This document shows positions 1-64,000 of a stretch of 64,000 bases of DNA, in pieces. Numbering within the stretch: the first letter of the stretch is position 1; the number at the start of each line of letters is the position of its first letter. The stretch is taken from contig CAWBZI010000006.1 in the NCBI GenBank assembly GCA_963793265.1, positions 864,001 to 928,000 of the forward strand, written 5' to 3'. The DNA comes from an uncultured cyanobacterium. GTDB lineage: Bacteria > Cyanobacteriota > Cyanobacteriia > Phormidesmidales > Phormidesmidaceae. Under the pieces are notes generated by a model that saw nothing but the letters and a program-made list of their open reading frames with translations, did not search any database and was not told where the DNA came from. Made by a program: the position numbers and the translations under genes.

Positions 1-127
1 TACCCGTTTTACGATCTGATATGAGTTTTACAGAAACCAAGCCGTCGGTTTCTTCAGTAAAAATAGCCTCGAACGCTTCGCGCTCTAAATCTCTAGGCAA
101 ATTGCCAAAGTACAAACGAACTGACAT
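1..127 (-). CDS. RRM-type RNA-binding protein (Rbp3-like), N-terminal part; runs off window edge
   Basis: Manual translation from ATG at 127: MSVRLYFGNLPRDLEREAFEAIFTEETDGLVSVKLISDRKTG..., with an RNP2-like LYFGNL and DRKTG ahead of RNP1. Not in the ORF track. Confidence 0.85.
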   Translation of the reverse strand, partial: MSVRLYFGNLPRDLEREAFEAIFTEETDGLVSVKLISDRKTG

Positions 128-442
128 CGAGAATGACCTCTAACTTTTAAATTTGATTTCAAGCTTCAAGAACGCTCAAAAGCCAGAACTCGCTAGCCAA
201 AGGACGCCTGTGATGCTTCACCCATGGAAAGATGGAAGGAAGAAATGAAAAAACTTTCTTTTTGCTTCAGCTTCTTTAAAGTATCACGGCGACTGTAGCC
301 AAACCAAACCTAAAATCAGAATTTATACCTACGGTTAAAATCCGGCTGTGCTAGCGACTCAATAGAGCCCAGATTCGAGCTAGAGCCCGAACTTAGACCA
401 AAGCCACAGCGGCGAATGCTGCCTCGAACCTTAAAAGAGCGC

Positions 443-473
443 AATAAAAAGCCAGTCGGAAAAACCGACTGGC
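443..473 (-). terminator. intrinsic terminator
   Basis: Minus strand GCCAGTCGG-TTTTT-CCGACTGGC followed by TTTTTATT. Confidence 0.8.
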
Positions 474-525
474 CGAGATGCTGTGTTGAGAGTAGGAGAA
501 CCTATGCTTTGGGCATTGAGTTCTT
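445..525 (-). ncRNA. candidate small regulatory RNA (~80 nt)
   Basis: Own promoter TTGCGA-17-TAGATT, 5' hairpin, C/U/A-rich single-stranded middle (UUCUCCUACUCUCAACACAGCAUCUC), intrinsic terminator, no ORF. Confidence 0.6.
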
Positions 526-531
526 ACGGTG

Positions 532-560
532 AATCTAACACCCTTTTACAGACTTCGCAA
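532..560 (-). promoter_or_regulatory. sigma70-type promoter of the candidate sRNA
   Basis: Minus strand TTGCGA (560-555), 17-nt spacer, TG-n-TAGATT (537-532). Confidence 0.6.
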
Positions 561-598
561 TGTTTCTTTACATTCAGCCTGTTCAGCCATTTCAAGCG

Positions 599-2878
599 CT
601 ACCCAAAAATCTTGTGAGTTGCTTCTTGAAAGAATTGCTCGAAGCCTAACAGCCATAGGCCAAGCATTGCTGTAACAACGGCCACTAGCAGCGACGCAAT
701 CGGATGGGCAGCTTGGAGCAAGGTGCCATTGTTAAGCCGAATTTTGTCGATGTCTATCCAGGCGTGATTGCCTCGACGAAACCAGCCGAGGACTTGAACA
801 GGTTTGCCAAGGAGGGCAGCAGGCTTTTGTTGCAAGCCGATAGCATTGCCCAGCGGGCCGATTGCTGAGAAGAAGTGAAGTTTGAGCAAGCCTTCTGACG
901 TTTTGAGCATAAGGTCTTGACCCAGCCAATTAGCAATGCCGGGTCTACCCACGATCGTGCCTGCAAACTTGGCAGGGAGGCTGCTGTTGGGTAACAAACT
1001 TGGCTCGCTGATCCATTGGGAAAGCTGCTGCGAGAGCGTCATGCCAAAGGTGAGATCGGGAAAGAAGCGGTTGATGCGGAGCATTGTGCCTAAGCCTAAG
1101 CCCATCAGCGGACAGAACCAGAATGTTCGAGAGTCCTTGTACATCCAGTCGAGAAACGGCCACTGTAGCCAGTGCCCAATAGCGCCGACTATAAGCAAGC
1201 TGATACCTATAGCAAGGCCAGTCAGCAAGCCGAAAAAGGGCATACCCTGACCGATTAGCATTATCCAGTTTTGTTGAGATAAACCCTTTTGGCGTTTAGG
1301 GGGTGCAGCCAGCGGTATTTCACTATCTAGCTTCCAGTGCCGGGCGTAGGCCATGATCAGGCGGAGGCGATCGCCCAAAGGCGGATGGGCATCACTTACG
1401 CTCATCCAATTGCGCAGCGGATTCAGGCTATCCCAAGCAAACAGCTCAGCTAAAGGCATAGTGCCGTATAAAGACTGGCGGGTCAGCTCGACAGAAACTG
1501 GCAGCATCAAGGCCAGTCGCTCAATTGAAACTGGGGTGTAGCCTTGTTTGTCGATGCTGCTAGCTAAGGCGAAAGACAGCTTGGCTAAAGCGCGGGCGTG
1601 ACCGTTAGGGTTTCCTGTTATTTCAACGGTGGTGCGATCGCCATAATAAGTTCGCACTCGGCTAATCCACATCATCGGCAGTCGCGATAGCCAAAAAATC
1701 CCATAGCTAATAGTGGCAACTATTCCTACTGCCCACTGAACGGGCTTGGCCTGATGGTTTCCCCAGAGCGCCAGCTTCCAGTAGACCTGATGAAAGAGCT
1801 GAAGCACTAAACCCTGTAGCGATAGCAGCGGCCAGTACATCGTTTTCCAATGAGACACTTCATACACAACTAAAGCGGCAATCTCGTCGGCTGAGAGCGC
1901 TGATAGTAAGCCTTCGCTAACGACGAGCCTGGCATTGCGCGGTAGCCAGCCGTAGGAAAAGATGAGCGGCACGTCTGTGTTGAGTTTCCACAGGGTAGGA
2001 AGCGGCCAGCGGTGCTGTTGGCAGCGTTTGCCTAGCAAGGTAGCGGCTTCAGGGGAATAAGTGCGAAGCTTTGGGATGGAAAAGGACTGGCGATCGCTGG
2101 TGAAGCGTAGCCATAAATCCCATAGCCAGGGGGAAGCAATCAAAAGTCCAAAGAGAACACCAAACACCATCCAGGCCCAGTATTGATAGTGCGGCGATAA
2201 GTAGAAAAACCCTATCCTTATCGGCAGGATGTTCAGGATTCTATAGAGCGTGTCTAGAACTTTGTTGATTGGCTCGACCACGCTGTAGATCAAGTAGAGC
2301 AGTAGGGCGTAGAAGGCGGTTATGCCGATCGTTTGGGCAAACCATAGGGGCGATCGCTTCATTTTGCCGAGCGATCGCCCTTTGGTTAAGCGGCCCGCAT
2401 TTGGCCATTCATAGGATGGCGGGGCTACTGGCGGGGCTTCAGGGATAGGCCCAGCGGCAGAGGGTTCGACTGGGATAGGGTCGTCTTCGCCGTTGAGGTA
2501 GGCGTAGTGAAACATTGAAACCGCAGGCGGTGCAGTTTCCAAAGGAACAAATCCAGATGGCGAGCTTTTTGATATAGGTTTCTTTGGCGTATTAGTAGGC
2601 GATCGCGCTTCAATTTTCTCAAGTGTCGTTGTCGCCCACTGCTGGATAGAAGGCTGCGAGCTGCGACCGATTTTTTGACAGATAGATTTGGCCTTAGCCC
2701 ATTCTTGCTGTGCCATATAGACGCGCACTAAGCCCATGCCTGCTTTGGTGCGATAGGTGCGGCTTGGGGTGCGGCTGAGTTTGGAAAGGGTTGCGATCGC
2801 CTGCTTGTAATCGCCTTGTTTGTAAGCTGCAATGCCAGCCGCGAGCAATTGTTCTAAATCGGGCAGCGCGGTGGTCAT
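599..2878 (-). CDS. TPR + M48 (HtpX-like) membrane metalloprotease-domain protein, probably catalytically inactive
   Basis: N-terminal TPR-like helices, TM segments, M48 motifs (LVVSEGLL...LSADEIAAL, TGNPNGHARALAKL, HPPLGDRL). Start placed at ATG 2878 rather than TTG 2950. Confidence 0.75.
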   Translation of the reverse strand: MTTALPDLEQLLAAGIAAYKQGDYKQAIATLSKLSRTPSRTYRTKAGMGLVRVYMAQQEWAKAKSICQKIGRSSQPSIQQWATTTLEKIEARSPTNTPKKPISKSSPSGFVPLETAPPAVSMFHYAYLNGEDDPIPVEPSAAGPIPEAPPVAPPSYEWPNAGRLTKGRSLGKMKRSPLWFAQTIGITAFYALLLYLIYSVVEPINKVLDTLYRILNILPIRIGFFYLSPHYQYWAWMVFGVLFGLLIASPWLWDLWLRFTSDRQSFSIPKLRTYSPEAATLLGKRCQQHRWPLPTLWKLNTDVPLIFSYGWLPRNARLVVSEGLLSALSADEIAALVVYEVSHWKTMYWPLLSLQGLVLQLFHQVYWKLALWGNHQAKPVQWAVGIVATISYGIFWLSRLPMMWISRVRTYYGDRTTVEITGNPNGHARALAKLSFALASSIDKQGYTPVSIERLALMLPVSVELTRQSLYGTMPLAELFAWDSLNPLRNWMSVSDAHPPLGDRLRLIMAYARHWKLDSEIPLAAPPKRQKGLSQQNWIMLIGQGMPFFGLLTGLAIGISLLIVGAIGHWLQWPFLDWMYKDSRTFWFCPLMGLGLGTMLRINRFFPDLTFGMTLSQQLSQWISEPSLLPNSSLPAKFAGTIVGRPGIANWLGQDLMLKTSEGLLKLHFFSAIGPLGNAIGLQQKPAALLGKPVQVLGWFRRGNHAWIDIDKIRLNNGTLLQAAHPIASLLVAVVTAMLGLWLLGFEQFFQEATHKIFG

Positions 2879-3070
2879 AGGCTTTTCGTTGATAGGCGGC
2901 TTTAATGCACTCGCCCTCAGCAACGTAGGGCTCAGGCTCAGGGTACGCAAATCAACAATTTTTATAACTTAGGCACTATGATCGTTAGAGAATATATTAA
3001 GAGACGGTTAACATTTTCTTCGGTCGCTTTTTCTCTGGGTATTTTTTCTTTGGTCACTTTTTGAGGATAA

Positions 3071-3826
3071 ATGTCTAGCGCCTTACTTATTTCTCTACTC
3101 GCCTCAGTTAGCTTTACGGCATGGTTTATCAGCATGTTGGTCGGCGGTGGCAGTCCGTTAATTTTGATTCCTACAGTGACGTTATTGCTGGGTGCTCAGT
3201 CAGTAGCGCCCGTGCTGACGATTGGCAGCGTTCTTGGGAATATGCAGCGTAGTGCGTTGCTTTGGCGGCATATTGACTGGTCGCTGACGCTTTGGCAGGT
3301 GCCGGGTGTGATTGTCGGCTCAGTGCTAGGAGCCTATGCGTTTACGCAGGTGCAGGCGGAGGGATTGCAGGTTTTTATTGCGATCGCTCTTCTATATATG
3401 GTGGTGCATTCTGTACTGAGCGATCGCATCAACCTGCCGAAAGTGGTGTTTAAGGTTTGGTATTTTTTGCCTTTGGGATTTTGTAATGCGATCGCCTCTG
3501 GCCTCATCGGCAGCACTGGCCCAATCTTAAATCCCGCCTATCTCAGCTATGGCCTAGAAAAAGAGCAAATGGTCGCCACCAGAGCCGCCAGCCTTACGCT
3601 CACTCATGTCGTCAAGATTTTGACCTACACTGCGCTAGGCGTACTGTCGCCAACGTTAGTAGGCTATGGCCTAATCGTGGGTTGTGCGGCGCTACCGGCT
3701 AATTGGTTAGGACGCAAAGTACTCGAAAAAATGAGCGCCGAGCAGTTTCAGATTGCGGTTGTTAGCTTCATCGGGCTTAGCGGCGTTTGGATGCTGTGGC
3801 AACAGCGCGCCTTTTTTGTTCATTAA
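3071..3826 (+). CDS. sulfite exporter TauE/SafE family membrane protein
   Basis: 251 aa, about 8 TM segments, GGGSPLILIP and GLIGSTGP motifs. Confidence 0.85.
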   Translation: MSSALLISLLASVSFTAWFISMLVGGGSPLILIPTVTLLLGAQSVAPVLTIGSVLGNMQRSALLWRHIDWSLTLWQVPGVIVGSVLGAYAFTQVQAEGLQVFIAIALLYMVVHSVLSDRINLPKVVFKVWYFLPLGFCNAIASGLIGSTGPILNPAYLSYGLEKEQMVATRAASLTLTHVVKILTYTALGVLSPTLVGYGLIVGCAALPANWLGRKVLEKMSAEQFQIAVVSFIGLSGVWMLWQQRAFFVH

Positions 3827-3856
3827 GTTTGGCCTATCGATTTATCGGATAGAAAA

Positions 3857-5116
3857 TCAATCCTTCTTCAATAGACTTTCAACGACTGCATATAGGCTCT
3901 CTTCACTTTCTCCGGCTATCTGACGGTCTTTAAGATCAATTAGACCGTGGGCTAGCTCTGCCGCTCGTTTTTTGTAGTTGTTATTAGCTGCCAATAAGTC
4001 TGTAAATACTTCTTGCTCAACTTCTAACCGGCTAGCCTCGTCTGCAATCGGAGACTCGTAGGCGGCTTCGTCTACGTCGTAGCGGAGGAGAAAAATAAGC
4101 GCGTTGCACTGTTCTTGCAGTTGCTTTTGCAGCACCTTGGTATCTAGTTCTAGGCGGTCAAAGCCTACGGTGCCAGTAATGCGTAGCTCTACGATGGGCT
4201 GGTCTTCAGGGATGATTTCTTTGGATTTTAGAGATTTTTCGATTAGGGTGATCGCTTTGGTAGAGATAGATTCGATGGGGTCTTGCGATCGCACCTTCAT
4301 TGGCAGTCTCACAATCGACCTCTGCTGATAGTCAGTCTTCAGCTCAGCTCGAACCCCAGTCTCATCAATCTCAACCAAATAAGCCCCGCGCTGAAACCGA
4401 CTCTCTTCGATATTATTCGCCTCTATCGAACCAGGGTTAAAAATCCAACCATCTTCCTCATAGTTTTTATGAATATGACCGAGCGCCAAGTAATCGATTC
4501 CTGCCTTCTTTAGCGGCAGCACTTCACCATATCGCAGCGCCCCAGCATAGCGAGCAATTTGCCCCTCTAGCCCATGGTGAAATAGCAAAATAGAAGGGCC
4601 AGGCGCAGGCGGTAAGTCACCTAGCGCCTTAGCAATCTGCTCAATCGCTCTCGGAGCCGCCGCGCCATACCAGCTAGAGCCCAACACCCGTACGCCGCAG
4701 TCAAGATCGATATACCCGCCGCGCTTAGACTGCTCATCCCAGGGTAAGTAAAAAGGCTCACCGTCACTGATATTACCGGGCTCTAGCAGCTTCAACAGCC
4801 GCCACTCTGACAGGTATCGCAGCCAGCTCGATTTGGTACCGTAGGGCGCATTGTCATGATTTCCCTCGATAGCCAGCACTGGAATCCCAGCAGCTTTTAG
4901 CATCTCAAGACAGATTTGAGCCTGGTTGAGAATAGCGGGCTGAATGTTGCGATGCTCGAATAGGTCACCGCCAATAATCACAAAATCAACGGCTTCACCA
5001 ACAGCGTATTTTTCTAAGACGTTGTGTAGCGAATAGAAAAAGTCCAGCGTTCGTTGGCTGCTGTCGTAGCGGTCGAAGCCAAGGTGAATATCGGAGATGT
5101 GCAGGAACTTTGCCAT
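3857..5116 (-). CDS. sbcD: SbcD/Mre11-family DNA repair exonuclease (metallophosphoesterase)
   Basis: Motifs HISDIHLG, GGDLFE, IEGNHD, LFHHG, ALGHIH. Confidence 0.85.
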   Translation of the reverse strand: MAKFLHISDIHLGFDRYDSSQRTLDFFYSLHNVLEKYAVGEAVDFVIIGGDLFEHRNIQPAILNQAQICLEMLKAAGIPVLAIEGNHDNAPYGTKSSWLRYLSEWRLLKLLEPGNISDGEPFYLPWDEQSKRGGYIDLDCGVRVLGSSWYGAAAPRAIEQIAKALGDLPPAPGPSILLFHHGLEGQIARYAGALRYGEVLPLKKAGIDYLALGHIHKNYEEDGWIFNPGSIEANNIEESRFQRGAYLVEIDETGVRAELKTDYQQRSIVRLPMKVRSQDPIESISTKAITLIEKSLKSKEIIPEDQPIVELRITGTVGFDRLELDTKVLQKQLQEQCNALIFLLRYDVDEAAYESPIADEASRLEVEQEVFTDLLAANNNYKKRAAELAHGLIDLKDRQIAGESEESLYAVVESLLKKD

Positions 5117-5390
5117 TAGCGTACGAGAGGATAAAACACGAGTCTCAATCGTAGAGCGTTTATTCTAGAACAGATGAACTGTCTAGTCGAGATGATCCTT
5201 TTGTTTCAGGGCTCTCTTACAGGTTTCTCAGGCTCAATGAGAGGACACTGAGTATCACCTGTGAACACTTCAAGGCAACGTCTCAGCTAATCTCAGCGAG
5301 GTCTTAATTGGGCTTCAGAACGCGGCTTAGTAGGCATGGCATTCTTGAATCAATGAAGCAAACACATTGACTCCCAAGGAGACACACGCC

Positions 5391-5846
5391 ATGAAAACTT
5401 CCACTATCCAACAAGCTTTCGCCGCTCTACTTTTGACCACAGCTACCGTTGCATTTGCCCCGGCTGCTACTGCCGCTGAATCAAAAGCAATTACGAACAT
5501 TCAGGCCACTCGCTTAGAGCGACTCAATACGCAATCCAAGTCAATTGACGACATTCAAGTCACTCGCCTTGACTTTCTTGATAACCAGACAAAATCTGTC
5601 GAGAACATTCAAAAGACCCGTCTAGATTTTTTGACTAATCACGACTCATCAAAGGCTGTTGAGAACATTCAAAAGACTCGTCTAGATTTTCTGGCCAACC
5701 ACGACTCATCAAAATCTGTTGAGAACATCCAAAAGACTCGCTTAGAATTCCTAACTAATCACGACTCGTCGAAATCCGTTGAGAATATCCAAAAGACTCG
5801 TCTGGAGTTCTTGACTAACCACGACTCGTCAAAGGCCGTTAAGTAG
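5391..5846 (+). CDS. secreted tandem-repeat protein of unknown function
   Basis: AAGGAG RBS before ATG 5391, Sec-type signal peptide ending APAATAA, then six repeats of SK(S/A)VENIQKTRL(D/E)FL(T/A)N(HDS). Confidence 0.8.
   Translation: MKTSTIQQAFAALLLTTATVAFAPAATAAESKAITNIQATRLERLNTQSKSIDDIQVTRLDFLDNQTKSVENIQKTRLDFLTNHDSSKAVENIQKTRLDFLANHDSSKSVENIQKTRLEFLTNHDSSKSVENIQKTRLEFLTNHDSSKAVK
5591..5840 (+). repeat. 60-bp coding tandem repeat (about 4 copies, preceded by two degenerate 54-bp copies)
   Basis: GAGAACATTCAAAAGACYCG...ACGACTC unit recurs at 5601, 5661, 5721 and 5781. Confidence 0.9.
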
Positions 5847-5890
5847 TCCCCTATAGCATTTCAAAATCAACTATTAAGGTCAGCCACTTA

Positions 5891-5936
5891 CCGAAGTACT
5901 GGGTCAGCAGAGATTGACTCAGTACTTCGGTTTTTT
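5891..5936 (+). terminator. intrinsic terminator
   Basis: CCGAAGTACTGGGTCA...TGACTCAGTACTTCGG followed by TTTTTT. Confidence 0.85.
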
Positions 5937-6021
5937 GGCTAGCCTGTCAAGTTTGGACACCCTATGGTTCCTTGAGAATTTATAGCTTCATTCGCTGGGT
6001 GTCCTTTCCTACTTCATGTCA

Positions 6022-6645
6022 TTATTTGGCCGTCAATACTTGTTCGGCGGTTAGCGTTAGGTCAGGAAAAGTAAGAGAGGTGATGGGGCGATCGCCTCGA
6101 AGCAACTGAACATCATATTCCCCATTTACTAAAGTGCAAACTGAAAGGGTTGGCTGTTTGGGCTTACCGATATGCCGAATGCCACCTAAGCCCGCGTAGT
6201 CGGCAATCCAGTATTCAGGAATGCCTAAAGTCGCATAGTCTTCGAGCTTTCGAGCATAGTCGTTTTGCCAATTGCTGCTCACGACTTCTGACACGAACTT
6301 AAGCGAACTGCCTAGCGTAAGAATGGACTGTTCGCGCCAGAGCGGTTCTTTACCCAGTTCTGAACGGTCAACGATAGCGACATCAGGCCGAAAGGCAGTC
6401 ATGCCTGTATTCGCAGGCCGCAGCAATCCGCGCTGAAGAACAAACCAAGGCTGGCTGGCTTTGTCGATTTGGACGCAAGCTTTTGTGGTGATGAAGGCGG
6501 CAACCTCTTCGTGCTGACCTGTAGGTTCCAAGTCAAAGACCTCTCCATCTATCAATTCGTAGCGGTTGTCGTCACCGTATTGGGCAATGAACTCGTTAAA
6601 GCTTAAAGGCTTAAGTTGTACGGATTGATCGGTTGCAGCAGTCAT
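6022..6645 (-). CDS. Uma2 (DUF820) family endonuclease
   Basis: RYELIDG, RPDVAIV, EVVS, KLEDYATLGIPEYWIAD. Confidence 0.9.
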   Translation of the reverse strand: MTAATDQSVQLKPLSFNEFIAQYGDDNRYELIDGEVFDLEPTGQHEEVAAFITTKACVQIDKASQPWFVLQRGLLRPANTGMTAFRPDVAIVDRSELGKEPLWREQSILTLGSSLKFVSEVVSSNWQNDYARKLEDYATLGIPEYWIADYAGLGGIRHIGKPKQPTLSVCTLVNGEYDVQLLRGDRPITSLTFPDLTLTAEQVLTAK

Positions 6646-6685
6646 CGGCTACCTCAGTGTCCCTTCAACGTTCTTAGTTTATAAG

Positions 6686-7789
6686 CTAAACCTGTTCTGT
6701 CGTGGAGGCTGCAAGTTCTTCTAGCTGTGCCTGCTGATCTTGAGAGATGCAAGACTGAATGACAGGTTCAATGTCGCCTTCTAAAACACTGGGGAGCGAG
6801 AAGTTTTGGTTGAGGCGGTGATCCGTCATGCGGTTGTCTTTGTAGTTGTAGGTGCGGATTTTTTCGGAGCGAGAGCCGGAGCCAACTTGTGATCGCCTAG
6901 TCGCCGTAATCTCATCCTGCTGCTCTTGCAGCTTCATCTCATACAGCTTGGCTCTGAGGATCTGCATGGCGCGCTCTCGGTTTTGCATCTGCGATCGCTC
7001 CTCAGTACAAAACACCCGAATTCCTGTCGGCTTATGAATCAAATCCACCGCCGTCTCTACCTTGTTCACATTCTGACCACCCGCACCGCCTGATCGCGCT
7101 GTCGTCATCGTAATTTCCTTCGGGTCGATATGAATTTCCACATCGTCCACCTCTGGCATCACCGCCACAGTCGCCGTAGACGTATGCACCCGCCCGCCCG
7201 ATTCTGTCATCGGCACCCGCTGCACCCGATGCACCCCCGACTCAAACTTCAGCTTGCTATAAACCTGATCGCCTTTAACTTCTATCACGGCCTCTTTCAC
7301 ACCGCCCATATCCGCCCGCGATTCGCTCAGCAGGCTCGCCTTCCACCCCTGCCCTTCTGCATACCGACTATACAGCCGCAGCAAATCTCCAGCCCAAATC
7401 CCCGCTTCATCACCGCCCGTACCGGCTCTAATCTCTAACATGATGTTCTTTTCATCGTTAGGATCTCTCGGCAGCAGCAGCACCTTCAGCCGTTCTTCTA
7501 GCTTCTCAGTCCTTTCCTCTAGCTCAGTAACCTCCAGCCCCGCCATCTCGTACATTTCAGAGTCATTAGCCGCTTCTTTATAAATTTCTCGTGCGCCCGT
7601 CAGCTCCTCTTGCACCTCCTGCCATTCGTGGTAGGTCTGCACCGTCTCTTCTAGGGACGCTCTGAGCTTGGCAATTTTTTGGAACTCATCAGGATCTCTG
7701 GCCACGTCAGGGTCGGCCATCCGAAGCGTCAGCTCCTTGAAGGTCTGTTCTACTGAGTCTAGTTTTTGTAGAAGATAAGATTCAGCCAT
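6686..7789 (-). CDS. prfA: peptide chain release factor 1
   Basis: GGQ motif ([11 protein letters not shown]), RF1-type PxT motif (VPMTE), position after rpmE. Confidence 0.97.
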
Positions 7790-7927
7790 TGCCGGTTACC
7801 TGAAGTGTGATTGCTAAGGATATTAGAGAGAAATCAAAAGAAAAACTGCTGCCAAAAAAATATCCGAGCGGCTAACCCCATTTTATAGAAGAGGTCGGAC
7901 ACTCGGATAGTGATGTTGGGGCGATCG

Positions 7928-8215
7928 CTACTTCTCAGCGTCGCTCGATCCACTGGTTTCTTGGGTCGTTTCTTCGGTCGTCTCTCCGGTTGTTTCTTCA
8001 TCAGTTTCCGAAGACATACCGTACTTACGCAAGAACCGCTCAACGCGACCCTCGGTGTCAATAATCTTCTGCGTACCGGTGTAGAAGGGGTGGTTACCCG
8101 ACCATACATCGACGCTTAGTTCAGGCTTGGTAGAGCCCACGGTCATGACCTGTTTGCCGTTGCAAAAGACCTTGGCCTCGGGGTACCACTTTGGATGGAT
8201 ATCAGCTTTTGGCAT
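7928..8215 (-). CDS. rpmE: 50S ribosomal protein L31 with acidic C-terminal tail
   Basis: MPKADIHPKWY...HPFYTG...GRVERF. Confidence 0.95.
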   Translation of the reverse strand: MPKADIHPKWYPEAKVFCNGKQVMTVGSTKPELSVDVWSGNHPFYTGTQKIIDTEGRVERFLRKYGMSSETDEETTGETTEETTQETSGSSDAEK

Positions 8216-8261
8216 TGTTGTAGTTAGATGAAAATTTGGGTTTGTATCGAAATAGAAAGAA

Positions 8262-8669
8262 TTAACGCTTCGAGAACTGACCAGCTTTACGCGCCTTCTT
8301 CAAGCCGTACTTCTTACGCTCTTTCTGGCGAGGGTCACGCGTCAAGTACCCTTCAGTTTTCAAAGGCATCCGGTTATCAGGATCTAACTCACACAGAGCG
8401 CGAGCAACGCCCAGCTTGATAGAGTCAGCCTGACCCGTAAGGCCACCGCCACGTACGTTCACCAAAATGTCGTACTCACCTTCTAGGCCCAGCGTTTCTA
8501 AAGGCGCTTTGGCAGAAGTGATGTAGGCAGGATTATCTTGCAGGTAAAATTCGCCGGGCTTTTTGTTGATAGTCATTTTGCCGTTACCAGGCACCAGGCG
8601 CACTCTAGCGACTGATGACTTGCGGCGACCCGTGCCCCAATATACAGCGCGATCGGTTTGTTCAGCCAT
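8262..8669 (-). CDS. rpsI: 30S ribosomal protein S9
   Basis: GTGRRK, GGGLTGQ, ends QFSKR. Confidence 0.97.
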
Positions 8670-8672
8670 GGG

Positions 8673-9128
8673 TTATTTACCTCCGGGAGTAGTGTTTACG
8701 GTCATTGTTTTTGGGTTCTGAGACGAATGGGGATGCTCAGCGCCTGCATATACCTTGAGCTTAGTGAAGAGCTTACGGCCCATGGCATTTTTGGGCAGCA
8801 TTCCTTTGATTGCTTTTTCAACAATGCGCTCAGGAACGCGCGCTTGCAGTTGATTGAACGTTTCAGTCTTCATCCCGCCCGGACGGCCAGAGTGACGGCG
8901 ATATAGCTTTTGAGAGCTTTTGTTGCCGGTCACGACAATTTTGTCTGCGTTAATCACAACGACAAAATCGCCAACGTCCATGTGAGGGGCGTAGTTAGGC
9001 TTATTTTTGCCGCGTAGCACCTGCGCCACTTCGCTGGCGAATCGACCCAAACGCTGGTCAGCGGCATCTACCACATACCAATCGCGTTCGATTTCATTAA
9101 CAGGAGTAAGGGTAGTTTTCGTTGACAT
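8673..9128 (-). CDS. rplM: 50S ribosomal protein L13
   Basis: WYVVDA...[17 protein letters not shown]. Confidence 0.97.
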
Positions 9129-9174
9129 AGCGGTTTCCGTAGGCTTCGTAAATCGATCTAAGGTGAAAGTGGAA

Positions 9175-10029
9175 CTAGAGTGAAAGTGAAAAGTGAGGTT
9201 GGGTATCGACCCATGCCTCGGGGGGAAAAGGGAAATTTGGGTAGCCCACTCGCAAAAGGCAAAGACCTTGAGGGGGGGCTGAATATTTTACCAAATCGCG
9301 GCGCTGATGTTGCCAAATAGCCGTAAATTCGTGAGGCGCTAGCTGCTCTTGGCCGACCTGCACAACCAACCCCATAATCAGCCGAACCATCCCGTACAAA
9401 AAGCCTTTCGCCTGAAGCTCGACCTCTACAAAATGACCTGACCGCTGACAGCTCACATCCTGCATTTCTACCCAGGAGTGAGAGCGATCTGAGCCTGCAC
9501 GGTGGAATGCGGCCAAATTATGATAACCCACCATGGGCTCAAGCGCTTTGCGCATTAGGCACTCGTCTAACAGCTGGTAGTAGTAGTGCCACACGTAGGG
9601 CGCAACAAATAGGTTGGGATAGCGGTTGGTGTAAAAGGTGTAGCGATAGCGTCGCCACTCTGCCGAGAACTGAGCGTGCCAGTCGCAATCAACCGCAGCA
9701 GAGGCTCGAATTACTACGTCATGCAGCAGCCGGTCGTTGAGGATAGCGGCCCAACGCTCGGCGGGAATGACCGTGGGCGCTTCAAAGTGGGCAGCTTGGG
9801 CGGCGGCATGAACCCCGGCGTCGGTTCGGCCCGCCCCTTGAAGGGTCGTTTGGTAGCCGAGAACAGAGGCGATCGCCTCTTCAATCTCAGCCTGCACCGT
9901 CCGCTCTTTTACCTGACGCTGCCACCCATGAAACTCAGTCCCCTGGTACTGAATTACCAAAGCAATCCGCTGAGTGCTTTGCTTATTTGGCGGCAACTTT
10001 GCCAACTGCTTAGCCGTATGGCTAGCCAT
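9175..10029 (-). CDS. truA: tRNA pseudouridine(38-40) synthase
   Basis: [28 protein letters not shown]. Confidence 0.95.
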
Positions 10030-10074
10030 TTGATCCTCTATCCTGCTGCAAGCTCACACCTTCCAAGCTTACGA

Positions 10075-10425
10075 TTAGGTCAGCTCAATAATCGCCATCC
10101 GCGCATTGTCACCGCGACGGCTAACCGTACGAACGATGCGAGTGTAGCCACCTTTACGGTCGGCGTAGCGCTCAGGCGCTTGGTCGAACAAAGCATGAAC
10201 GAGCTGCTTGTCGTAAATGTAGCCCATGGCCTTACGACGAGAAGCCAGTGAGCCGTCTTTTGCCAAACTCACCATACGGTCAGCTTCAGCGCGAATAGCT
10301 TTGGCGCGAACTTCAGTCGTTTTGATCCGACCGTTGCGAATTAGCTCAGTGGTGAGCGCTCTCATCAAGGCTTTGCGCTGGTCAGCGGCCTTGCCTAATT
10401 TGGGGGTACGACAACCGTGTCGCAT
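10075..10425 (-). CDS. rplQ: 50S ribosomal protein L17
   Basis: MRHG...LG, GGYTRI, RRGDNA. Confidence 0.97.
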
Positions 10426-10546
10426 TGTATTTCTCCTTTCCTAACTTTGTCTTTGAATATTTGTCTTGAGGTGTTCGTCTTGAGATGCTCAAGCAAACAG
10501 TTAAAAGCCCCTGATGAAAACCAGAGGCCCTTATCGTGACTAGCGG

Positions 10547-11491
10547 CTATGCAGACTTAGCCGGTTTCTCTAGCGGCAGCATAATGCCGAGATGAATCTG
10601 AAGCGCTTCAACCACTTCTTCAGCAGACTTTTGACCGAAATTCTTTATTTCGAGCAGGTCTTCCTGACTGTAGTCCAACAGATCTGAAACCGCGTTAATT
10701 TGCGCACGCTTCAAACAGTTGTAAGCACGAACCGATAGCTGCAATTCCTCAATAGGAATTTGATAGGTCGGATCTTCCTCTTTAGTATCTTCATCACGCT
10801 TAGGCTCAAGCGTGACATCCTTGAGCGGGTTGAACATATCAACCAGTAGCGCCGCTGCTTCACTCATAGACTGCTGAGCCGTGAGGCTACCGTTCGTCCA
10901 AATCTCCATGACCAGACGATCTTTGCGCTCGTTAGCAGCGTCTAAATAGTTCTCGACGCTGTAGTTAACCTTGCGCACCGGCATAAACACAGCGTCAATT
11001 TGCATGAAATCGACCCCGCCTGTTTCTTCTCGGCTGCGGTCAATGGCGCGATAGCCTTTGCCTTTCTCGATCCGAAATTCCATCTCTAGGGTATGGCCCG
11101 CAGACACGGAGGCGATGTACTGGTCAGTGCTAATCAGCTCTACCTCAGAAGGCAAATCAAAATTAGCAGCCGTTACCTTAGCTGGCCCCTGAACGACCAT
11201 GCGACCAATCTGAGGCTGGGTTGAATAGCTTTTCAACACCGTCTCTTTCATGTTCAGCAAAATGTCTAGCACGTCTTCACGGACGCCTGGGATTGTGGAG
11301 AACTCATGGCTCGCGCCCGCAATCCGTACAGACGTTACCGCTGTGCCTTCTAAGTTAGAGAGCAGCACACGGCGCAGGGCATTACCCACTGTCGTACCCT
11401 GGCTACGCTCTAAAGGCTCAATGACAAACCGGCTGTACTGGCTCTGGTCATTTTCAACAATGGACTCTACACAATCAACTTGAAATACCAT
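10547..11491 (-). CDS. rpoA: RNA polymerase alpha subunit
   Basis: GTTVGNALRRVLLS, IEELQLSVRAYNCLK, NFGQKS. Confidence 0.97.
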   Translation of the reverse strand: MVFQVDCVESIVENDQSQYSRFVIEPLERSQGTTVGNALRRVLLSNLEGTAVTSVRIAGASHEFSTIPGVREDVLDILLNMKETVLKSYSTQPQIGRMVVQGPAKVTAANFDLPSEVELISTDQYIASVSAGHTLEMEFRIEKGKGYRAIDRSREETGGVDFMQIDAVFMPVRKVNYSVENYLDAANERKDRLVMEIWTNGSLTAQQSMSEAAALLVDMFNPLKDVTLEPKRDEDTKEEDPTYQIPIEELQLSVRAYNCLKRAQINAVSDLLDYSQEDLLEIKNFGQKSAEEVVEALQIHLGIMLPLEKPAKSA

Positions 11492-11531
11492 TCACTAACC
11501 TCTTTTGAGTGCTCACTAAATACTTGAAAGA

Positions 11532-11924
11532 TTAAACACGACGACGCTTAGGCGGACGGCAGCCGTTGTGAGGAATAGGCGTTACGTCACGAATAAGCGT
11601 AATTTCAAGACCGGCACCCTGTAGCGCACGTATGGCCGTTTCGCGTCCTGATCCTGGCCCACTCACCTGCACTTCACACTGACGCATTCCCTGGTCAATA
11701 GCCCTACGAGCAGCGCTATCAGCGGCAGTTTGGGCGGCAAAAGGCGTTCCTTTTTTAGCCCCTTTGAAGCCACTAGAACCGGCAGAGGCCCAGGAGACTG
11801 CATTACCCGTAGCGTCGGTAATGGTGACGATGGTGTTGTTGAAAGTGGACTGAATGTGAGCGACCCCGTTAGGGATGTTCTTTTTGGCCTTACGCGGCCC
11901 GGTCTTGCGAATGGGTTTTGCCAT
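11532..11924 (-). CDS. rpsK: 30S ribosomal protein S11
   Basis: [27 protein letters not shown]. Confidence 0.97.
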
Positions 11925-12203
11925 GTCTAGCTAATAAAGTTGAGGTGTTCTTAGGAATGAGCGTATACACAGGAGGTTTGCTATGGAAGGTTTGGCTGGG
12001 TGAGTCTTGTTCTGTCAGTTCAAAAACTATCAGTTCAAGGGGACTGAACCCGGATCGCTTGCCATCCAAAACGGGCTGGGCGATCGCCTACTAATTCCAC
12101 TGGAAAAACGCGAACCAAACCACTCTGAAATAAAAGAGCTTTTAGTACGCGCTTGCAGCAGCTATGTCCTGTTCTACTTGCTGCCTATCTGAAGAAAGAG
12201 CGG

Positions 12204-12584
12204 CTACTTACGTGGAGCCTTCTTCTTACCGGCAATCGTGCGCTTACCGCTACGACGAGTACGGCTGTTGGTGCGAGTGCGCTGGCCGCGAACGGGCAAA
12301 CCCACACGATGACGGCGACCGCGATAGCAGCCAATGTCCATCAGTCGCTTGATGTTCATATTCACCTGACGACGCAAATCACCTTCAATCAGGTAATCGC
12401 CTTCAACAGATGTTCTGAGCTTAATAATGTCGGCATCTTCAAGATCTTTAACGCGAACGTCAGGGTTGACGCCGGTTTTTTTGATGATTTGTTGAGCGCG
12501 ACTGAGGCCAATCCCGTAAATGTAAGTTAGGCCAATTTCAATCCGTTTGTCTCTTGGCAGGTCTACGCCCGCAATACGTGCCAC
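12204..12584 (-). CDS. rpsM: 30S ribosomal protein S13
   Basis: [22 protein letters not shown]. Confidence 0.97.
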
Positions 12585-12826
12585 TAAATGTTCTCCCTCG
12601 TTTGCTTTTGTTCGGCTCTTAGCTTGGGTGCTTGCTATGGCGTTGCTTGCTATAGCGGCGACAAGTGCGAACTGAAGTCTTGCTTAAGTTGTCTTGGTAA
12701 CTCGGTCTTGGAATGTCTTTGAATCAATCTTGAGATCGCAATATAATAGCGACCTTTGCTACTAACCCATGAGCCAACGGCTGAACTAACAGCTGCTGAA
12801 TCTAGAGGGTAAGTGCGTCATCTGGC

Positions 12827-12940
12827 TTAACCCTGGCGCTGTTTATGCTTGGGGTTAGTACAAATGACCATTACCCGGCCACGACGGCGGATAACACGAC
12901 ACTTTTCACACATTTTCTTTACAGAGGCGCGGACTTTCAT
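12827..12940 (-). CDS. rpmJ: 50S ribosomal protein L36
   Basis: Manual translation [37 protein letters not shown] (37 aa, below the ORF-track cutoff). Confidence 0.97.
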
Positions 12941-12975
12941 GTCCCAAGGTGGTTGTTTTACTACACAGGTTTGCC

Positions 12976-13005
12976 ATCATAGCAAAGACATACACCATCG
13001 ATCAA
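12976..13005 (-). promoter_or_regulatory. candidate promoter of the rpmJ-prfA operon
   Basis: Minus strand TTGATC-18-TATGAT with extended TG (TGcTATGAT), about 35 nt upstream of rpmJ. Confidence 0.55.
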
Positions 13006-13093
13006 CGAATGTGTCAATCTTTGGGGTATGCCTTTTTAAAATGGACTTTTTAGTGGGTTCGATTGGGCTGATTAGAACGATAGAGTGTCCTAA

Positions 13094-13501
13094 TTAAGCG
13101 CCTCTACGAAGCGCTGATTCAACTTGCTTAAACTCTTGCTCCAAGCGATCCTGTAGCTTTTGAGGAACGGGACGATTGGGATAAGAGCTGTAGTGACCAG
13201 CCAAAGCGTTTAGCGCAGTACGCATTGTTGCAAAAGAACTCAGGTTAGCGATATCAGCATCGCGACGGTAGCGAGAGGCGAAATCGTTGATTCTTTGCTT
13301 GGCGACGTTCTGCAGCTCTACTTTGTCAGGCGCGTCGGTAGGGAGTGCAATCGATTCTCTGAGTGAGTCAATCAGGGCGACCGTATCGTCAGCGTAGTTA
13401 CCAGTTAGACCATTGGCGGAGCCGCTAACTGCACTACAGCCAGTGAGGCCGATAACGGCGACCAGCATGAGAGCAAACATCCGAGACAATAAGCTTTTCA
13501 T
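13094..13501 (-). CDS. psb27: photosystem II assembly lipoprotein Psb27
   Basis: Lipobox LTGC, SFATMRTALNALAGHYSSYPNRPVP, ends LRRGA. Start at ATG 13501. Confidence 0.93.
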   Translation of the reverse strand: MKSLLSRMFALMLVAVIGLTGCSAVSGSANGLTGNYADDTVALIDSLRESIALPTDAPDKVELQNVAKQRINDFASRYRRDADIANLSSFATMRTALNALAGHYSSYPNRPVPQKLQDRLEQEFKQVESALRRGA

Positions 13502-13635
13502 AGAAGTAATGAGGGTGCGAGCTAAGTTAAGTATCTTATCTGACTGAGGGGCAGTGCGAATAGTCCTTAAGGAAGGAGCGATCCCCACTGCCTATTTTCA
13601 CGGCCTATCTTTAAGGCAGAAAAAGCCAAGTCAGA

Positions 13636-15582
13636 TTAAGCCGGATAGATTCTCAACCGCCGGTTGGGCTCATCGCCAAAGCTCAGCGATTTGAGGCGGT
13701 AGTGTTCGGCTAGCTCGTGCTGCATTTTGCGAATTTTGGGTGATCGCGGCAACAGTTCCACCGGCTGACTTTTCGGAATCACAATCTGCTCTACCGCCAG
13801 CCGCGCTTCTTCTAGCGCCTCTAGCTCATCATCTGCACCGTTATGTGCAAACAAGTCCAGGTTAATGCCTTCAGCCGTTTCACCATCGTCATCTAGATCG
13901 AGCACTCGCCTAAGCGCACGGGTGATCTGTGGGATGCTGTTTGACTTGACGGTGTAGACCGGGATTTGCCGGGCCTGGGCGACCTGCTTGAGTTTGGAAT
14001 GATTTTTGATGTGCGATCGCAATGCCAAAACCGCATCCGCCGACCCCAAATCCTTCGTAAACTTCACCGGCATATCCAGCGTCCGCACCACATGATCAAG
14101 CTGCTGACGACTAATCCCGTAAGCATAGAGCCGTGTGATATTGCTCTCTTCTTCAAAATCGGGATTAATCGGCTGCGCAAGCTGATCGTTATTCAACGGC
14201 AGTTGTACAACCGTGTCATTCAACAGCGACTGCATCCGCTGCTGCTCGTCCCAAACCAAAGAAGGCCGACTCGCCCTTTTGCCAAAAGAATCAGATCCTA
14301 AAGGCGCAACCGGCGGCGTCATTTTGCCAGACGATCGCCAGCCGCCCGCACTGGGCCTGGTAGACTTCAGCTTTTCATGACTGAGCTGTCCCTTACGGTT
14401 CGCCCGCAGCGCAGGAGCCACCAGCCCCGACTGACTCGGCATTTCGTTAGTAACCACCAGCTTATTATCCGCACCGATTTCTCTCACCTGCTGACCCGGC
14501 ACCCGGCCCCGCAGCAAAAAGTCCACCGTATCGGACACGTCTTCGTGCACAACCCATCGCTGGCGCTCGTGCATCTCGACTGCAATATCAAAGGTCGGTG
14601 GAGCCTTACGTTCAAGCACACTCTTTTGACTACCACGTCTACGCGCTTCGTCGTCGCCTAGCGTGACCGACTGAATGCCACCGACTAAATCCGAAAGCGT
14701 CGGGTTCTTAATTAGGTTCTCTAATCGGTTACCGTGCGCCGTTCCGACCAGTTGCACACCGCGCTCGGCAATCGTCCGAGCGGCCAAAGCTTCTAACTCC
14801 GTACCAATCTCGTCAATCACAATCACTTCGGGCATGTGGTTTTCCACGGCCTCAATCATCACCTGATGCTGATTTTCAGGTTTTGCGACCTGCATCCGCC
14901 GGGCTCTACCAATCGCGGGGTGAGGAATATCGCCATCACCCGCAATTTCATTCGAGGTGTCGATAATGACTACTCGCTTCATCAAATCGTCGGCCAGCAC
15001 TCGCGCAATCTCTCGCAGCGCTGTCGTTTTACCCACGCCAGGCCGACCCAGCATCAAAATGGAGCCGCCCGTTTCCACCAAATCGCGAATCATGCCAATG
15101 GTGCCGAACACAGCCCGCCCGACCCGGCAGGTAAGGCCAATGACTTCGCCTGCTCGGTTGCGGATGGCGCTGATACGGTGCAGCGTTTTTTCGAGGCCCG
15201 CTCGGTTATCGCCGCCAAAGTGGCCGACGCGCTCTATGCAATGCTGCAAGTCGGCTTTAGAAACAGGGGTTTCAGAAAGGTACTCGACTGAATCTGAGAA
15301 TCGGGCCTCGGGCTGACGGCCAAAGTCGAGGATGACTTCGATCAGCTGATCGCGGCGCGGATGATTGTTGAGCTTTTCGCGGATGTATTCGGGTAGGACG
15401 GCCAGCAGTTCGGGCAGGTCGTCGGTGATTTCGGGCGGGGTGATCTGAACGATGGGGGACTTGGAATCGGTCGGCGTTTCTGTTGGTTTTTGGGAAGTAT
15501 CGTCAGATGTTTTGGTAGCAGTAGCCTTGGTTGGCTCTGATAAGGGACTACTTTCAAACAAGTCGTCTGCAAAACTCGACAT
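13636..15582 (-). CDS. Ycf45/SpoIIIAA-like AAA ATPase with C-terminal R3H domain
   Basis: [18 protein letters not shown]-terminal RKMQHELAE...SFGDEPNRR. Confidence 0.88.
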
Positions 15583-15669
15583 AGAGAACTGATTTACTAA
15601 CGAAAGAATAACGTTATTGAGGGGCTAGAGCCTGCATAGCGATCGCGCACAATAAGCTTGAACACGCTG

Positions 15670-16734
15670 CTACACCTGATTCTTGAGCGGCTTCACTAAT
15701 GACTCAGCGATCGCTACCGCCTCCCATAACGCGGGGGATACTTCTTCAAGATAAAGGGTTTGCTCTATGACTGACATTAATCTGTCGGTTAAAAGGTGCC
15801 TAGCGTAGCTGCCATAGGCGATCCCAGAGACAAATCTACGGTTTTCAACACCTCGATTTGGAGGCCCATTGAGCAAACCCAGCGCTCGAAGTTTTGGCAC
15901 GGTGTACTGGTTTGTACCACCCGCAAGCTGCACATAACCTGGAACGTCAGAGGCTAAAACCTTTTGCGCCAGGCGGATTGCAGCGTGAGTGGTGCCCTTT
16001 CCAATGTCACCGCTCATCGGACGACCGTCTGTCTGCCACATTACAATTAGGCGATTTCCTGCGGACATTCCAGCGAGTTGTTCTGCTGGATGTATCAATA
16101 TGTTACGCAAAGCGTGAAGATAGCCGATCAGGCCATCGCCATCAGGGCAGCTAACGGAAATTAGCTTGAGATGACCTGTCCAGGGCGAGATGGTTTGCCA
16201 AAGATCTTTGAATTCTGAATAGTGACCGACCTGGGTATGAATTTCTAGAGCGTCGGCCCCGGTGAGGACTTGCTGGGCGATCGCATCCAAGCTAGTCGGC
16301 TGTGACTTCGCCTCAATCAGGCCCAAAGGACAGACCGGCAAACACCTGCCGCAGCCATAGCAGCGATCGCTCACCACCCCACTCGCGTCTATCGCATCTG
16401 CTGGACAAATGCGCTCACAGGGCCGAGGGCAGTCAGCCGGGCACCGCCGCTCATCAAACCAAGCCTTTCTAAAGTGCGGATCTTCACCAGCACTCATACT
16501 CACCATCAGCCAGGGTCGTTTGAATGAGCGGCCTGATTGATTCGCAACTTTTTCAGCCGCATCCATTCCCGCTTTCGCTGCGGTCATCACCGCTGGATCG
16601 GCAGCGACATCAATGCAGTCTGCGCCTGCTAGGGAATAGGCGATCGCTAAACTTCTAATCGCCGGGAGGGCCTGATAGCTCGCGCCGCAAATCAGCTTAA
16701 ACCACGTCCCGGTTTGGAGTGAATGTTCAGACAA
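15670..16734 (-). CDS. ldpA: circadian input Fe-S protein LdpA
   Basis: WFKLICGAS, two 4Fe-4S Cys motifs, DGRPMSGDIG, synteny with ndhN. Confidence 0.92.
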   Translation of the reverse strand: MSEHSLQTGTWFKLICGASYQALPAIRSLAIAYSLAGADCIDVAADPAVMTAAKAGMDAAEKVANQSGRSFKRPWLMVSMSAGEDPHFRKAWFDERRCPADCPRPCERICPADAIDASGVVSDRCYGCGRCLPVCPLGLIEAKSQPTSLDAIAQQVLTGADALEIHTQVGHYSEFKDLWQTISPWTGHLKLISVSCPDGDGLIGYLHALRNILIHPAEQLAGMSAGNRLIVMWQTDGRPMSGDIGKGTTHAAIRLAQKVLASDVPGYVQLAGGTNQYTVPKLRALGLLNGPPNRGVENRRFVSGIAYGSYARHLLTDRLMSVIEQTLYLEEVSPALWEAVAIAESLVKPLKNQV

Positions 16735-16737
16735 AGG

Positions 16738-17205
16738 CTAGGCAGCAAGTGCTTCTGTCAGTGGGAACCAGGTGAAGGCGCGATCACCGCCCAGCTCAAC
16801 CACCACTTTTACACGAGGCTCCAGCTTAGGCAGCGCCGTTAAGAAATCAAGCTCTTGGTTAGAAAGCACGTGGCCCTCGATTAGCCAGAGCACAAGCCCC
16901 TTTGACTGTGGTGCAAGGGATTCGAGGCGGTAGCTGATGATGGGTGGGATGTAGTAGCGATCACCCGTTGCAGAATCTTCCATATTCTTCTTGCCCAAGT
17001 GAGGCGGGCGTATGCCATGCGTATCTAATAAATAGGCCGACAAATCACCCAAGCCGCGCACCGTCATATGAGTAGACTCGTAACCGGCTGCGCGTGTGCG
17101 GCGACGATAGCGGCCCTCAAACCCACCTTCTAAAGGCATCCGTACGCCGAGCGCACCCGTTTTTTCGAGGTCACGAGTGAATTTGTTAAATGCGATCAGC
17201 GGCAT
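16738..17205 (-). CDS. ndhN: NDH-1 subunit N
   Basis: PLEGGFEGRYRRR, HGIRPPHLGK. Confidence 0.95.
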   Translation of the reverse strand: MPLIAFNKFTRDLEKTGALGVRMPLEGGFEGRYRRRTRAAGYESTHMTVRGLGDLSAYLLDTHGIRPPHLGKKNMEDSATGDRYYIPPIISYRLESLAPQSKGLVLWLIEGHVLSNQELDFLTALPKLEPRVKVVVELGGDRAFTWFPLTEALAA

Positions 17206-17841
17206 AAGGAGTTCGGCATAGTAATAAAGACACCGTAATAGTACTTCAAAACCATAGAGGCAGTGAATAGTCCTTAAGAATCAATCATCCAAAAAAGCGG
17301 TCACTAGCAGGCTAGAGAAAGCAGCTACTTAAGGCGGTAAATCTACGGTATGATACGAACTCGCTACATATACGGCTGACTTGCCAAACTGCGTCTGCAA
17401 AAAAGTTCCTAAAAAAGCTTTTTAGCTGTAGACACAGCAAGAAAAACGTGTATGATTATAGACCTGTCGCCAATCAAGCGGAAACTAGAGGAGTGCGAGC
17501 TTTCTTTGTAAGAGGAAAGTTTTTCATCAAGCTTTAAGCGTATCCTCCAAGTCTGAGGCGAAAAAGATAAGGCAAGTTTTGCAGCTCCTATGTGGCTTTG
17601 GCCCTTTAGTCGAGACTCCTAACACCAAAAGCCCTGTCGATTGTTTTCCAGTGTGATAAGCAAACGCGCTGCCATCACTCACGCCAAGAGTCCTTAAAAC
17701 AGCTCTTGGCACAAAAGTGTGTCAAGCGGTTTGCAACGAGCTGGTTTGTTCCCAGAACCTTTGCGAGTAGATGGCCCTTTGCATTTTCGGTGCACGGTCG
17801 TTGGTTTCCAAAGGCGCGTTATGAAGCGGAGTCGAGATTAA

Positions 17842-18483
17842 GTGTCTGTTGGGATTTTAGGTACCAAACTTGGTATGACCACGGTGTTTGACGAAACGGG
17901 GATTGCGATTCCTGTGACCGTCGTTCAAGCTGGGCCATGCACAGTGACGCAGGTAAAAACAGAAAAGACGGACGGCTATTCGTCTGTGCAAATTGGCTAC
18001 GGCGAAGTCAAGGAAAAGGCGCTAAATCGGCCTAAGCTCGGTCACCTCAAAAAGTCTGGCGCATCGCCGTTGCGTCACCTGCGCGAATATCGCGTGGGCG
18101 CTAAAGACGGTGAGTTTGAGATTGGTCAGTCGCTCGCTGCCGACCGATTTGAAGCCGGTCAGCTCATTGATGTGAGCGGCACCAGCATTGGTAAAGGCTT
18201 TGCCGGTAACCAAAAGCGGAATAACTTCCGCCGAGGTCCGATGTCTCACGGTTCTAAAAACCACAAGCAGCCTGGTTCTATTGGCCCTGGTACCACGCCC
18301 GGTCGTGTGTATCCCGGTAAGAAGATGGCTGGGCAGATGGGTAACGAGAGAGTGACAGTGCGGAAGTTGAGTGTGGTGAGGGTGGATAGCGATCGCAACC
18401 TCCTCCTCATCAAAGGCGGCGTCCCTGGCAAAAAGGGCTCTCTGCTCAGCATTACGCCTGCCACCATCGTTGGCCAGCAGTAA
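17842..18483 (+). CDS. rplC: 50S ribosomal protein L3
   Basis: [22 protein letters not shown]. Confidence 0.97.
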
Positions 18484-18552
18484 GCCAGCCGCAATAAGCC
18501 AGCAGATCAAGGCAGCAGCAAGTTTTAGGCGAAAAGACCAGCAAGGATAATC

Positions 18553-19185
18553 ATGGTTGATTGTGTAGTAAAAGATTGGCAGGGTACGGAAGCGGGCACA
18601 GCCACCGTAGACCTTAAAGTTGCCAGCGAAGAAAATGCAGCGCACATTGTCCACCGGGCACTCGTGCGCCAGATAAACAACGGTCGCCAGGGCAACGCCT
18701 CCTCCAAAACTCGCGCCGAAGTGCGCGGCGGCGGACGTAAGCCCTGGAGACAAAAAGGGACAGGCCGCGCCAGAGCCGGTTCTATTCGTTCTCCGTTATG
18801 GCGTGGCGGCGGCGTCATCTTTGGCCCCAAGCCCCGCGATTACACCACAAAAATGAACCGTAAAGAGCGCCGCTTAGCGCTCCGTACCGCGTTCCAGGGC
18901 TGTGCAGACAGCATGGTTGTCGTCAGCGACTTTGCCAGCGAGCTAGCTCAGCCAAAGACCAAAGAATTTATTGCCGCCCTTGGCCGTTGGGACATCGACA
19001 GCGAAAGCAAGATTTTGCTGATCACCGTCGATAAAGACGACACCGTTCACCGCTCTGTGCGCAACATCCCCAACGTGAAGCACATCACGGCAACGAGCCT
19101 GAACATTTACGACATTTTGAACGCCGAGAGCCTGATTGTCACGTCATCGGCCCTAGAGAAAATCCAGGAGGTATACGGTGAGTAA
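18553..19185 (+). CDS. rplD: 50S ribosomal protein L4
   Basis: [15 protein letters not shown]. Confidence 0.97.
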
Positions 19186-19483
19186 ACGATTACAAGAGAG
19201 CGAACTACCCGACATTATTCGCAAGCCTTTGATTACAGAGAAGGCAACCATCGCTTTAGAAGACAACCAGTACAGCTTTCAAGTTGCCCCTAAAGCCACT
19301 AAGCCTCAAATCATCTCCGCCATTGAGTCACTGTTTGACGTAAAAGTCACCGGCATCAGCACTCAAAACCCACCCCGTAAAAAGCGCCGGGTCGGTCAGT
19401 TCATCGGCTACCGCGCTGCTTACAAAAAAGCCGTGGTCACCTTAGCCGAAGGCGACTCCATCACCCTTTTCCCAGACGTTTAA
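19178..19483 (+). CDS. rplW: 50S ribosomal protein L23
   Basis: [15 protein letters not shown], operon order. Confidence 0.95.
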
Positions 19484-19550
19484 GACAGTTTTTCACAAAC
19501 CTGTTTTGACCCCAGATCCCCAGAAGTAACCAAAGCGACGAAGTAAAGCC

Positions 19551-20414
19551 ATGGGCATTCGCTCTTACAGACCCCTAACTCCAGGTTCGCGCGAGCGCAC
19601 CGTCTCCGACTTTGCTGCCATCACGACAGACAAGCCTGAGAAGTCATTAACCTACTCGGTTCACCGTCCCAAAGGGCGCAACAACCGGGGCGTGATCACC
19701 TGTCGCCATCGCGGCGGCGGTCACAAGCGCCTCTACCGTCAAATCGACTTCAAGCGCGACAAGCGCAACATGCCCGCCAAAGTCGCCACCGTTGAGTACG
19801 ATCCCAACCGTAATGCTCGCATTGCACTGGTGAACTACCAGGACGGCGAAAAGCGCTACATCCTCCATCCCATCGGATTGGAAGTCGGCACCACCATCAT
19901 CGCCAGCGAAGACGCACCATTTGAAGTCGGCAACGCCCTACCGCTACACCGCATTCCGTTAGGTACGACCGTTCACAACGTCGAACTGATTGCAGGCAAA
20001 GGCGGTCAGATGGTTCGCGCAGCAGGCGCAGGCGCTCAGCTCGTGGCTAAAGAAGGTGGCTATGTCACCCTCAAGCTGCCTTCGAGTGAAGTGCGAATGG
20101 TTCGCCGCGAATGCTACGCCACCATCGGTCAAGTCGGTAACGTTGAGCACCGCAACCTTTCGCTAGGTAAAGCGGGCCGCAAGCGCTGGGCCGGTCGTCG
20201 CCCCGAAGTTCGCGGTAGTGTTATGAACCCTGTAGATCACCCACACGGCGGTGGTGAAGGTCGTGCGCCGATTGGTCGCAGTGGCCCGGTTACGCCTTGG
20301 GGTAAGCCAGCACTGGGTTACAAAACTCGCAAAAAGAAGAAAGGCAGCGATTCATTGATTGTGCGTCGTCGTCGTCGTTCGTCGAAACGCGGTCGTGGCG
20401 GTCGTAACGCATAG
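19551..20414 (+). CDS. rplB: 50S ribosomal protein L2
   Basis: [19 protein letters not shown]. Confidence 0.98.
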
Positions 20415-20456
20415 TCTATTTCAGAATCTAAAGAGCAATCTAAAGAGGAAAACAAT

Positions 20457-20735
20457 ATGTCTCGCTCCCTGAAGAAGGGGCCATTCGTGGCAGATCACCT
20501 TCTCACCAAAATTGAAAAGCTCAATGCGAAGAACGAGAAGCAGGTCGTCAAAACCTGGTCACGCGCTTCTACTATCATCCCTCAGTTCATCGGTCATACC
20601 GTCGCCGTTCATAACGGTCGTCAGCACGTACCCGTGTTCATTAACGAGCAGATGGTCGGCCACAAGCTAGGCGAATTTGCGCCCACTCGAACCTTTCGAG
20701 GCCATGCAAAGAGCGATAAAAAGGCACGTCGCTAA
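20457..20735 (+). CDS. rpsS: 30S ribosomal protein S19
   Basis: [19 protein letters not shown]. Confidence 0.97.
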
Positions 20736-20749
20736 AAGGAACAGCCATC

Positions 20750-21112
20750 ATGATTGACATCGATTCAGACTCACAAGTAAAAGCAACGGCCAAATTCGTC
20801 CGCATGTCTCCGATTAAGGTGCGCCGCGTACTCGATCAAATTCGAGGCCGCTCCTACCGCGAAGCGTTGATTATGCTCGAATTCATGCCCTACAAAGCAT
20901 GTGAGCCCATCCTTAAAGTATTGCGCTCTGCGGTTGCTAACGCCGAGCACAACAACGGACTCGATCCCACAGGTCTTTACATCAGTGAAGCCTATGCCGA
21001 CAAAGGCCCAACCCTGAAGCGCTTCCGTCCTCGTGCTCAAGGCCGCGCCTACCAAATCCAAAAGCCAACCTGCCACATTGCAATCTCGGTTGCACCTGGC
21101 ACCGAAGCTTAA
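20750..21112 (+). CDS. rplV: 50S ribosomal protein L22
   Basis: [17 protein letters not shown]. Confidence 0.97.
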
Positions 21113-21172
21113 GTTCAACAGTTGACTTTTCAAACTATCCGTTTTCATTAGCCGTTTCTAAGGAGTACATCA

Positions 21173-21907
21173 GTGGGACAGAAGATTCACCCAACCGGGC
21201 TTCGTCTTGGCATCACCCAGGAGCACCGCTCCCGCTGGTATGCCGACAAGAACCGTTATCCAGAACTCTTGAAAGAAGATTTCGAGATTCGCCAGTACGT
21301 TGAGAAAACCCTCGCAAACGCCGGGATCTCAGAAGTACACATCGAACGCAAGGCCGACCAGATTGATCTTGAAGTTCGAACTGCTCGCCCCGGTGTAGTG
21401 GTCGGTCGTGGTGGCGCAGGCATTGAGGCTCTGCGCGTGGGTCTGCAAAAGCAGATTAAAGACGACAGCCGCCAAATTAAAATCAATGTGGTTGAAGTGG
21501 CTCGCGTAGATGCCGATGCCGGTTTGATTTGTGAGTACATCACGCAGCAGCTAGAGCGCCGGGTTTCATTCCGTCGAGTAGTGCGTCAGGCGATCCAGCG
21601 AGCGCAAAGAGCGGGCGTTGAGGGCATCAAAATTCAGGTTAGCGGCCGGTTGAACGGGGCTGAGATTGCCAGAACAGAGTGGACTCGTGAGGGCCGCGTT
21701 CCTTTGCACACGCTCAGAGCCAATATTGACTACGCCTATCGCACGGCTCAGACGACTTACGGCATTTTGGGCGTGAAGACCTGGGTATTTAAGGGCGAAG
21801 TGATTCCGGGTCAAGAGAATCAGCCTGAAGATAGTAAAGCTCAGCCACGTCGCCGTCAGCCACGTCGCCGTCAGCAGTTTGACGATCGCTCTAATAACGA
21901 GTCGTAG
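21173..21907 (+). CDS. rpsC: 30S ribosomal protein S3
   Basis: [23 protein letters not shown]. Confidence 0.97.
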
Positions 21908-21966
21908 CTAACGAGTCATAGGCTAATAGCCAAAGATAACGCGAGCCATAGAAAAAGAGATCCATC

Positions 21967-22386
21967 ATGTTAAGTCCAAGAAGAACGAAATTTAGAAAGC
22001 AGCATCGCGGTCGGATGCGCGGTATGGCCCACCGGGGTAACGAGATTAACTTCGGTCAGTACGCTTTGCAAGCAACTGAGTGCTGCTGGATGACGTCACG
22101 TCAAATTGAAGCAGCTAGGCGTGCTATGACCCGTTACATCAAACGGGGCGGCAAGATTTGGATTCGGGTTTTCCCTGACAAGTCTGTCACCATGCGAGCC
22201 GCAGAAACCCGGATGGGTTCGGGTAAAGGTAACCCTGAGTTTTGGGTTGCTGTAATCAAGCCTGGCCGGGTGGTGTTTGAAATTGCCGGTGTGAGCGAAG
22301 AAATTGCTCGTGAAGCGATGCGACTGGCATCTTTTAAGCTGCCATTCAAAACAAAATTCATCGCGAAAGAAGGCGAGGAGGGGTAA
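21967..22386 (+). CDS. rplP: 50S ribosomal protein L16
   Basis: [18 protein letters not shown]. Confidence 0.97.
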
Positions 22387-22394
22387 GTACCATC

Positions 22395-22631
22395 ATGGCA
22401 CTGTCAAAAGCAAGTGAATTAAGAGAGCTGAGCGCTGAAGAAGTGACCGCCGAAATCGCCAAGATCAGGCGCGATCTGTTTGACCTTCGCTTTAAGAGGG
22501 CAACTCGCCAAATGGAGAGTGGATTTCATGAGTTTCGGCACATGCGCCGTAAGCTCGCGCAGCTCATGACGATTGAAAGAGAACGACAGTTAGCTGAAAA
22601 GAAAGCTGGCGCATCAGCAAAGGAGGCATAG
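22395..22631 (+). CDS. rpmC: 50S ribosomal protein L29
   Basis: ELRELS...LFDLRF, operon order. Confidence 0.93.
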
Positions 22632-22634
22632 GTC

Positions 22635-22883
22635 ATGGCAGCGAAAGAGAGAATTGGCCAGGTGGTCAGTAACAAGATGGATAAGACGGTGGTGGTCGCG
22701 GTTGAAACCCGCGTTCAGCACAAGAAATACGACAAGATTATGGTGCGTACACAGCGCTATAAGGCCCACGATGAGGAAAACAACTGTAAGGAAGGCGATC
22801 GCGTACGCATTAGCGAAACGCGCCCTCTGAGCAAAACCAAACGGTGGGTCGTCGCCGATATCCTCAGTTCTTCTGGCGTATAG
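22635..22883 (+). CDS. rpsQ: 30S ribosomal protein S17
   Basis: [20 protein letters not shown]. Confidence 0.97.
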
Positions 22884-22899
22884 GTGAGGATTAATTTAA

Positions 22900-23268
22900 G
22901 TGATTCAGCAAGAGACTTATTTGAACGTAGCCGACAATAGCGGCGCTCGAAAGATCATGTGCATTCGAGTGCTCGGCGGCAGAAAGCAGTATGCAGGCGT
23001 GGGCGATGTGATTGTCGCAGTCGTCAAAGACGCGCTGCCTAACATGGGCGTAAAAAAATCCGACGTGGTAAAAGCCGTCGTGGTTCGCACCCGTAAAGGC
23101 ATTCGTCGCACCAGCGGCATGAGCATTCGCTTTGATGACAACGCAGCGGTGATTATCACCCAAGACGGCAGCAACCCACGCGGCACTCGGGTATTTGGCC
23201 CGGTTGCTCGTGAGCTGCGCGATAAAGGATTTACCAAAATCGTTTCTCTAGCACCGGAGGTACTTTAG
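22900..23268 (+). CDS. rplN: 50S ribosomal protein L14
   Basis: [17 protein letters not shown]. Confidence 0.97.
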
Positions 23269-23616
23269 ATGCTGAAGAAAAAACCGGCTCAGCGCCAAAA
23301 GATGCACGTTCGCCAGGGAGACACCGTTCAGGTGATTGCCGGGAAGGACAAAGGCACGGTGGGCGAAGTGGTCGCGATTAGCGCTAAAAAGTCTCAGGTT
23401 ATTGTGCAGGGCGTCAACATGCGTACCAAGCACGTTAAGCCACAGGCCGAAGGCGAGTCGGGCCAAATTCTAACTAAGGAATTTCCGATTCATAGCTCCA
23501 ACGTGATGCTGTATTCGACCAAGCAGAAAGTCGCGAGCCGCGTGGCTCACACGGTAACTGACGATGGTCGTAAGGTACGCATGTTGAAGAAAACCGGCGA
23601 GATTTTAGACAATTAG
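23269..23616 (+). CDS. rplX: 50S ribosomal protein L24
   Basis: [21 protein letters not shown]. Confidence 0.96.
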
Positions 23617-23703
23617 GTAGGGGCTTAGCATTGCTATGCCCCTACCTGCCGACAAATCGATCTAACGCCCTGACCAAGCCCAGGGATTTTTCCAGAGGAT
23701 ATA

Positions 23704-24249
23704 ATGGCCGACTCACTCAAAACGCTCTACTTAGAGACTGTTGTGCCTAAGCTCAAAGAAGAGTTTAGCTACACCAACCCTCACCAAGTACCCAAGCTTG
23801 CCAAAGTCACCATCAACCGTGGCCTAGGAGAAGCGTCTAACAATGCCAAAGCGCTTGAGTCTTCACTCAGCGAACTGGCAGCGATTACCGGCCAGCGTCC
23901 GGTAGTCACCCGCGCCAAGAAGGCGATCGCAGGCTTTAAGATTCGCGAAGGTATGCCGGTCGGCGTCAAAGTGACGCTTCGAGCAGACCGTATGTACGCT
24001 TTCACGAACCGCCTAATCAATTTAACCCTGCCCCGCATCAGAGACTTTAGAGGCGTTAGCCCCCGCAGCTTTGATGGCCGAGGCAACTACACGTTGGGAC
24101 TACGCGAGCAGCTTATTTTCCCAGAAGTTGAATACGACAGCGTTGACCAAATTCGCGGTATGGACATCACCATTGTCACCACCGCGAACTCCGATGAAGA
24201 AGGCCGCGCCCTCCTCAAAGGATTGGGAATGCCCTTCCGAGATAACTGA
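23704..24249 (+). CDS. rplE: 50S ribosomal protein L5
   Basis: [20 protein letters not shown]. Confidence 0.97.
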
Positions 24250-24285
24250 GGCCCATGAAAGCTAACCAGAGCAAAGTAAAGGATT

Positions 24286-24687
24286 ATGGCGTCTAACGAC
24301 ACGATTTCAGATATGCTGACGCGCATTCGGAATGCTAATCTTGCGCATCATCAAACCGTCGATATTCCATCGACCAAAATGACTCGCAGCATTGCTAGCG
24401 TACTCAAGGAAGAAGGCTTCGTTGCCGACACCGAGGACGTTGGCGAAGGTATTTCGCGCACCATTAAGCTCACGCTTAAGTACAAAGGCAAGCAGCGCCA
24501 GCCGATTATTCGCAACCTTACCCGCGTCAGCAAGCCGGGTTTGCGAGTGTACTCCAACCGCAAAGAGCTGCCTAGAGTGCTCGGCGGCATTGGCATTGCG
24601 ATTATTTCTACCTCCAGCGGCGTCATGACCGACCGCGACGCTCGCCGTCAGGGCGTGGGTGGAGAAGTTCTTTGCTACATCTATTAG
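24286..24687 (+). CDS. rpsH: 30S ribosomal protein S8
   Basis: [20 protein letters not shown]. Confidence 0.97.
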
Positions 24688-24723
24688 AAATGACGATACA
24701 GGCCAACAAGGAGGCCAGTGATA

Positions 24724-25260
24724 ATGTCTAGAATTGGCAAACAACCTGTGCCCGTCCCTAAAGGCGTCACCGTCACGATTGATGGGCAAAAGGTCACCGT
24801 AAAAGGATCTAAAGGCGAGCTTTCGAGAGAGCTGCCCGATGAGATCGCATTTGTACAAGAAGGCGAAGAGATTGTTGTTACTCGTAAAAACGAGTCGCGC
24901 AATGCCCGCCAGCGTCACGGCCTAGTGCGCACCCTGATTGCCAACATGGTAGAAGGGGTTTCTAACGGCTATGAGAAAAAGCTAGAAATTCAGGGCGTGG
25001 GCTACAGAGCTTCCCTGCAAGGACAAAAGCTGGTAATGGCGCTTGGCTACAGCCACCCCGTTGAGTTTGAGCCCCCCGCAGGCATTCAGTTTGCAGTGGA
25101 GAAAAACACCAACGTAACGGTTACAGGCATCGATAAAGAAGTCGTGGGTAATACCGCCGCTAGAGTTCGTGCCGCTAGACCCCCCGAGCCTTATAAGGGC
25201 AAAGGCGTTCGCTACGCAGGCGAGCAAGTAAGACGTAAGGCCGGTAAGGCAGGTAAGTAG
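24724..25260 (+). CDS. rplF: 50S ribosomal protein L6
   Basis: [16 protein letters not shown]. Confidence 0.97.
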
Positions 25261-25264
25261 AGAC

Positions 25265-25621
25265 ATGAAATCAACGCGTAGAGAATCTACCCGTCGCCGC
25301 CATACGCGCGTTCGCCGTCGGGTAAAAGGCACCACTGAGCGGCCAAGGCTCGCTATTTTTCGCTCTAACCAGCACATTTATGCGCAGGTGATTGACGATA
25401 CTGAGCACAAGACCTTAGCAGCGGCTTCGACTTTGGATAAGGATGCTGGCGCAAAAGCTGGCAGTAATTCGGAAGCTGCCGCCGCAGTTGGTAAACTCAT
25501 TGCAGAGCGGGCGATCGCACAGGACATTTCACAAGTCGTCTTTGATCGCGGCGGCAAGCTATATCACGGTCGAGTAGCGGCGTTAGCTGATGCGGCCCGT
25601 GAAGCAGGTCTAAAGTTTTAA
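25265..25621 (+). CDS. rplR: 50S ribosomal protein L18
   Basis: [17 protein letters not shown]. Confidence 0.97.
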
Positions 25622-25656
25622 GGCAACCCCATTGGCCCATAATCCAACGCTAAAAT

Positions 25657-26205
25657 ATGGCAGATAATAGAGACAGCAAAGACAACAGACGCGGTAAAAA
25701 GAATAATAAAAACCGCGAAAAAGACTCTGAATGGCAAGAGCGCGTCGTCCAAATTCGCCGCGTTACTAAGGTTGTGAAGGGCGGTAAAAAGCTCAGCTTC
25801 CGCGCCATTGTCGTCGTCGGCAACGAGAAGGGCCAGGTCGGCGTTGGCGTCGGCAAAGCCAGTGACGTTATTGGCGCAGTTAAAAAAGGCGTCGCAGACG
25901 GCAAAAAGCACCTCGTAGAAGTGCCTCTAAACAAGGCGTACTCCATCCCTCATCCTTCAACAGGACGAGCCGGTGGCGCTAGAGTCTTCATGCGCCCAGC
26001 AGCACCCGGTACTGGCGTAATTGCTGGTGGCGCTGTCCGCATCGTGCTAGAACTTGCCGGTATTCGCAACATTCTTGCGAAGCAGCTAGGTTCCGATAAC
26101 CCCCTCAACAATGCGCGCGCTGCCGCTGAAGCTCTCGACTCGCTTAGAACGCTAAGCAGCGTGGCTGAAGAGCGCGGTATTCCCGTCGAAAAGCTATACG
26201 CATAG
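25657..26205 (+). CDS. rpsE: 30S ribosomal protein S5
   Basis: [18 protein letters not shown]. Confidence 0.97.
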
Positions 26206-26276
26206 TCGCTTTACCCTAAGCACTTGCTTAACATCAGGCCCGCATAAGGGGCCATACAACAGGAGACTCCCCGGAG

Positions 26277-26720
26277 ATGAGATTAGAAGATGCAAAGCCC
26301 AAGGCGGGCTCTAAAAAGGCTAAAAATCGCAAAGGTCGTGGCATTGCAGCAGGCCAGGGCGCGAGCTGTGGCTTTGGAATGCGCGGCCAAAAGTCTCGCT
26401 CCGGTAGTGGTACTCGCCCTGGCTTTGAAGGTGGTCAAATGCCCCTTTATCGCCGTGTGCCTAAGCTGAAGCATTTCACGATTGTGAACCAGAAGGTTTA
26501 CACCGTGATTAATATTAAAGACTTGGCTGATCTGCCCGCTAATACTGAAGTGACGATGGATTCGCTATTAGAAGCGGGCGTGGTCACTTCTAATGACGGC
26601 CCTTTGAAGGTGCTAGGCGATGGCGAAATTTCAAAGGCGCTGACGGTGAAAGCTGCGGCGTTTACGAAGTCGGCTAAGGCGAAAATTGAAGCGGCTGGTG
26701 GTAGCTGCGAGATTGCTTAA
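26277..26720 (+). CDS. rplO: 50S ribosomal protein L15
   Basis: [15 protein letters not shown]. Confidence 0.97.
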
Positions 26721-26753
26721 GTTAGTTGCTGAGGGTGAGAATCAGATCATCGC

Positions 26754-26840
26754 GGCCCTCATCCTAAATCCTTCTCCCGAGGGGAGAAGGACTTTGAATC
26801 CGGCTCCCTCTCCCGAGGGGAGAGGGTTGGGGTGAGGGCC
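26754..26840. repeat. REP/MITE-like palindromic dispersed-repeat element
   Basis: Outer inverted repeat GGCCCTCATCC/GGGTGAGGGCC encloses two near-identical hairpins, TCCTTCTCCC-GAG-GGGAGAAGGA and CCCTCTCCC-GAG-GGGAGAGGG. Confidence 0.7.
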
Positions 26841-27135
26841 TCAGCAGATAACAATTGAGTAATCTGCTCAATCTTCGATCCTAAGCCTGACTTTCACGGT
26901 CGCTTAAAAGCAATTGGGCAAAATGGGGAGCAAGAGTACCCGAAAAGTAGGTTAGTCGGTAAGCTTTGAAGATTCTTAGCGAGATTATTTATCTCCGGCT
27001 AAGCATTTCGCAAAGAAATTACCGAGCATTTATCCTATTTTTTCACCAGGGCTCCTTGCTCCCTTTATTATTAGATAAGGGTTAGTAATAACGATTAAAA
27101 AAGCGTGTACTTAGCGCTATTCGAGGTTTCTAGAT

Positions 27136-28449
27136 ATGGTTGTGAGTCAAGGCAAGTCGCCCAGCGCTCAAGAGACATTTTTGCAGATGGCCCAGGCGGC
27201 GGGGCTGCGATCGCGCTTACTCGTCACAGTGGGCCTACTCATACTCGTCAGACTGGGCATTTACATTCCCGTCCCTGGTATTGATCGGGCCGCATTTTCC
27301 ACCTTTGTCTCCAGCGGCGGCGCAGGTGGCGTCCTTGGCTTTTTAGACATCATCGGCGGCGGTGGCTTATCGCTGGTCGGCATTTTTGCCCTGGGCATTT
27401 TGCCGTTCATCAACGCCTCTATTATTATGCAGCTCCTCACAGCGGCGATTCCCGCGCTAGAAGATCTGCAAAAGAACGAAGGTGAAGCGGGGCGACGCAA
27501 AATTTCTCAGGTCACACGCTATGTCGCGTTCGGCTGGACGATTTTGCAAAGCACCATGCTCTCCTGCTTCTTGCTAAGAGACTTTGCCTACGACTTCGGC
27601 GTTCCTTTTGTTGTAGAAACTGTGCTGGCACTAACGGCTGGCTCCATGTTCGTAATGTGGGTCGGTGAACTCATTACCGAGCGCGGCTTAGGCAATGGCG
27701 CATCGCTGCTGATTTTCTTGAACATCGTTTCTTCGTTGCCACGGGTATTGGGCGAAACGGTTGACTTAGCTCAAACGGGCGGACGCGCTGAAATTGGCGG
27801 TATCGTTATTCTCTTTTTGGTCTTTATCGCCACCATCGTCGGCATCGTCTTTGTTCAAGAAGGCACCCGTCGCATTCCTATCGTCTCAGCTAGGCGTCAG
27901 GTGGGCCGCAAGCTCTATCTAGAAAAAAGCAACTACTTGCCATTACGTCTCAACCAAGGCGGCGTAATGCCCATCATTTTCGCCTCGTCCATGCTGATCA
28001 TTCCGCTTTCGCTGGTTCAATACATCCAGAATCCAGCCTTTGCGGAATTCATGGGTCGTAACTTCAATCCCACCTCACCGCTATACATCCTGGTGTATTT
28101 GGTGATGATCGTCTTCTTCAGCTACTTCTATGCCTCTTTGGTTGTGAACCCCGAAGACATGTCAAAGAATCTAAAGAAAATGGGTGCGAGCATTCCTGGG
28201 ATTCGTCCCGGCAAGGCAACCACCGACTACATCGGTAAAGTACTAAACCGCCTGACATTCTTAGGTGCTATTTTCTTAGGGCTCGTCGCGGTAGTGCCTA
28301 GCCTGGTTGAAAGCGCTACTCGCGTAACAACCTTCAGTGGCTTTGGCGCAACGTCACTTTTGATTTTGGTTGGTGTGGCCATTGACACCGCTAAGCAAAT
28401 TCAAACCTACGTTATCTCTCAGCGCTACGAAGGCATGGTGAAAAGCTAA
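27136..28449 (+). CDS. secY: preprotein translocase SecY
   Basis: [30 protein letters not shown]. Confidence 0.98.
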
Positions 28450-29018
28450 TGACTCGACTTATCTTCTTAGGCCCACCGGGCGCAGGCAAAGGAACCCAGG
28501 CAAAAGTGCTCTCAGAGCGCTGCCAGGTTCCCCACATTTCGACGGGCGACATCTTGCGTAGTGCCGTTAAGGCCAAAAGTGAGCTTGGCAAAAAAGCGGA
28601 AGGCTACATGAGCGCTGGCGAACTGGTGCCTGACGAACTCATCTTAGATTTGGTTCGCGAGCGGCTGGGCCAAGAAGATACGGCGAATGGTTGGCTACTC
28701 GATGGGTTTCCTCGAACGGTAGAGCAGGCTGAGTTTTTGAACAAGCTTCTGGACGAGATTAAGCAGACCTGCGAGTTTGTGATCAATATGGAAGTGCCGG
28801 ACGACGTGCTGGTAGCTCGAATGTTAGAACGGGGCCGAGCTGACGATAAGGAAGACGTTATCCGCAATCGGTTAGATGTGTACCGAGCAGAAACCGAGCC
28901 GTTGATTGCGTTTTATCGTGGGCAGCAGCTTCTTAAGTCGGTAGATGGCAATCAGGAATTAGATACCGTCAGCGAGGCGTTGCAAAAGATTGTGAGTGCT
29001 GACGCTGTAGCGTCATAA
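28449..29018 (+). CDS. adk: adenylate kinase
   Basis: [24 protein letters not shown]. Confidence 0.97.
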
Positions 29019-29122
29019 AAGAGGTAGGGCTAACCGGCCCTTTAAGAGTGCAGGGTTTACACAACGATTTGCTACTCTTGAGTTAACTGTATATTTTTCT
29101 GTTTAAAGAGAGGAAGGACTCG

Positions 29123-29350
29123 TTGTCTAAGCAAGATTTGATTGAAATGGAAGGAACGATTACAGAATCGCTCCCAAACGCAATGTTCCGGGTTGACCTG
29201 GACAATGGCTTTAACGTACTGGCCCATATTTCGGGCAAGATTCGACGCAACTATATCAAGATTCTGCCGGGCGATCGCGTCAAGGTAGAACTCACCCCTT
29301 ACGATTTGACTAAAGGCCGCATTACATACCGCTTGAAAAAGCCAAGATAA
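29123..29350 (+). CDS. infA: translation initiation factor IF-1
   Basis: [25 protein letters not shown]. Confidence 0.97.
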
Positions 29351-29403
29351 GCCCTTTAGCGAGAGTCGTGATCGCTAGATTCAGATAAACCCATAACAAT
29401 TAG

Positions 29404-29447
29404 TAAGCGCATAGTCAGCTCATATTGAAGCTCTGACTATGCGCTTA
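29404..29447 (+). terminator. long hairpin ending the rplC-infA operon
   Basis: TAAGCGCATAGTCAG...CTGACTATGCGCTTA, a 15-bp perfect inverted repeat; the U-tract is weak. Confidence 0.6.
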
Positions 29448-29485
29448 TCAGCTTTAAAGAGTTCAGCATCAGCTAGGGCAAAGAA

Positions 29486-29739
29486 TTGGCAGAGATATTT
29501 CGTTCTGATGGCTGCGTTGTGAAAATTTTAGTGATGACCACGAGCCGCCTCACGTTCACGTTTCTTCTGCCAAACAAGAGATAAGAATCGATATTTCTGG
29601 GCCGATGGCGGTAGTACTTGGGGCAAGCAAGCGACGACAGCGAAACGCTAGTATTAAGTTTACGAAAAAAGCTCTACGCTTAGTTAATAACCGCCTGCCT
29701 GAGATAAAAGCTGCTTGGGAGTCTATTCATGGAAAATAA
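29486..29739 (+). pseudogene. frameshifted DUF4160-family (HicA-like) toxin
   Basis: TTG-start MAEIFRSDGCVVKI, then a one-base shift at AAAATTTTA (29522-29530) into SDDHEPPHVHV...AAWESIHGK*. The stop overlaps the next gene's start. Confidence 0.75.
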
Positions 29740-30016
29740 GATCGTTGCTGTTCGGTACCTAGCAGAGAATAGAGAAGTCGAGTTGAAGTTTTTAAATGGC
29801 GCTAGATTGAGCTGCCCAGTAGATACTTTAGAGATACTGAGCTGGACGGGCTCAGAATTTGTAAAGGCTCCGTGTCCCACTGATGAGCAGCTTGCAAACG
29901 TTCGCGTATGGGCAGGTGGCTATGCCATCGATTTTCCTGAGATTGAGCAAAATTTTGATATCGACGAGTTGACTGCGATGTTGCCGATAGGCCGTTCCAC
30001 CGAAGCAGCAGCTTAG
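29729..30016 (+). CDS. DUF2442-like putative antitoxin
   Basis: LKFLNG...TDEQLANVRVWAGGYAIDFPEIEQNF; coupled to the DUF4160 remnant. Confidence 0.65.
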   Translation: MENKIVAVRYLAENREVELKFLNGARLSCPVDTLEILSWTGSEFVKAPCPTDEQLANVRVWAGGYAIDFPEIEQNFDIDELTAMLPIGRSTEAAA

Positions 30017-30046
30017 ATAAAGTGCAGATCTAAATGCAGACAACCC

Positions 30047-30319
30047 ATGGCTACTTTGACGAGCAAGACGGATGAGAGGGTTAAGGCAGTGCACTTTGAC
30101 GAAGAAACTGTGAGCGTCGATCTGATGGATGGGCGCACAATTGCTGTGCCCCTAGTGTGGTATCCCAGACTGCTCAACGCCACTCCTGAGCAGCGATCAC
30201 GCTGGAAGGTTTGCGGCGGTGGGTTCGGTATTCACTGGGAAAACATTGATGAAGACTTGAGTACAGCAGGAATGCTACCGGGTGCGCCAGCACCATCCGC
30301 CAGGAAGACGATTAAATAA
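30047..30319 (+). CDS. DUF2442 domain protein (putative antitoxin)
   Basis: VDLMDGRTIAVPLVWYPRLLNATPEQR...GIHWENIDEDLS. Confidence 0.88.
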   Translation: MATLTSKTDERVKAVHFDEETVSVDLMDGRTIAVPLVWYPRLLNATPEQRSRWKVCGGGFGIHWENIDEDLSTAGMLPGAPAPSARKTIK

Positions 30320-30782
30320 GACCCATCTCTTTTCTCATTAAGTAAAGTTCGTGATCAGCTTCCATGAGTGCAAACATACGTTCTTGCTGAGCTAGAGAAG
30401 AGGGGCGTTTTTTAATGATGATGCGATGGTCAGGATCTACCTTGACTGTTTTCTTGAGTTCTTCCATTTCGCACTGAGCTTCAAAATCCTTCCAACCTTC
30501 TTCGTACCAGTCGATAAGGGTTCCGTATTCCGAACCGCACAGGCTATCTAGAAGGATTAGGCCACCAATAACGGGCAAAGCACCCATTGCGAACAGTCCA
30601 ACTTTCATACTGCCAAAGCCAACCCAAGCGGCGATCGCACTTGTCTGTGCCGCGCCGCTCAGTGAGCCAATAGCCGTTCCAGTTTTTGCAATACCGATAG
30701 CATTAGCAACCGCGTTTATAGCTAGGCCACTGGAACAAAGACCTACACCAATAGCCGCTTGCGTATTCATGTTCATACTCAA
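30312..30782 (-). CDS. hypothetical glycine/alanine-zipper membrane protein
   Basis: Hydrophobic G/A-rich N-half with AKTGTAIGSLSGAAQTSAIAAWVGFG, charged helical C-half. Confidence 0.65.
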   Translation of the reverse strand: MSMNMNTQAAIGVGLCSSGLAINAVANAIGIAKTGTAIGSLSGAAQTSAIAAWVGFGSMKVGLFAMGALPVIGGLILLDSLCGSEYGTLIDWYEEGWKDFEAQCEMEELKKTVKVDPDHRIIIKKRPSSLAQQERMFALMEADHELYLMRKEMGLI

Positions 30783-30917
30783 ATATATTGATTCGTATAA
30801 AGCTCATTATTGCGAATCGAATAATGAGAGAGTCGCCTACTTGCTCCTTCTTTATTGAATTCAAACAAACAAGAAGTAATTAAATTCACGAAGAGAGTCT
30901 TTCAGCGGGATGGTTAT

Positions 30918-31481
30918 CTAATCGAAAATGCTATCGACCGTACAATCAAATCCTGGCAGCAATGGCGAGGTTAGGCTATCTGTGTTCAGCAGTGTAGCGA
31001 ATAGCTGTAGCTGAGTGTCTTGCCGCCTGTAGACTTCGATTTGTTGCGATCGCCAGTCCACAATCCAATACTCCTGAACGCCATGCAGCGAATAGAGCTT
31101 TAGCTTAATCTCGCGATCGCGCACCTCATTTTTACCTCCCGCCGAAAGCACCTCAACAATCAACTCAGGCGCAATTGTAAAGTGTCCGGCCTCATCAAGA
31201 CCATTCGCCCAACGCGCTTTACTCACCCAGATAACATCGGGAATCACCGCATCCCATTCAGTTAATACAACACCAGGCGCTGATAAAGACCTGCCCAAAC
31301 CTGTCTGTCGCGACCAAATTCCTAACTCAAAATGAATATTACCGCCCGCGTTTTGATGCCGAGCATGAGGGGCGTGTGTCGTAAACAGTTCTCCATCTAC
31401 TATCTCGTAGCGCGTCCAACCGCTGTTATCCGGCATCGCGTCTAAGTCTCGAACTGTCCAGCGAATAGAGTGAGCAACCAT
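30918..31481 (-). CDS. Uma2 (DUF820) family endonuclease
   Basis: RYEIVDGEL, IPDVIW, APELIVEVLS, GVQEYWIVD. Confidence 0.9.
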   Translation of the reverse strand: MVAHSIRWTVRDLDAMPDNSGWTRYEIVDGELFTTHAPHARHQNAGGNIHFELGIWSRQTGLGRSLSAPGVVLTEWDAVIPDVIWVSKARWANGLDEAGHFTIAPELIVEVLSAGGKNEVRDREIKLKLYSLHGVQEYWIVDWRSQQIEVYRRQDTQLQLFATLLNTDSLTSPLLPGFDCTVDSIFD

Positions 31482-31583
31482 GAGATGTCGATGATAGCTT
31501 AGCTGTTCGGAAAGCTTGCTTAGTGAGGAAGATTTGAAAGAACGTAATGCTATTGAATTCAGGCTTACTGTAGAGCCTAAGAT

Positions 31584-31895
31584 TCAACGATTTTCAGCAG
31601 ACAGTTTCTGCATCCACTGTTTAGAACCTAGCTGACCGCGCATGAGAGCAGGAATACTGTAATGCTGATCAAGTGTAGGAAATTCAATCACGTCACCGCC
31701 TTCCCAGATGATGACATCAGAGAGGTCTGCATCGCTTGGAGACGAAACTGGCTTCCATCCATGCTCGCCTCTACGAATCATTTGCAAAGAATCCACAGCC
31801 CATCGTCCCTTGAAGTGTGAACCAAATGCTATCTCTAGCTCTCTAGTTTTGGGAATATATCTTGCAGCAGTAGGCATTAGTGCTGTAGATTGCAT
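31584..31895 (-). CDS. DUF2442-like putative antitoxin
   Basis: SDADLSDVIIWEGGDVIEFPTLDQHYSIPALMRGQLGSKQWM resembles 29729-30016 and DUF2442 C-termini. Start placed at ATG 31895. Confidence 0.65.
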   Translation of the reverse strand: MQSTALMPTAARYIPKTRELEIAFGSHFKGRWAVDSLQMIRRGEHGWKPVSSPSDADLSDVIIWEGGDVIEFPTLDQHYSIPALMRGQLGSKQWMQKLSAENR

Positions 31896-31962
31896 TGCCT
31901 TTGTCGATACGGTTGTAGATAACAAACTTGAAGCCTTTTATGGGTGGAATAATCTGCGGCAT
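31843..31962 (-). pseudogene. probable internally deleted DUF4160-like toxin remnant
   Basis: 39-aa ORF MPQIIPPIKGFKFVIYN-RIDKG... has a DUF4160-like N-terminus, lacks the HxPPH motif and overlaps the DUF2442-like start. Confidence 0.4.
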
Positions 31963-31979
31963 CGGCTTTGCCTTTTATT

Positions 31980-33032
31980 CTATCCGTCCGCACGATTTGT
32001 AATTTGAGTAAGTAGAGCCTCGCCGCCGAAGCGGACAACATCGGTGCAGGGTAAGCCGGTTTCTTGGGTGATAGCAGCGATCGCACCCATCGCCTCCCGC
32101 TCATCCAATCCAAACGTATTCAAAGCAATCCCAGCAACCTTAACAGGCGCAAAGATACCGCCCGCCGTCGCCACCGACTCATACATTTTCACCACCTCAG
32201 CAATCGGTGGAATCTTAAAGTCTGGGAAATGCTGAATATGTGAGAGGCCCGCCTTGTGAACCAGAATTAAATGCGTGGGCTGACTCCCTCTAATCAGCGG
32301 CAGCGTTGCGGTAGAAGCTGGGTTGAGTAGAGAGCCCTGGCCTTCGACAAAAAGAATATCGTGATCGTCGCCGTGACGGAGTAAGGCTTGTTCGACCGCG
32401 CCCGAAGCGTAGTCTACGCGGATAGCGTCCAGCGGAATGCCGTCTTCGCCCAGCATGAGGCCCGTTTGACCCGTGGCAATCAGTTTGGAGCGTAGACCTT
32501 TGGCTTTAGCAGCGCGGTTGAGTTCTATAGCCGTAGACATTTTGCCAACGGCCATATCAGTGCCGACCATTAGTACGCGATCACACTTCAAAAGCCGCGC
32601 TCTCCCACCCCCCACCGTCAGCCCATCAGGCTCTTTGCGCATATCCCACACCCACCGCCCCGGCTGAATACTACCGACCACATCAGGATCGTTATTCATC
32701 TGAGTATGCAGCCCGTTCATCACCGAAAGCCCAGACTTCACAGCCTGCTTGACTTCTTCATACCAGGGCTCCGGGAGCTGCCCGCCAGAAGGGGCTAGGC
32801 CAATTGCAAGCACCGTAGGACTATGAGAAAGGGCGGCTTCTACAGAAGAGACAATCGGAATATCGCGGTCAATGCCTATTAAGGACGCAATGGATTCGCC
32901 TTGGGCGGTTTCGTCGATGACGGCGACGATTGGATTTTGGCTGTAGCGGAGGAGTGACGTGCCCGTTTTGCCTTTGGCTCCCTTCAGCCCACCGTGCATA
33001 AATATAACAATGCGATCTTCAGGCGTGAGCAT
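31980..33032 (-). CDS. DUF1611 family protein (DgcN-like N-acetyltransferase/P-loop)
   Basis: GTDMAVGKMST, ATGQTG, VEGQGSL. Confidence 0.88.
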   Translation of the reverse strand: MLTPEDRIVIFMHGGLKGAKGKTGTSLLRYSQNPIVAVIDETAQGESIASLIGIDRDIPIVSSVEAALSHSPTVLAIGLAPSGGQLPEPWYEEVKQAVKSGLSVMNGLHTQMNNDPDVVGSIQPGRWVWDMRKEPDGLTVGGGRARLLKCDRVLMVGTDMAVGKMSTAIELNRAAKAKGLRSKLIATGQTGLMLGEDGIPLDAIRVDYASGAVEQALLRHGDDHDILFVEGQGSLLNPASTATLPLIRGSQPTHLILVHKAGLSHIQHFPDFKIPPIAEVVKMYESVATAGGIFAPVKVAGIALNTFGLDEREAMGAIAAITQETGLPCTDVVRFGGEALLTQITNRADG

Positions 33033-34071
33033 GGCAAGAGAGTCCGAGTCCAGGTAGATTGTTGGGAATTAAAGCACCGTTTCGTAGGCTTGCGCCTTGG
33101 AAGGGATCGTCTTTGAGGTTGAAGTGGCTGTCGAGATCGAGGTGGTCAGCTAAAGGAGAGAGGTGGGAGAGGGCGGTGTTGGCGATCGCACTGTCCGAAT
33201 AGCAACCAAACATCACCTGTAGCCCGCAAGCTCTTGCCGTAGAAATCATTCGCCGCGCTTCACTCAGCCCGCCCGACTTCATCAGCTTAATATTGATGCC
33301 ATGAATGCAGTGCGCCAAACGCGGAATATCTGCGCCAGTAAAGCAGCTTTCATCAATGAAAATTGGCAAAGGTGATTTTGCATGCAGTTCAGGCAGCAAG
33401 CCGTCATCTGCGACAGATAAAGGCTGCTCTAAGTATGTTACGCCGCGCTCGGCTAGCCAATCAGCCATTGTCAGCGCATCCTGTAAATTCCAGCCCCCAT
33501 TTGCGTCAATGCTGACTTTAGCACCTGATGGAACATGAGCCAGCAGCGCCTCAAACATGGCCTGATCGGCAGCAATACCTGCCGGGCTACCCAGCTTTAT
33601 TTTCACCGAAGCGACCTGCTGCTGCTCGCACCATTTTTGCAGGCGATCCACCGCGCCTTCAGGCGAACTAATGCCCACTGTAACGGCGGTAGGGCTGATA
33701 CGCTCAAGATCTAGCCCCCAAAGCTGCCAAAGCGGAAGACCCGCATGTTTGCCCGTCCAATCGTGCAGCGCCACATCAATAGCGGCTCTAGCTGCTGAAC
33801 AAATAGAGGCGTCGGCTAGGAGGGATTCAAGGCACTGGTGCTGAAGTGGATGATAGGTAGCGATCGCAGGAATTACAGACTCTAAATCGCTTTTAATTCG
33901 TTCGGTTGTCTGAGGATTAGAGCCAATACAAAAAGGAGAAGCTTCGCCCCAGCCTTCGGTACCATCGGCTTCGATGCGAACCCATAAGTTCGTTGAGCCT
34001 GCGGTGGTACCTCGACTGATAGTAAGCGGTACGCGCTTGTGGACGGTGAAGGGCTCATATTGAATCTGCAT
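33019..34071 (-). CDS. dipeptide epimerase (L-Ala-D/L-Glu epimerase family, enolase superfamily)
   Basis: KIKLG, DANGGW, EQP, DES, NIKLMKSGG, DLD. Confidence 0.9.
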   Translation of the reverse strand: MQIQYEPFTVHKRVPLTISRGTTAGSTNLWVRIEADGTEGWGEASPFCIGSNPQTTERIKSDLESVIPAIATYHPLQHQCLESLLADASICSAARAAIDVALHDWTGKHAGLPLWQLWGLDLERISPTAVTVGISSPEGAVDRLQKWCEQQQVASVKIKLGSPAGIAADQAMFEALLAHVPSGAKVSIDANGGWNLQDALTMADWLAERGVTYLEQPLSVADDGLLPELHAKSPLPIFIDESCFTGADIPRLAHCIHGINIKLMKSGGLSEARRMISTARACGLQVMFGCYSDSAIANTALSHLSPLADHLDLDSHFNLKDDPFQGASLRNGALIPNNLPGLGLSCHAHA

Positions 34072-34471
34072 TGAGCTGGTTGGCTACCTCTATCAGATTA
34101 CCGTCGGGGTCACGGATGTACACAGATAGGATAGGGCCAAGCGTACCTGTGCGCTGTACCGGCCCTTCAATAATCTGTACGTCTAAGCTTGTGAAGTGCT
34201 CTATGACAGCTTTTATCGGTGTAGATGTGATAAAGCATAGGTCACCTGAGCCCGGTTGAGGTGCTTTTGCAGCGGGTTGAAAGGGATGGGCCGCAGCGTG
34301 CAAATTTATCTTTTGCAGGCGATCGCCAATTTGCAAAGCATATCTTTCTCGTCCGTCAGATGAGTCGAATCGTATAACCTTGCAGCCTAGAACCGTTGAG
34401 TAAAACTTACAAGATTGATCAACACTAGATACCGTAAGCACTAGATGGTCTAAACGGTCAAGAGAAATCAT
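34055..34471 (-). CDS. VOC/glyoxalase family protein
   Basis: LDHLVLTV, PGSGDLCF, YIRDPDGNLIE. Confidence 0.9.
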   Translation of the reverse strand: MISLDRLDHLVLTVSSVDQSCKFYSTVLGCKVIRFDSSDGRERYALQIGDRLQKINLHAAAHPFQPAAKAPQPGSGDLCFITSTPIKAVIEHFTSLDVQIIEGPVQRTGTLGPILSVYIRDPDGNLIEVANQLNADSI

Positions 34472-34578
34472 GACTGATGCGTCTTAGCAACGGTGCGAGG
34501 CTTCTTTCAGGCATCTCTTATACTAAGGTGAGCGATCGCTATTCTCTAAACGTAACTTCTTGCAAAGGAGTTATCTGC

Positions 34579-34905
34579 ATGACACTTCAGCAAATTCAGT
34601 CTCAGCTTTTGGCTTTGTCTCCTGATGAGAAGACACAGGCGATTCAAATATTATCAGCCAGTCTTGACGGCAGTTGGCCGGGCATACAAAAGACGCCTGG
34701 CGTGATGGGCGGCGATGCTTGTATTCGTCAGACGCGCATTCCTGTGTGGCTACTGGTTAGCCTTCGTCAGCAGGGTGCAACTGAGACTTACCTGCTAGAA
34801 GACTATCCTGATTTAACGGCTGCTGATTTAACAAACGCCTGGCTCTACGCTGAGAATAATGCTGAAGAAGTCAATGCTGCGCTTCGACGGCAAGATGCAG
34901 CATAG
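34579..34905 (+). CDS. DUF433 domain protein (putative antitoxin)
   Basis: AAGGAG RBS, then IQKTPGVMGGDACIRQTRIPVW...LEDYPDL. Confidence 0.88.
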   Translation: MTLQQIQSQLLALSPDEKTQAIQILSASLDGSWPGIQKTPGVMGGDACIRQTRIPVWLLVSLRQQGATETYLLEDYPDLTAADLTNAWLYAENNAEEVNAALRRQDAA

Positions 34906-34907
34906 GG

Positions 34908-35249
34908 GTGGCTCAAATATATGCAGATGAAGGATTTCCTCGTAAGGTAAGCGAAGCACTTATAGGGTTCGGTCACGATGTATTAACCGTTCAGGATGCA
35001 GGACAAGCAAGCCAGCGTACTCCTGACGACCAAGTTCTAGCCTACGCAACAGACAGACGCCGTGCAGTGCTGACGGTGAATCGAGCTGATTTTATTAAGC
35101 TGCACAAACAGAACTCAAACCATGCTGGAATCATCGTCTGTAGCGAAGATCTCGATCGTCAAAGGTTAGCTCGAAGGATCCACGCTGCGATTAGTCAGGA
35201 GGGCGACCTTGAAGGGATGCTGATTCGAGTTAATCGTCCGCCTGCGTAG
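34908..35249 (+). CDS. DUF5615 PIN-like putative toxin
   Basis: YADEGFP, GHDVLTV, PDDQVL, LTVNRADF, HAGII; directly follows DUF433. Confidence 0.88.
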   Translation: MAQIYADEGFPRKVSEALIGFGHDVLTVQDAGQASQRTPDDQVLAYATDRRRAVLTVNRADFIKLHKQNSNHAGIIVCSEDLDRQRLARRIHAAISQEGDLEGMLIRVNRPPA

Positions 35250-35275
35250 ATACAGATTGCTCAGTCAAGCAACGC

Positions 35276-36511
35276 TTACTGAAGCTGAGTTTTGGAGACA
35301 ATGCGGGTCTTTTTGCGATCGCTCTCCGAAAGCTCATTCCCCGACTGCAATACCGTCACATTCTCCTGTAGCACTGTCGCCGCATTTTTATCACCCATCT
35401 GGATTGCGGTATTCGCTGCCGACTGAAGCATGGTGACGGCTCCTTTGCGATCGCCCGCCTTCAGCTTCTCCTCAGCAATCTGCGTCTGCCGGTACTTTGC
35501 CAGCGCCAAAATATCCTGCTGCACTTTGGCATCTACCTTTGGCACATAGGCATCTTGGGCCTCTATTTCAATCGGAAAGATTTCGGTGCGCTGAGACATC
35601 AGCCCGATAGCAGGCGCGTCGTAAGTCACGCTGAGCTTGGCAATGGTTGCTGTACTAGCAGCAAGCTGAGGAACGTATAGGTTGAGCAAAACGACGCGGG
35701 ACTGATCTTTCATCAAGTCGCCAATGCGTACGATGGCCTCGTTGCCTTCTTGAACGGTGGGCAGCTCAACGGTTTCAGGAGCAACTTGGGCGACGGGCTT
35801 TAGGTCGGCTAAGCGGGTGCCGTCTGCAAGTTCGATGTTGAGGTAGGCGTTGGTAAGGCTAACAGATTGGATGCGGGTGAATAGGCGACCGAAGATGGCG
35901 ATCGCTTCCTCTGCGTGCTCAATATAGTTAAGCGATCCGCCGCCTGCATCAGAAATTTGCTCTAAAACATCCTGGTTCCAATGATCGCCAAAGCCCAGCG
36001 TGCTCACTGTGAGGTTGTAGCCGACTGCGACATCGGCAAGCTTGATAGCTCTAGCGTTATCACCATGTTCGTTTTCGCCGTCCGTTAAAAGCAATAGCTG
36101 CGAAACGCGGTCGTCTTTACCGGAAGCGAGCTGCGAAATGCCTGCTTTTAAGCCATCGTCAATGCAGGTACCGCCACCCGCTCTGAGGCTGTCAATTTTG
36201 CGCTTGATGGCGTCAAGATCGGTTGCAGGCTGATTTTCGATTAGGACTTTAGCTTTGTGATCGAAGGTGACGATAGAGATGCGATCGCGCTCCGTCAGCC
36301 GGTCAATCAATCGGTGGGTCGCAGCTTTCACCGTCTTCAGCGGCACGCCGCCCATAGAACCGCTACAGTCGAGCACAAAGCAAATATTCAAAGGCGCTTG
36401 CGAACCTTCACCACCCGCAGAGAGCGACACCGAGAGCTGACGCTGATTGTTTTCCTGCTGGGTAGGGATATGGGCATCGCTCAAGGCCCACTGCAAATCT
36501 ACATTCATCAC
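35276..36511 (-). CDS. von Willebrand factor A domain protein
   Basis: MIDAS motif DCSGSM, GGT, LLTDGEN. Confidence 0.9.
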   Translation of the reverse strand: MMNVDLQWALSDAHIPTQQENNQRQLSVSLSAGGEGSQAPLNICFVLDCSGSMGGVPLKTVKAATHRLIDRLTERDRISIVTFDHKAKVLIENQPATDLDAIKRKIDSLRAGGGTCIDDGLKAGISQLASGKDDRVSQLLLLTDGENEHGDNARAIKLADVAVGYNLTVSTLGFGDHWNQDVLEQISDAGGGSLNYIEHAEEAIAIFGRLFTRIQSVSLTNAYLNIELADGTRLADLKPVAQVAPETVELPTVQEGNEAIVRIGDLMKDQSRVVLLNLYVPQLAASTATIAKLSVTYDAPAIGLMSQRTEIFPIEIEAQDAYVPKVDAKVQQDILALAKYRQTQIAEEKLKAGDRKGAVTMLQSAANTAIQMGDKNAATVLQENVTVLQSGNELSESDRKKTRIVSKTQLQ

Positions 36512-36799
36512 TCGGCATCGCTCCTAACGTTCAACAAAAATGATAGACACTTTCTCTAACCATCAAACTGCCCCTAGCGTACATATCATCAACACAGCAA
36601 GCGCTCATTCCGCTCAGAAACACAGGAGTTAATAGTGAGTAGTAGCCAAATTCTGCCACAGCAGCGCCGCCGGTATCTTTAGACATCCTTAGAGGTGAGG
36701 TTAACCGTCAAAAACCGACCCAAAACCGCCAATCTATGACGGCGCAGCAAGTTCACTAGCGAGCTACTATGGAAAACATATTATTGAACTAAGCGCCTT

Positions 36800-37492
36800 A
36801 TGAGTTCTCCCATTAAAGCAATGCAGGCCCCCTACGGCGGAGGCAGCATGGCTTACAAAACACCCCCACCAGACTTGCCTTCTTTGCTATTAAAAGAGCG
36901 CATTGTGTATCTGGGCACGCCCCTGGTTTCTTCTGACGACTTCAAGCGCCAGATGGGCATGGATGTTACAAAGCTCATCATCGCTCAACTGCTCTATTTG
37001 GAGTTTGACGATCCCGACAAGCCGATCTTTTTCTATATCAATTCGACCGGAACGTCCTGGTACACAGGCGATTCAGTCGGGTTTGAAACCGAAGCTTTTG
37101 CTATTTGCGACACGCTCAAATACATCAAGCCCCCGGTTCATACGATTTGCTTAGGGCAGGCGATGGGAACGGCGGCGATGATCTTATCTTCGGGTGCTAA
37201 GGGCTCGCGGGCTAGCTTGCCTCATGCCACTATCGTGCTTAATCAGGCTCGCTCAGGGGCGAGAGGTCAGGCAACTGATATTCAAATTCGTGCTGAAGAA
37301 GTGCTCTCGAACAAGTCTTCTTTCTTAGATATTTTGTCGAGTAATACAGGACAGAGTGCTGAAAAGCTTGATAAAGACACCGATCGGATGTTTTATCTGA
37401 CGCCAGAAGAGGCTAAGGAATACGGCCTGATTGACCGGGTACTGAGCAGCACCAAAGAGCTGCCAACGCCCATGCCTGTTGGGGTGATGTAG
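36800..37492 (+). CDS. clpR: ClpR, non-catalytic Clp protease subunit
   Basis: TPPPDLPSLLLKERIVYLG; catalytic Ser and His absent (GQAMGTAA, VLNQA). Confidence 0.88.
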   Translation: MSSPIKAMQAPYGGGSMAYKTPPPDLPSLLLKERIVYLGTPLVSSDDFKRQMGMDVTKLIIAQLLYLEFDDPDKPIFFYINSTGTSWYTGDSVGFETEAFAICDTLKYIKPPVHTICLGQAMGTAAMILSSGAKGSRASLPHATIVLNQARSGARGQATDIQIRAEEVLSNKSSFLDILSSNTGQSAEKLDKDTDRMFYLTPEEAKEYGLIDRVLSSTKELPTPMPVGVM

Positions 37493-38173
37493 ATGTCTGT
37501 TGATGGAATTTTGCGCGTTCCGTATAACTTGCCCGGTAGCCGTTCTTGGCAGTGGGTGAGCGTATACACACGCATGAGCCAGGAGCGCATTCTTTTTATT
37601 AATCAGCCGCTCTCAGACGGCGTGGCTAATTCGATTGTCTCGGCGCTGCTGTATCTTGACTCGGAAGATCAAAACAAGCCGATTTATATCTATATAAACT
37701 CGGTGGGTGACCCGGTAATGACGGGTCAGGCAGATGCTTCAGCCGGAATGGTTTCGATTCGAGCGGGCCTAGCGGTGTATGACACGCTTGCCTACATTAA
37801 GTCAGAAGTGGTGACGGTTTGTATGGGTACGGCTTACGGCATGGCGGCTGTTTTGCTCTCATCGGGTACGAAGGGCAAGCGGGCTGCGCTACCACATACC
37901 AGTATTGCGCTCACGCATCCGCAGACGCTTACGCGCGGGCAGGCCACTGATATTCAGCTTGAGGCTGAGCAGGTGTTAGAAAAGCGAAAGCTGATTCAGC
38001 AGATTTTGGCGAACAACACGGGCCAAACGCCTGAGAAGGTTTCTGAAGATATGGAACGGATGTTTTATCTGACGCCTGAAGAAGCCAAGGAATATGGCCT
38101 GATTGACCGGGTGATTGAGAGCCCAGCAGCGGCTAAAGATATTGAGAGCCCAGCAGCGGCTAAAGATAATTAG
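37493..38173 (+). CDS. additional ClpP-like subunit lacking the catalytic Ser
   Basis: ClpP fold motifs; GTAYGMAA replaces GLAASMGA. Confidence 0.8.
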   Translation: MSVDGILRVPYNLPGSRSWQWVSVYTRMSQERILFINQPLSDGVANSIVSALLYLDSEDQNKPIYIYINSVGDPVMTGQADASAGMVSIRAGLAVYDTLAYIKSEVVTVCMGTAYGMAAVLLSSGTKGKRAALPHTSIALTHPQTLTRGQATDIQLEAEQVLEKRKLIQQILANNTGQTPEKVSEDMERMFYLTPEEAKEYGLIDRVIESPAAAKDIESPAAAKDN

Positions 38174-38215
38174 ATTGATCGATTGATTGACCCCTTTACC
38201 TAACGTGCAAGACTT

Positions 38216-38818
38216 ATGCCTATTGGAACTCCTAGCGTCCCTTATCGTTTGCCGGGCGGCACTTACGAGCAGTGGATCGGTATTTATGAGCGACTGTTTC
38301 GCGAACGCATTATCTTTTTGACCGAAGAGGTTGATGATGGCATTGCGAATGCAATTGTGGCCTACATGCTCTATCTCGATTCGGAAGATAATACGAAGCC
38401 AATTTATCTGTATATCAACTCGCCGGGTGGCTCGGTCACTGCGGGCATGGCGATTTATGACACCATGCAGTACATCAAGTCGGAAGTGGTGACGATTTGT
38501 GTGGGCCTAGCAGCGAGTATGGGCGCATTTTTGCTGAATGCGGGCGCAAAAGGTAAGCGGTTGGCGCTGCCGCATTCGCGCATTATGATTCACCAGCCTT
38601 CGGGTGGGGTGGGCCGGTCGCAGGCGACGGATATTGAGATTGAGGCGGCGCGGATTGTGCAGGTTCGTAAGAGCTTGAATGAGCTGATGGCAGATCATTC
38701 GGGGCAGACGATTGAGAAGATTGAGAAGGATAGCGATCGCGACTTTTTCATGTCCGCAGCAGAAGCCAAAGAATATGGTCTAATTGATCGGGTCATTGAA
38801 GAGCGCCTTCCTTCTTAG
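38216..38818 (+). CDS. clpP: ATP-dependent Clp protease proteolytic subunit (ClpP3 type)
   Basis: [30 protein letters not shown]. Confidence 0.95.
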
Positions 38819-38840
38819 CTCCCTAGCCAAAACAGACCTC

Positions 38841-39617
38841 ATGAGCTTAGCCCAGCACTATCGAACGTTAGGTTTGCGCCGAGGAGCTTCATCTCGCGAG
38901 GTGAAAAGCGCCTATCGAACGCTGGTGCGGCAATATCATCCTGATATCAATCCTGATGAGGCGGCGGTTGAGCAGTTTATCAAAATCAATGATGCCTATA
39001 CGGCCCTTTCTGAGAACGCGCAGCGTAGGGAGAGGGCCGCTGAAGCACGTGGGCAGCAGGCTGCGTCGAATGACGGCTTTAGCTTAGAAAATCTGAAGCA
39101 GACCCTAGAAAAACTGGGCATTAGCCCGCTAGACGACGAGTCCGTTGCCGCCGAGTCTGCTGAAAAGAGGCAAAGCGCTGTACCCGCTGACTATCGAACT
39201 GACTATCAAGCTGGGCTTCAGTCTGAAATGCCACCGGCTCCTTCTGCTGAGGCGGCGGTCGGGAAGCAGGTTGCTGAGCCGCTTTCTGATCAGGAAGAGA
39301 GTTTGAAGCAGGAGGCTTACCGGCAGCTTAAGGAGCTGTTGAGGCATCAGAAATTTCCTCGGGCGATCGCACTGGTAGAAGGCTTGGCCCACCGAATGCC
39401 AGCCGACATAGAAATCAACCAGTGGCAGGCCATTGTTTATCAGCGTTGGGGACGGCAGCTCATTCAAATGGGACAGCCGCAAAAGGCGCGAATTTATCTC
39501 AAAAAAGCACTGCGAACCGATCCGAATAATCAGTCTTTGTGGCGCGAGATCAATAGAGACTTTTGGCAGCTAGCTAGTTTCGGTAGGGCTGACGATTTGG
39601 AATCCGAAGGGCTTTAA
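38841..39617 (+). CDS. DnaJ-domain protein with C-terminal TPR
   Basis: HYRTLGL...YHPD, C-terminal ARIYLKKALRTDP. Confidence 0.85.
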   Translation: MSLAQHYRTLGLRRGASSREVKSAYRTLVRQYHPDINPDEAAVEQFIKINDAYTALSENAQRRERAAEARGQQAASNDGFSLENLKQTLEKLGISPLDDESVAAESAEKRQSAVPADYRTDYQAGLQSEMPPAPSAEAAVGKQVAEPLSDQEESLKQEAYRQLKELLRHQKFPRAIALVEGLAHRMPADIEINQWQAIVYQRWGRQLIQMGQPQKARIYLKKALRTDPNNQSLWREINRDFWQLASFGRADDLESEGL

Positions 39618-39630
39618 TCCCCCGTCAGCT

Positions 39631-40014
39631 CTAGACTCGGCTGTTGTCAAAGCTGCGGCAAAAGTCTTGAACGTCAGCCTTGAATACGTAGATAGCAACG
39701 ATCGGGGCCATCAGCGCGGGGCAGTCGGTTTCTTGCGTAAGGTAGTCGATTAGCGTGTTGGGCTGACCGGCGGTGATCGCTTCTCTAAACTGTGCCTGGC
39801 AAACAATGTGCCGATAGCGTTTGCTAAAGCCCGCTAGCCACTGCTCGTTAGAGTCAGGTTCCTGATCAGATCTCAGGGCAAGCGAAATGGCCGCGTCTTC
39901 TAAATCGCCGTCGCAGTCGTCAATTTCTTGGAGGGCGTCTATCGCTTTGGGATAGTCGGCTAGGCGAGTTCTAAGCTGAGCGATTTCTTCAGGCGTGAGC
40001 GCAATCATTGGCAT
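39631..40014 (-). CDS. hypothetical protein
   Basis: 127-aa ORF co-oriented with the glycosyltransferase; IDDCDGDLEDAA motif. Confidence 0.7.
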   Translation of the reverse strand: MPMIALTPEEIAQLRTRLADYPKAIDALQEIDDCDGDLEDAAISLALRSDQEPDSNEQWLAGFSKRYRHIVCQAQFREAITAGQPNTLIDYLTQETDCPALMAPIVAIYVFKADVQDFCRSFDNSRV

Positions 40015-40038
40015 TCAAGAGCATTAGATTTTATCTAT

Positions 40039-41157
40039 CTAGCCGATTATCCTACCGGAAATAATTTGATAAAACCACTGCTCGAAGCGCTCACCCCAGG
40101 CCGGAAGGGAATATAAGGTTTCGGCCTGATGGCGACATGCTCGGCGGTCAATCAAATTAGTTCTAGCGATCGCCGCTACCAGTCCCTCTACACTCTGCGG
40201 CTCTACCAGCCATCCCGTTTCACCCGAGCGCACAATCTCTGCTGGCCCGCCCTGCCAGTAGGCAATCACCGGCACCCCACAGGCTAGAGCCTCAATCGCC
40301 ACTATGCCAAAAGCTTCTATCCAGTGTGGCGTCATCAGTAAAGCCTCAGCGCGGCCTAGCGACTGTTGCAGTTGAGCAGTGGGTAGAAAGCCGCAATATT
40401 CAATGGGTTCAGGCGACTGAGCAAATTGCTGTTGAATGCGCTGCCAGTATGTGGCGTCTTCTATTTTTCCAAATATTTTGAGCGATCGCCCAGCCATTAT
40501 TGCCGCATCAACAGCACCCTCTAGACCTTTCTCAGGTGAGATGCGACCAACCCAGGCTAGATAGTTTTCAGGGTGATCGCAATAGTCATACTGAGCAATA
40601 TCTATTGCACTACCTAAAATCTGCCAGCGCTCAGCAGGCGTTTTGGTAAAGGTATCGACCTGAGTGCGGGTGTAGGCTCCTAGCGTACCGGGAACCTGAG
40701 TAGATATTTGGGATATTGCATTGTCTAAATGCTCGCTCAAAGACCCCATGCTGACAAAGTGAGCAATCGGCGTCGCAAAAAACGGTGTGAGGTAAAACGG
40801 TAGCCAGTCGTAGGAAAAGTTCACCAGCAGGTCGTATTGCGATTGTGATCGCCGCGCATAGTCCCAAATATTGGCCAGCGCCGTAGAAACAACTGTTGGG
40901 GCCGAGCGATCCTGCGTCTGTGCGGTGAGTTGCCAGTCGCCAGGGATTTGAACAATTTTTGTAGCAGCCTTTGCCCAATCTGAATCAGACAGCGTTGAGG
41001 CAGGCAAACTTGAACCGGCAGGCGCGGCAATCGCAACCTGATGGCCTCGCGCAGTAAGCACCCTTGCTAAGTTAGCCACCGTTAGCTCAACGCCGCCACC
41101 TAACCCAGAGCCTAACGGCCCTACAGGCGTCGAAAGCAGTAATAGTCGCAAAGCCAT
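40039..41157 (-). CDS. glycosyltransferase family 4 protein
   Basis: GGVE, VGRISPEKG, EAFGIVAIEALACGVPVI. Confidence 0.9.
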   Translation of the reverse strand: MALRLLLLSTPVGPLGSGLGGGVELTVANLARVLTARGHQVAIAAPAGSSLPASTLSDSDWAKAATKIVQIPGDWQLTAQTQDRSAPTVVSTALANIWDYARRSQSQYDLLVNFSYDWLPFYLTPFFATPIAHFVSMGSLSEHLDNAISQISTQVPGTLGAYTRTQVDTFTKTPAERWQILGSAIDIAQYDYCDHPENYLAWVGRISPEKGLEGAVDAAIMAGRSLKIFGKIEDATYWQRIQQQFAQSPEPIEYCGFLPTAQLQQSLGRAEALLMTPHWIEAFGIVAIEALACGVPVIAYWQGGPAEIVRSGETGWLVEPQSVEGLVAAIARTNLIDRRACRHQAETLYSLPAWGERFEQWFYQIISGRIIG

Positions 41158-41190
41158 CTCTGTAACTGACGATTAACTTTCTACCGTCAG

Positions 41191-42474
41191 CTACAGCGCA
41201 AATCTATCAGCCGCATCAATCGGCTTGGCACCGCCGCCGCCCGAAAGCGTACGCACATTTGCATCAATGTCTTGGCTGCGGCGAATGCGGTTAAGCTGCT
41301 CTAGCGCCCAAGTGGCGGTTTGTCGTACTTCGGGATCTTCGTCTTCGGTAGCGTGACCCAGCATTTGGCTGATTTGAACCACTAGATCGTAAACGCGAGT
41401 GAGGTCGCGAATTGCATTCTTACGCACTTCGGGGTTGTCGTCTTGAAGGGCGATCGCCAGCGCCCGACTCATCGGCTTCAGCGAACGAATACCAATTTCT
41501 GAGAGCGCCGCTAACACCAGGCTCTTTTCCTTTGAGTCAGCGTTCACCATTGAATCGACGAGCGGCTGCATTGCCAAAGAGTTGCCGCGCTGGCCTAGTT
41601 CCCAAATCGCCTTTCGCCGCCGCGCCGGTTCAGGATTGCGCAGGTCACCAATGAGTCCTTCAATGACATCGACTTGGGCTAGAGGCGCAGTACCGCCCAT
41701 TTGGCCGGTTTGTAGGGAGCTAGCGACGGGGGCTGCGATCGCCCCATTACCGTTGTTAGCACTAGCCGTATTCACACCACCCGTATTCACACCACCTGGC
41801 GCGATCGCCAACGGTTGAGCGCTCGTCTCGATCTCGCCCCATTCATCAGGCTCGTCCTGATCTGCCTTAGATCGATTGGCAATAAAGAACCCAATCCCAA
41901 AGCTAGCCAGTACAGCAGCAACGCCCAAACTGATCCCAAATACTTTACTAATACCGCTGCCTTCGTCCTCTATGACGATAGGAGCCCCATCTGCTGCCGG
42001 AAGCTCGCTAGCCGTTGGAGCAGTAGCAGGTGCGTTCGGCGCTGAACTATCAGTCGCGTTAGTAGCGCTGTCTGCGCTGCCACCGGCAGGGTTGGCACTG
42101 GGGCGATCGCTCGTTGCTGCTCGTAGCTGTCGATAGGTTTCTTCGTCCATCGCGCCCGTTGGCGCTATCCCGGCAGCCTCTTGAAAAGCACTCACCGCAC
42201 GCTGAGTCGCTAGCCCATAAATGCCATCGACAGGCCCCGTGTAGTATTCGCTTTTTTGCAGGCGCTCTTGGATGGAGCGAACCGCAGCGCCCCGAGAGCC
42301 TAAGTCTAAATTGCCGCTAAAGGTGCCGCCCGATGCCTGAGCTAGCAGTGTTCGTGAGGTCGATAGGGTTGAGGCAGAAAGATCTGTTGCAGCAGCAGCG
42401 CCCATCCGCATAATCGGCGCGCCCGAAGCGGCTATGCAGGTGAGAAATACTAGAGTAGAACGCCGAATCATCAC
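41191..42474 (-). CDS. peptidoglycan-binding domain + TM + HEAT-repeat protein
   Basis: LGSRGAAVRSIQERL...VDGIYGLATQRAVSAFQ, a TM helix, then HEAT repeats (RRKAIWELG, VRQTATWAL). Confidence 0.8.
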   Translation of the reverse strand: MMIRRSTLVFLTCIAASGAPIMRMGAAAATDLSASTLSTSRTLLAQASGGTFSGNLDLGSRGAAVRSIQERLQKSEYYTGPVDGIYGLATQRAVSAFQEAAGIAPTGAMDEETYRQLRAATSDRPSANPAGGSADSATNATDSSAPNAPATAPTASELPAADGAPIVIEDEGSGISKVFGISLGVAAVLASFGIGFFIANRSKADQDEPDEWGEIETSAQPLAIAPGGVNTGGVNTASANNGNGAIAAPVASSLQTGQMGGTAPLAQVDVIEGLIGDLRNPEPARRRKAIWELGQRGNSLAMQPLVDSMVNADSKEKSLVLAALSEIGIRSLKPMSRALAIALQDDNPEVRKNAIRDLTRVYDLVVQISQMLGHATEDEDPEVRQTATWALEQLNRIRRSQDIDANVRTLSGGGGAKPIDAADRFAL

Positions 42475-42803
42475 TGTCTTTACCTACTTATCTTGCTGGG
42501 TAGCCTAGCGACTCAATAATCAAGAATTTTTCAAGATTCCTTACGTAGGTGCTTCGTAACAACTACACCCTTAATCAGTCTTAAATCGGACGAATGAGCA
42601 AACGTCACGCTTAAAATCACTACTATCAGAAATAGAGTGCCCGTTAAACAGTGTTTGTGCCGAACGAAGCGATGTCTATCCCTACAAAAGCATCCTACCG
42701 CAAACATTTATCAGCGCTCACTATAAGGCTTCTCAATTCTTCTGTTCTTTATAGTTATCGTCAGTAGGTTTACGCATCTTTTTTGGTTTGTCGTTAATGT
42801 TAC

Positions 42804-43910
42804 CTACGTTTGGTCTGACGATTCTTTAGAGACTGAGGTTTCAATAGGGCCTGATGAAAGGTTAAGGGGCGATCGCGCCGATAGCCATCCGCTAAGCTGA
42901 ACCCTTTGATTAATCAGGTAGATGCTTACTAAAGTCAGCAATACGCCGCTCCATTGCAAAGTACTCAAGCTTTCTGAGAGCAATAGCGTGCTAAAAAGCA
43001 GCGCAAACACAGGCGTCAAAAAAGTAAGAGCGCTAAGGCTAGTGAGGTTGCCCTGAGCGGCAATGTAGAAAAATACGCCATAGGCGATCGCACTACCAAA
43101 TATAGTCGCATAGCTAATTTCCAACACGCCCGGCAGCGAAAGCCCTTGCCAAGGCATTGTGCCAGCCTCCCAAGTACTCTCTGAAAGCGAAGCTATAAAT
43201 AAAGGCGCGCCGCCAAGCACCATATGCCACCCCGTCGCCGCCACCGGATCAGCCCAGCGGGCCACGTAGCGAATCAAGATAGTGCCGCCTGCCATCGACA
43301 GCGCCGCCATCAGCATTAGCCATTCGCCCTGGGTAAATAGAACCGACCATAGATCTTGCTCTAAGGCCATCACCGGGTTTTGTCCGTGCAGCAGTCCTAA
43401 AATCCAATCGTCCGGCAGGCCAATAAAGCTAATGCCCAAAAGGCCAATCGCCAGGCCAATCCAGCCCAAAGGCCCAATCCACTCCTGAAACAAAAACCGC
43501 GCCATCACGGCAACTGCCAAAGGCTGAGAGTCAATCATCACAGAGCCAAGCCCTGCGCCCGTCCGCTCTAGCCCTTTCGCCAAAAAGCCCTGAAACAGCG
43601 TGCCATCGACCAGGGCAAACAGGCTAATCCACAGCCAAGCCCGCCACCCTTTCGGCTGCTCGCGCCCCAACAGCACAGACACCAGCACCACTAGCAGCCC
43701 AGCAGGCAATAGCCGTACGCCCGCAATAAATAGCGGCGTCGTTTCGTCCATCACGCCCTTCATCGCCACCATGGCCGTACCCCACAAAAAGAAGGGCGAA
43801 ATCAGCACCAGCGGGTTAGACGCTAGCTCGGTGAGGGGCTGCGGCAGGGGAATTCTGGGCGCGTTGCGGAGGGCTTTTCTAGAGGTATCGGGAGAGGGGC
43901 GAGAGTCCAT
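42804..43910 (-). CDS. DMT/EamA family transporter
   Basis: PFFLWGTAMV, about 10 TM segments, LTFLTPVFA. Confidence 0.88.
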   Translation of the reverse strand: MDSRPSPDTSRKALRNAPRIPLPQPLTELASNPLVLISPFFLWGTAMVAMKGVMDETTPLFIAGVRLLPAGLLVVLVSVLLGREQPKGWRAWLWISLFALVDGTLFQGFLAKGLERTGAGLGSVMIDSQPLAVAVMARFLFQEWIGPLGWIGLAIGLLGISFIGLPDDWILGLLHGQNPVMALEQDLWSVLFTQGEWLMLMAALSMAGGTILIRYVARWADPVAATGWHMVLGGAPLFIASLSESTWEAGTMPWQGLSLPGVLEISYATIFGSAIAYGVFFYIAAQGNLTSLSALTFLTPVFALLFSTLLLSESLSTLQWSGVLLTLVSIYLINQRVQLSGWLSARSPLNLSSGPIETSVSKESSDQT

Positions 43911-44011
43911 TCAGATTAGAGGGGCCGCAGGCGCGGTATTAAGGCAGTGGGGGCGTGGCAAGTCGTATACTTACTCTAAAGTAATGTAAAGCTTCGCGCC
44001 CTGAGATTTTT

Positions 44012-44881
44012 ATGATTTGGCCTTTTAAGCCTCGCTTTCGCAAACAAGTTGCTCGTATTGAGATTACAGGCGCGATCGCCCAGGCAACTCGCAAGCGCGT
44101 GCTAGAGGCGCTTAAGGAAGTAGAAGAAAAGAAATTTCCCGCCCTGCTGCTGCGCATTGACAGCCCCGGCGGTACCGTAGCCGACTCTCAAGAAATCTAC
44201 AGCGCCCTGAGAAAGCTGCAAGAAAAGGTCAAGATCGTCGCTAGCTTCGGCAATATCTCCGCTTCGGGCGGCGTGTATATCGGGGTGGGAGCCAATCATA
44301 TTGTGTCTAACCCTGGCACGATTACAGGCTCAATCGGCGTGATTTTGCGCGGTAATAATATAGAGAAACTGCTAGATCGCGTGGGCGTCTCTTTTAAGGT
44401 AATTAAATCAGGGCCTTACAAAGACATCTTGGCTTTTGATAGGCCGCTGAGCCCTGAAGAAGAAGTGATCTTGCAAGAGCTGATTGACGTGAGCTACGGC
44501 CAGTTTGTGCGGACAGTGGCAGAGGGCCGAAATCTGAGTGAAGAGGCCGTCAGACAGTTTGCCGATGGCCGCGTGTTCACCGGAGAGCAGGCGCTAGCGC
44601 TGGGCGTCGTAGATAGACTTGGCACCGAAGAAGACGCGCGTCGTTGGGCCGCTGAGCTAGGTGGGCTCGATCCAGAGAAAGCTGAGTGCTACACCTTTGA
44701 AGAGAAAAAGCCGCTGCTGAGCCGAATTTTGCCGGGCAGTCGCTTTGACGTTAGCGCGCCCGCTAATTCGCCTTGGGCCATGCTACCTGCGCAGATGCCT
44801 GCGACCCTGGCCCGGCTCGACTTTGAAGTAGCTACGAACGGCGTACCGCTATGGATGTATCAACCGGCCAACCTTTTGTAA
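44012..44881 (+). CDS. sppA: signal peptide peptidase SppA (S49)
   Basis: RIDSPGG, ASGGVY, TGSIGV, KSGPYKD. Confidence 0.92.
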   Translation: MIWPFKPRFRKQVARIEITGAIAQATRKRVLEALKEVEEKKFPALLLRIDSPGGTVADSQEIYSALRKLQEKVKIVASFGNISASGGVYIGVGANHIVSNPGTITGSIGVILRGNNIEKLLDRVGVSFKVIKSGPYKDILAFDRPLSPEEEVILQELIDVSYGQFVRTVAEGRNLSEEAVRQFADGRVFTGEQALALGVVDRLGTEEDARRWAAELGGLDPEKAECYTFEEKKPLLSRILPGSRFDVSAPANSPWAMLPAQMPATLARLDFEVATNGVPLWMYQPANLL

Positions 44882-44983
44882 GCTTGCGTTTTGATCCGTT
44901 GGGTTAATCGTTCAGCCGAACCGGGAAACAATGGTTAAATGCTTAGTAGAAGCGTCATTTCAGTAGCAAGGGAAGGAAGAGCT

Positions 44984-45364
44984 GTGGACTGCCAAATAAG
45001 GGCTATTCGGGGGGCAACGACTGTCTCAGAAAATTCGGTAGAGGCAATCGCTCAAGCCGTCACTGAGATGCTGGATGATTTGGCGTCAAACAATCAGCTC
45101 GACCCTACACAGATAGTCAGCGTGACCTTTTCGGTAACGCGCGATTTGGACACTGTTTTCCCGGCTGCGATCGCTCGCAAAAGGCCCCGATGGGATTTTG
45201 TCCCCTTGCTCGATGTCCAGCAAATGCATGTACAAGGCGCGCTCCCTCGCTGCATTCGGCTGATGATATACACCTACTTGCCTGTGCCTCAAAGCGACGT
45301 TAAGCACTCTTACTTAAGAGGAGCCCGCGCCCTGCGGCCCGATCTTTGCCTGAGCCACGACTAG
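44984..45364 (+). CDS. aroH: AroH-type chorismate mutase
   Basis: RAIRGATT, FPAAIAR, YLRGARALRPDL; GTG start after GGAAGGA. Confidence 0.92.
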   Translation: MDCQIRAIRGATTVSENSVEAIAQAVTEMLDDLASNNQLDPTQIVSVTFSVTRDLDTVFPAAIARKRPRWDFVPLLDVQQMHVQGALPRCIRLMIYTYLPVPQSDVKHSYLRGARALRPDLCLSHD

Positions 45365-45418
45365 CTTTAAAGGCGCTAGATGTGAAAATTCAGCTCCTCA
45401 CAAATCCAGAAAATTATA

Positions 45419-45448
45419 AGGTCTTCGCTCTTTGGGCGGAGACTTTTT
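45419..45448 (+). terminator. intrinsic terminator
   Basis: AGGTCTTCGCTC-TTT-GGGCGGAGACTT, ending in a T run. Confidence 0.6.
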
Positions 45449-45540
45449 ACGTGCGAACTCTCCCTACGGGTTATTCAATGCGGGGTAGACCGCTCGCTAC
45501 GCTCTAAAGGGTAAAGAACGTACGAAAGGACGCATTTATT

Positions 45541-46008
45541 ATGCCAGTCGGTACAGAACAACAAACCAGCTCTAGCCAAGAACTCTCTGCCTTCAACAGT
45601 CTCGGCACAGACGAAAAGTTAGGACTACTCTGGGTCGTTTACAAGCATATGGGCGAATCAATTACCCCAGCCGCTCCAGGCGCAGCAGCTCCTCAATTTA
45701 CAAAAACGCTGCTGAACGAAGTAAAAGGCATGGAGCACGAGGCCCAGCTCAACTTTATGCGCGATTTGGTCAACAAGTCCTCGACCGAGCAAACTAAAGC
45801 CTATGGCGCTTTTGATGAAAACAACAAGCTGCTGTTTTGGTATGAGCTGTCTGAAGAAATGACCAAAGGAACGGTCGTGCCCGTGCCCGATGACTATGAG
45901 CTATCGGCTGATGGCTCGCAGGTGTTTGATGCGATCGCCGCACTCGACTACAACGAGCAAATTACACTGCTGCGCGATGCCGTCGTCGATATGGGCACAC
46001 AAGCCTAA
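45541..46008 (+). CDS. helical carotenoid protein (OCP N-terminal domain homolog)
   Basis: DEKLGLLW...SITPAAPGAA, KLLFWYELS, QITLLRDAVVDMG. Confidence 0.9.
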   Translation: MPVGTEQQTSSSQELSAFNSLGTDEKLGLLWVVYKHMGESITPAAPGAAAPQFTKTLLNEVKGMEHEAQLNFMRDLVNKSSTEQTKAYGAFDENNKLLFWYELSEEMTKGTVVPVPDDYELSADGSQVFDAIAALDYNEQITLLRDAVVDMGTQA

Positions 46009-46050
46009 ATAAAGACCGACACAGATTTACGTCTATGTTCCTAAGCAAAT

Positions 46051-46085
46051 AGCCTACCGAGCTAAGTTCGGTAGGCTTTCTTTTT
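46051..46085. terminator. terminator between convergent HCP and crtR
   Basis: AGCCTACCGAGC-TAA-GTTCGGTAGGCT followed by TTCTTTTT. Confidence 0.75.
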
Positions 46086-46110
46086 GAGCGATGAATTCTA
46101 GAACGTGCGG

Positions 46111-47037
46111 CTATTCCGTTTTACTCACGGCTTTAGCAGACTTATCTGGCTTGCGATGAAACCGAATGCCTAAAAACAGGTCATACATAAACCCTAGAAA
46201 GTCCTTCGTCTGCATCAGCCCTAGCGACTGCGGCGAGCCCTTTTCATCCAGCAAAGGTTTCATCACCTCATAGGCAGGCTTGTACTTGTACCAGGGAATA
46301 GAGGGCCACAGGTGATGGATCAAGTGATAGTTCTGACCCATGATCAAAAAGTTCAGCACCCGGCCAGGATAGACCCGCGCATTTTTCCAGCGATGTTGGG
46401 TCTTAAACGGACGATGCGGGAGGTAGTCAAAGAACAGCCCTAGCGCTAACCCAACGACCAGCGCCGGAGAGAACCAGTAGTTAAATAGATAGTCAATAAA
46501 GCCATAGTGGCAGGCTGCGTAGACAAAAAGCCCCACTGCCAACCGGCTTAAAAACCATTCCAAAAGCTCATACTTCTTCCACAGGCGACGCTGGAAAAAA
46601 TAGATCTCATGGTAGAAAAATCTAGCCGCAATCAGCCACAGCGGCCCACCCGTTGAGACAAAATGATCCGGGTCATTTTCAGGGTCGTTCACGTGCGCGT
46701 GATGCTGCAAGTGCACTCGCGTAAACACAGGAAACGTAAACCCCAGCATTAAGGCGCTGCCGTGGCCTAATGCCGCATTAATAATTGGGTTGCTATGAGC
46801 CGACTTATGCGAAGCGTCATGAATGACGGTACCGACTAAGTGCAAAGCGACGGTATTAAACACGAAACAGCACCAGCTAGGCCAGTGCCACACAAAATAT
46901 CCAACTGTTGAAAGAATAACCAGTGAGACAGCCCCGAAAAAAATCAGCAGATTGGGACTCAGCCCACCCTCTGCATCTAGAAACCGCTTAGGGACTCTCC
47001 GGGTAACTGCCAGTGGCTTTACTGCCGCCGACACCAT
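46111..47037 (-). CDS. crtR: beta-carotene hydroxylase
   Basis: Desaturase His boxes HDASH, HLQHH, HLIHH; FFDYLPHRPF; AGGAG RBS before ATG 47037. Confidence 0.92.
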   Translation of the reverse strand: MVSAAVKPLAVTRRVPKRFLDAEGGLSPNLLIFFGAVSLVILSTVGYFVWHWPSWCCFVFNTVALHLVGTVIHDASHKSAHSNPIINAALGHGSALMLGFTFPVFTRVHLQHHAHVNDPENDPDHFVSTGGPLWLIAARFFYHEIYFFQRRLWKKYELLEWFLSRLAVGLFVYAACHYGFIDYLFNYWFSPALVVGLALGLFFDYLPHRPFKTQHRWKNARVYPGRVLNFLIMGQNYHLIHHLWPSIPWYKYKPAYEVMKPLLDEKGSPQSLGLMQTKDFLGFMYDLFLGIRFHRKPDKSAKAVSKTE

Positions 47038-47299
47038 ATATGCGCTCCTACAGACCACGTTCTTCGGTAGTATACGCTACCTGAGATGAATAATAAAGTT
47101 TTGTGACGCGGCTGAAAAGCAACCACTCGAGCCATCCTACTTCTATTGCTCACAGGTTTTATCTTATCTGGCTTGCGATCGCTTGAATACATACTTTAGC
47201 CATAGACATAACGGCAGGCAGACTAAGCGCCGTCTATAGCGCCTCGCAATGGTATCGTTTGAGCAGATAATTTTCTTGTATTTTCACTGACATAAGCGT

Positions 47300-49093
47300 A
47301 TGCCCTCGCGTCCTGCCCTGCGCCGAACCAAGATAGTCGCGACCATCGGCCCCGCCACTGAAAAGCCCGATGTGCTAAGAGCCTTAATAGAAGCAGGCGC
47401 AACGACACTGCGGCTCAACTTTTCTCACGGCACCCAGGAGAATCATCAAAAGAATATTAAGCTTATTCGCCAGATCTCATTTGAGCTAAATCAGCCAGTC
47501 GGCATCTTGCAAGATTTGCAGGGGCCAAAAATTCGCTTGGGGAAGTTCAAAGACGGCCCCATTCAGCTCGCCAACGGGGACAAGTTCATTCTTACGAGCC
47601 GCGATATCCCAGGCACTCAGACTGAAAGCGCGGTCACCTACGAGCCTTTGGTAGAAGAAGTGCCTGAAGGAGCCACTATTTTGCTCGATGACGGCAAAGT
47701 GGAGATGAAGGTGGTTGGCAAGGAGATAGCTGAGCGAAATCTTATCTGCGAGGTGGTCGTCGGCGGCAAGCTTTCTAACAGTAAGGGCGTCAACTTTCCA
47801 GGCGTTTACCTGTCGATTAAGGCGCTGACCGACAAGGACAAAAAAGACTTGTTATTTGGGCTCAACCAAAACGTAGACTGGGTAGCGCTGAGCTTCGTTC
47901 GCAACCCTCAAGACGTTTTAGAAATTAAAGAACTCATTCAAAACTCAACCGCTCGCCGTGTGCCAGTGATTGTCAAAATTGAGAAGCACGAAGCAATTGA
48001 GCAAATGGAGGCGATTTTGTCGCTCTCTGACGGGGTGATGGTGGCCCGAGGCGACCTTGGCGTAGAGCTACCGGCTGAAGACGTGCCTGTGCTACAAAAG
48101 CGGCTGATTGCCACCGCTAACCGACTCGGCATTCCGGTGATCACGGCCACCCAAATGCTCGATAGCATGGTTGATAGCCCCCGCCCCACCCGAGCAGAAG
48201 TCTCAGACGTGGCCAACGCCATTTATGACGGCACCGATGCGGTGATGCTCTCAAACGAAACGGCAGTCGGCCAGTTTCCGGTAGAGTCAGTCGCCACCAT
48301 GGATCGCATTGCCAAGCGCACTGAGCGCGAGCAGCTCAAGCAGATGACCGAAGACTTCAGCAAAATTCATACCATTCCGAATGCCATTAGCCAGGCAGTC
48401 GGCCAAATCTCAGCGCAGCTTAACGCGTCTGCCATCATGACCATGACACGCAGCGGGGCAACCGCTCGCAACGTTTCTAAGTTTCGGCCTAAAGCACCCA
48501 TCTTGGCCGTGACGCCGCTGGTGGATGTATCCCGGCAGTTGCAGGTAGTGTGGGGTGTCAATCCTTTGCTGGTTGTCGATTTGCCGTCTACGGCGCAGAC
48601 GTTCCAGGCGGCGATCAACGTGGCTCAAGAAAAGGAGCTGGTGCGCGATGGCGATTTGGTGGTGATGACTGCCGGAACGCTGCAAGGGGTTTCGGGCTCG
48701 ACTGATTTGATTAAGGTGGAAGTGGTGACGGCGGTGCTGGGCCAGGGTCGCGGCATTGGTGAGGGCGCAGTCAGCGGGCGGGCGCGGATTGCACACAACA
48801 CGGCGGCGATTAAGGACTTTCACGCTGGGGAGATTTTGGTGGTGCCGCGTACGACGGCGGACTATGTAGATGCGATTCGCCGGGCGGGTGGCATTGTCAC
48901 TGAAGATGACAGTATGACCAGTCACGCTGCGGTGCTGGGTCTGCGGCTGGGGATTCCGGTGATTGTAGGAGTGGAGCGGGCCACTGAGATTATTCGCAAT
49001 GGCACAGTAGTCACTCTGGATGTAAGCCAGGGTAAGGTGTGCTCAGGCGGCTCAGCAACGCCGAGTGATGGATTTGTGAGCGTACATTCTTAG
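47300..49093 (+). CDS. pyk: pyruvate kinase with C-terminal PEP-utilizer mobile domain
   Basis: RRTKIVATIGPA, MVARGDLG, TSHAAV. Confidence 0.96.
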   Translation: MPSRPALRRTKIVATIGPATEKPDVLRALIEAGATTLRLNFSHGTQENHQKNIKLIRQISFELNQPVGILQDLQGPKIRLGKFKDGPIQLANGDKFILTSRDIPGTQTESAVTYEPLVEEVPEGATILLDDGKVEMKVVGKEIAERNLICEVVVGGKLSNSKGVNFPGVYLSIKALTDKDKKDLLFGLNQNVDWVALSFVRNPQDVLEIKELIQNSTARRVPVIVKIEKHEAIEQMEAILSLSDGVMVARGDLGVELPAEDVPVLQKRLIATANRLGIPVITATQMLDSMVDSPRPTRAEVSDVANAIYDGTDAVMLSNETAVGQFPVESVATMDRIAKRTEREQLKQMTEDFSKIHTIPNAISQAVGQISAQLNASAIMTMTRSGATARNVSKFRPKAPILAVTPLVDVSRQLQVVWGVNPLLVVDLPSTAQTFQAAINVAQEKELVRDGDLVVMTAGTLQGVSGSTDLIKVEVVTAVLGQGRGIGEGAVSGRARIAHNTAAIKDFHAGEILVVPRTTADYVDAIRRAGGIVTEDDSMTSHAAVLGLRLGIPVIVGVERATEIIRNGTVVTLDVSQGKVCSGGSATPSDGFVSVHS

Positions 49094-49117
49094 GGCTTCT
49101 TTGGCAGAGTCTACACG

Positions 49118-49297
49118 CTAATCGTCGCTGAGCATTTTAATGATGTGCTTCGCTAAGTGCTCCTTGACTTCTCTATGCCTTGGAATGGGTTGAGAAACTT
49201 TAGTCTTAGGATTTTGATACCAATCGTGCTTTCCGCCATGGCGCACAAATACGCATCCGAGCTTTTCTAGCTTTCTAATTAAATCTCGACGTTTCAA
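49118..49297 (-). CDS. hicA: HicA family mRNA interferase toxin
   Basis: Manual translation MKRRDLIRKLEKLGCVFVRHGGKHDWYQNP...PIPRHREV (59 aa); TTGA overlap with hicB. Confidence 0.88.
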   Translation of the reverse strand: MKRRDLIRKLEKLGCVFVRHGGKHDWYQNPKTKVSQPIPRHREVKEHLAKHIIKMLSDD

Positions 49298-49485
49298 GAC
49301 ACTTCAAGCTCGGCAACTCTGCGAACGTGTGAAACTGCGCCGCTCGTTAGATCTTTGTATATATCAAGTAGGTTTTCTTTTAGCTCAGCTTCAGTTTCTC
49401 CCTGCGTCAAATAATCAGGAAATTCCGCAAGATATCCTAGCCACATATCCTCGTCTTTCCAGTAAATATATTTCTGCTTATCCAT
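49294..49485 (-). CDS. hicB: short HicB family antitoxin
   Basis: WLGYLAEFPDYLTQGETEAELKENL; GGAGG RBS. Confidence 0.85.
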   Translation of the reverse strand: MDKQKYIYWKDEDMWLGYLAEFPDYLTQGETEAELKENLLDIYKDLTSGAVSHVRRVAELEVS

Positions 49486-49540
49486 TTAGCCTCCAAACGC
49501 AGCACTTAATCGAGTCTGACCATTGTTTTCACAGACTATT

Positions 49541-50293
49541 TTAGCGGTTGTAGAAGGCTGGGGAACCGCGATAAATGCGATCGCGCTGCCCTGAAGACAA
49601 TCTCGAAGATCCTTGAGCACTCGGCTGAGACTGGCTATCGGGCTCTCGATTGTTGTTGTCGTAGGCGTCTAAAGACTGGAACGGTGGCACGAATCGGTGG
49701 TTTTTGCGGTCGTAGGTGAGTACGGAGCCGTCAGCGATATTGTAAATCCAGCCGTGGAGGGCGATTTCGTTTTTGTGGAGGTGCGATCGCACAGAAGGAT
49801 ACGTCCGCAAATTATCAATCTGCGTCAGCACGTTTTCAGCCACCAGCGTCGATAGCTTCTCCTGCTTGCCCAGGTGGCCATAGTTTTCCTCAACCATCTC
49901 GCGCGTGGCCTCAGTATGCTTCAGCCAGTTGTATACCAAAGGCATTTTGTGCTCTAGCTCGCCTACTTGTAGCAACCCTTTCATCGCCCCACAGGTGGTA
50001 TGCCCGCACACCACAATATGCCGCACTTCTAAAGACTTAATGGCATATTCAATCGTGGCCCCTTCACCGCCATTGGTCGCCCCATAAGGCGGAACAATGT
50101 TACCGGCATTACGAATCACAAACAAATCGCCCAAATCCGACTGAGTGATCAGCTCGGGCTGCACTCGCGAATCAGAGCAGGTAATAAACAAAACGCGCGG
50201 ATGTTGACCCTGAGCTAGCTCATTCAGCAGCTTCTTATTCTGCGGCACATAGCTACTTTGAAACTCTCGCAGCCCTTTAATTAGATCTTTCAT
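49541..50293 (-). CDS. ccaA: beta-carbonic anhydrase (carboxysomal CcaA type)
   Basis: CSDSR, RNAGN, GHTTCGAM, C-terminal QRDRIYRGS tail. Confidence 0.85.
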   Translation of the reverse strand: MKDLIKGLREFQSSYVPQNKKLLNELAQGQHPRVLFITCSDSRVQPELITQSDLGDLFVIRNAGNIVPPYGATNGGEGATIEYAIKSLEVRHIVVCGHTTCGAMKGLLQVGELEHKMPLVYNWLKHTEATREMVEENYGHLGKQEKLSTLVAENVLTQIDNLRTYPSVRSHLHKNEIALHGWIYNIADGSVLTYDRKNHRFVPPFQSLDAYDNNNREPDSQSQPSAQGSSRLSSGQRDRIYRGSPAFYNR

Positions 50294-50493
50294 CGACGGT
50301 GGCCTTCTATCTTTCGTTATCTAATAATCTCACGCTGAGCAGCTATTAATCGATAGGTTAAGACTGGCTAGGAAGAGAGTTTGTTGATCCATCATGAATG
50401 CTAAGCCGCGCAGACAGATAGTTACAAGATGAACAAGTCTTTGCGGATGCCTCCTGTCTAACTTCAGAAACCGCCCTAGTTCAATGAGTTTTT

Positions 50494-50943
50494 TTATGCC
50501 ATGCGATCGCGCTTAATGTCATACACCGCCTTATCAATACACCAAACAGCATCTTTACCAGGATTTCTCTCTGCAATCCTTTCCACTAATCGCAGGGAGA
50601 TTTCTTGATTATGCGTGAGTTCATTAAGTCGGTGGTACGGCAGCGATTGTGATGTAGTGCGGCAACAGCTCTGCTTCAACCAAGGTGATTTTGGTTTTAT
50701 GTTGTCAGTCCGTAACCGATCGTAGCGAATAGGAGAGCTTTTGGATGATGTTTGCTTTTGCTTCAGCCAGGGTGACTTCGGCTTTATATTGTCAGTCCGT
50801 AATCGGTCATATCGAATAGGTGTTTTCAACGGCGTTCTCAACGGCGTTTTCCCATTCCAGCTAAACCACGGAATGCCAATCTTTATAGCTCTAAAGTAGC
50901 TCCACAACACCGCTAAACCGACTAAGGTAAGCAAAACAGACAT
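50494..50943 (-). CDS. membrane-anchored hypothetical protein with a duplicated 21-aa motif
   Basis: N-terminal TM, two copies of PIRYDRLRTDNIKPKSPWLKQ, C-terminal NPGK..WCIDKAVYDIKRDR domain. Confidence 0.7.
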   Translation of the reverse strand: MSVLLTLVGLAVLWSYFRAIKIGIPWFSWNGKTPLRTPLKTPIRYDRLRTDNIKPKSPWLKQKQTSSKSSPIRYDRLRTDNIKPKSPWLKQSCCRTTSQSLPYHRLNELTHNQEISLRLVERIAERNPGKDAVWCIDKAVYDIKRDRMA

Positions 50944-51126
50944 TCAGCTACACTCGCAAACAAATTCTCCCTTAGTGTCCCCGTCAAAAAGCCTCATATA
51001 ATGCAAAGCTCATTTGATACGACGAATTCAAGAAGTGAATTTCAATTAACTGACAAGAGAAGCTTCAATTTCTGACCTAGAACCTGTGAGATTTCAATGT
51101 TGCAATGTCTACCGAAATCACCACTG

Positions 51127-51372
51127 TTATAGTTCGTCGTAAGCAGCCATTTGAGGATGATTCCAATCTTCGGCAATAGCTTGTAGTCGAGATCGCAACT
51201 CAGCAGCCTGTTCTGCCCCTATTCCTCGGCTCACCAAATCCACCAAATTTTCAGCGCCCGATAGGCCCGCGTTCGTTTTTTCTTGTAAGAACTCAGCGAA
51301 CTTCAACACGGCTTGCTGTTTATCAGGTGCCAGGACGCGGATAGTTTCAAAGATTTGTTATTCAATTAGCAT
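51127..51372 (-). pseudogene. DUF2281-like antitoxin gene with a premature stop
   Basis: MLIE*QIFETIRVLAPDKQQAVLKFAEFL...EDWNHPQMAAYDEL; in-frame TAA at 51360-51358. Confidence 0.65.
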
Positions 51373-51468
51373 ATCTAACTCTGTCAAATAACTATGATAT
51401 GAAGGATGGCAGAAGATAGCCGACTCATTCCGCTGACTATGCAAAACGCCTTCTTACAACATTTGCGC

Positions 51469-51497
51469 TTGCGTCTCCGTAAAAATACGCCTATCAT
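51469..51497 (+). promoter_or_regulatory. sigma70-type promoter of the leader and small ORF
   Basis: TTGCGT-17-TATCAT. Confidence 0.6.
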
Positions 51498-51503
51498 CAT
51501 CTC

Positions 51504-51761
51504 TAAGGTTGTGATGCGGGCTTTCGTACCGCGCTGCACCTTCTCAGAACTCAAAAAGACTAAGCACCGTTGGTAAGTGCTGACACACCTACCAACGGCT
51601 AACGCACAGGATTCCTAAGCAATCCCGGACGCCTAAGGGTCACGATAACCTTTAGTCACCCCGATTTGCACGTCATCTTCGGATGGCATTTCTGTGGTCG
51701 GCTAAGAATTCGCGAGTTCTGGGTTTCCTTACCCTCACCTAAAAACGGAACCCCAGAAATC
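51504..51761 (+). promoter_or_regulatory. highly structured 5' leader RNA
   Basis: Six consecutive hairpins, including a cUUCGg tetraloop and a stem ending 3 nt before ATG 51762. Confidence 0.55.
51553..51636 (-). ncRNA. candidate cis-antisense sRNA (~80 nt)
   Basis: Minus-strand GTGCAA-18-TATCGT promoter, two hairpins that pair better on this strand, ends in a U-tract. Confidence 0.45.
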
Positions 51762-52001
51762 ATGTTCACCCTTTCTCCCCAGGTCGCCTTCGCGTCCACC
51801 GTTCCTCACGACAACAAACCTGTTGCCCAAGCCGAGCCTATTTGTCACACCCTAAAAGGTAGCCTCAGCGCCATCAAAGCCACCATCCGGCTACTGTACA
51901 AACTCAACTACGCCGAACCCGGCGACTGGAGTCCACCGCAACCCACCGACCGACACAACGAATTCATATCTGTTCTAAAGCGACGAGTAACCGTAGGCTA
52001 G
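51762..52001 (+). CDS. small hypothetical protein (79 aa)
   Basis: MFTLSPQ...HTLKGSLSAIKATIRLLYKLNYAEPGDWSPPQPT...FISVLKRR, followed by a terminator. Confidence 0.7.
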   Translation: MFTLSPQVAFASTVPHDNKPVAQAEPICHTLKGSLSAIKATIRLLYKLNYAEPGDWSPPQPTDRHNEFISVLKRRVTVG

Positions 52002-52020
52002 CTACTGGTATTGAACTGCC

Positions 52021-52053
52021 GAGGCGGGGGCTAAGAAGTCCTCGCTCGCTTTT
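52021..52053 (+). terminator. intrinsic terminator
   Basis: GCGGGGGCT-AAGA-AGTCCTCGC, then TCGCTTTT. Confidence 0.55.
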
Positions 52054-52213
52054 CTATGCGTATCTTGGTGAAGCGCTGCTTAAGTACAACAGAAGGTTGA
52101 TCTGAGGAAGTTTGCAGCGCAGCATGTTTGTTTGCCTGAGCATCTCTTAAAACAAAACCCTAAACCATAACGGCTCAGGGACTGCTTCAACTATTTATTC
52201 AACAATTGGCCGA

Positions 52214-52286
52214 TGCCAGGAGGCGGACTTGAACCGCCGACACGAGGATTTTCAATCCACTGCTCTACCAGCTGAGCTATCCCGGC
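52214..52286 (-). tRNA. trnF: tRNA-Phe (GAA)
   Basis: GCCGGGATAGCTCAGCTGGTAGAGCAGTGGATTGAAAATCCTCGTGTCGGCGGTTCAAGTCCGCCTCCTGGCA folds as a cloverleaf; CCA not encoded. Confidence 0.95.
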
Positions 52287-52435
52287 TTGCGCGTTTTGCG
52301 CTTAACCAAAGTAGCAAACTAGGGGGACGCAAGCAAGCAAGTTTTTCAAGGGTCAGCCAATTGAGTGAAATCCTCAGTTTTGATTGACACCGACCCTCAA
52401 GTAATGCTGCAAACCACCTAGCTTGAATAGCAGCG

Positions 52436-52870
52436 CTATTGGATAGGACGCAGTCGAGCGACTTTGAGTGAGAAGGGGCCTGCGCCGCCACCTGCATAGG
52501 AGCGAATGCGAATGGTGTATTTGCCGGTTTCGCTGATGCGAGCAAAGAGCAGAGAATTGGTAGAGCCGTCGGGGCCGTCGTCGTTTTCGCTGACGGTAAT
52601 GCCGTTTCCATCCATGAGGGTGACGAGGGTATCAAATTCGTCAGAGATGGCGTCGATGGTGATTTGATCGCCTGATTCTAAATCGACTACGTAGTCGCGA
52701 GCAAAGCCGCCAAAGCCTGTAGGAATATCAGAGGTAGAGAGCGTATCTTTGATCTCTTCGGTGCTGATGTCCTCTGGGTTGTACATTTGCGCTGACGCTT
52801 TAGTCGCACTAAGGCCCATAGATAGCACGAGAGCAGGAACGAGAAGCGACAGGAATCTGGTGGGTTTCAT
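52436..52870 (-). CDS. secreted PPC (pre-peptidase C-terminal) domain protein
   Basis: Signal peptide ending ASA, FDTLVTL...ENDDG...GKYTIRIRSY. Confidence 0.85.
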   Translation of the reverse strand: MKPTRFLSLLVPALVLSMGLSATKASAQMYNPEDISTEEIKDTLSTSDIPTGFGGFARDYVVDLESGDQITIDAISDEFDTLVTLMDGNGITVSENDDGPDGSTNSLLFARISETGKYTIRIRSYAGGGAGPFSLKVARLRPIQ

Positions 52871-53059
52871 ACTGAAGTTAAATTTAGATGTGCTGGTCAA
52901 AAAAAGGGTGAACGCTACCAATATGCCCGAGAAATATACTCACAACTATTGATAGCGACAGTATAAACCGTCCATTTTACGGACGCTTAATGAGAGCAAG
53001 CTTAGCGGCATTTGGCGTTCTTAAATGTTCAATGCCGCCGTACTAAAGACTAAGGACAG

Positions 53060-53293
53060 CTAAGGCTCGCTAGAAGGCGCTTCAGGCTTGTAATAGTCAT
53101 CGGCGGTAATGTTCGCCGCTTTGCCCTGTTCGTTAATGCAGCCAGCTTTCTTGTTGAACTGACACACTCTGGCCCAAAGCTTGGCGCGGGTGCCCTGGGG
53201 GCCAGAGGAAAAGATGACGCGATCGCCGCCAGCAGCACCCGCGATAATTTGAACGCTGCAAATCGGACAGGTTTGAGTCGTGGGTTCTGCCAT
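53060..53293 (-). CDS. small Cys-containing hypothetical protein
   Basis: MAEPTTQTCPIC...VIFSSGPQGTRAKLWARVCQF...GCIN; start at ATG 53293. Confidence 0.7.
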   Translation of the reverse strand: MAEPTTQTCPICSVQIIAGAAGGDRVIFSSGPQGTRAKLWARVCQFNKKAGCINEQGKAANITADDYYKPEAPSSEP

Positions 53294-53408
53294 AACACGA
53301 AAGAGATGATAGGGTCTAAAAAAATCCTTCAGAGTGAAGAAGGGAACGAACAAGGCCGTAGCCAATAATGAACTAGCGTATCAAAACACCGGCTTTTACA
53401 ACATACAT

Positions 53409-53933
53409 ATGGCGCTTCCAAAACGTTTCTCCAAAAAATCGGGATTTTCTAAGCCAAATCAGCCGTCAGGCGATGTGCCTGCTTCAATGAAAAGGTTGCG
53501 CCAGCTTAGTCATCTGCTCGACAACGCGATCGCTCTCCCCGGCACAGACATTCGCTTCGGACTAGACCCCATTCTGGGCCTAGTGGGTGCAGACGTACTC
53601 ACCGGACTGGTATCGGTATATATCGTATTTGAAGGAGCCCGGATGGGCCTGCCTGCTGCGACCATAGGGCGTATGGGATTCAATATTGTGCTCGATACGC
53701 TCACCGGGCTAGTGCCTGTGCTCGGAGACTTATTCGATGTGACCTGGAAGGCAAACGCCCAAAACGTCGCGCTTTTAGAAAAGCATTTGGCCAATCCTGA
53801 GCCTAGCCGGGCAGCTGATAGAGTGTTTGCCTTTTTGGTGATTGCAGCGCTGCTGGCGCTGGTAGTTGGGATGGCCGTGTTCTCGGTGTGGGTGATTAGT
53901 CAGGTGTTTGGGTTTTTGACAGGCCCACGATAG
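53409..53933 (+). CDS. DUF4112 family membrane protein
   Basis: LDNAIALPGT..RFGLDPILGL, GDLFDVTWKAN. Confidence 0.88.
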   Translation: MALPKRFSKKSGFSKPNQPSGDVPASMKRLRQLSHLLDNAIALPGTDIRFGLDPILGLVGADVLTGLVSVYIVFEGARMGLPAATIGRMGFNIVLDTLTGLVPVLGDLFDVTWKANAQNVALLEKHLANPEPSRAADRVFAFLVIAALLALVVGMAVFSVWVISQVFGFLTGPR

Positions 53934-54041
53934 GAGCAGAGGTAAGCGCTAAAACCTGCTCTTAATCCTTAGCCGCTTTTAATTCTTAACAGAGGGAATG
54001 GCTGTGGCATAATAATTCGGCTCCTTGCCGCTAGGTTTTAG

Positions 54042-55214
54042 ATGACAGCTAAGCAGTTTACTGCGGATATTTCTGGGCCTGACCAGTCGGTTGAGCTGGA
54101 GGTTTCGGTGCCCGAGGCAGAAAGCAGCCTCTCTGACTATGAGTTTCATCAGCAGGTAGATGTGGCCTGGCAGGTGTGTGATCGCTTCGATTTGCAAACA
54201 GATATCTGGCGCGGTCGCATACTGCGCGTTGTGCGCGATAGAGAAAAACGCGGTGGCACAGCAGATGTGGAGAATAAGGAAGGTGAGAAAAGCGGCGATA
54301 CCGGCGGTGTCGGCTTTCTCAACTGGCTTAAAGATAGAGACGTGAGTAAAAGCCAGGCTTACGTTCTAATTGATCTAGCCAACAGCGCCGATCAGATGCT
54401 CGAAGAAGGACTGATTGAAACCAAAGACGTGAATCGTTTTAGCAAGCGAGCCTTTATGGAAACGGCTCAAGCCTCGCCAGAAGTGCAGCAAATTGTCAGC
54501 GAAGCGGCCCGCAGAGGCGATCAGATTACGCGCAAAGAAGTTAAAAACCTGTCCGATGATTGGACAGCGATGAACTCAGACTTAATTCCTGAATCTGTGC
54601 GAGAAAAGGCCGCAGATAACACTATTCCTTCTCGCTATCTGGCCCCGCTGGTAAAAGAGATGGAGAAGCTGCCAGTTTCTCATCAGCAGACGCTCAAAAA
54701 CGAGATTGATGAGAATCCTGATGTAGACATGCTTAAGCAGGTGACCGCCGAAGCTAAGTACCTGTCTCGGTATATAGAGGCGGCGGCTCAGGTGCGATCG
54801 CTCGACCCCGAACAAATCAACTTAGAACTCGCCCTGGACGAAGCCCTTAGAGTCGGGTGTCTAAACTCAGCCGCCGATTTGGTCAATCAGGCCACTCAGC
54901 TAGAGCAGGCCACCGTCAAGCTCTACACCGCCTGGAAACGCATGAATAAGCTTTCAGATCGCGTGTATGTAGACAGCGGCGAAAGCACACCGCATCTTAG
55001 AGCATTGCTCGCGGCCCTGACGCCTTTATGCAGCGAATTTATCGAAGTGCAGCTTGGTGAAACGAACAGCCCCACCTCTCGCCAAATTCGGCTTAGGATG
55101 CTTAGCGATGAAATGACGCCAGAGACAAATGTTACAGATTCTAGCGCTGAGCATAACGGAGCTGCACTAAAGCGCCCAGAATCCCCAATCGACGTGCCTA
55201 GTGAAGCGGTTTGA
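54042..55214 (+). CDS. conserved hypothetical protein
   Basis: 390-aa ORF with motif AWQVCDRFDLQTDIWRGRILR. Confidence 0.75.
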   Translation: MTAKQFTADISGPDQSVELEVSVPEAESSLSDYEFHQQVDVAWQVCDRFDLQTDIWRGRILRVVRDREKRGGTADVENKEGEKSGDTGGVGFLNWLKDRDVSKSQAYVLIDLANSADQMLEEGLIETKDVNRFSKRAFMETAQASPEVQQIVSEAARRGDQITRKEVKNLSDDWTAMNSDLIPESVREKAADNTIPSRYLAPLVKEMEKLPVSHQQTLKNEIDENPDVDMLKQVTAEAKYLSRYIEAAAQVRSLDPEQINLELALDEALRVGCLNSAADLVNQATQLEQATVKLYTAWKRMNKLSDRVYVDSGESTPHLRALLAALTPLCSEFIEVQLGETNSPTSRQIRLRMLSDEMTPETNVTDSSAEHNGAALKRPESPIDVPSEAV

Positions 55215-55411
55215 GAAGGAAGTAGCCAATAGGTAGAGGCACCTGAGAGCCCTGATCAGCGTCAATAAGATTTACCGATAGATTGCGCGTCTATTCATAT
55301 GACTGGCCCTATCACCTTTCCCGTTGTGATTCTGATACGCTATAAGGAAAGATGAATTGGTAAGAACTATTAAGTAGAGCCGATTTATACTCAACCCAGG
55401 ATGAAACAATC

Positions 55412-56107
55412 ATGCCAACCCTTGAAGCCAGCCCAGTGATGGACTTCCAGAGTGAAACCTATAAGGATGCTTACAGCCGCATTAACGCGATTGTCATTGA
55501 AGGAGAACTCGAAGCTAACGACAACTACAAGCAGTTAGCTGAGCGCCTAAACGAGCATAAGGACGAGCTGATTAAGCTAGCTCGAATGGAAACTAAGCAC
55601 ATGAAAGGCTTTCAAGCCTGCGGCAAAAACCTTAGCGTTACGCCCAACATGCCGTTTGCTAAAGAATTCTTTGCTAAGCTACACAACAATTTTCAAACGG
55701 CCTACGCCGACGGCAAAATTGTTACCTGTCTGCTGATTCAGTCTTTGATTATTGAGACATTTGCGATCGCAGCCTACAACATCTACATCCCCGTCGCTGA
55801 CGACTTCGCTCGCAAAATTACCGAAGGCGTTGTCAAAGACGAATATATGCACCTCAACTTTGGCGAAGAGTGGCTCAAGGCCAACTTTGAAACCGCTAAA
55901 GCAGAGCTAGAAGCAGCCAACCGCGCTAACTTGCCGCTGGTGTGGACAATGCTTAACGAAGTTGCCACCGACGCGGCTGTACTGGGCATGGAAAAAGACG
56001 CCCTCGTCGAAGACTTCATGATTACCTACGGCGAAGCGCTTGGTAATATCGGCTTCAGCGCCCGCGAGGTCATGAAGCTATCTGCTCAGGGTCTTGCGGC
56101 TGTCTAA
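55412..56107 (+). CDS. ado: aldehyde-deformylating oxygenase
   Basis: [27 protein letters not shown] di-iron motifs. Confidence 0.96.
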
Positions 56108-56132
56108 ATAGCTGTATAGATGTCTGTGCTGC

Positions 56133-56167
56133 GGCCCTGCTTTGTTCATTCGGGCAGGGCCAATTTT
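56133..56167 (+). terminator. hairpin between ado and aar
   Basis: GGCCCTGC...GCAGGGCC followed by AATTTT. Confidence 0.5.
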
Positions 56168-56253
56168 CTTCTAGTTGCCGCCGGGTGACGCTATATTCGG
56201 TTCTTTTTCAATCCCATTACTTTTAACGCATAAAACGACGTTACTAACCCTGA

Positions 56254-57273
56254 ATGTTTGGTTTAATCGGTCATCTCACAAGCTTAGAACATGCTAAATC
56301 TGTGGCTCACGATTTGGGATATCCCGAATATGCCGACCAGGACTTAGACTTTTGGTGCAGTGCGCCGCCGCAGATCGTCGACCACTTCAAGGTCACCAGC
56401 GCTACGGGTCAAACCATTGAAGGTAAGTACGTCGAATCTTGTTTTTTGCCAGAGATGCTAGCCCATCGCCGCATTAAAGCAGCCACTCGCAAAATTTTGA
56501 ACGCGATGGCCCACGCCCAAAAGAACGGCATCAACATCACAGCATTGGGCGGATTTTCCTCCATCATTTTTGAAAACTTTAACCTGGATCAAATTAAGCG
56601 CGTTCGCAATCTGGATCTAGACTTCAAAAAGTTCACAACGGGCAACACGCACACTGCCTACATCATTTGCAAGCAGGTAGAAGAAGCCGCTCCTAAGTAC
56701 GGCATCGATCTAACCAAAGCTACCGTGGCCGTCTGTGGGGCCACTGGTGATATTGGTAGCGCCGTGTGCCGATGGCTCAAAGCTCGCACGGGCGTAAAAG
56801 AGCTGCTGCTCGTCGCCCGTAATCAAGAGCGGCTCAACAACCTGAAAACAGAGCTAGATTTTGGCACAGTCGTGCCGATGGATGAAGCGCTACCCCAGGC
56901 AGATGTGGTGGTGTGGGTGGCAAGTTTGCCCAAAGGCTTAGATGTAGACGTGACCACGCTCAAGCAGCCTTGTTTGATGGTAGATGGCGGCTATCCCAAA
57001 AATATTGACGTGGCCTTTGCACATCCTGGCGTTCATGTGCTCAAAGGTGGCATTGTGGAGCACTCGCTAGATATTGACTGGCACATCATGAATATTGTAA
57101 ACATGGACGTGCCGGGCCGTCAGCTATTTGCCTGTTTTGCAGAGTCGATGCTGCTGGAGTTTGAAAAGCTCCACACCAACTTTTCATGGGGTCGCAATCA
57201 AATCACACTAGAAAAGATGGATTTAATCGGTGAAGCTTCGCGACGTCACGGATTTAGACCACTGCTCACCTAA
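56254..57273 (+). CDS. aar: acyl-ACP reductase
   Basis: [33 protein letters not shown]. Confidence 0.96.
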
Positions 57274-57376
57274 GACTCTTACCTAAGCACCTCACTGATC
57301 TATCAGGCTTCGGGTTTCCTATAGATTCGACAATTACGGTAATCTAGAGTCACTGCTACTGAGCGCTATATCCCCC

Positions 57377-58351
57377 ATGGCAACGACTGAACGTAGGCCA
57401 ATCTTGCTGGACTTTGAAAAGCCACTAGCCGAGCTGGAGTCTAGAATCACCCAAATTCGAGATTTGGCCGAGGACAATGACGTAGATGTTTCTAAGGAAA
57501 TTTACGAGCTAGAGTCGCGGGCTCAGCAGCTACGGCAGGAGATTTTCACCAGTCTATCGCCCTCCCAGCGGATTCAGGTTGCCCGGCATCCGCGTCGGCC
57601 CAGTACGCTCGACTATATTCAGGCGGTGAGCGATGAGTGGATAGAGCTGCACGGCGATCGCCGCTCCGGCAAGGATGATCTGGCCTTAGTCGGTGGCATT
57701 GCCCGTTTTGAGGGCCGTCCGGTGATGATGATGGGCCATCAAAAAGGGCGTGATACCAAAGACAATGTGGCACGTAATTTTGGCATGCCCGTGCCCGGTG
57801 GCTATCGGAAGGCGATGCGGCTGATGGAACATGCCAATCGGTTTGGGATGCCGATTATGACGTTTATTGATACGCCGGGCGCTTGGCCAGGCTTTGAAGC
57901 AGAAGAAATGGGTCAGGGGGAGGCGATCGCCTACAACCTCAGGGAAATGTTTCGGCTAGACGTGCCGATTATTTGCACCGTGATTGGTGAAGGCGGCTCG
58001 GGAGGTGCATTGGGCATTGGGGTGGGCGATCGCCTGCTGATGTTCGAGCATTCTGTTTACTACGTGGCGAGCCCTGAAGCCTGCGCCTCTATTTTGTGGA
58101 AAGATGCTTCGCGCTCAGCCCAGGCCGCTGAAGCTCTAAAGGTGACCGCTTGGGACTTAAAGAGTCTTGGCATTTTAGATCAGCTATTGCCAGAGCCGAT
58201 TGGTGGTGCTCATGCCGCGCCGATTGAGGCGGCAAATACGCTGCAGCAGGCGCTTGCACAAAATTTGAACGTACTGCTAGAGCTGAGCCCAGAGCAGCGG
58301 CGATCGGAGCGCTATAACAAGTTTCGGCAGATTGGTGCTTATACCGAATAG
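57377..58351 (+). CDS. accA: acetyl-CoA carboxylase carboxyltransferase alpha
   Basis: [21 protein letters not shown]. Confidence 0.97.
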
Positions 58352-58553
58352 TTTTATGGCCGGTAATTCTTAGATGCATTCGGCGATCGCGACAGCTCGA
58401 TTCACTCATCCGTGACCGTTACCAGTTAACATTTATTTACGAGAATATCAATTTTTCTCATTTTGCCCTATCAAGCTCTGCGAGAGAGGCCCTATCAGGG
58501 CTGTTGAGTGGGCAACCTTTTAACGTTTGACTATCGATTAGGAAACACTTTTT

Positions 58554-59306
58554 ATGGCTATCTCCGACGGGATTCCGGCTGCTGATGGAGGCCAAAGCTT
58601 AAGCGACTACGCCCTCAAAGACGCAGGGCAAACCACCAATAGCAACGGCAAACCCAAAAGCCGCCCCGCTCGTGAAACCAAGCACGGCAGCACCACCCCT
58701 CGTCATCCTTCTGCCGTAGATCCCACCAAAGATAACGGCCCCATGATGGACGCCGTACGCACGATGCTGCTTTCTGTTGGAGAAGATCCTGAGCGTGAAG
58801 GGCTGCTTAAAACGCCCCATCGCGTTGCTGAGGCCATGCGTTTTCTCACCCAGGGCTATTCTCAGTCATTAGAAACCATCGTTAACGACGCCATTTTTGA
58901 CGAAGGGCATAACGAAATGGTGCTGGTGCGCGACATTAACTTTTTTAGCCTGTGTGAGCACCACATGCTGCCGTTTATGGGCCGCGCGCACGTCGCCTAC
59001 ATTCCCAATCAAAGGGTAGTTGGTCTTAGCAAACTCGCCCGCATCGTGGAAATGTACGCTCGCCGGTTGCAGGTACAAGAGCGCCTGAACCGTCAGATTG
59101 CAGAAGCTGTACAGGAAATATTAGATCCGTTAGGCGTTGCGGTCGTGATGGAAGCAAGCCATATGTGTATGGCAATGCGAGGCGTACAAAAGCCGGGGTC
59201 TTGGACGGTGACGAGTGCGATGGTGGGCGTTTTTGATGAAGATGCCAAAGCCCGAGAGGAGTTTTTGAGTCTGATTCGTCACCAGCCAGGATTTGCTAAC
59301 TATTAG
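58554..59306 (+). CDS. folE: GTP cyclohydrolase I
   Basis: [32 protein letters not shown]. Confidence 0.96.
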
Positions 59307-59394
59307 CCCGCTACGATTCATCCAAAAGCGATAAAAGAAAGTCTTCATTACGTCGCCTTCCATTTTTTGAGCACCAACGATAAAGTTGGAGTGA

Positions 59395-59898
59395 TTGATG
59401 ACCTTCACAGTTGAACCTATCGTTATGACAACCAGCGCACCTATCGTTGAGAACCTTTCGAGCCTTGAAGAAGGTGACGACAATACGCCCGCTAGCCCGA
59501 TAGAAGTGATCGAAACGGTTATTTCTAGCCTGGAGCAGGAGGGCTCGGCGATGGTCAATCGCTCAGAGAGCGGCCATCTGTGGAAGTTCAAATACGGTAC
59601 GGTTGATGTATTCGTACAGCTATCGGGCGAAACCGATGACGATACGTTGACTACATGGTCGCCAGTACACAAGCTGCCCGTGCAAAACGAGCCTGATATG
59701 ATGCGCCGTTTGCTAGAGCTAAACTGCGGCAGCACGTTTGAAGCTTGCTTTGGCCTGATTGATCAAAGCGTGGTGGTGTTTGCAGCGCGTACGCTTAAAG
59801 ATATTAGCCCTAGCGAAATTTCTCGGCTAATGACGATTGTGGCTTCGATTGCCGATGAAAATGACGAAGTGCTTTTGAAGGACTACCCATCTGCTTAA
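59395..59898 (+). CDS. YbjN/CesT-like chaperone-fold protein
   Basis: WKFKYGTVDVFV, LLELN, IADENDEVL; start uncertain. Confidence 0.75.
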   Translation: MMTFTVEPIVMTTSAPIVENLSSLEEGDDNTPASPIEVIETVISSLEQEGSAMVNRSESGHLWKFKYGTVDVFVQLSGETDDDTLTTWSPVHKLPVQNEPDMMRRLLELNCGSTFEACFGLIDQSVVVFAARTLKDISPSEISRLMTIVASIADENDEVLLKDYPSA

Positions 59899-60652
59899 AC
59901 CGATCTCTCAAGGTAAAGCCTGGCGAGCTATTCCCTTAATGGAGGGAACAGGTATTGAGCAAATGGCGATTGATAGCTGGCTGCTCGATCAGCATGTGAA
60001 GGGATTGCAGCCGCCAAGCCTGCGATTTTATACCTGGAGCAAACCCACTATTTCGCTGGGATACCATCAGCGCCAGTTTCCCGAGAGCTGGAACAAGTTG
60101 CAGTGGCACGAGCACCCGATAGATCTCGTCCGCAGACCTACTGGCGGCAGAGCGGTATTGCACCAAGGCGATCTAACTTATGCCCTGGTTACATCAGGAT
60201 TAAAAGGCTCACGCAGAGATGTTTATCAACAGCTCTGTCAATTTTTGATTGAAGGCTGGCGCGATTTAGGTGTAGCGCTTTCGTTTGGCACAGCGGGACG
60301 GGGATACATCCATAATCCAAATTGCTTTGGCACAGCGACAGCGGCAGACTTAGTAACAGCAGACGGCTACAAGCTCATTGGCAGCGCTCAGGTTTACCGT
60401 GACGGCTGTGTGTTGCAGCATGGCTCTATACGACTACAGCCTAACGTTGAGCTGTTTGAGGCGGTATTTGGTGAGAAGCTAACAACATCGATCGGGAAAT
60501 TGGAATTAAATCAGGTTACGACAGCACTGGTAAAGGCGGCTAGCCGTAGCTTTGGAGTTGAGTTTGAGACGCGATCGCTCACAACAGCCGAACGAAAAGA
60601 CGCGCTTACAAATCACTGGCTAGAACTTGATCGGCACTCAAACCAAAGCTAA
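59891..60652 (+). CDS. lipoate-protein ligase A / octanoyltransferase family protein
   Basis: QMAID, RRPTGGRAVLH, KLIGSAQ, LQHGSI. The N-terminus probably extends upstream of ATG 59939. Confidence 0.85.
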   Translation: MLKPISQGKAWRAIPLMEGTGIEQMAIDSWLLDQHVKGLQPPSLRFYTWSKPTISLGYHQRQFPESWNKLQWHEHPIDLVRRPTGGRAVLHQGDLTYALVTSGLKGSRRDVYQQLCQFLIEGWRDLGVALSFGTAGRGYIHNPNCFGTATAADLVTADGYKLIGSAQVYRDGCVLQHGSIRLQPNVELFEAVFGEKLTTSIGKLELNQVTTALVKAASRSFGVEFETRSLTTAERKDALTNHWLELDRHSNQS

Positions 60653-60673
60653 GAAACAAACGTCGCTCTTATC

Positions 60674-61897
60674 TCACGCTTGCTCAACAGGCGTTTGTTC
60701 GACAGATTGAGCGATCGCACCAACCTGCAACCCAGCCGGGTAAACACCCTCCTGCTTGATTTTCTCAATCAGCGCATCAGACACCTGAAACTTCATCTGC
60801 TTAGCCAGCGCCCGCACCACATCGCCACGATCAATTGTGCCTGCAACCGCATCAGCGGGCGTGAGCACCGTCAGGCGATTCAACTTTTGCGCTTCCATCA
60901 TCTGAATAGCTTCAGTCAGCGGCGTATCTTCGCTTACGTGAGGAATCTCTAGCAGCGGACGGGCAATGCTGTGTAGATTTCGGCTGTCCCATTCACTGCG
61001 CTCTACCTGGCGCAAGTCGTCTAGCGACACCATGCCGCGATAGCGACCGTCAGAAGAGGCGAAATAGATAGGCGGCGTCTTTTGATCGTCTAGCAGGCAC
61101 TGATCGGCAAACTGTCGTAGCGGCATATTGGCATCTAGCACTCTAAAGTCGCGCACGGTGGCATCGCCAGCTTTTAGCTCAGCTAAGCCTTCTTGCAAGT
61201 CGTTCATGCGGTTGTAGTTGCTGGCGTTACGGAGCACAAAGGTACCGATTAGGCCCGGCCAGATGTAGCCGAAGTCTCCTGTGGACAGTAGGGCTATGAG
61301 GCTGAAGGCGATCGCACCCCATCCCAAAATCTGACCTGACTTTGCCGCCCAGCGAACGCCTTTGGCTTTGTTATTAGTCGCTTTCCACACCGCCGCTTTG
61401 AAAATTTGACCGCCATCTAGCGGGAGCCCTGGAATAAGATTAAAGAGGGCCAAGACCAAATTAGTAAAGGCCACGCTTTGAATCACACCGCTAGCAATCG
61501 GCGGCAGGCCACCAATCTGACTTACTAGCGTTAGCAGTAAGAAGAGAATAAAGCTGACAGCAGGGCCAGCTACAGCCACCTGAAAAGCCTCACCCGGCGT
61601 TTTTGACTCACGCTCAATCGAAGCAATCCCACCAAACAGAAATAGCTTGATCGAGTTGACGTTAATACCCTGCGACTGTGCGACCAGGCTATGTCCTAGC
61701 TCGTGGGCTAATACCGACGCGAACAGCATCAGCGCTAGCAAGAGCCCAGTTGCATAAGCGCCAACCGTTCCTAAGCTCCCGGCTAAATTGGGGTCGCTGC
61801 CCTGTACAAATGTGATGAGTAGCACCACAAAAAACCAAGAATTGTCAATAAATAGCGGGATATTAAACAAAGAACCCACTCGCCAACCAGATTGCAT
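60674..61897 (-). CDS. site-2 protease (M50) with CBS domains
   Basis: HELGH, FNLIPGLPLDGG, C-terminal CBS pair. Confidence 0.92.
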   Translation of the reverse strand: MQSGWRVGSLFNIPLFIDNSWFFVVLLITFVQGSDPNLAGSLGTVGAYATGLLLALMLFASVLAHELGHSLVAQSQGINVNSIKLFLFGGIASIERESKTPGEAFQVAVAGPAVSFILFLLLTLVSQIGGLPPIASGVIQSVAFTNLVLALFNLIPGLPLDGGQIFKAAVWKATNNKAKGVRWAAKSGQILGWGAIAFSLIALLSTGDFGYIWPGLIGTFVLRNASNYNRMNDLQEGLAELKAGDATVRDFRVLDANMPLRQFADQCLLDDQKTPPIYFASSDGRYRGMVSLDDLRQVERSEWDSRNLHSIARPLLEIPHVSEDTPLTEAIQMMEAQKLNRLTVLTPADAVAGTIDRGDVVRALAKQMKFQVSDALIEKIKQEGVYPAGLQVGAIAQSVEQTPVEQA

Positions 61898-62064
61898 AAG
61901 CTATATTCTTCGGTGCTGATCGAAGCCTACGATTAAAAAACGATGCCTCTATTGTACCGACTCTGCCGATTCGTCTCGACCTGCGGAAGTTGTGGATAAC
62001 CGGCTATGTTGAAAGGGTTAGGTGGAAGGGCACATGCTGAGATGAATAAAAGGGATTGAAAGCA

Positions 62065-62781
62065 ATGTTACAGGTGAAAATTTGCGGAATTACGAAGGTG
62101 GAACAGGGGGTCGCGATCGCTCAACTAGGCGCAACCGCCCTCGGCTACATCTGCGTCAGCAAATCCCCCCGCTACATCACTGCTAAAAACATCGCACCCA
62201 TCACATCTGCCACCAAAGTACTCAATCCAGACATCGACCACTTTGGCGTATTCGCTAACGCCCCTCTCTCAGAAATCCTGACCACCGTGTCTATCGCTGG
62301 CCTCAACGTCATCCAGCTCCACGGCGACGAAACCCCTGCCACCTGCCAGCTCTTGCGTGACGCGCTAGCACACGCCAACCTACCCAAAGTCAAAATCGTC
62401 AAAGCCATCCGCGTCCGTACCCCCGAAGACTTACAAACCGCGCTCAGCTACGAGCCGTACATAGATACTCTTCTACTCGATGCCTATCACCCCGATCAGC
62501 TCGGCGGCACTGGCGAAACCCTAAACTGGCAGACGCTTCAAGCCTTCGCGCCCAGTCGTCCTTGGTTTCTAGCTGGTGGTATTAATCCCAACAACGTCCT
62601 TACAGCTCTAACTCAACTCTCCCCAAACGGAATCGACCTCTCTAGTGGAGTAGAGAGGTCGCCAGGTGATAAAGACTTAGCAAAAGTCGATCAGCTATTT
62701 GAACAGCTAAAAGCACCAAACATGAGCCGCAAAACCGTAAGGGCACAAGGCTTTACGCCCTCCGACACAGCAAGCCCCTAG
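62065..62781 (+). CDS. trpF: phosphoribosylanthranilate isomerase
   Basis: VKICGIT, QLHGDE, GGTG, LAGG, DLSSGVE. Confidence 0.95.
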
Positions 62782-62807
62782 CTCGATGATTCAATGACTT
62801 AGCAAAC

Positions 62808-63896
62808 CTAGATACTGGGCTTTACCGCAACCCAGTACTTGCTCATAAAGTGATTGCTCGTTTTCACATCAGTGAAGCCTGCCGACTCCAAGCGAGCAAC
62901 CAAATCATCACCAATGTAGTGACGGTAGTAGGGCTCGTGGAACATCGCCGGGAAGTTTTCCATCAGCGGCTCAAACTCTGGGGTGTCTAGCTTTTGAATA
63001 GAGTCGCAGATGACAAAAACGCCGCCGGGCTTAGTGACGCGGAAGGCTTCATCAATCACATTTTGACGGGCCCCAGCAGGCAGCTCATGGAACAGGAAAG
63101 TGCTTGTTGTCGCCTCAAAGAAGTTGTCTACGAAGGGCAGCTCTTCGCCGTTAGCCTGTACGAGCTGCGCGGGGATAACGCCTTCGATGTCAGCCAGATT
63201 CTCGTTGGCTTTACGAATGTAGGCCGGTGAGAGGTCAGCTCCGTACAGCGCGACTTCAGGCATAGATTGGTTGACGAGCCTGAGGCTATTGCCCGTACCG
63301 CAGGCAATATCAAGCAGCTTTAGAGGTTGAGGAGACGTACCTACAGCAGTCGGCATTTGGCTGAGGTGCTGCTTTAGCGGGGCCAAAATGCGGCGACGCA
63401 TAGGGGCAGCGGTACCGTTGAAGAGAACTTCTACTTGCAGGTCGTACATGTTGGCGGAGTAGTCACTGAAGTAGCCGTCGGTTTGATGGTGGAAGTTTTG
63501 AACGTAGTAAGCAGGGTAGCCCTCTGTGCTGATGCCTTCACTAAATTCTTGGTGACGTTTTTTAGAAGCGCGATCCCAAATTTTGGGCAGGTCTACCCAT
63601 AGCTCGGGGTAGTAGCGAAAGAAGTCGTCCCAGCGGTTGTCAAAAAGGGCTTGCTTGGGATACACGCCTGCTTCGGCATCTTGCCAGTCAACTTCGAGCA
63701 GCTTATCAATGCTGCCTTGGATCGTCTGAAGCATCTTTGGATCGAGCGGGTTGGGCTCTTGGCGGTCTTGAGAAAAGACGGTGTTTAGAAATCGAGTGCT
63801 GAGCGTTTTGTGAGCAAAGCCGAAAACTTGCTTGCCTTGCTGGAAAGTTTGGTAGGCAAATTTGGTCAGGGTATCGGAGGTGAGAGTATCTGGCAT
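62808..63896 (-). CDS. class I SAM-dependent methyltransferase
   Basis: LDIACGTG, FLFHELP, QNFHHQTDG. Confidence 0.88.
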   Translation of the reverse strand: MPDTLTSDTLTKFAYQTFQQGKQVFGFAHKTLSTRFLNTVFSQDRQEPNPLDPKMLQTIQGSIDKLLEVDWQDAEAGVYPKQALFDNRWDDFFRYYPELWVDLPKIWDRASKKRHQEFSEGISTEGYPAYYVQNFHHQTDGYFSDYSANMYDLQVEVLFNGTAAPMRRRILAPLKQHLSQMPTAVGTSPQPLKLLDIACGTGNSLRLVNQSMPEVALYGADLSPAYIRKANENLADIEGVIPAQLVQANGEELPFVDNFFEATTSTFLFHELPAGARQNVIDEAFRVTKPGGVFVICDSIQKLDTPEFEPLMENFPAMFHEPYYRHYIGDDLVARLESAGFTDVKTSNHFMSKYWVAVKPSI

Positions 63897-63942
63897 AGAA
63901 CGTATGGGATGAGCGCTGTTTTTAAGTAGACAAAGTATTTTT

Positions 63943-63960
63943 ATTGTAAAAGAATGTTAC
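63943..63960 (-). promoter_or_regulatory. HLR1-like (RpaB) direct repeat
   Basis: Minus strand GTAACATT-CT-TTTACAAT, one mismatch to (G/T)TTACA(T/A)(T/A)-N2 x2. Confidence 0.45.
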
Positions 63961-64000
63961 GAGAAATGTGAGAGGGGGAAGGCGTATTTTTTCTTGATTG

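Follow-up and report, generated by a model that had tools for sequence, protein, structure and literature searches.

In translational 'ON' riboswitches such as the add adenine riboswitch, the closing helix and the Shine-Dalgarno sequestor both make use of one 3' strand, that of the closing helix. Ribosomal-protein leaders and similar RNAs are autoregulatory, and are bound by the product of their own gene. The type I toxins, including those encoded by the hok, tisB and aapA1 mRNAs, are small, hydrophobic and membrane-active, and usually under 60 amino acids in length, and the type III toxin-antitoxin systems (ToxIN, CptIN) feature tandem antitoxin-RNA repeats upstream of a gene for a ToxN/AbiQ-type endoribonuclease. 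Finally, HEARO/omega-RNA is a large, multicopy structured RNA located upstream of IscB.

The locus described here combines a structured leader with a gene for a 79-amino-acid protein, and lies within a window of 64,000 nucleotides (the whole stretch of DNA that was analysed). No described family gives a match to the leader RNA or to the protein. An Rfam 15 search of 50500-53000 at E ≤ 1 returned a tRNA alone, and the same library applied to five paralogue loci gave tRNA and a chance snoRNA match (E 0.79). No protein match over the cut-off was obtained with the Pfam, NCBIfam, PADLOC or PHROGs profiles; the sole Pfam hit, Tail_P2_I, is sub-threshold (5 of 29 members, best E 0.0053), and PADLOC at E ≤ 0.01 matched 0 of the 29 family members. 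With nothing in any of these five libraries, the original prediction of a candidate undescribed system is supported. No description of the leader RNA or the protein was found in the literature, where one recent screen of 202 cyanobacterial genomes is described as confined to the surroundings of 931 KEGG orthologue groups (PMC12873609). A screen centred on KEGG orthologues in this way would miss this family, although the supplements of that paper could list a related motif.

On balance, the locus is probably an undescribed cis-acting translational switch that controls a small-protein gene. Its leader is among the more abundant unannotated structured RNAs of the cyanobacterial family to which the host belongs. 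If the leader switches, it represents a new sensor, and if the RNA and the protein are partners, they may represent an RNA-protein element of a new kind. With its compact size of about 530 nt, the unit lends itself to experiments in either case.

Layout and surroundings of the unit

The unit begins with a -35 box, TTGCGT (51469-51474, + strand), and a -10 box, TATCAT (51492-51497, + strand), which were read directly from the sequence and are separated by a 17-nt spacer. The family consensus of the first is TTGAC, and TATCnTCA is kept at the second in the paralogues and in other species. A generic promoter scan of the locus gave 0 sites and flagged neither hexamer. The boxes (cTTGAC ... TATCnTCA) form the left edge of the similarity among paralogues, which begins at the -35 box, and the flanks upstream of them are unrelated. 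The promoter of each unit is of the sigma-70 type, and at the window copy transcription would start near 51504. It is followed by a leader of ~258 nt (about 245-270 nt across the units of the family), and by the ORF of 79 amino acids plus stop (51762-52001, + strand), with its ATG at 51762 and its stop codon ending at 52001. A consensus scan then detects a terminator-like hairpin, GGCGGGGGCU..AGUCCUCGCU followed by CGCUUUUCUA (52023-52056, + strand). The hairpin itself (52023-52046), with the CGCTTTTCTA that follows it, was flagged by the terminator scan and is poor in its U-tract. The original prediction is confirmed in its placement of the promoter hexamers, the leader, the ORF and the terminator-like hairpin.

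A conserved terminator was considered and rejected, as a hairpin with a U-rich tail within 120 nt past the stop codon is present in just 13 of 22 paralogues and its sequence is not kept. No terminator intervenes between the leader RNA and the ORF. In a repeat search at the window copy, the ends of the unit proved free of terminal repeats, whether inverted or direct, and Tandem Repeats Finder reported nothing (0 rows) across 51300-52200.

The setting initially proposed was between a 'toxin-antitoxin relic' and tRNA-Phe. The tRNA-Phe is found downstream of the unit (52214-52286, - strand), and the supposed relic, an upstream ORF at 51127-51309 (- strand), gives nothing in Pfam at E ≤ 1. In a synteny comparison aimed at an empty site, the two flanks of the window copy did not adjoin each other in relatives. 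Neighbours of the copies include PIN, HigB/HTH, Fic, Uma2 and restriction-modification genes, and no conserved partner gene was identified among the 100 ORFs that adjoin 23 copies. A Uma2 gene is located within 500 nt of 6 of the 24 copies in the host genome, where chance would place 0.40 (0 of 5000 simulations). As a partner in the module Uma2 was nonetheless rejected, with its orientation inconsistent and a Uma2 gene within about 1.5 kb in just 1 of 30 other-species loci, these 30 being searched with a home-made profile that recovered 34 of the 49 Uma2 matches of a separate search. Because no neighbour is conserved among the 23 copies, the view of the locus as a self-contained unit, which had also been part of the original prediction, is supported.

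A conserved leader fold and two pairings at the ribosome site

From 5' to 3', the leader starts with a hairpin (P1), continues with a four-branch junction (P3-P6) enclosed by the long-range helix P2/P2a, and ends in a hairpin (P7) that contains a Shine-Dalgarno-like GGAA/GGAG; all are on the + strand. P1 (51505-51542) was detected in the minimum free energy fold, and its helix (helix 1) is changed on both sides at 5 of 7 pairs. The family core of P1 is UGUGAU/AUCACA, of which the window copy has a longer version. The 5' strands of the long-range helix (51545-51565) are CAGAACUC of P2 (51545-51552) and CUAAGC of P2a (51560-51565), and its 3' strands (51701-51721) are GCUAAG of P2a (51701-51706) and GAGUUCUG of P2 (51714-51721). 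Both sides of this helix were identified by RNAalifold and as inverted repeat I2.

Within the junction, P3 (CCGUUGGUAAGUG/CACCUACCAACGG, 51566-51599, also inverted repeat I4) has compensatory changes at 7 of the 13 pairs of helix 4. P4 (GGAUU/AAUCC at 51609-51625, extended by outer C-G pairs to 51605-51628) has them at 4 of the 7 pairs of helix 5, and the variants GGAUU/AAUCC, GGACU/AGUCC and ACUG/CAGU are all present in the family. P5 (51631-51656, with CUAAGGG/CCUUUAG at 51633-51655) corresponds to helix 6, with pairing in 93% of cells and compensatory changes at 2 pairs; the variant CUAGAG/CUCUAG also occurs. P6 (51657-51701; CCACCCCG/CGGGGUGG in the family) corresponds to helix 7, with 86% of cells paired and 3 compensatory pairs. 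In the window copy P6 is imperfect and carries an inner hairpin, GUCAUC-UUCG-GAUGGC (51672-51687). This UUCG-tetraloop hairpin, although present in the window copy as originally noted, is an insertion that just 2 of the 23 leaders in the alignment have, this one and L009, and is therefore not a family feature.

P7 (51721-51754) directly abuts P2, and corresponds to helix 9, with 100% of cells paired and 3 compensatory pairs. Its 3' arm in the window copy, GGAACCC(C) (51747-51754), contains the Shine-Dalgarno-like GGAA, which in most copies is GGAG. Across the family the 3' arm is GGAACCC, GGAGACC or GGAGAAACCC, lies 0-11 nt before the AUG, and is paired in 100% of cases; in B-type leaders, GGAGAAACCC immediately abuts the AUG. 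The longer stem TTCTGGGTTTCC/GGAACCCCAGAA (51717-51758) is also present. The burial of the ribosome-loading region that had been proposed for this one copy is thus a conserved and covarying property of P7. All of the hairpins listed in the original prediction exist (51505-51542, 51566-51599, 51609-51625, 51633-51655, 51672-51687 and 51717-51758), and what that six-hairpin description missed is the long-range helix between 51545-51565 and 51701-51721. Many unpaired bases of the leader are invariant.

A 277-nt stretch folds better than its shuffles (z = -2.34), and 3 of 200 shuffles equal it; covariation across the family is the stronger support for the fold. In a MAFFT alignment of 23 leaders, which was not fitted to structure and in which the leader has 245 positions and 64 pairs, 90.5% of cells are paired, compared to 29-49% in controls with slid partners, and compensatory changes are found at 26 pairs, compared to 4-12. 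None of 500 shuffles reaches any of the pairing measures of the alignment. The long-range helix is paired in 100% of A-type leaders and never varies among them, and in B-type leaders CAGAACUC..CUUAGC / GCUAAG..GAGUUCUG is swapped wholesale for CGAAAAAUUUAGC / GCUAAnUUUUUCG. An all-against-all scan of columns for extra covarying pairs was too noisy, and no pseudoknot was supported. The leaders of the closest paralogues differ at just 6.4-8.3% of sites, while the pS of their ORFs is 0.26-0.33; the leader is therefore under tighter constraint than silent sites are.

The 3' strand of P2 (51714-51721) is common to two inverted repeats, I2, which forms P2, and I3, which extends P7. The I3 arms are 15 nt long and 87% complementary, and pairing between them can lengthen P7 as far as the last base ahead of the AUG, via CAGAAAUC (51754-51761, + strand), a near-repeat of the P2 5' strand that is able to pair with 51714-51721. 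The P7 extension averages 3.6 bp in A-type and 3.5 bp in B-type leaders, compared to 0.8-0.9 when slid, and in the B-type it pairs with AUGAAAA, start codon included. The two subfamilies keep both folds, each in letters of its own. Within the A-type neither P2 nor the alternative pairing varies, and the comparison of A-type with B-type on which support for the two pairings rests amounts to one evolutionary event. With P2 enforced or with its 3' strand paired downstream, the folds of 35 leaders are on average 0.1 kcal/mol apart, as far as rough predicted energies can be read; the window copy gives -79.3 and -79.8 kcal/mol respectively, a gap within 0.5. The leader therefore has a conserved aptamer-like fold with covariation (64 pairs, 26 of them compensatory) and an expression platform with mutually exclusive pairings, two features of riboswitches, and may switch between them. 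The closed-junction fold keeps GGAA/GGAG inside a 7-bp P7, and the gain in ribosome access is therefore modest. Because there is no U-tract after P7, control of translation seems more likely than attenuation.

Copies of the unit and the encoded protein

The locus is not a lone one. A count of paralogues, as suggested in the original prediction, shows the family to be multicopy, with 24 protein paralogues in the genome (jackhmmer over six-frame ORFs), and this alters what has to be explained. A full-length leader was detected at 23 of the 24 with the covariance model R1, including 11 of the A-type and 12 of the B-type. The remaining copy (L018) is truncated, and has neither a start codon nor a leader. 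Loci from 50 sources, selected by their ORF, gave 48 full-length leader matches, and all 48 leaders examined precede the same small-protein family, where a riboswitch class would share a metabolic or transport theme. Conversely, no orphan leaders were detected among 16 full-length genome matches, drawn from the best 150 of 763 candidates scored.

R1 matches 95 of the 121 sampled genomes of the cyanobacterial family that includes the host, often with at least 17 matches per genome and with more than 860 leader matches overall. In a separate comparison among species of one genus, the copy number ranges from 0 to at least 44 matches, and frames are open in 147 of the 150 matches listed. In fragmented assemblies, many matches sit a few hundred bases or less from contig ends. 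Homologues of the protein are also found on 13 cyanobacterial plasmids, among them plasmids of 19 and 27 kb. At homologue loci of other cyanobacterial families, R1 gave no credible match (best 9.8 bits), with filters off too, and the large leader is therefore lineage-restricted. The homologues in Nostocales do not have this leader, and the protein can thus function without it.

The ORF is a real gene under strong purifying selection, as judged by dN/dS values of 0.04-0.11 in the closest paralogues; the median pS among paralogues is 0.72. In the predicted structure of the 79-amino-acid protein, a disordered N-terminus (residues 1 to about 22) precedes a beta(23-33)-alpha(35-47)-beta(68-78) domain with the motif NYAEPGDWS. 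Proteins of the family have 79-114 amino acids and GRAVY values of -0.67 to +0.08, and are predicted to be soluble with a folded beta-alpha-beta domain. The window-copy protein is basic (pI 9.4). It is probably dimeric: the predicted homodimer has an ipSAE of 0.84 (best control 0.00), with 100% contact agreement between runs and a partner pLDDT of at least 90. This supports a dimer and does not prove it; among proteins of solved structure, 20 of 30 same-chain pairs reached that ipSAE mark, as did 1 of 23 single chains. A Foldseek search against the PDB gave nothing at E ≤ 0.001 (best E 0.22) and a VIA wide fold search gave a best Z of 4.0, both with weak, generic beta-alpha-beta likenesses, and neither with a nuclease-like fold. 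The sequence profile search of the PDB gave no match (best E 0.12), and the ESM Atlas returned solely unnamed cyanobacterial clusters. The protein family consists of 735 clusters at 50% identity, all of short proteins.

Candidate roles and comparison with known systems

The original prediction offered type I toxins and riboswitch-controlled genes as models; the first is not supported, and riboregulation is the best reading. In a translational switch of this kind, pairing of the P2 3' strand with its distant 5' strand would close the junction and leave P7 short, and pairing with the near-repeat before or across the start codon would lengthen P7 and bury the whole ribosome-loading site. A factor that favours the closed junction would then either open translation or lock it. 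Within this reading, the encoded protein is a plausible candidate for the trigger, and would bind its own leader in an autoregulatory manner. A small-molecule or ion ligand is a more tentative candidate, and temperature, a helicase, processing or another factor is to be regarded just as tentatively. A riboswitch serving one small-protein family with at least 20 copies per genome would be unusual.

It is conceivable, if unlikely, that the leader and the dimeric protein constitute an autonomous RNA-protein conflict module (addiction, defence or anti-defence) in which the protein recognises its own four-way-junction RNA. If so, the range of 0 to at least 44 copies, the presence on plasmids and the TA-rich surroundings would reflect turnover under selection, and the unit would represent a novel class of RNA-based module and not a regulated housekeeping gene. 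A partnership in which the leader is a functional scaffold, decoy or antidote that binds the dimeric protein of an addiction, defence or selfish unit, much as the RNAs of type III toxin-antitoxin systems bind their toxins, is likewise rather unlikely. It would fit the variation in copy number within one genus, the strict linkage of RNA and protein, the homologues on 13 plasmids, the PIN, HigB/HTH, Fic, Uma2 and restriction-modification genes near the copies, and a leader much larger and more ornate than a simple mask of the ribosome site would call for, but it would have to accommodate the lack of tandem RNA repeats and of a terminator between RNA and ORF, a protein with no PADLOC or PHROG match and no nuclease-like fold, and Nostocales homologues without this RNA. 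The open frames (147 of the 150 matches listed) and low dN/dS also give no sign of decay driven by toxicity. The sequestration of the ribosome site by a conserved structure, the long-range 5'-3' pairing and the TA-rich surroundings could also be expected of a type I-like system, with a toxic small protein silenced by a locked mRNA and an antisense RNA. This analogy, drawn in the original prediction, is nevertheless very hard to maintain for a folded, soluble domain of 79-114 amino acids (GRAVY -0.67 to +0.08) instead of a small hydrophobic peptide, and twenty-four diverged copies under purifying selection would be atypical. No antisense terminator or promoter is conserved according to the terminator scan and the leader alignment, and the terminator-like sites on the minus strand depend on an A-run absent from other A-type copies.

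The remaining alternatives dispense with regulation of the ORF. A trans-acting non-coding RNA or ribozyme merely co-transcribed with a small ORF would be consistent with a large multi-helix fold, many invariant unpaired bases, high copy number and the absence of an Rfam relative, but in every copy the last helix, which abuts the start codon, contains the ribosome site, no terminator follows P7, and orphan leaders are lacking among the 16 full-length matches (from the best 150 of 763 candidates), all of which makes this reading improbable. Slightly more doubtful still is a mobile element or remnant, MITE-like or retro-copied, whose spread would explain the copy number and leave the 'structure' a by-product. 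Many copies are scattered, many matches in fragmented assemblies are near contig ends, and relatives do not preserve the synteny around the window copy, as such an element would predict; against this, the ends of the unit have no terminal inverted or direct repeats, and the paralogues are old (median pS 0.72) and yet have kept their pairs by compensatory changes and their frames open. The location of the promoter within the conserved unit argues against RNA-mediated copying.

The preferred reading, a cis-acting translational switch, is closest to the 'ON' riboswitches typified by add, with which the leader shares a long-range helix that closes a multi-helix junction, a 3' strand of that helix that can alternatively join a hairpin burying the ribosome site, and folds of similar stability. 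It differs from them in its four-branch junction with an extra 5' hairpin and in its 245 positions, much above typical aptamers, as well as in serving one small-protein family with at least 20 copies per genome, in pairing GGAA/GGAG in both folds, and in having no Rfam match. As in autoregulatory leaders, a structured RNA is strictly linked to, and directly 5' of, the gene for a small, basic (pI 9.4), predicted-dimer protein. Unlike the proteins of those systems, this one is only a putative RNA binder and resembles no RNA-binding family, and to our knowledge the copy number is far above that of any known example.

The hok, tisB and aapA1 mRNAs resemble this unit in their long structured 5' region, long-range 5'-3' pairing and masked ribosome site, and differ from it in that the product here is a soluble, folded protein of 79-114 amino acids and that no antisense RNA was found. 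In common with ToxIN and CptIN, an RNA element is located just 5' of a protein gene in what is predicted to be one transcript, and occurs on plasmids and in accessory regions. Unlike in those systems, the leader contains neither tandem repeats nor an intervening terminator and masks the ribosome site, and the protein is not ToxN/AbiQ-like (PADLOC 0 of 29 at E ≤ 0.01, no Pfam family). Finally, HEARO/omega-RNA and this leader are both ornate RNAs of 200-300 nt that occur many times in a cyanobacterial genome and invariably precede one kind of ORF. Here there is no Rfam match at E ≤ 1 in a library that includes the HEARO family, and no transposon ends are present; the ORF, in place of a nuclease, encodes a beta-alpha-beta protein of 80-110 amino acids.

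The unit and its copies

The window copy, at 51469-52056, is organised as the original prediction had described it: a promoter with a -35 box (TTGCGT, 51469-51474) 17 nt from a -10 box (TATCAT, 51492-51497), a hairpin-rich leader of ~258 nt, an ORF of 79 codons that runs from the ATG at 51762 to the stop at 51999-52001, and a terminator-like hairpin detected by a terminator scan at 52023-52046, all on the plus strand. A tRNA-Phe gene (52214-52286) lies 3' of the unit on the opposite strand. In the Rfam scan that had been proposed for the leader, tRNA alone was matched at the locus at E <= 1. Just past tRNA-Phe, a 161-aa ORF (52436-52921, minus strand) combines a signal-like N-terminus with a PPC (pre-peptidase C-terminal) domain (E 2.2e-6); at the paralogue locus L022, a second PPC-domain ORF (L022:4063-4788) follows the family ORF after ~530 nt.

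Searched at the DNA level, the genome that contains the window yields diverged copies of the unit. A nucleotide profile detects 11 units there at full length and about 14 others more weakly, and a jackhmmer search of all six-frame ORFs gives 24 protein paralogues, the count for which the original prediction had called. The A-type subfamily (13 copies, among them the window copy and one truncated copy) has the signature ...YAEPNDWS.P.PTG..EVMVVLTRRV, and the B-type subfamily (11 copies) has the signature ...RHILLGSP.A..QTIHLLH.LHYAET.LW.P....ITPAQGEA.SLLRK. Similarity between units starts at the -35/-10 boxes (cTTGAC ... TATCnTCA) and stops near the stop codon, with unrelated flanks; given these boundaries, the unit consists of promoter, leader and ORF. 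Neither tandem nor terminal repeats were found at the window unit.

Leader architecture and the ribosome site

RNAalifold returned the same architecture for 11 leaders from the window's own genome and for a set of 23 that also takes in other species: a 5' hairpin (P1), a long-range helix (P2/P2a, 51545-51565 with 51701-51721) enclosing hairpins P3-P6, and a hairpin (P7) that begins on the base following P2. In A3, a MAFFT alignment of the 23 leaders made without structure fitting, the 64 pairs of this fold are paired in 90.5% of cells, compared with 29-49% once the 3' partners have been shifted by 1-3 columns, and two-sided changes occur at 26 pairs, compared with 4-12. None of 500 column shuffles equalled any of the five measures used. 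The comparison of homologous leaders suggested in the original prediction has thus yielded a conserved, covarying structure, with compensatory changes mostly in P1, P3, P4, P5, P6 and P7. P2 is invariant among A-type leaders, and therefore gives no covariation signal within them.

R1, the covariance model derived from A3 (245 positions, 64 pairs), recovers all 12 B-type leaders of the genome at full length, as well as 11 A-type leaders, so that the leader is present at 23 of the 24 protein copies. The sole leaderless copy (L018, C4:698547-698765) also has no start codon and looks truncated. Another copy (L061, C2:476235-476663) has no ATG and a divergent C-terminal end and retains its leader (57 bits); its start codon is possibly UUG. 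In the B-type leaders the A-type P2 letters are gone, and CGAAAAAUUUAGC pairs with GCUAAnUUUUUCG instead. Judged by these sequences, P2 is swapped as a whole helix with the other helices kept, and the long-range helix is real. Leaders of the closest paralogues differ at 6.4-8.3% of aligned sites, compared with 26-33% at silent sites of the ORF, which indicates purifying selection on leader sequence beyond what pairing demands.

The window leader itself folds more stably than its shuffles (z = -2.34; 3 of 200 shuffles equally good). The hairpins originally predicted there correspond to P1, P3, P4, P5, part of P6 and P7, but the long-range helix had been overlooked, and the UUCG-tetraloop hairpin (51672-51687), though it exists in the window copy, is an insertion in just 2 of the 23 aligned leaders. 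The P2a 3' strand GGCTAAGAATTC (51700-51711) reappears as GGCTAAGAAGTC in the terminator-like hairpin (52029-52040); with two copies only, this recurrence may be due to chance.

The prediction that the ribosome-loading region is buried in a hairpin is borne out by P7, in which all cells (100%) are paired and three pairs covary. Its 3' arm, 0-11 nt 5' of the AUG, reads GGAACCC in the window copy, GGAGACC in most A-type leaders and GGAGAAACCC in B-type leaders, and includes a Shine-Dalgarno-like GGAA or GGAG. Since there is no U-run after P7, translation control is likelier than attenuation. The P2 3' strand GAGUUCUG (51714-51721) has a second candidate partner, CAGAAAUC (51754-51761), which nearly repeats the 5' strand of P2 and runs to the base preceding the AUG; the alternative pairing is a 15-nt extended hairpin with 87% complementarity (inverted repeat I3, which has bases in common with I2). 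P7 extends outward by a mean of 3.6 bp in 35 A-type and 3.5 bp in 13 B-type leaders, against 0.8-0.9 bp with the partner slid; some zero extensions among the B-type leaders are register errors of automatic alignment (L026, aligned by hand, has 5 bp). In B-type leaders, UUUUUCG/UUUUCAU would pair with AUGAAAA, a stretch that contains the start codon. Folds with P2 enforced and folds with its 3' strand forced downstream differ by a mean of 0.1 kcal/mol over 35 leaders (-79.3 and -79.8 kcal/mol, respectively, in the window copy). The extension counts and fold energies together indicate two mutually exclusive helices of similar predicted stability, both kept in A-type and B-type leaders with different letters. 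In these models the leader has the anatomy of a switch, from which we infer that the RNA may actually switch.

The small protein

The ORF is a real gene: dN/dS is 0.04-0.11 at pS 0.26-0.33 for the three closest paralogues, and an internal stop is absent from 147 of the 150 matches listed from related genomes. Pfam and NCBIfam searches with the 79-aa protein gave zero matches. AlphaFold2 with the family alignment (mean pLDDT 81) predicts a disordered stretch (residues ~1-22) followed by a strand (23-33), a helix (35-47) and a second strand (68-78). The Foldseek search that had been proposed found no PDB match at E <= 0.001, the top hit being the ACT domain of phenylalanine hydroxylase (E 0.22), and a wide VIA search reached a top Z of 4.0; these likenesses of the predicted model are only those of a generic beta-alpha-beta fold. 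A homodimer prediction passes, with an ipSAE of 0.84 (best control 0.00), contacts 100% alike between runs and pLDDT >= 90; this ipSAE is reached by 20 of 30 solved same-chain pairs and by 1 of 23 solved single-chain proteins. The predicted interface sets strand 25-34 against its twin, together with the helix; the prediction supports, short of proof, a protein that pairs with itself. The family profile aligns to two stretches of P0014, a 163-aa protein in a Leptolyngbya record, which points to a domain that has been duplicated in tandem or fused.

Distribution, surroundings and interpretation

The protein profile matches 735 clusters at 50% identity among 1.84 billion representatives, 268 of them at E <= 1e-10, with lengths of 53-185 aa in the best 150 of the 735. 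It matches 20 of 31 genomes near that of the window (16 of 18 within the genus, with 1-44 matches each) and, with up to 12 candidates per genome scored, at least 51 of 401 genomes and at least 25 of 156 genera across the phylum. The names seen, from Leptolyngbya, Phormidesmis, Scytonema, Brasilonema, Mastigocladopsis and others, are always 'hypothetical protein'. As described in the available text of PMC12873609, the screen reported there was limited to 931 KEGG orthologue groups, so this family is unlikely to be covered in it. A copy of the protein gene is carried by thirteen cyanobacterial plasmids. One of them is a 19-kb plasmid from Scytonema, and another is the 27-kb plasmid D from Trichormus variabilis, in which the copy lies close to parG.

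Of 121 genomes sampled from the window's order (all one family), at least 95 match R1, in 12 of 15 genera, and many genomes have at least 17 matches (up to 17 candidates scored per genome). Outside the family it matches one locus, L046; against loci of Nostocales and other distant homologues it has no match even with filters off (best 9.8 bits). The distant homologues (L063-L075, from Nostocales and other families and from plasmids AP018199.1 and NC_021575.1) have a short, different leader: after a promoter come a hairpin on HIP1-like GGCGATCGCC and, just 5' of the AUG, a CCCC-N5-6-GGGAG hairpin. Some of the homologue genes are on small plasmids, one near parG. The absence of the R1 leader from these homologues implies that the protein is older than the large leader, and ribosome-site masking seems to be a recurring feature. 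In fragmented related assemblies, many family matches lie within a few hundred bases of contig ends (e.g. C292:494-751, C444:162-428, C165:158-415 and C341:39-323 in the related genome G017), as if the units or adjoining sequence break assemblies.

A Pfam survey of 100 neighbouring ORFs of 23 copies revealed no conserved partner gene. The accessory neighbours include Uma2 (6 loci), PIN (4), HigB with HTH (2), Fic, DUF4258, a type I restriction subunit and a DNA methylase. Pfam gives no match at E <= 1 for the 60-aa ORF at 51127-51309 (minus strand), which was originally considered a toxin-antitoxin relic, and synteny of the window copy's flanks was not found in relatives. A Uma2 (PF05685) gene lies <500 nt from 6 of the 24 units (C1:991092-991589, C6:44607-45110, C6:361378-361875, C1:1528262-1528717, C1:1288077-1288547 and C1:1034264-1034719) in a genome with 49 Uma2 matches. 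By chance 0.40 units would be expected so close, and none of 5000 simulations reached 6. A module of Uma2 and the unit was rejected, as orientation varies and Uma2 is nearby in just 1 of 30 loci from other species, and the proximity is read as co-location in accessory regions.

The unit is somewhat more probably than otherwise a cis-acting translational switch preceding a small, predicted-dimeric protein of no named function; candidate triggers would be the encoded protein itself, a small-molecule ligand or some physical signal. A less likely alternative is that the RNA would be the specific binding partner of the protein and the unit a conflict element. Such an arrangement would fit a copy number that varies erratically, the copies on plasmids and surroundings rich in TA genes. 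Two known kinds of toxin-antitoxin system were compared with the unit. The type III analogy breaks down over the repeats, the terminator and the toxin family, and the type I analogy, which the original prediction had drawn, over the nature of the protein, as the family proteins are soluble (GRAVY -0.67 to +0.08; pI 9.4 for the window copy).
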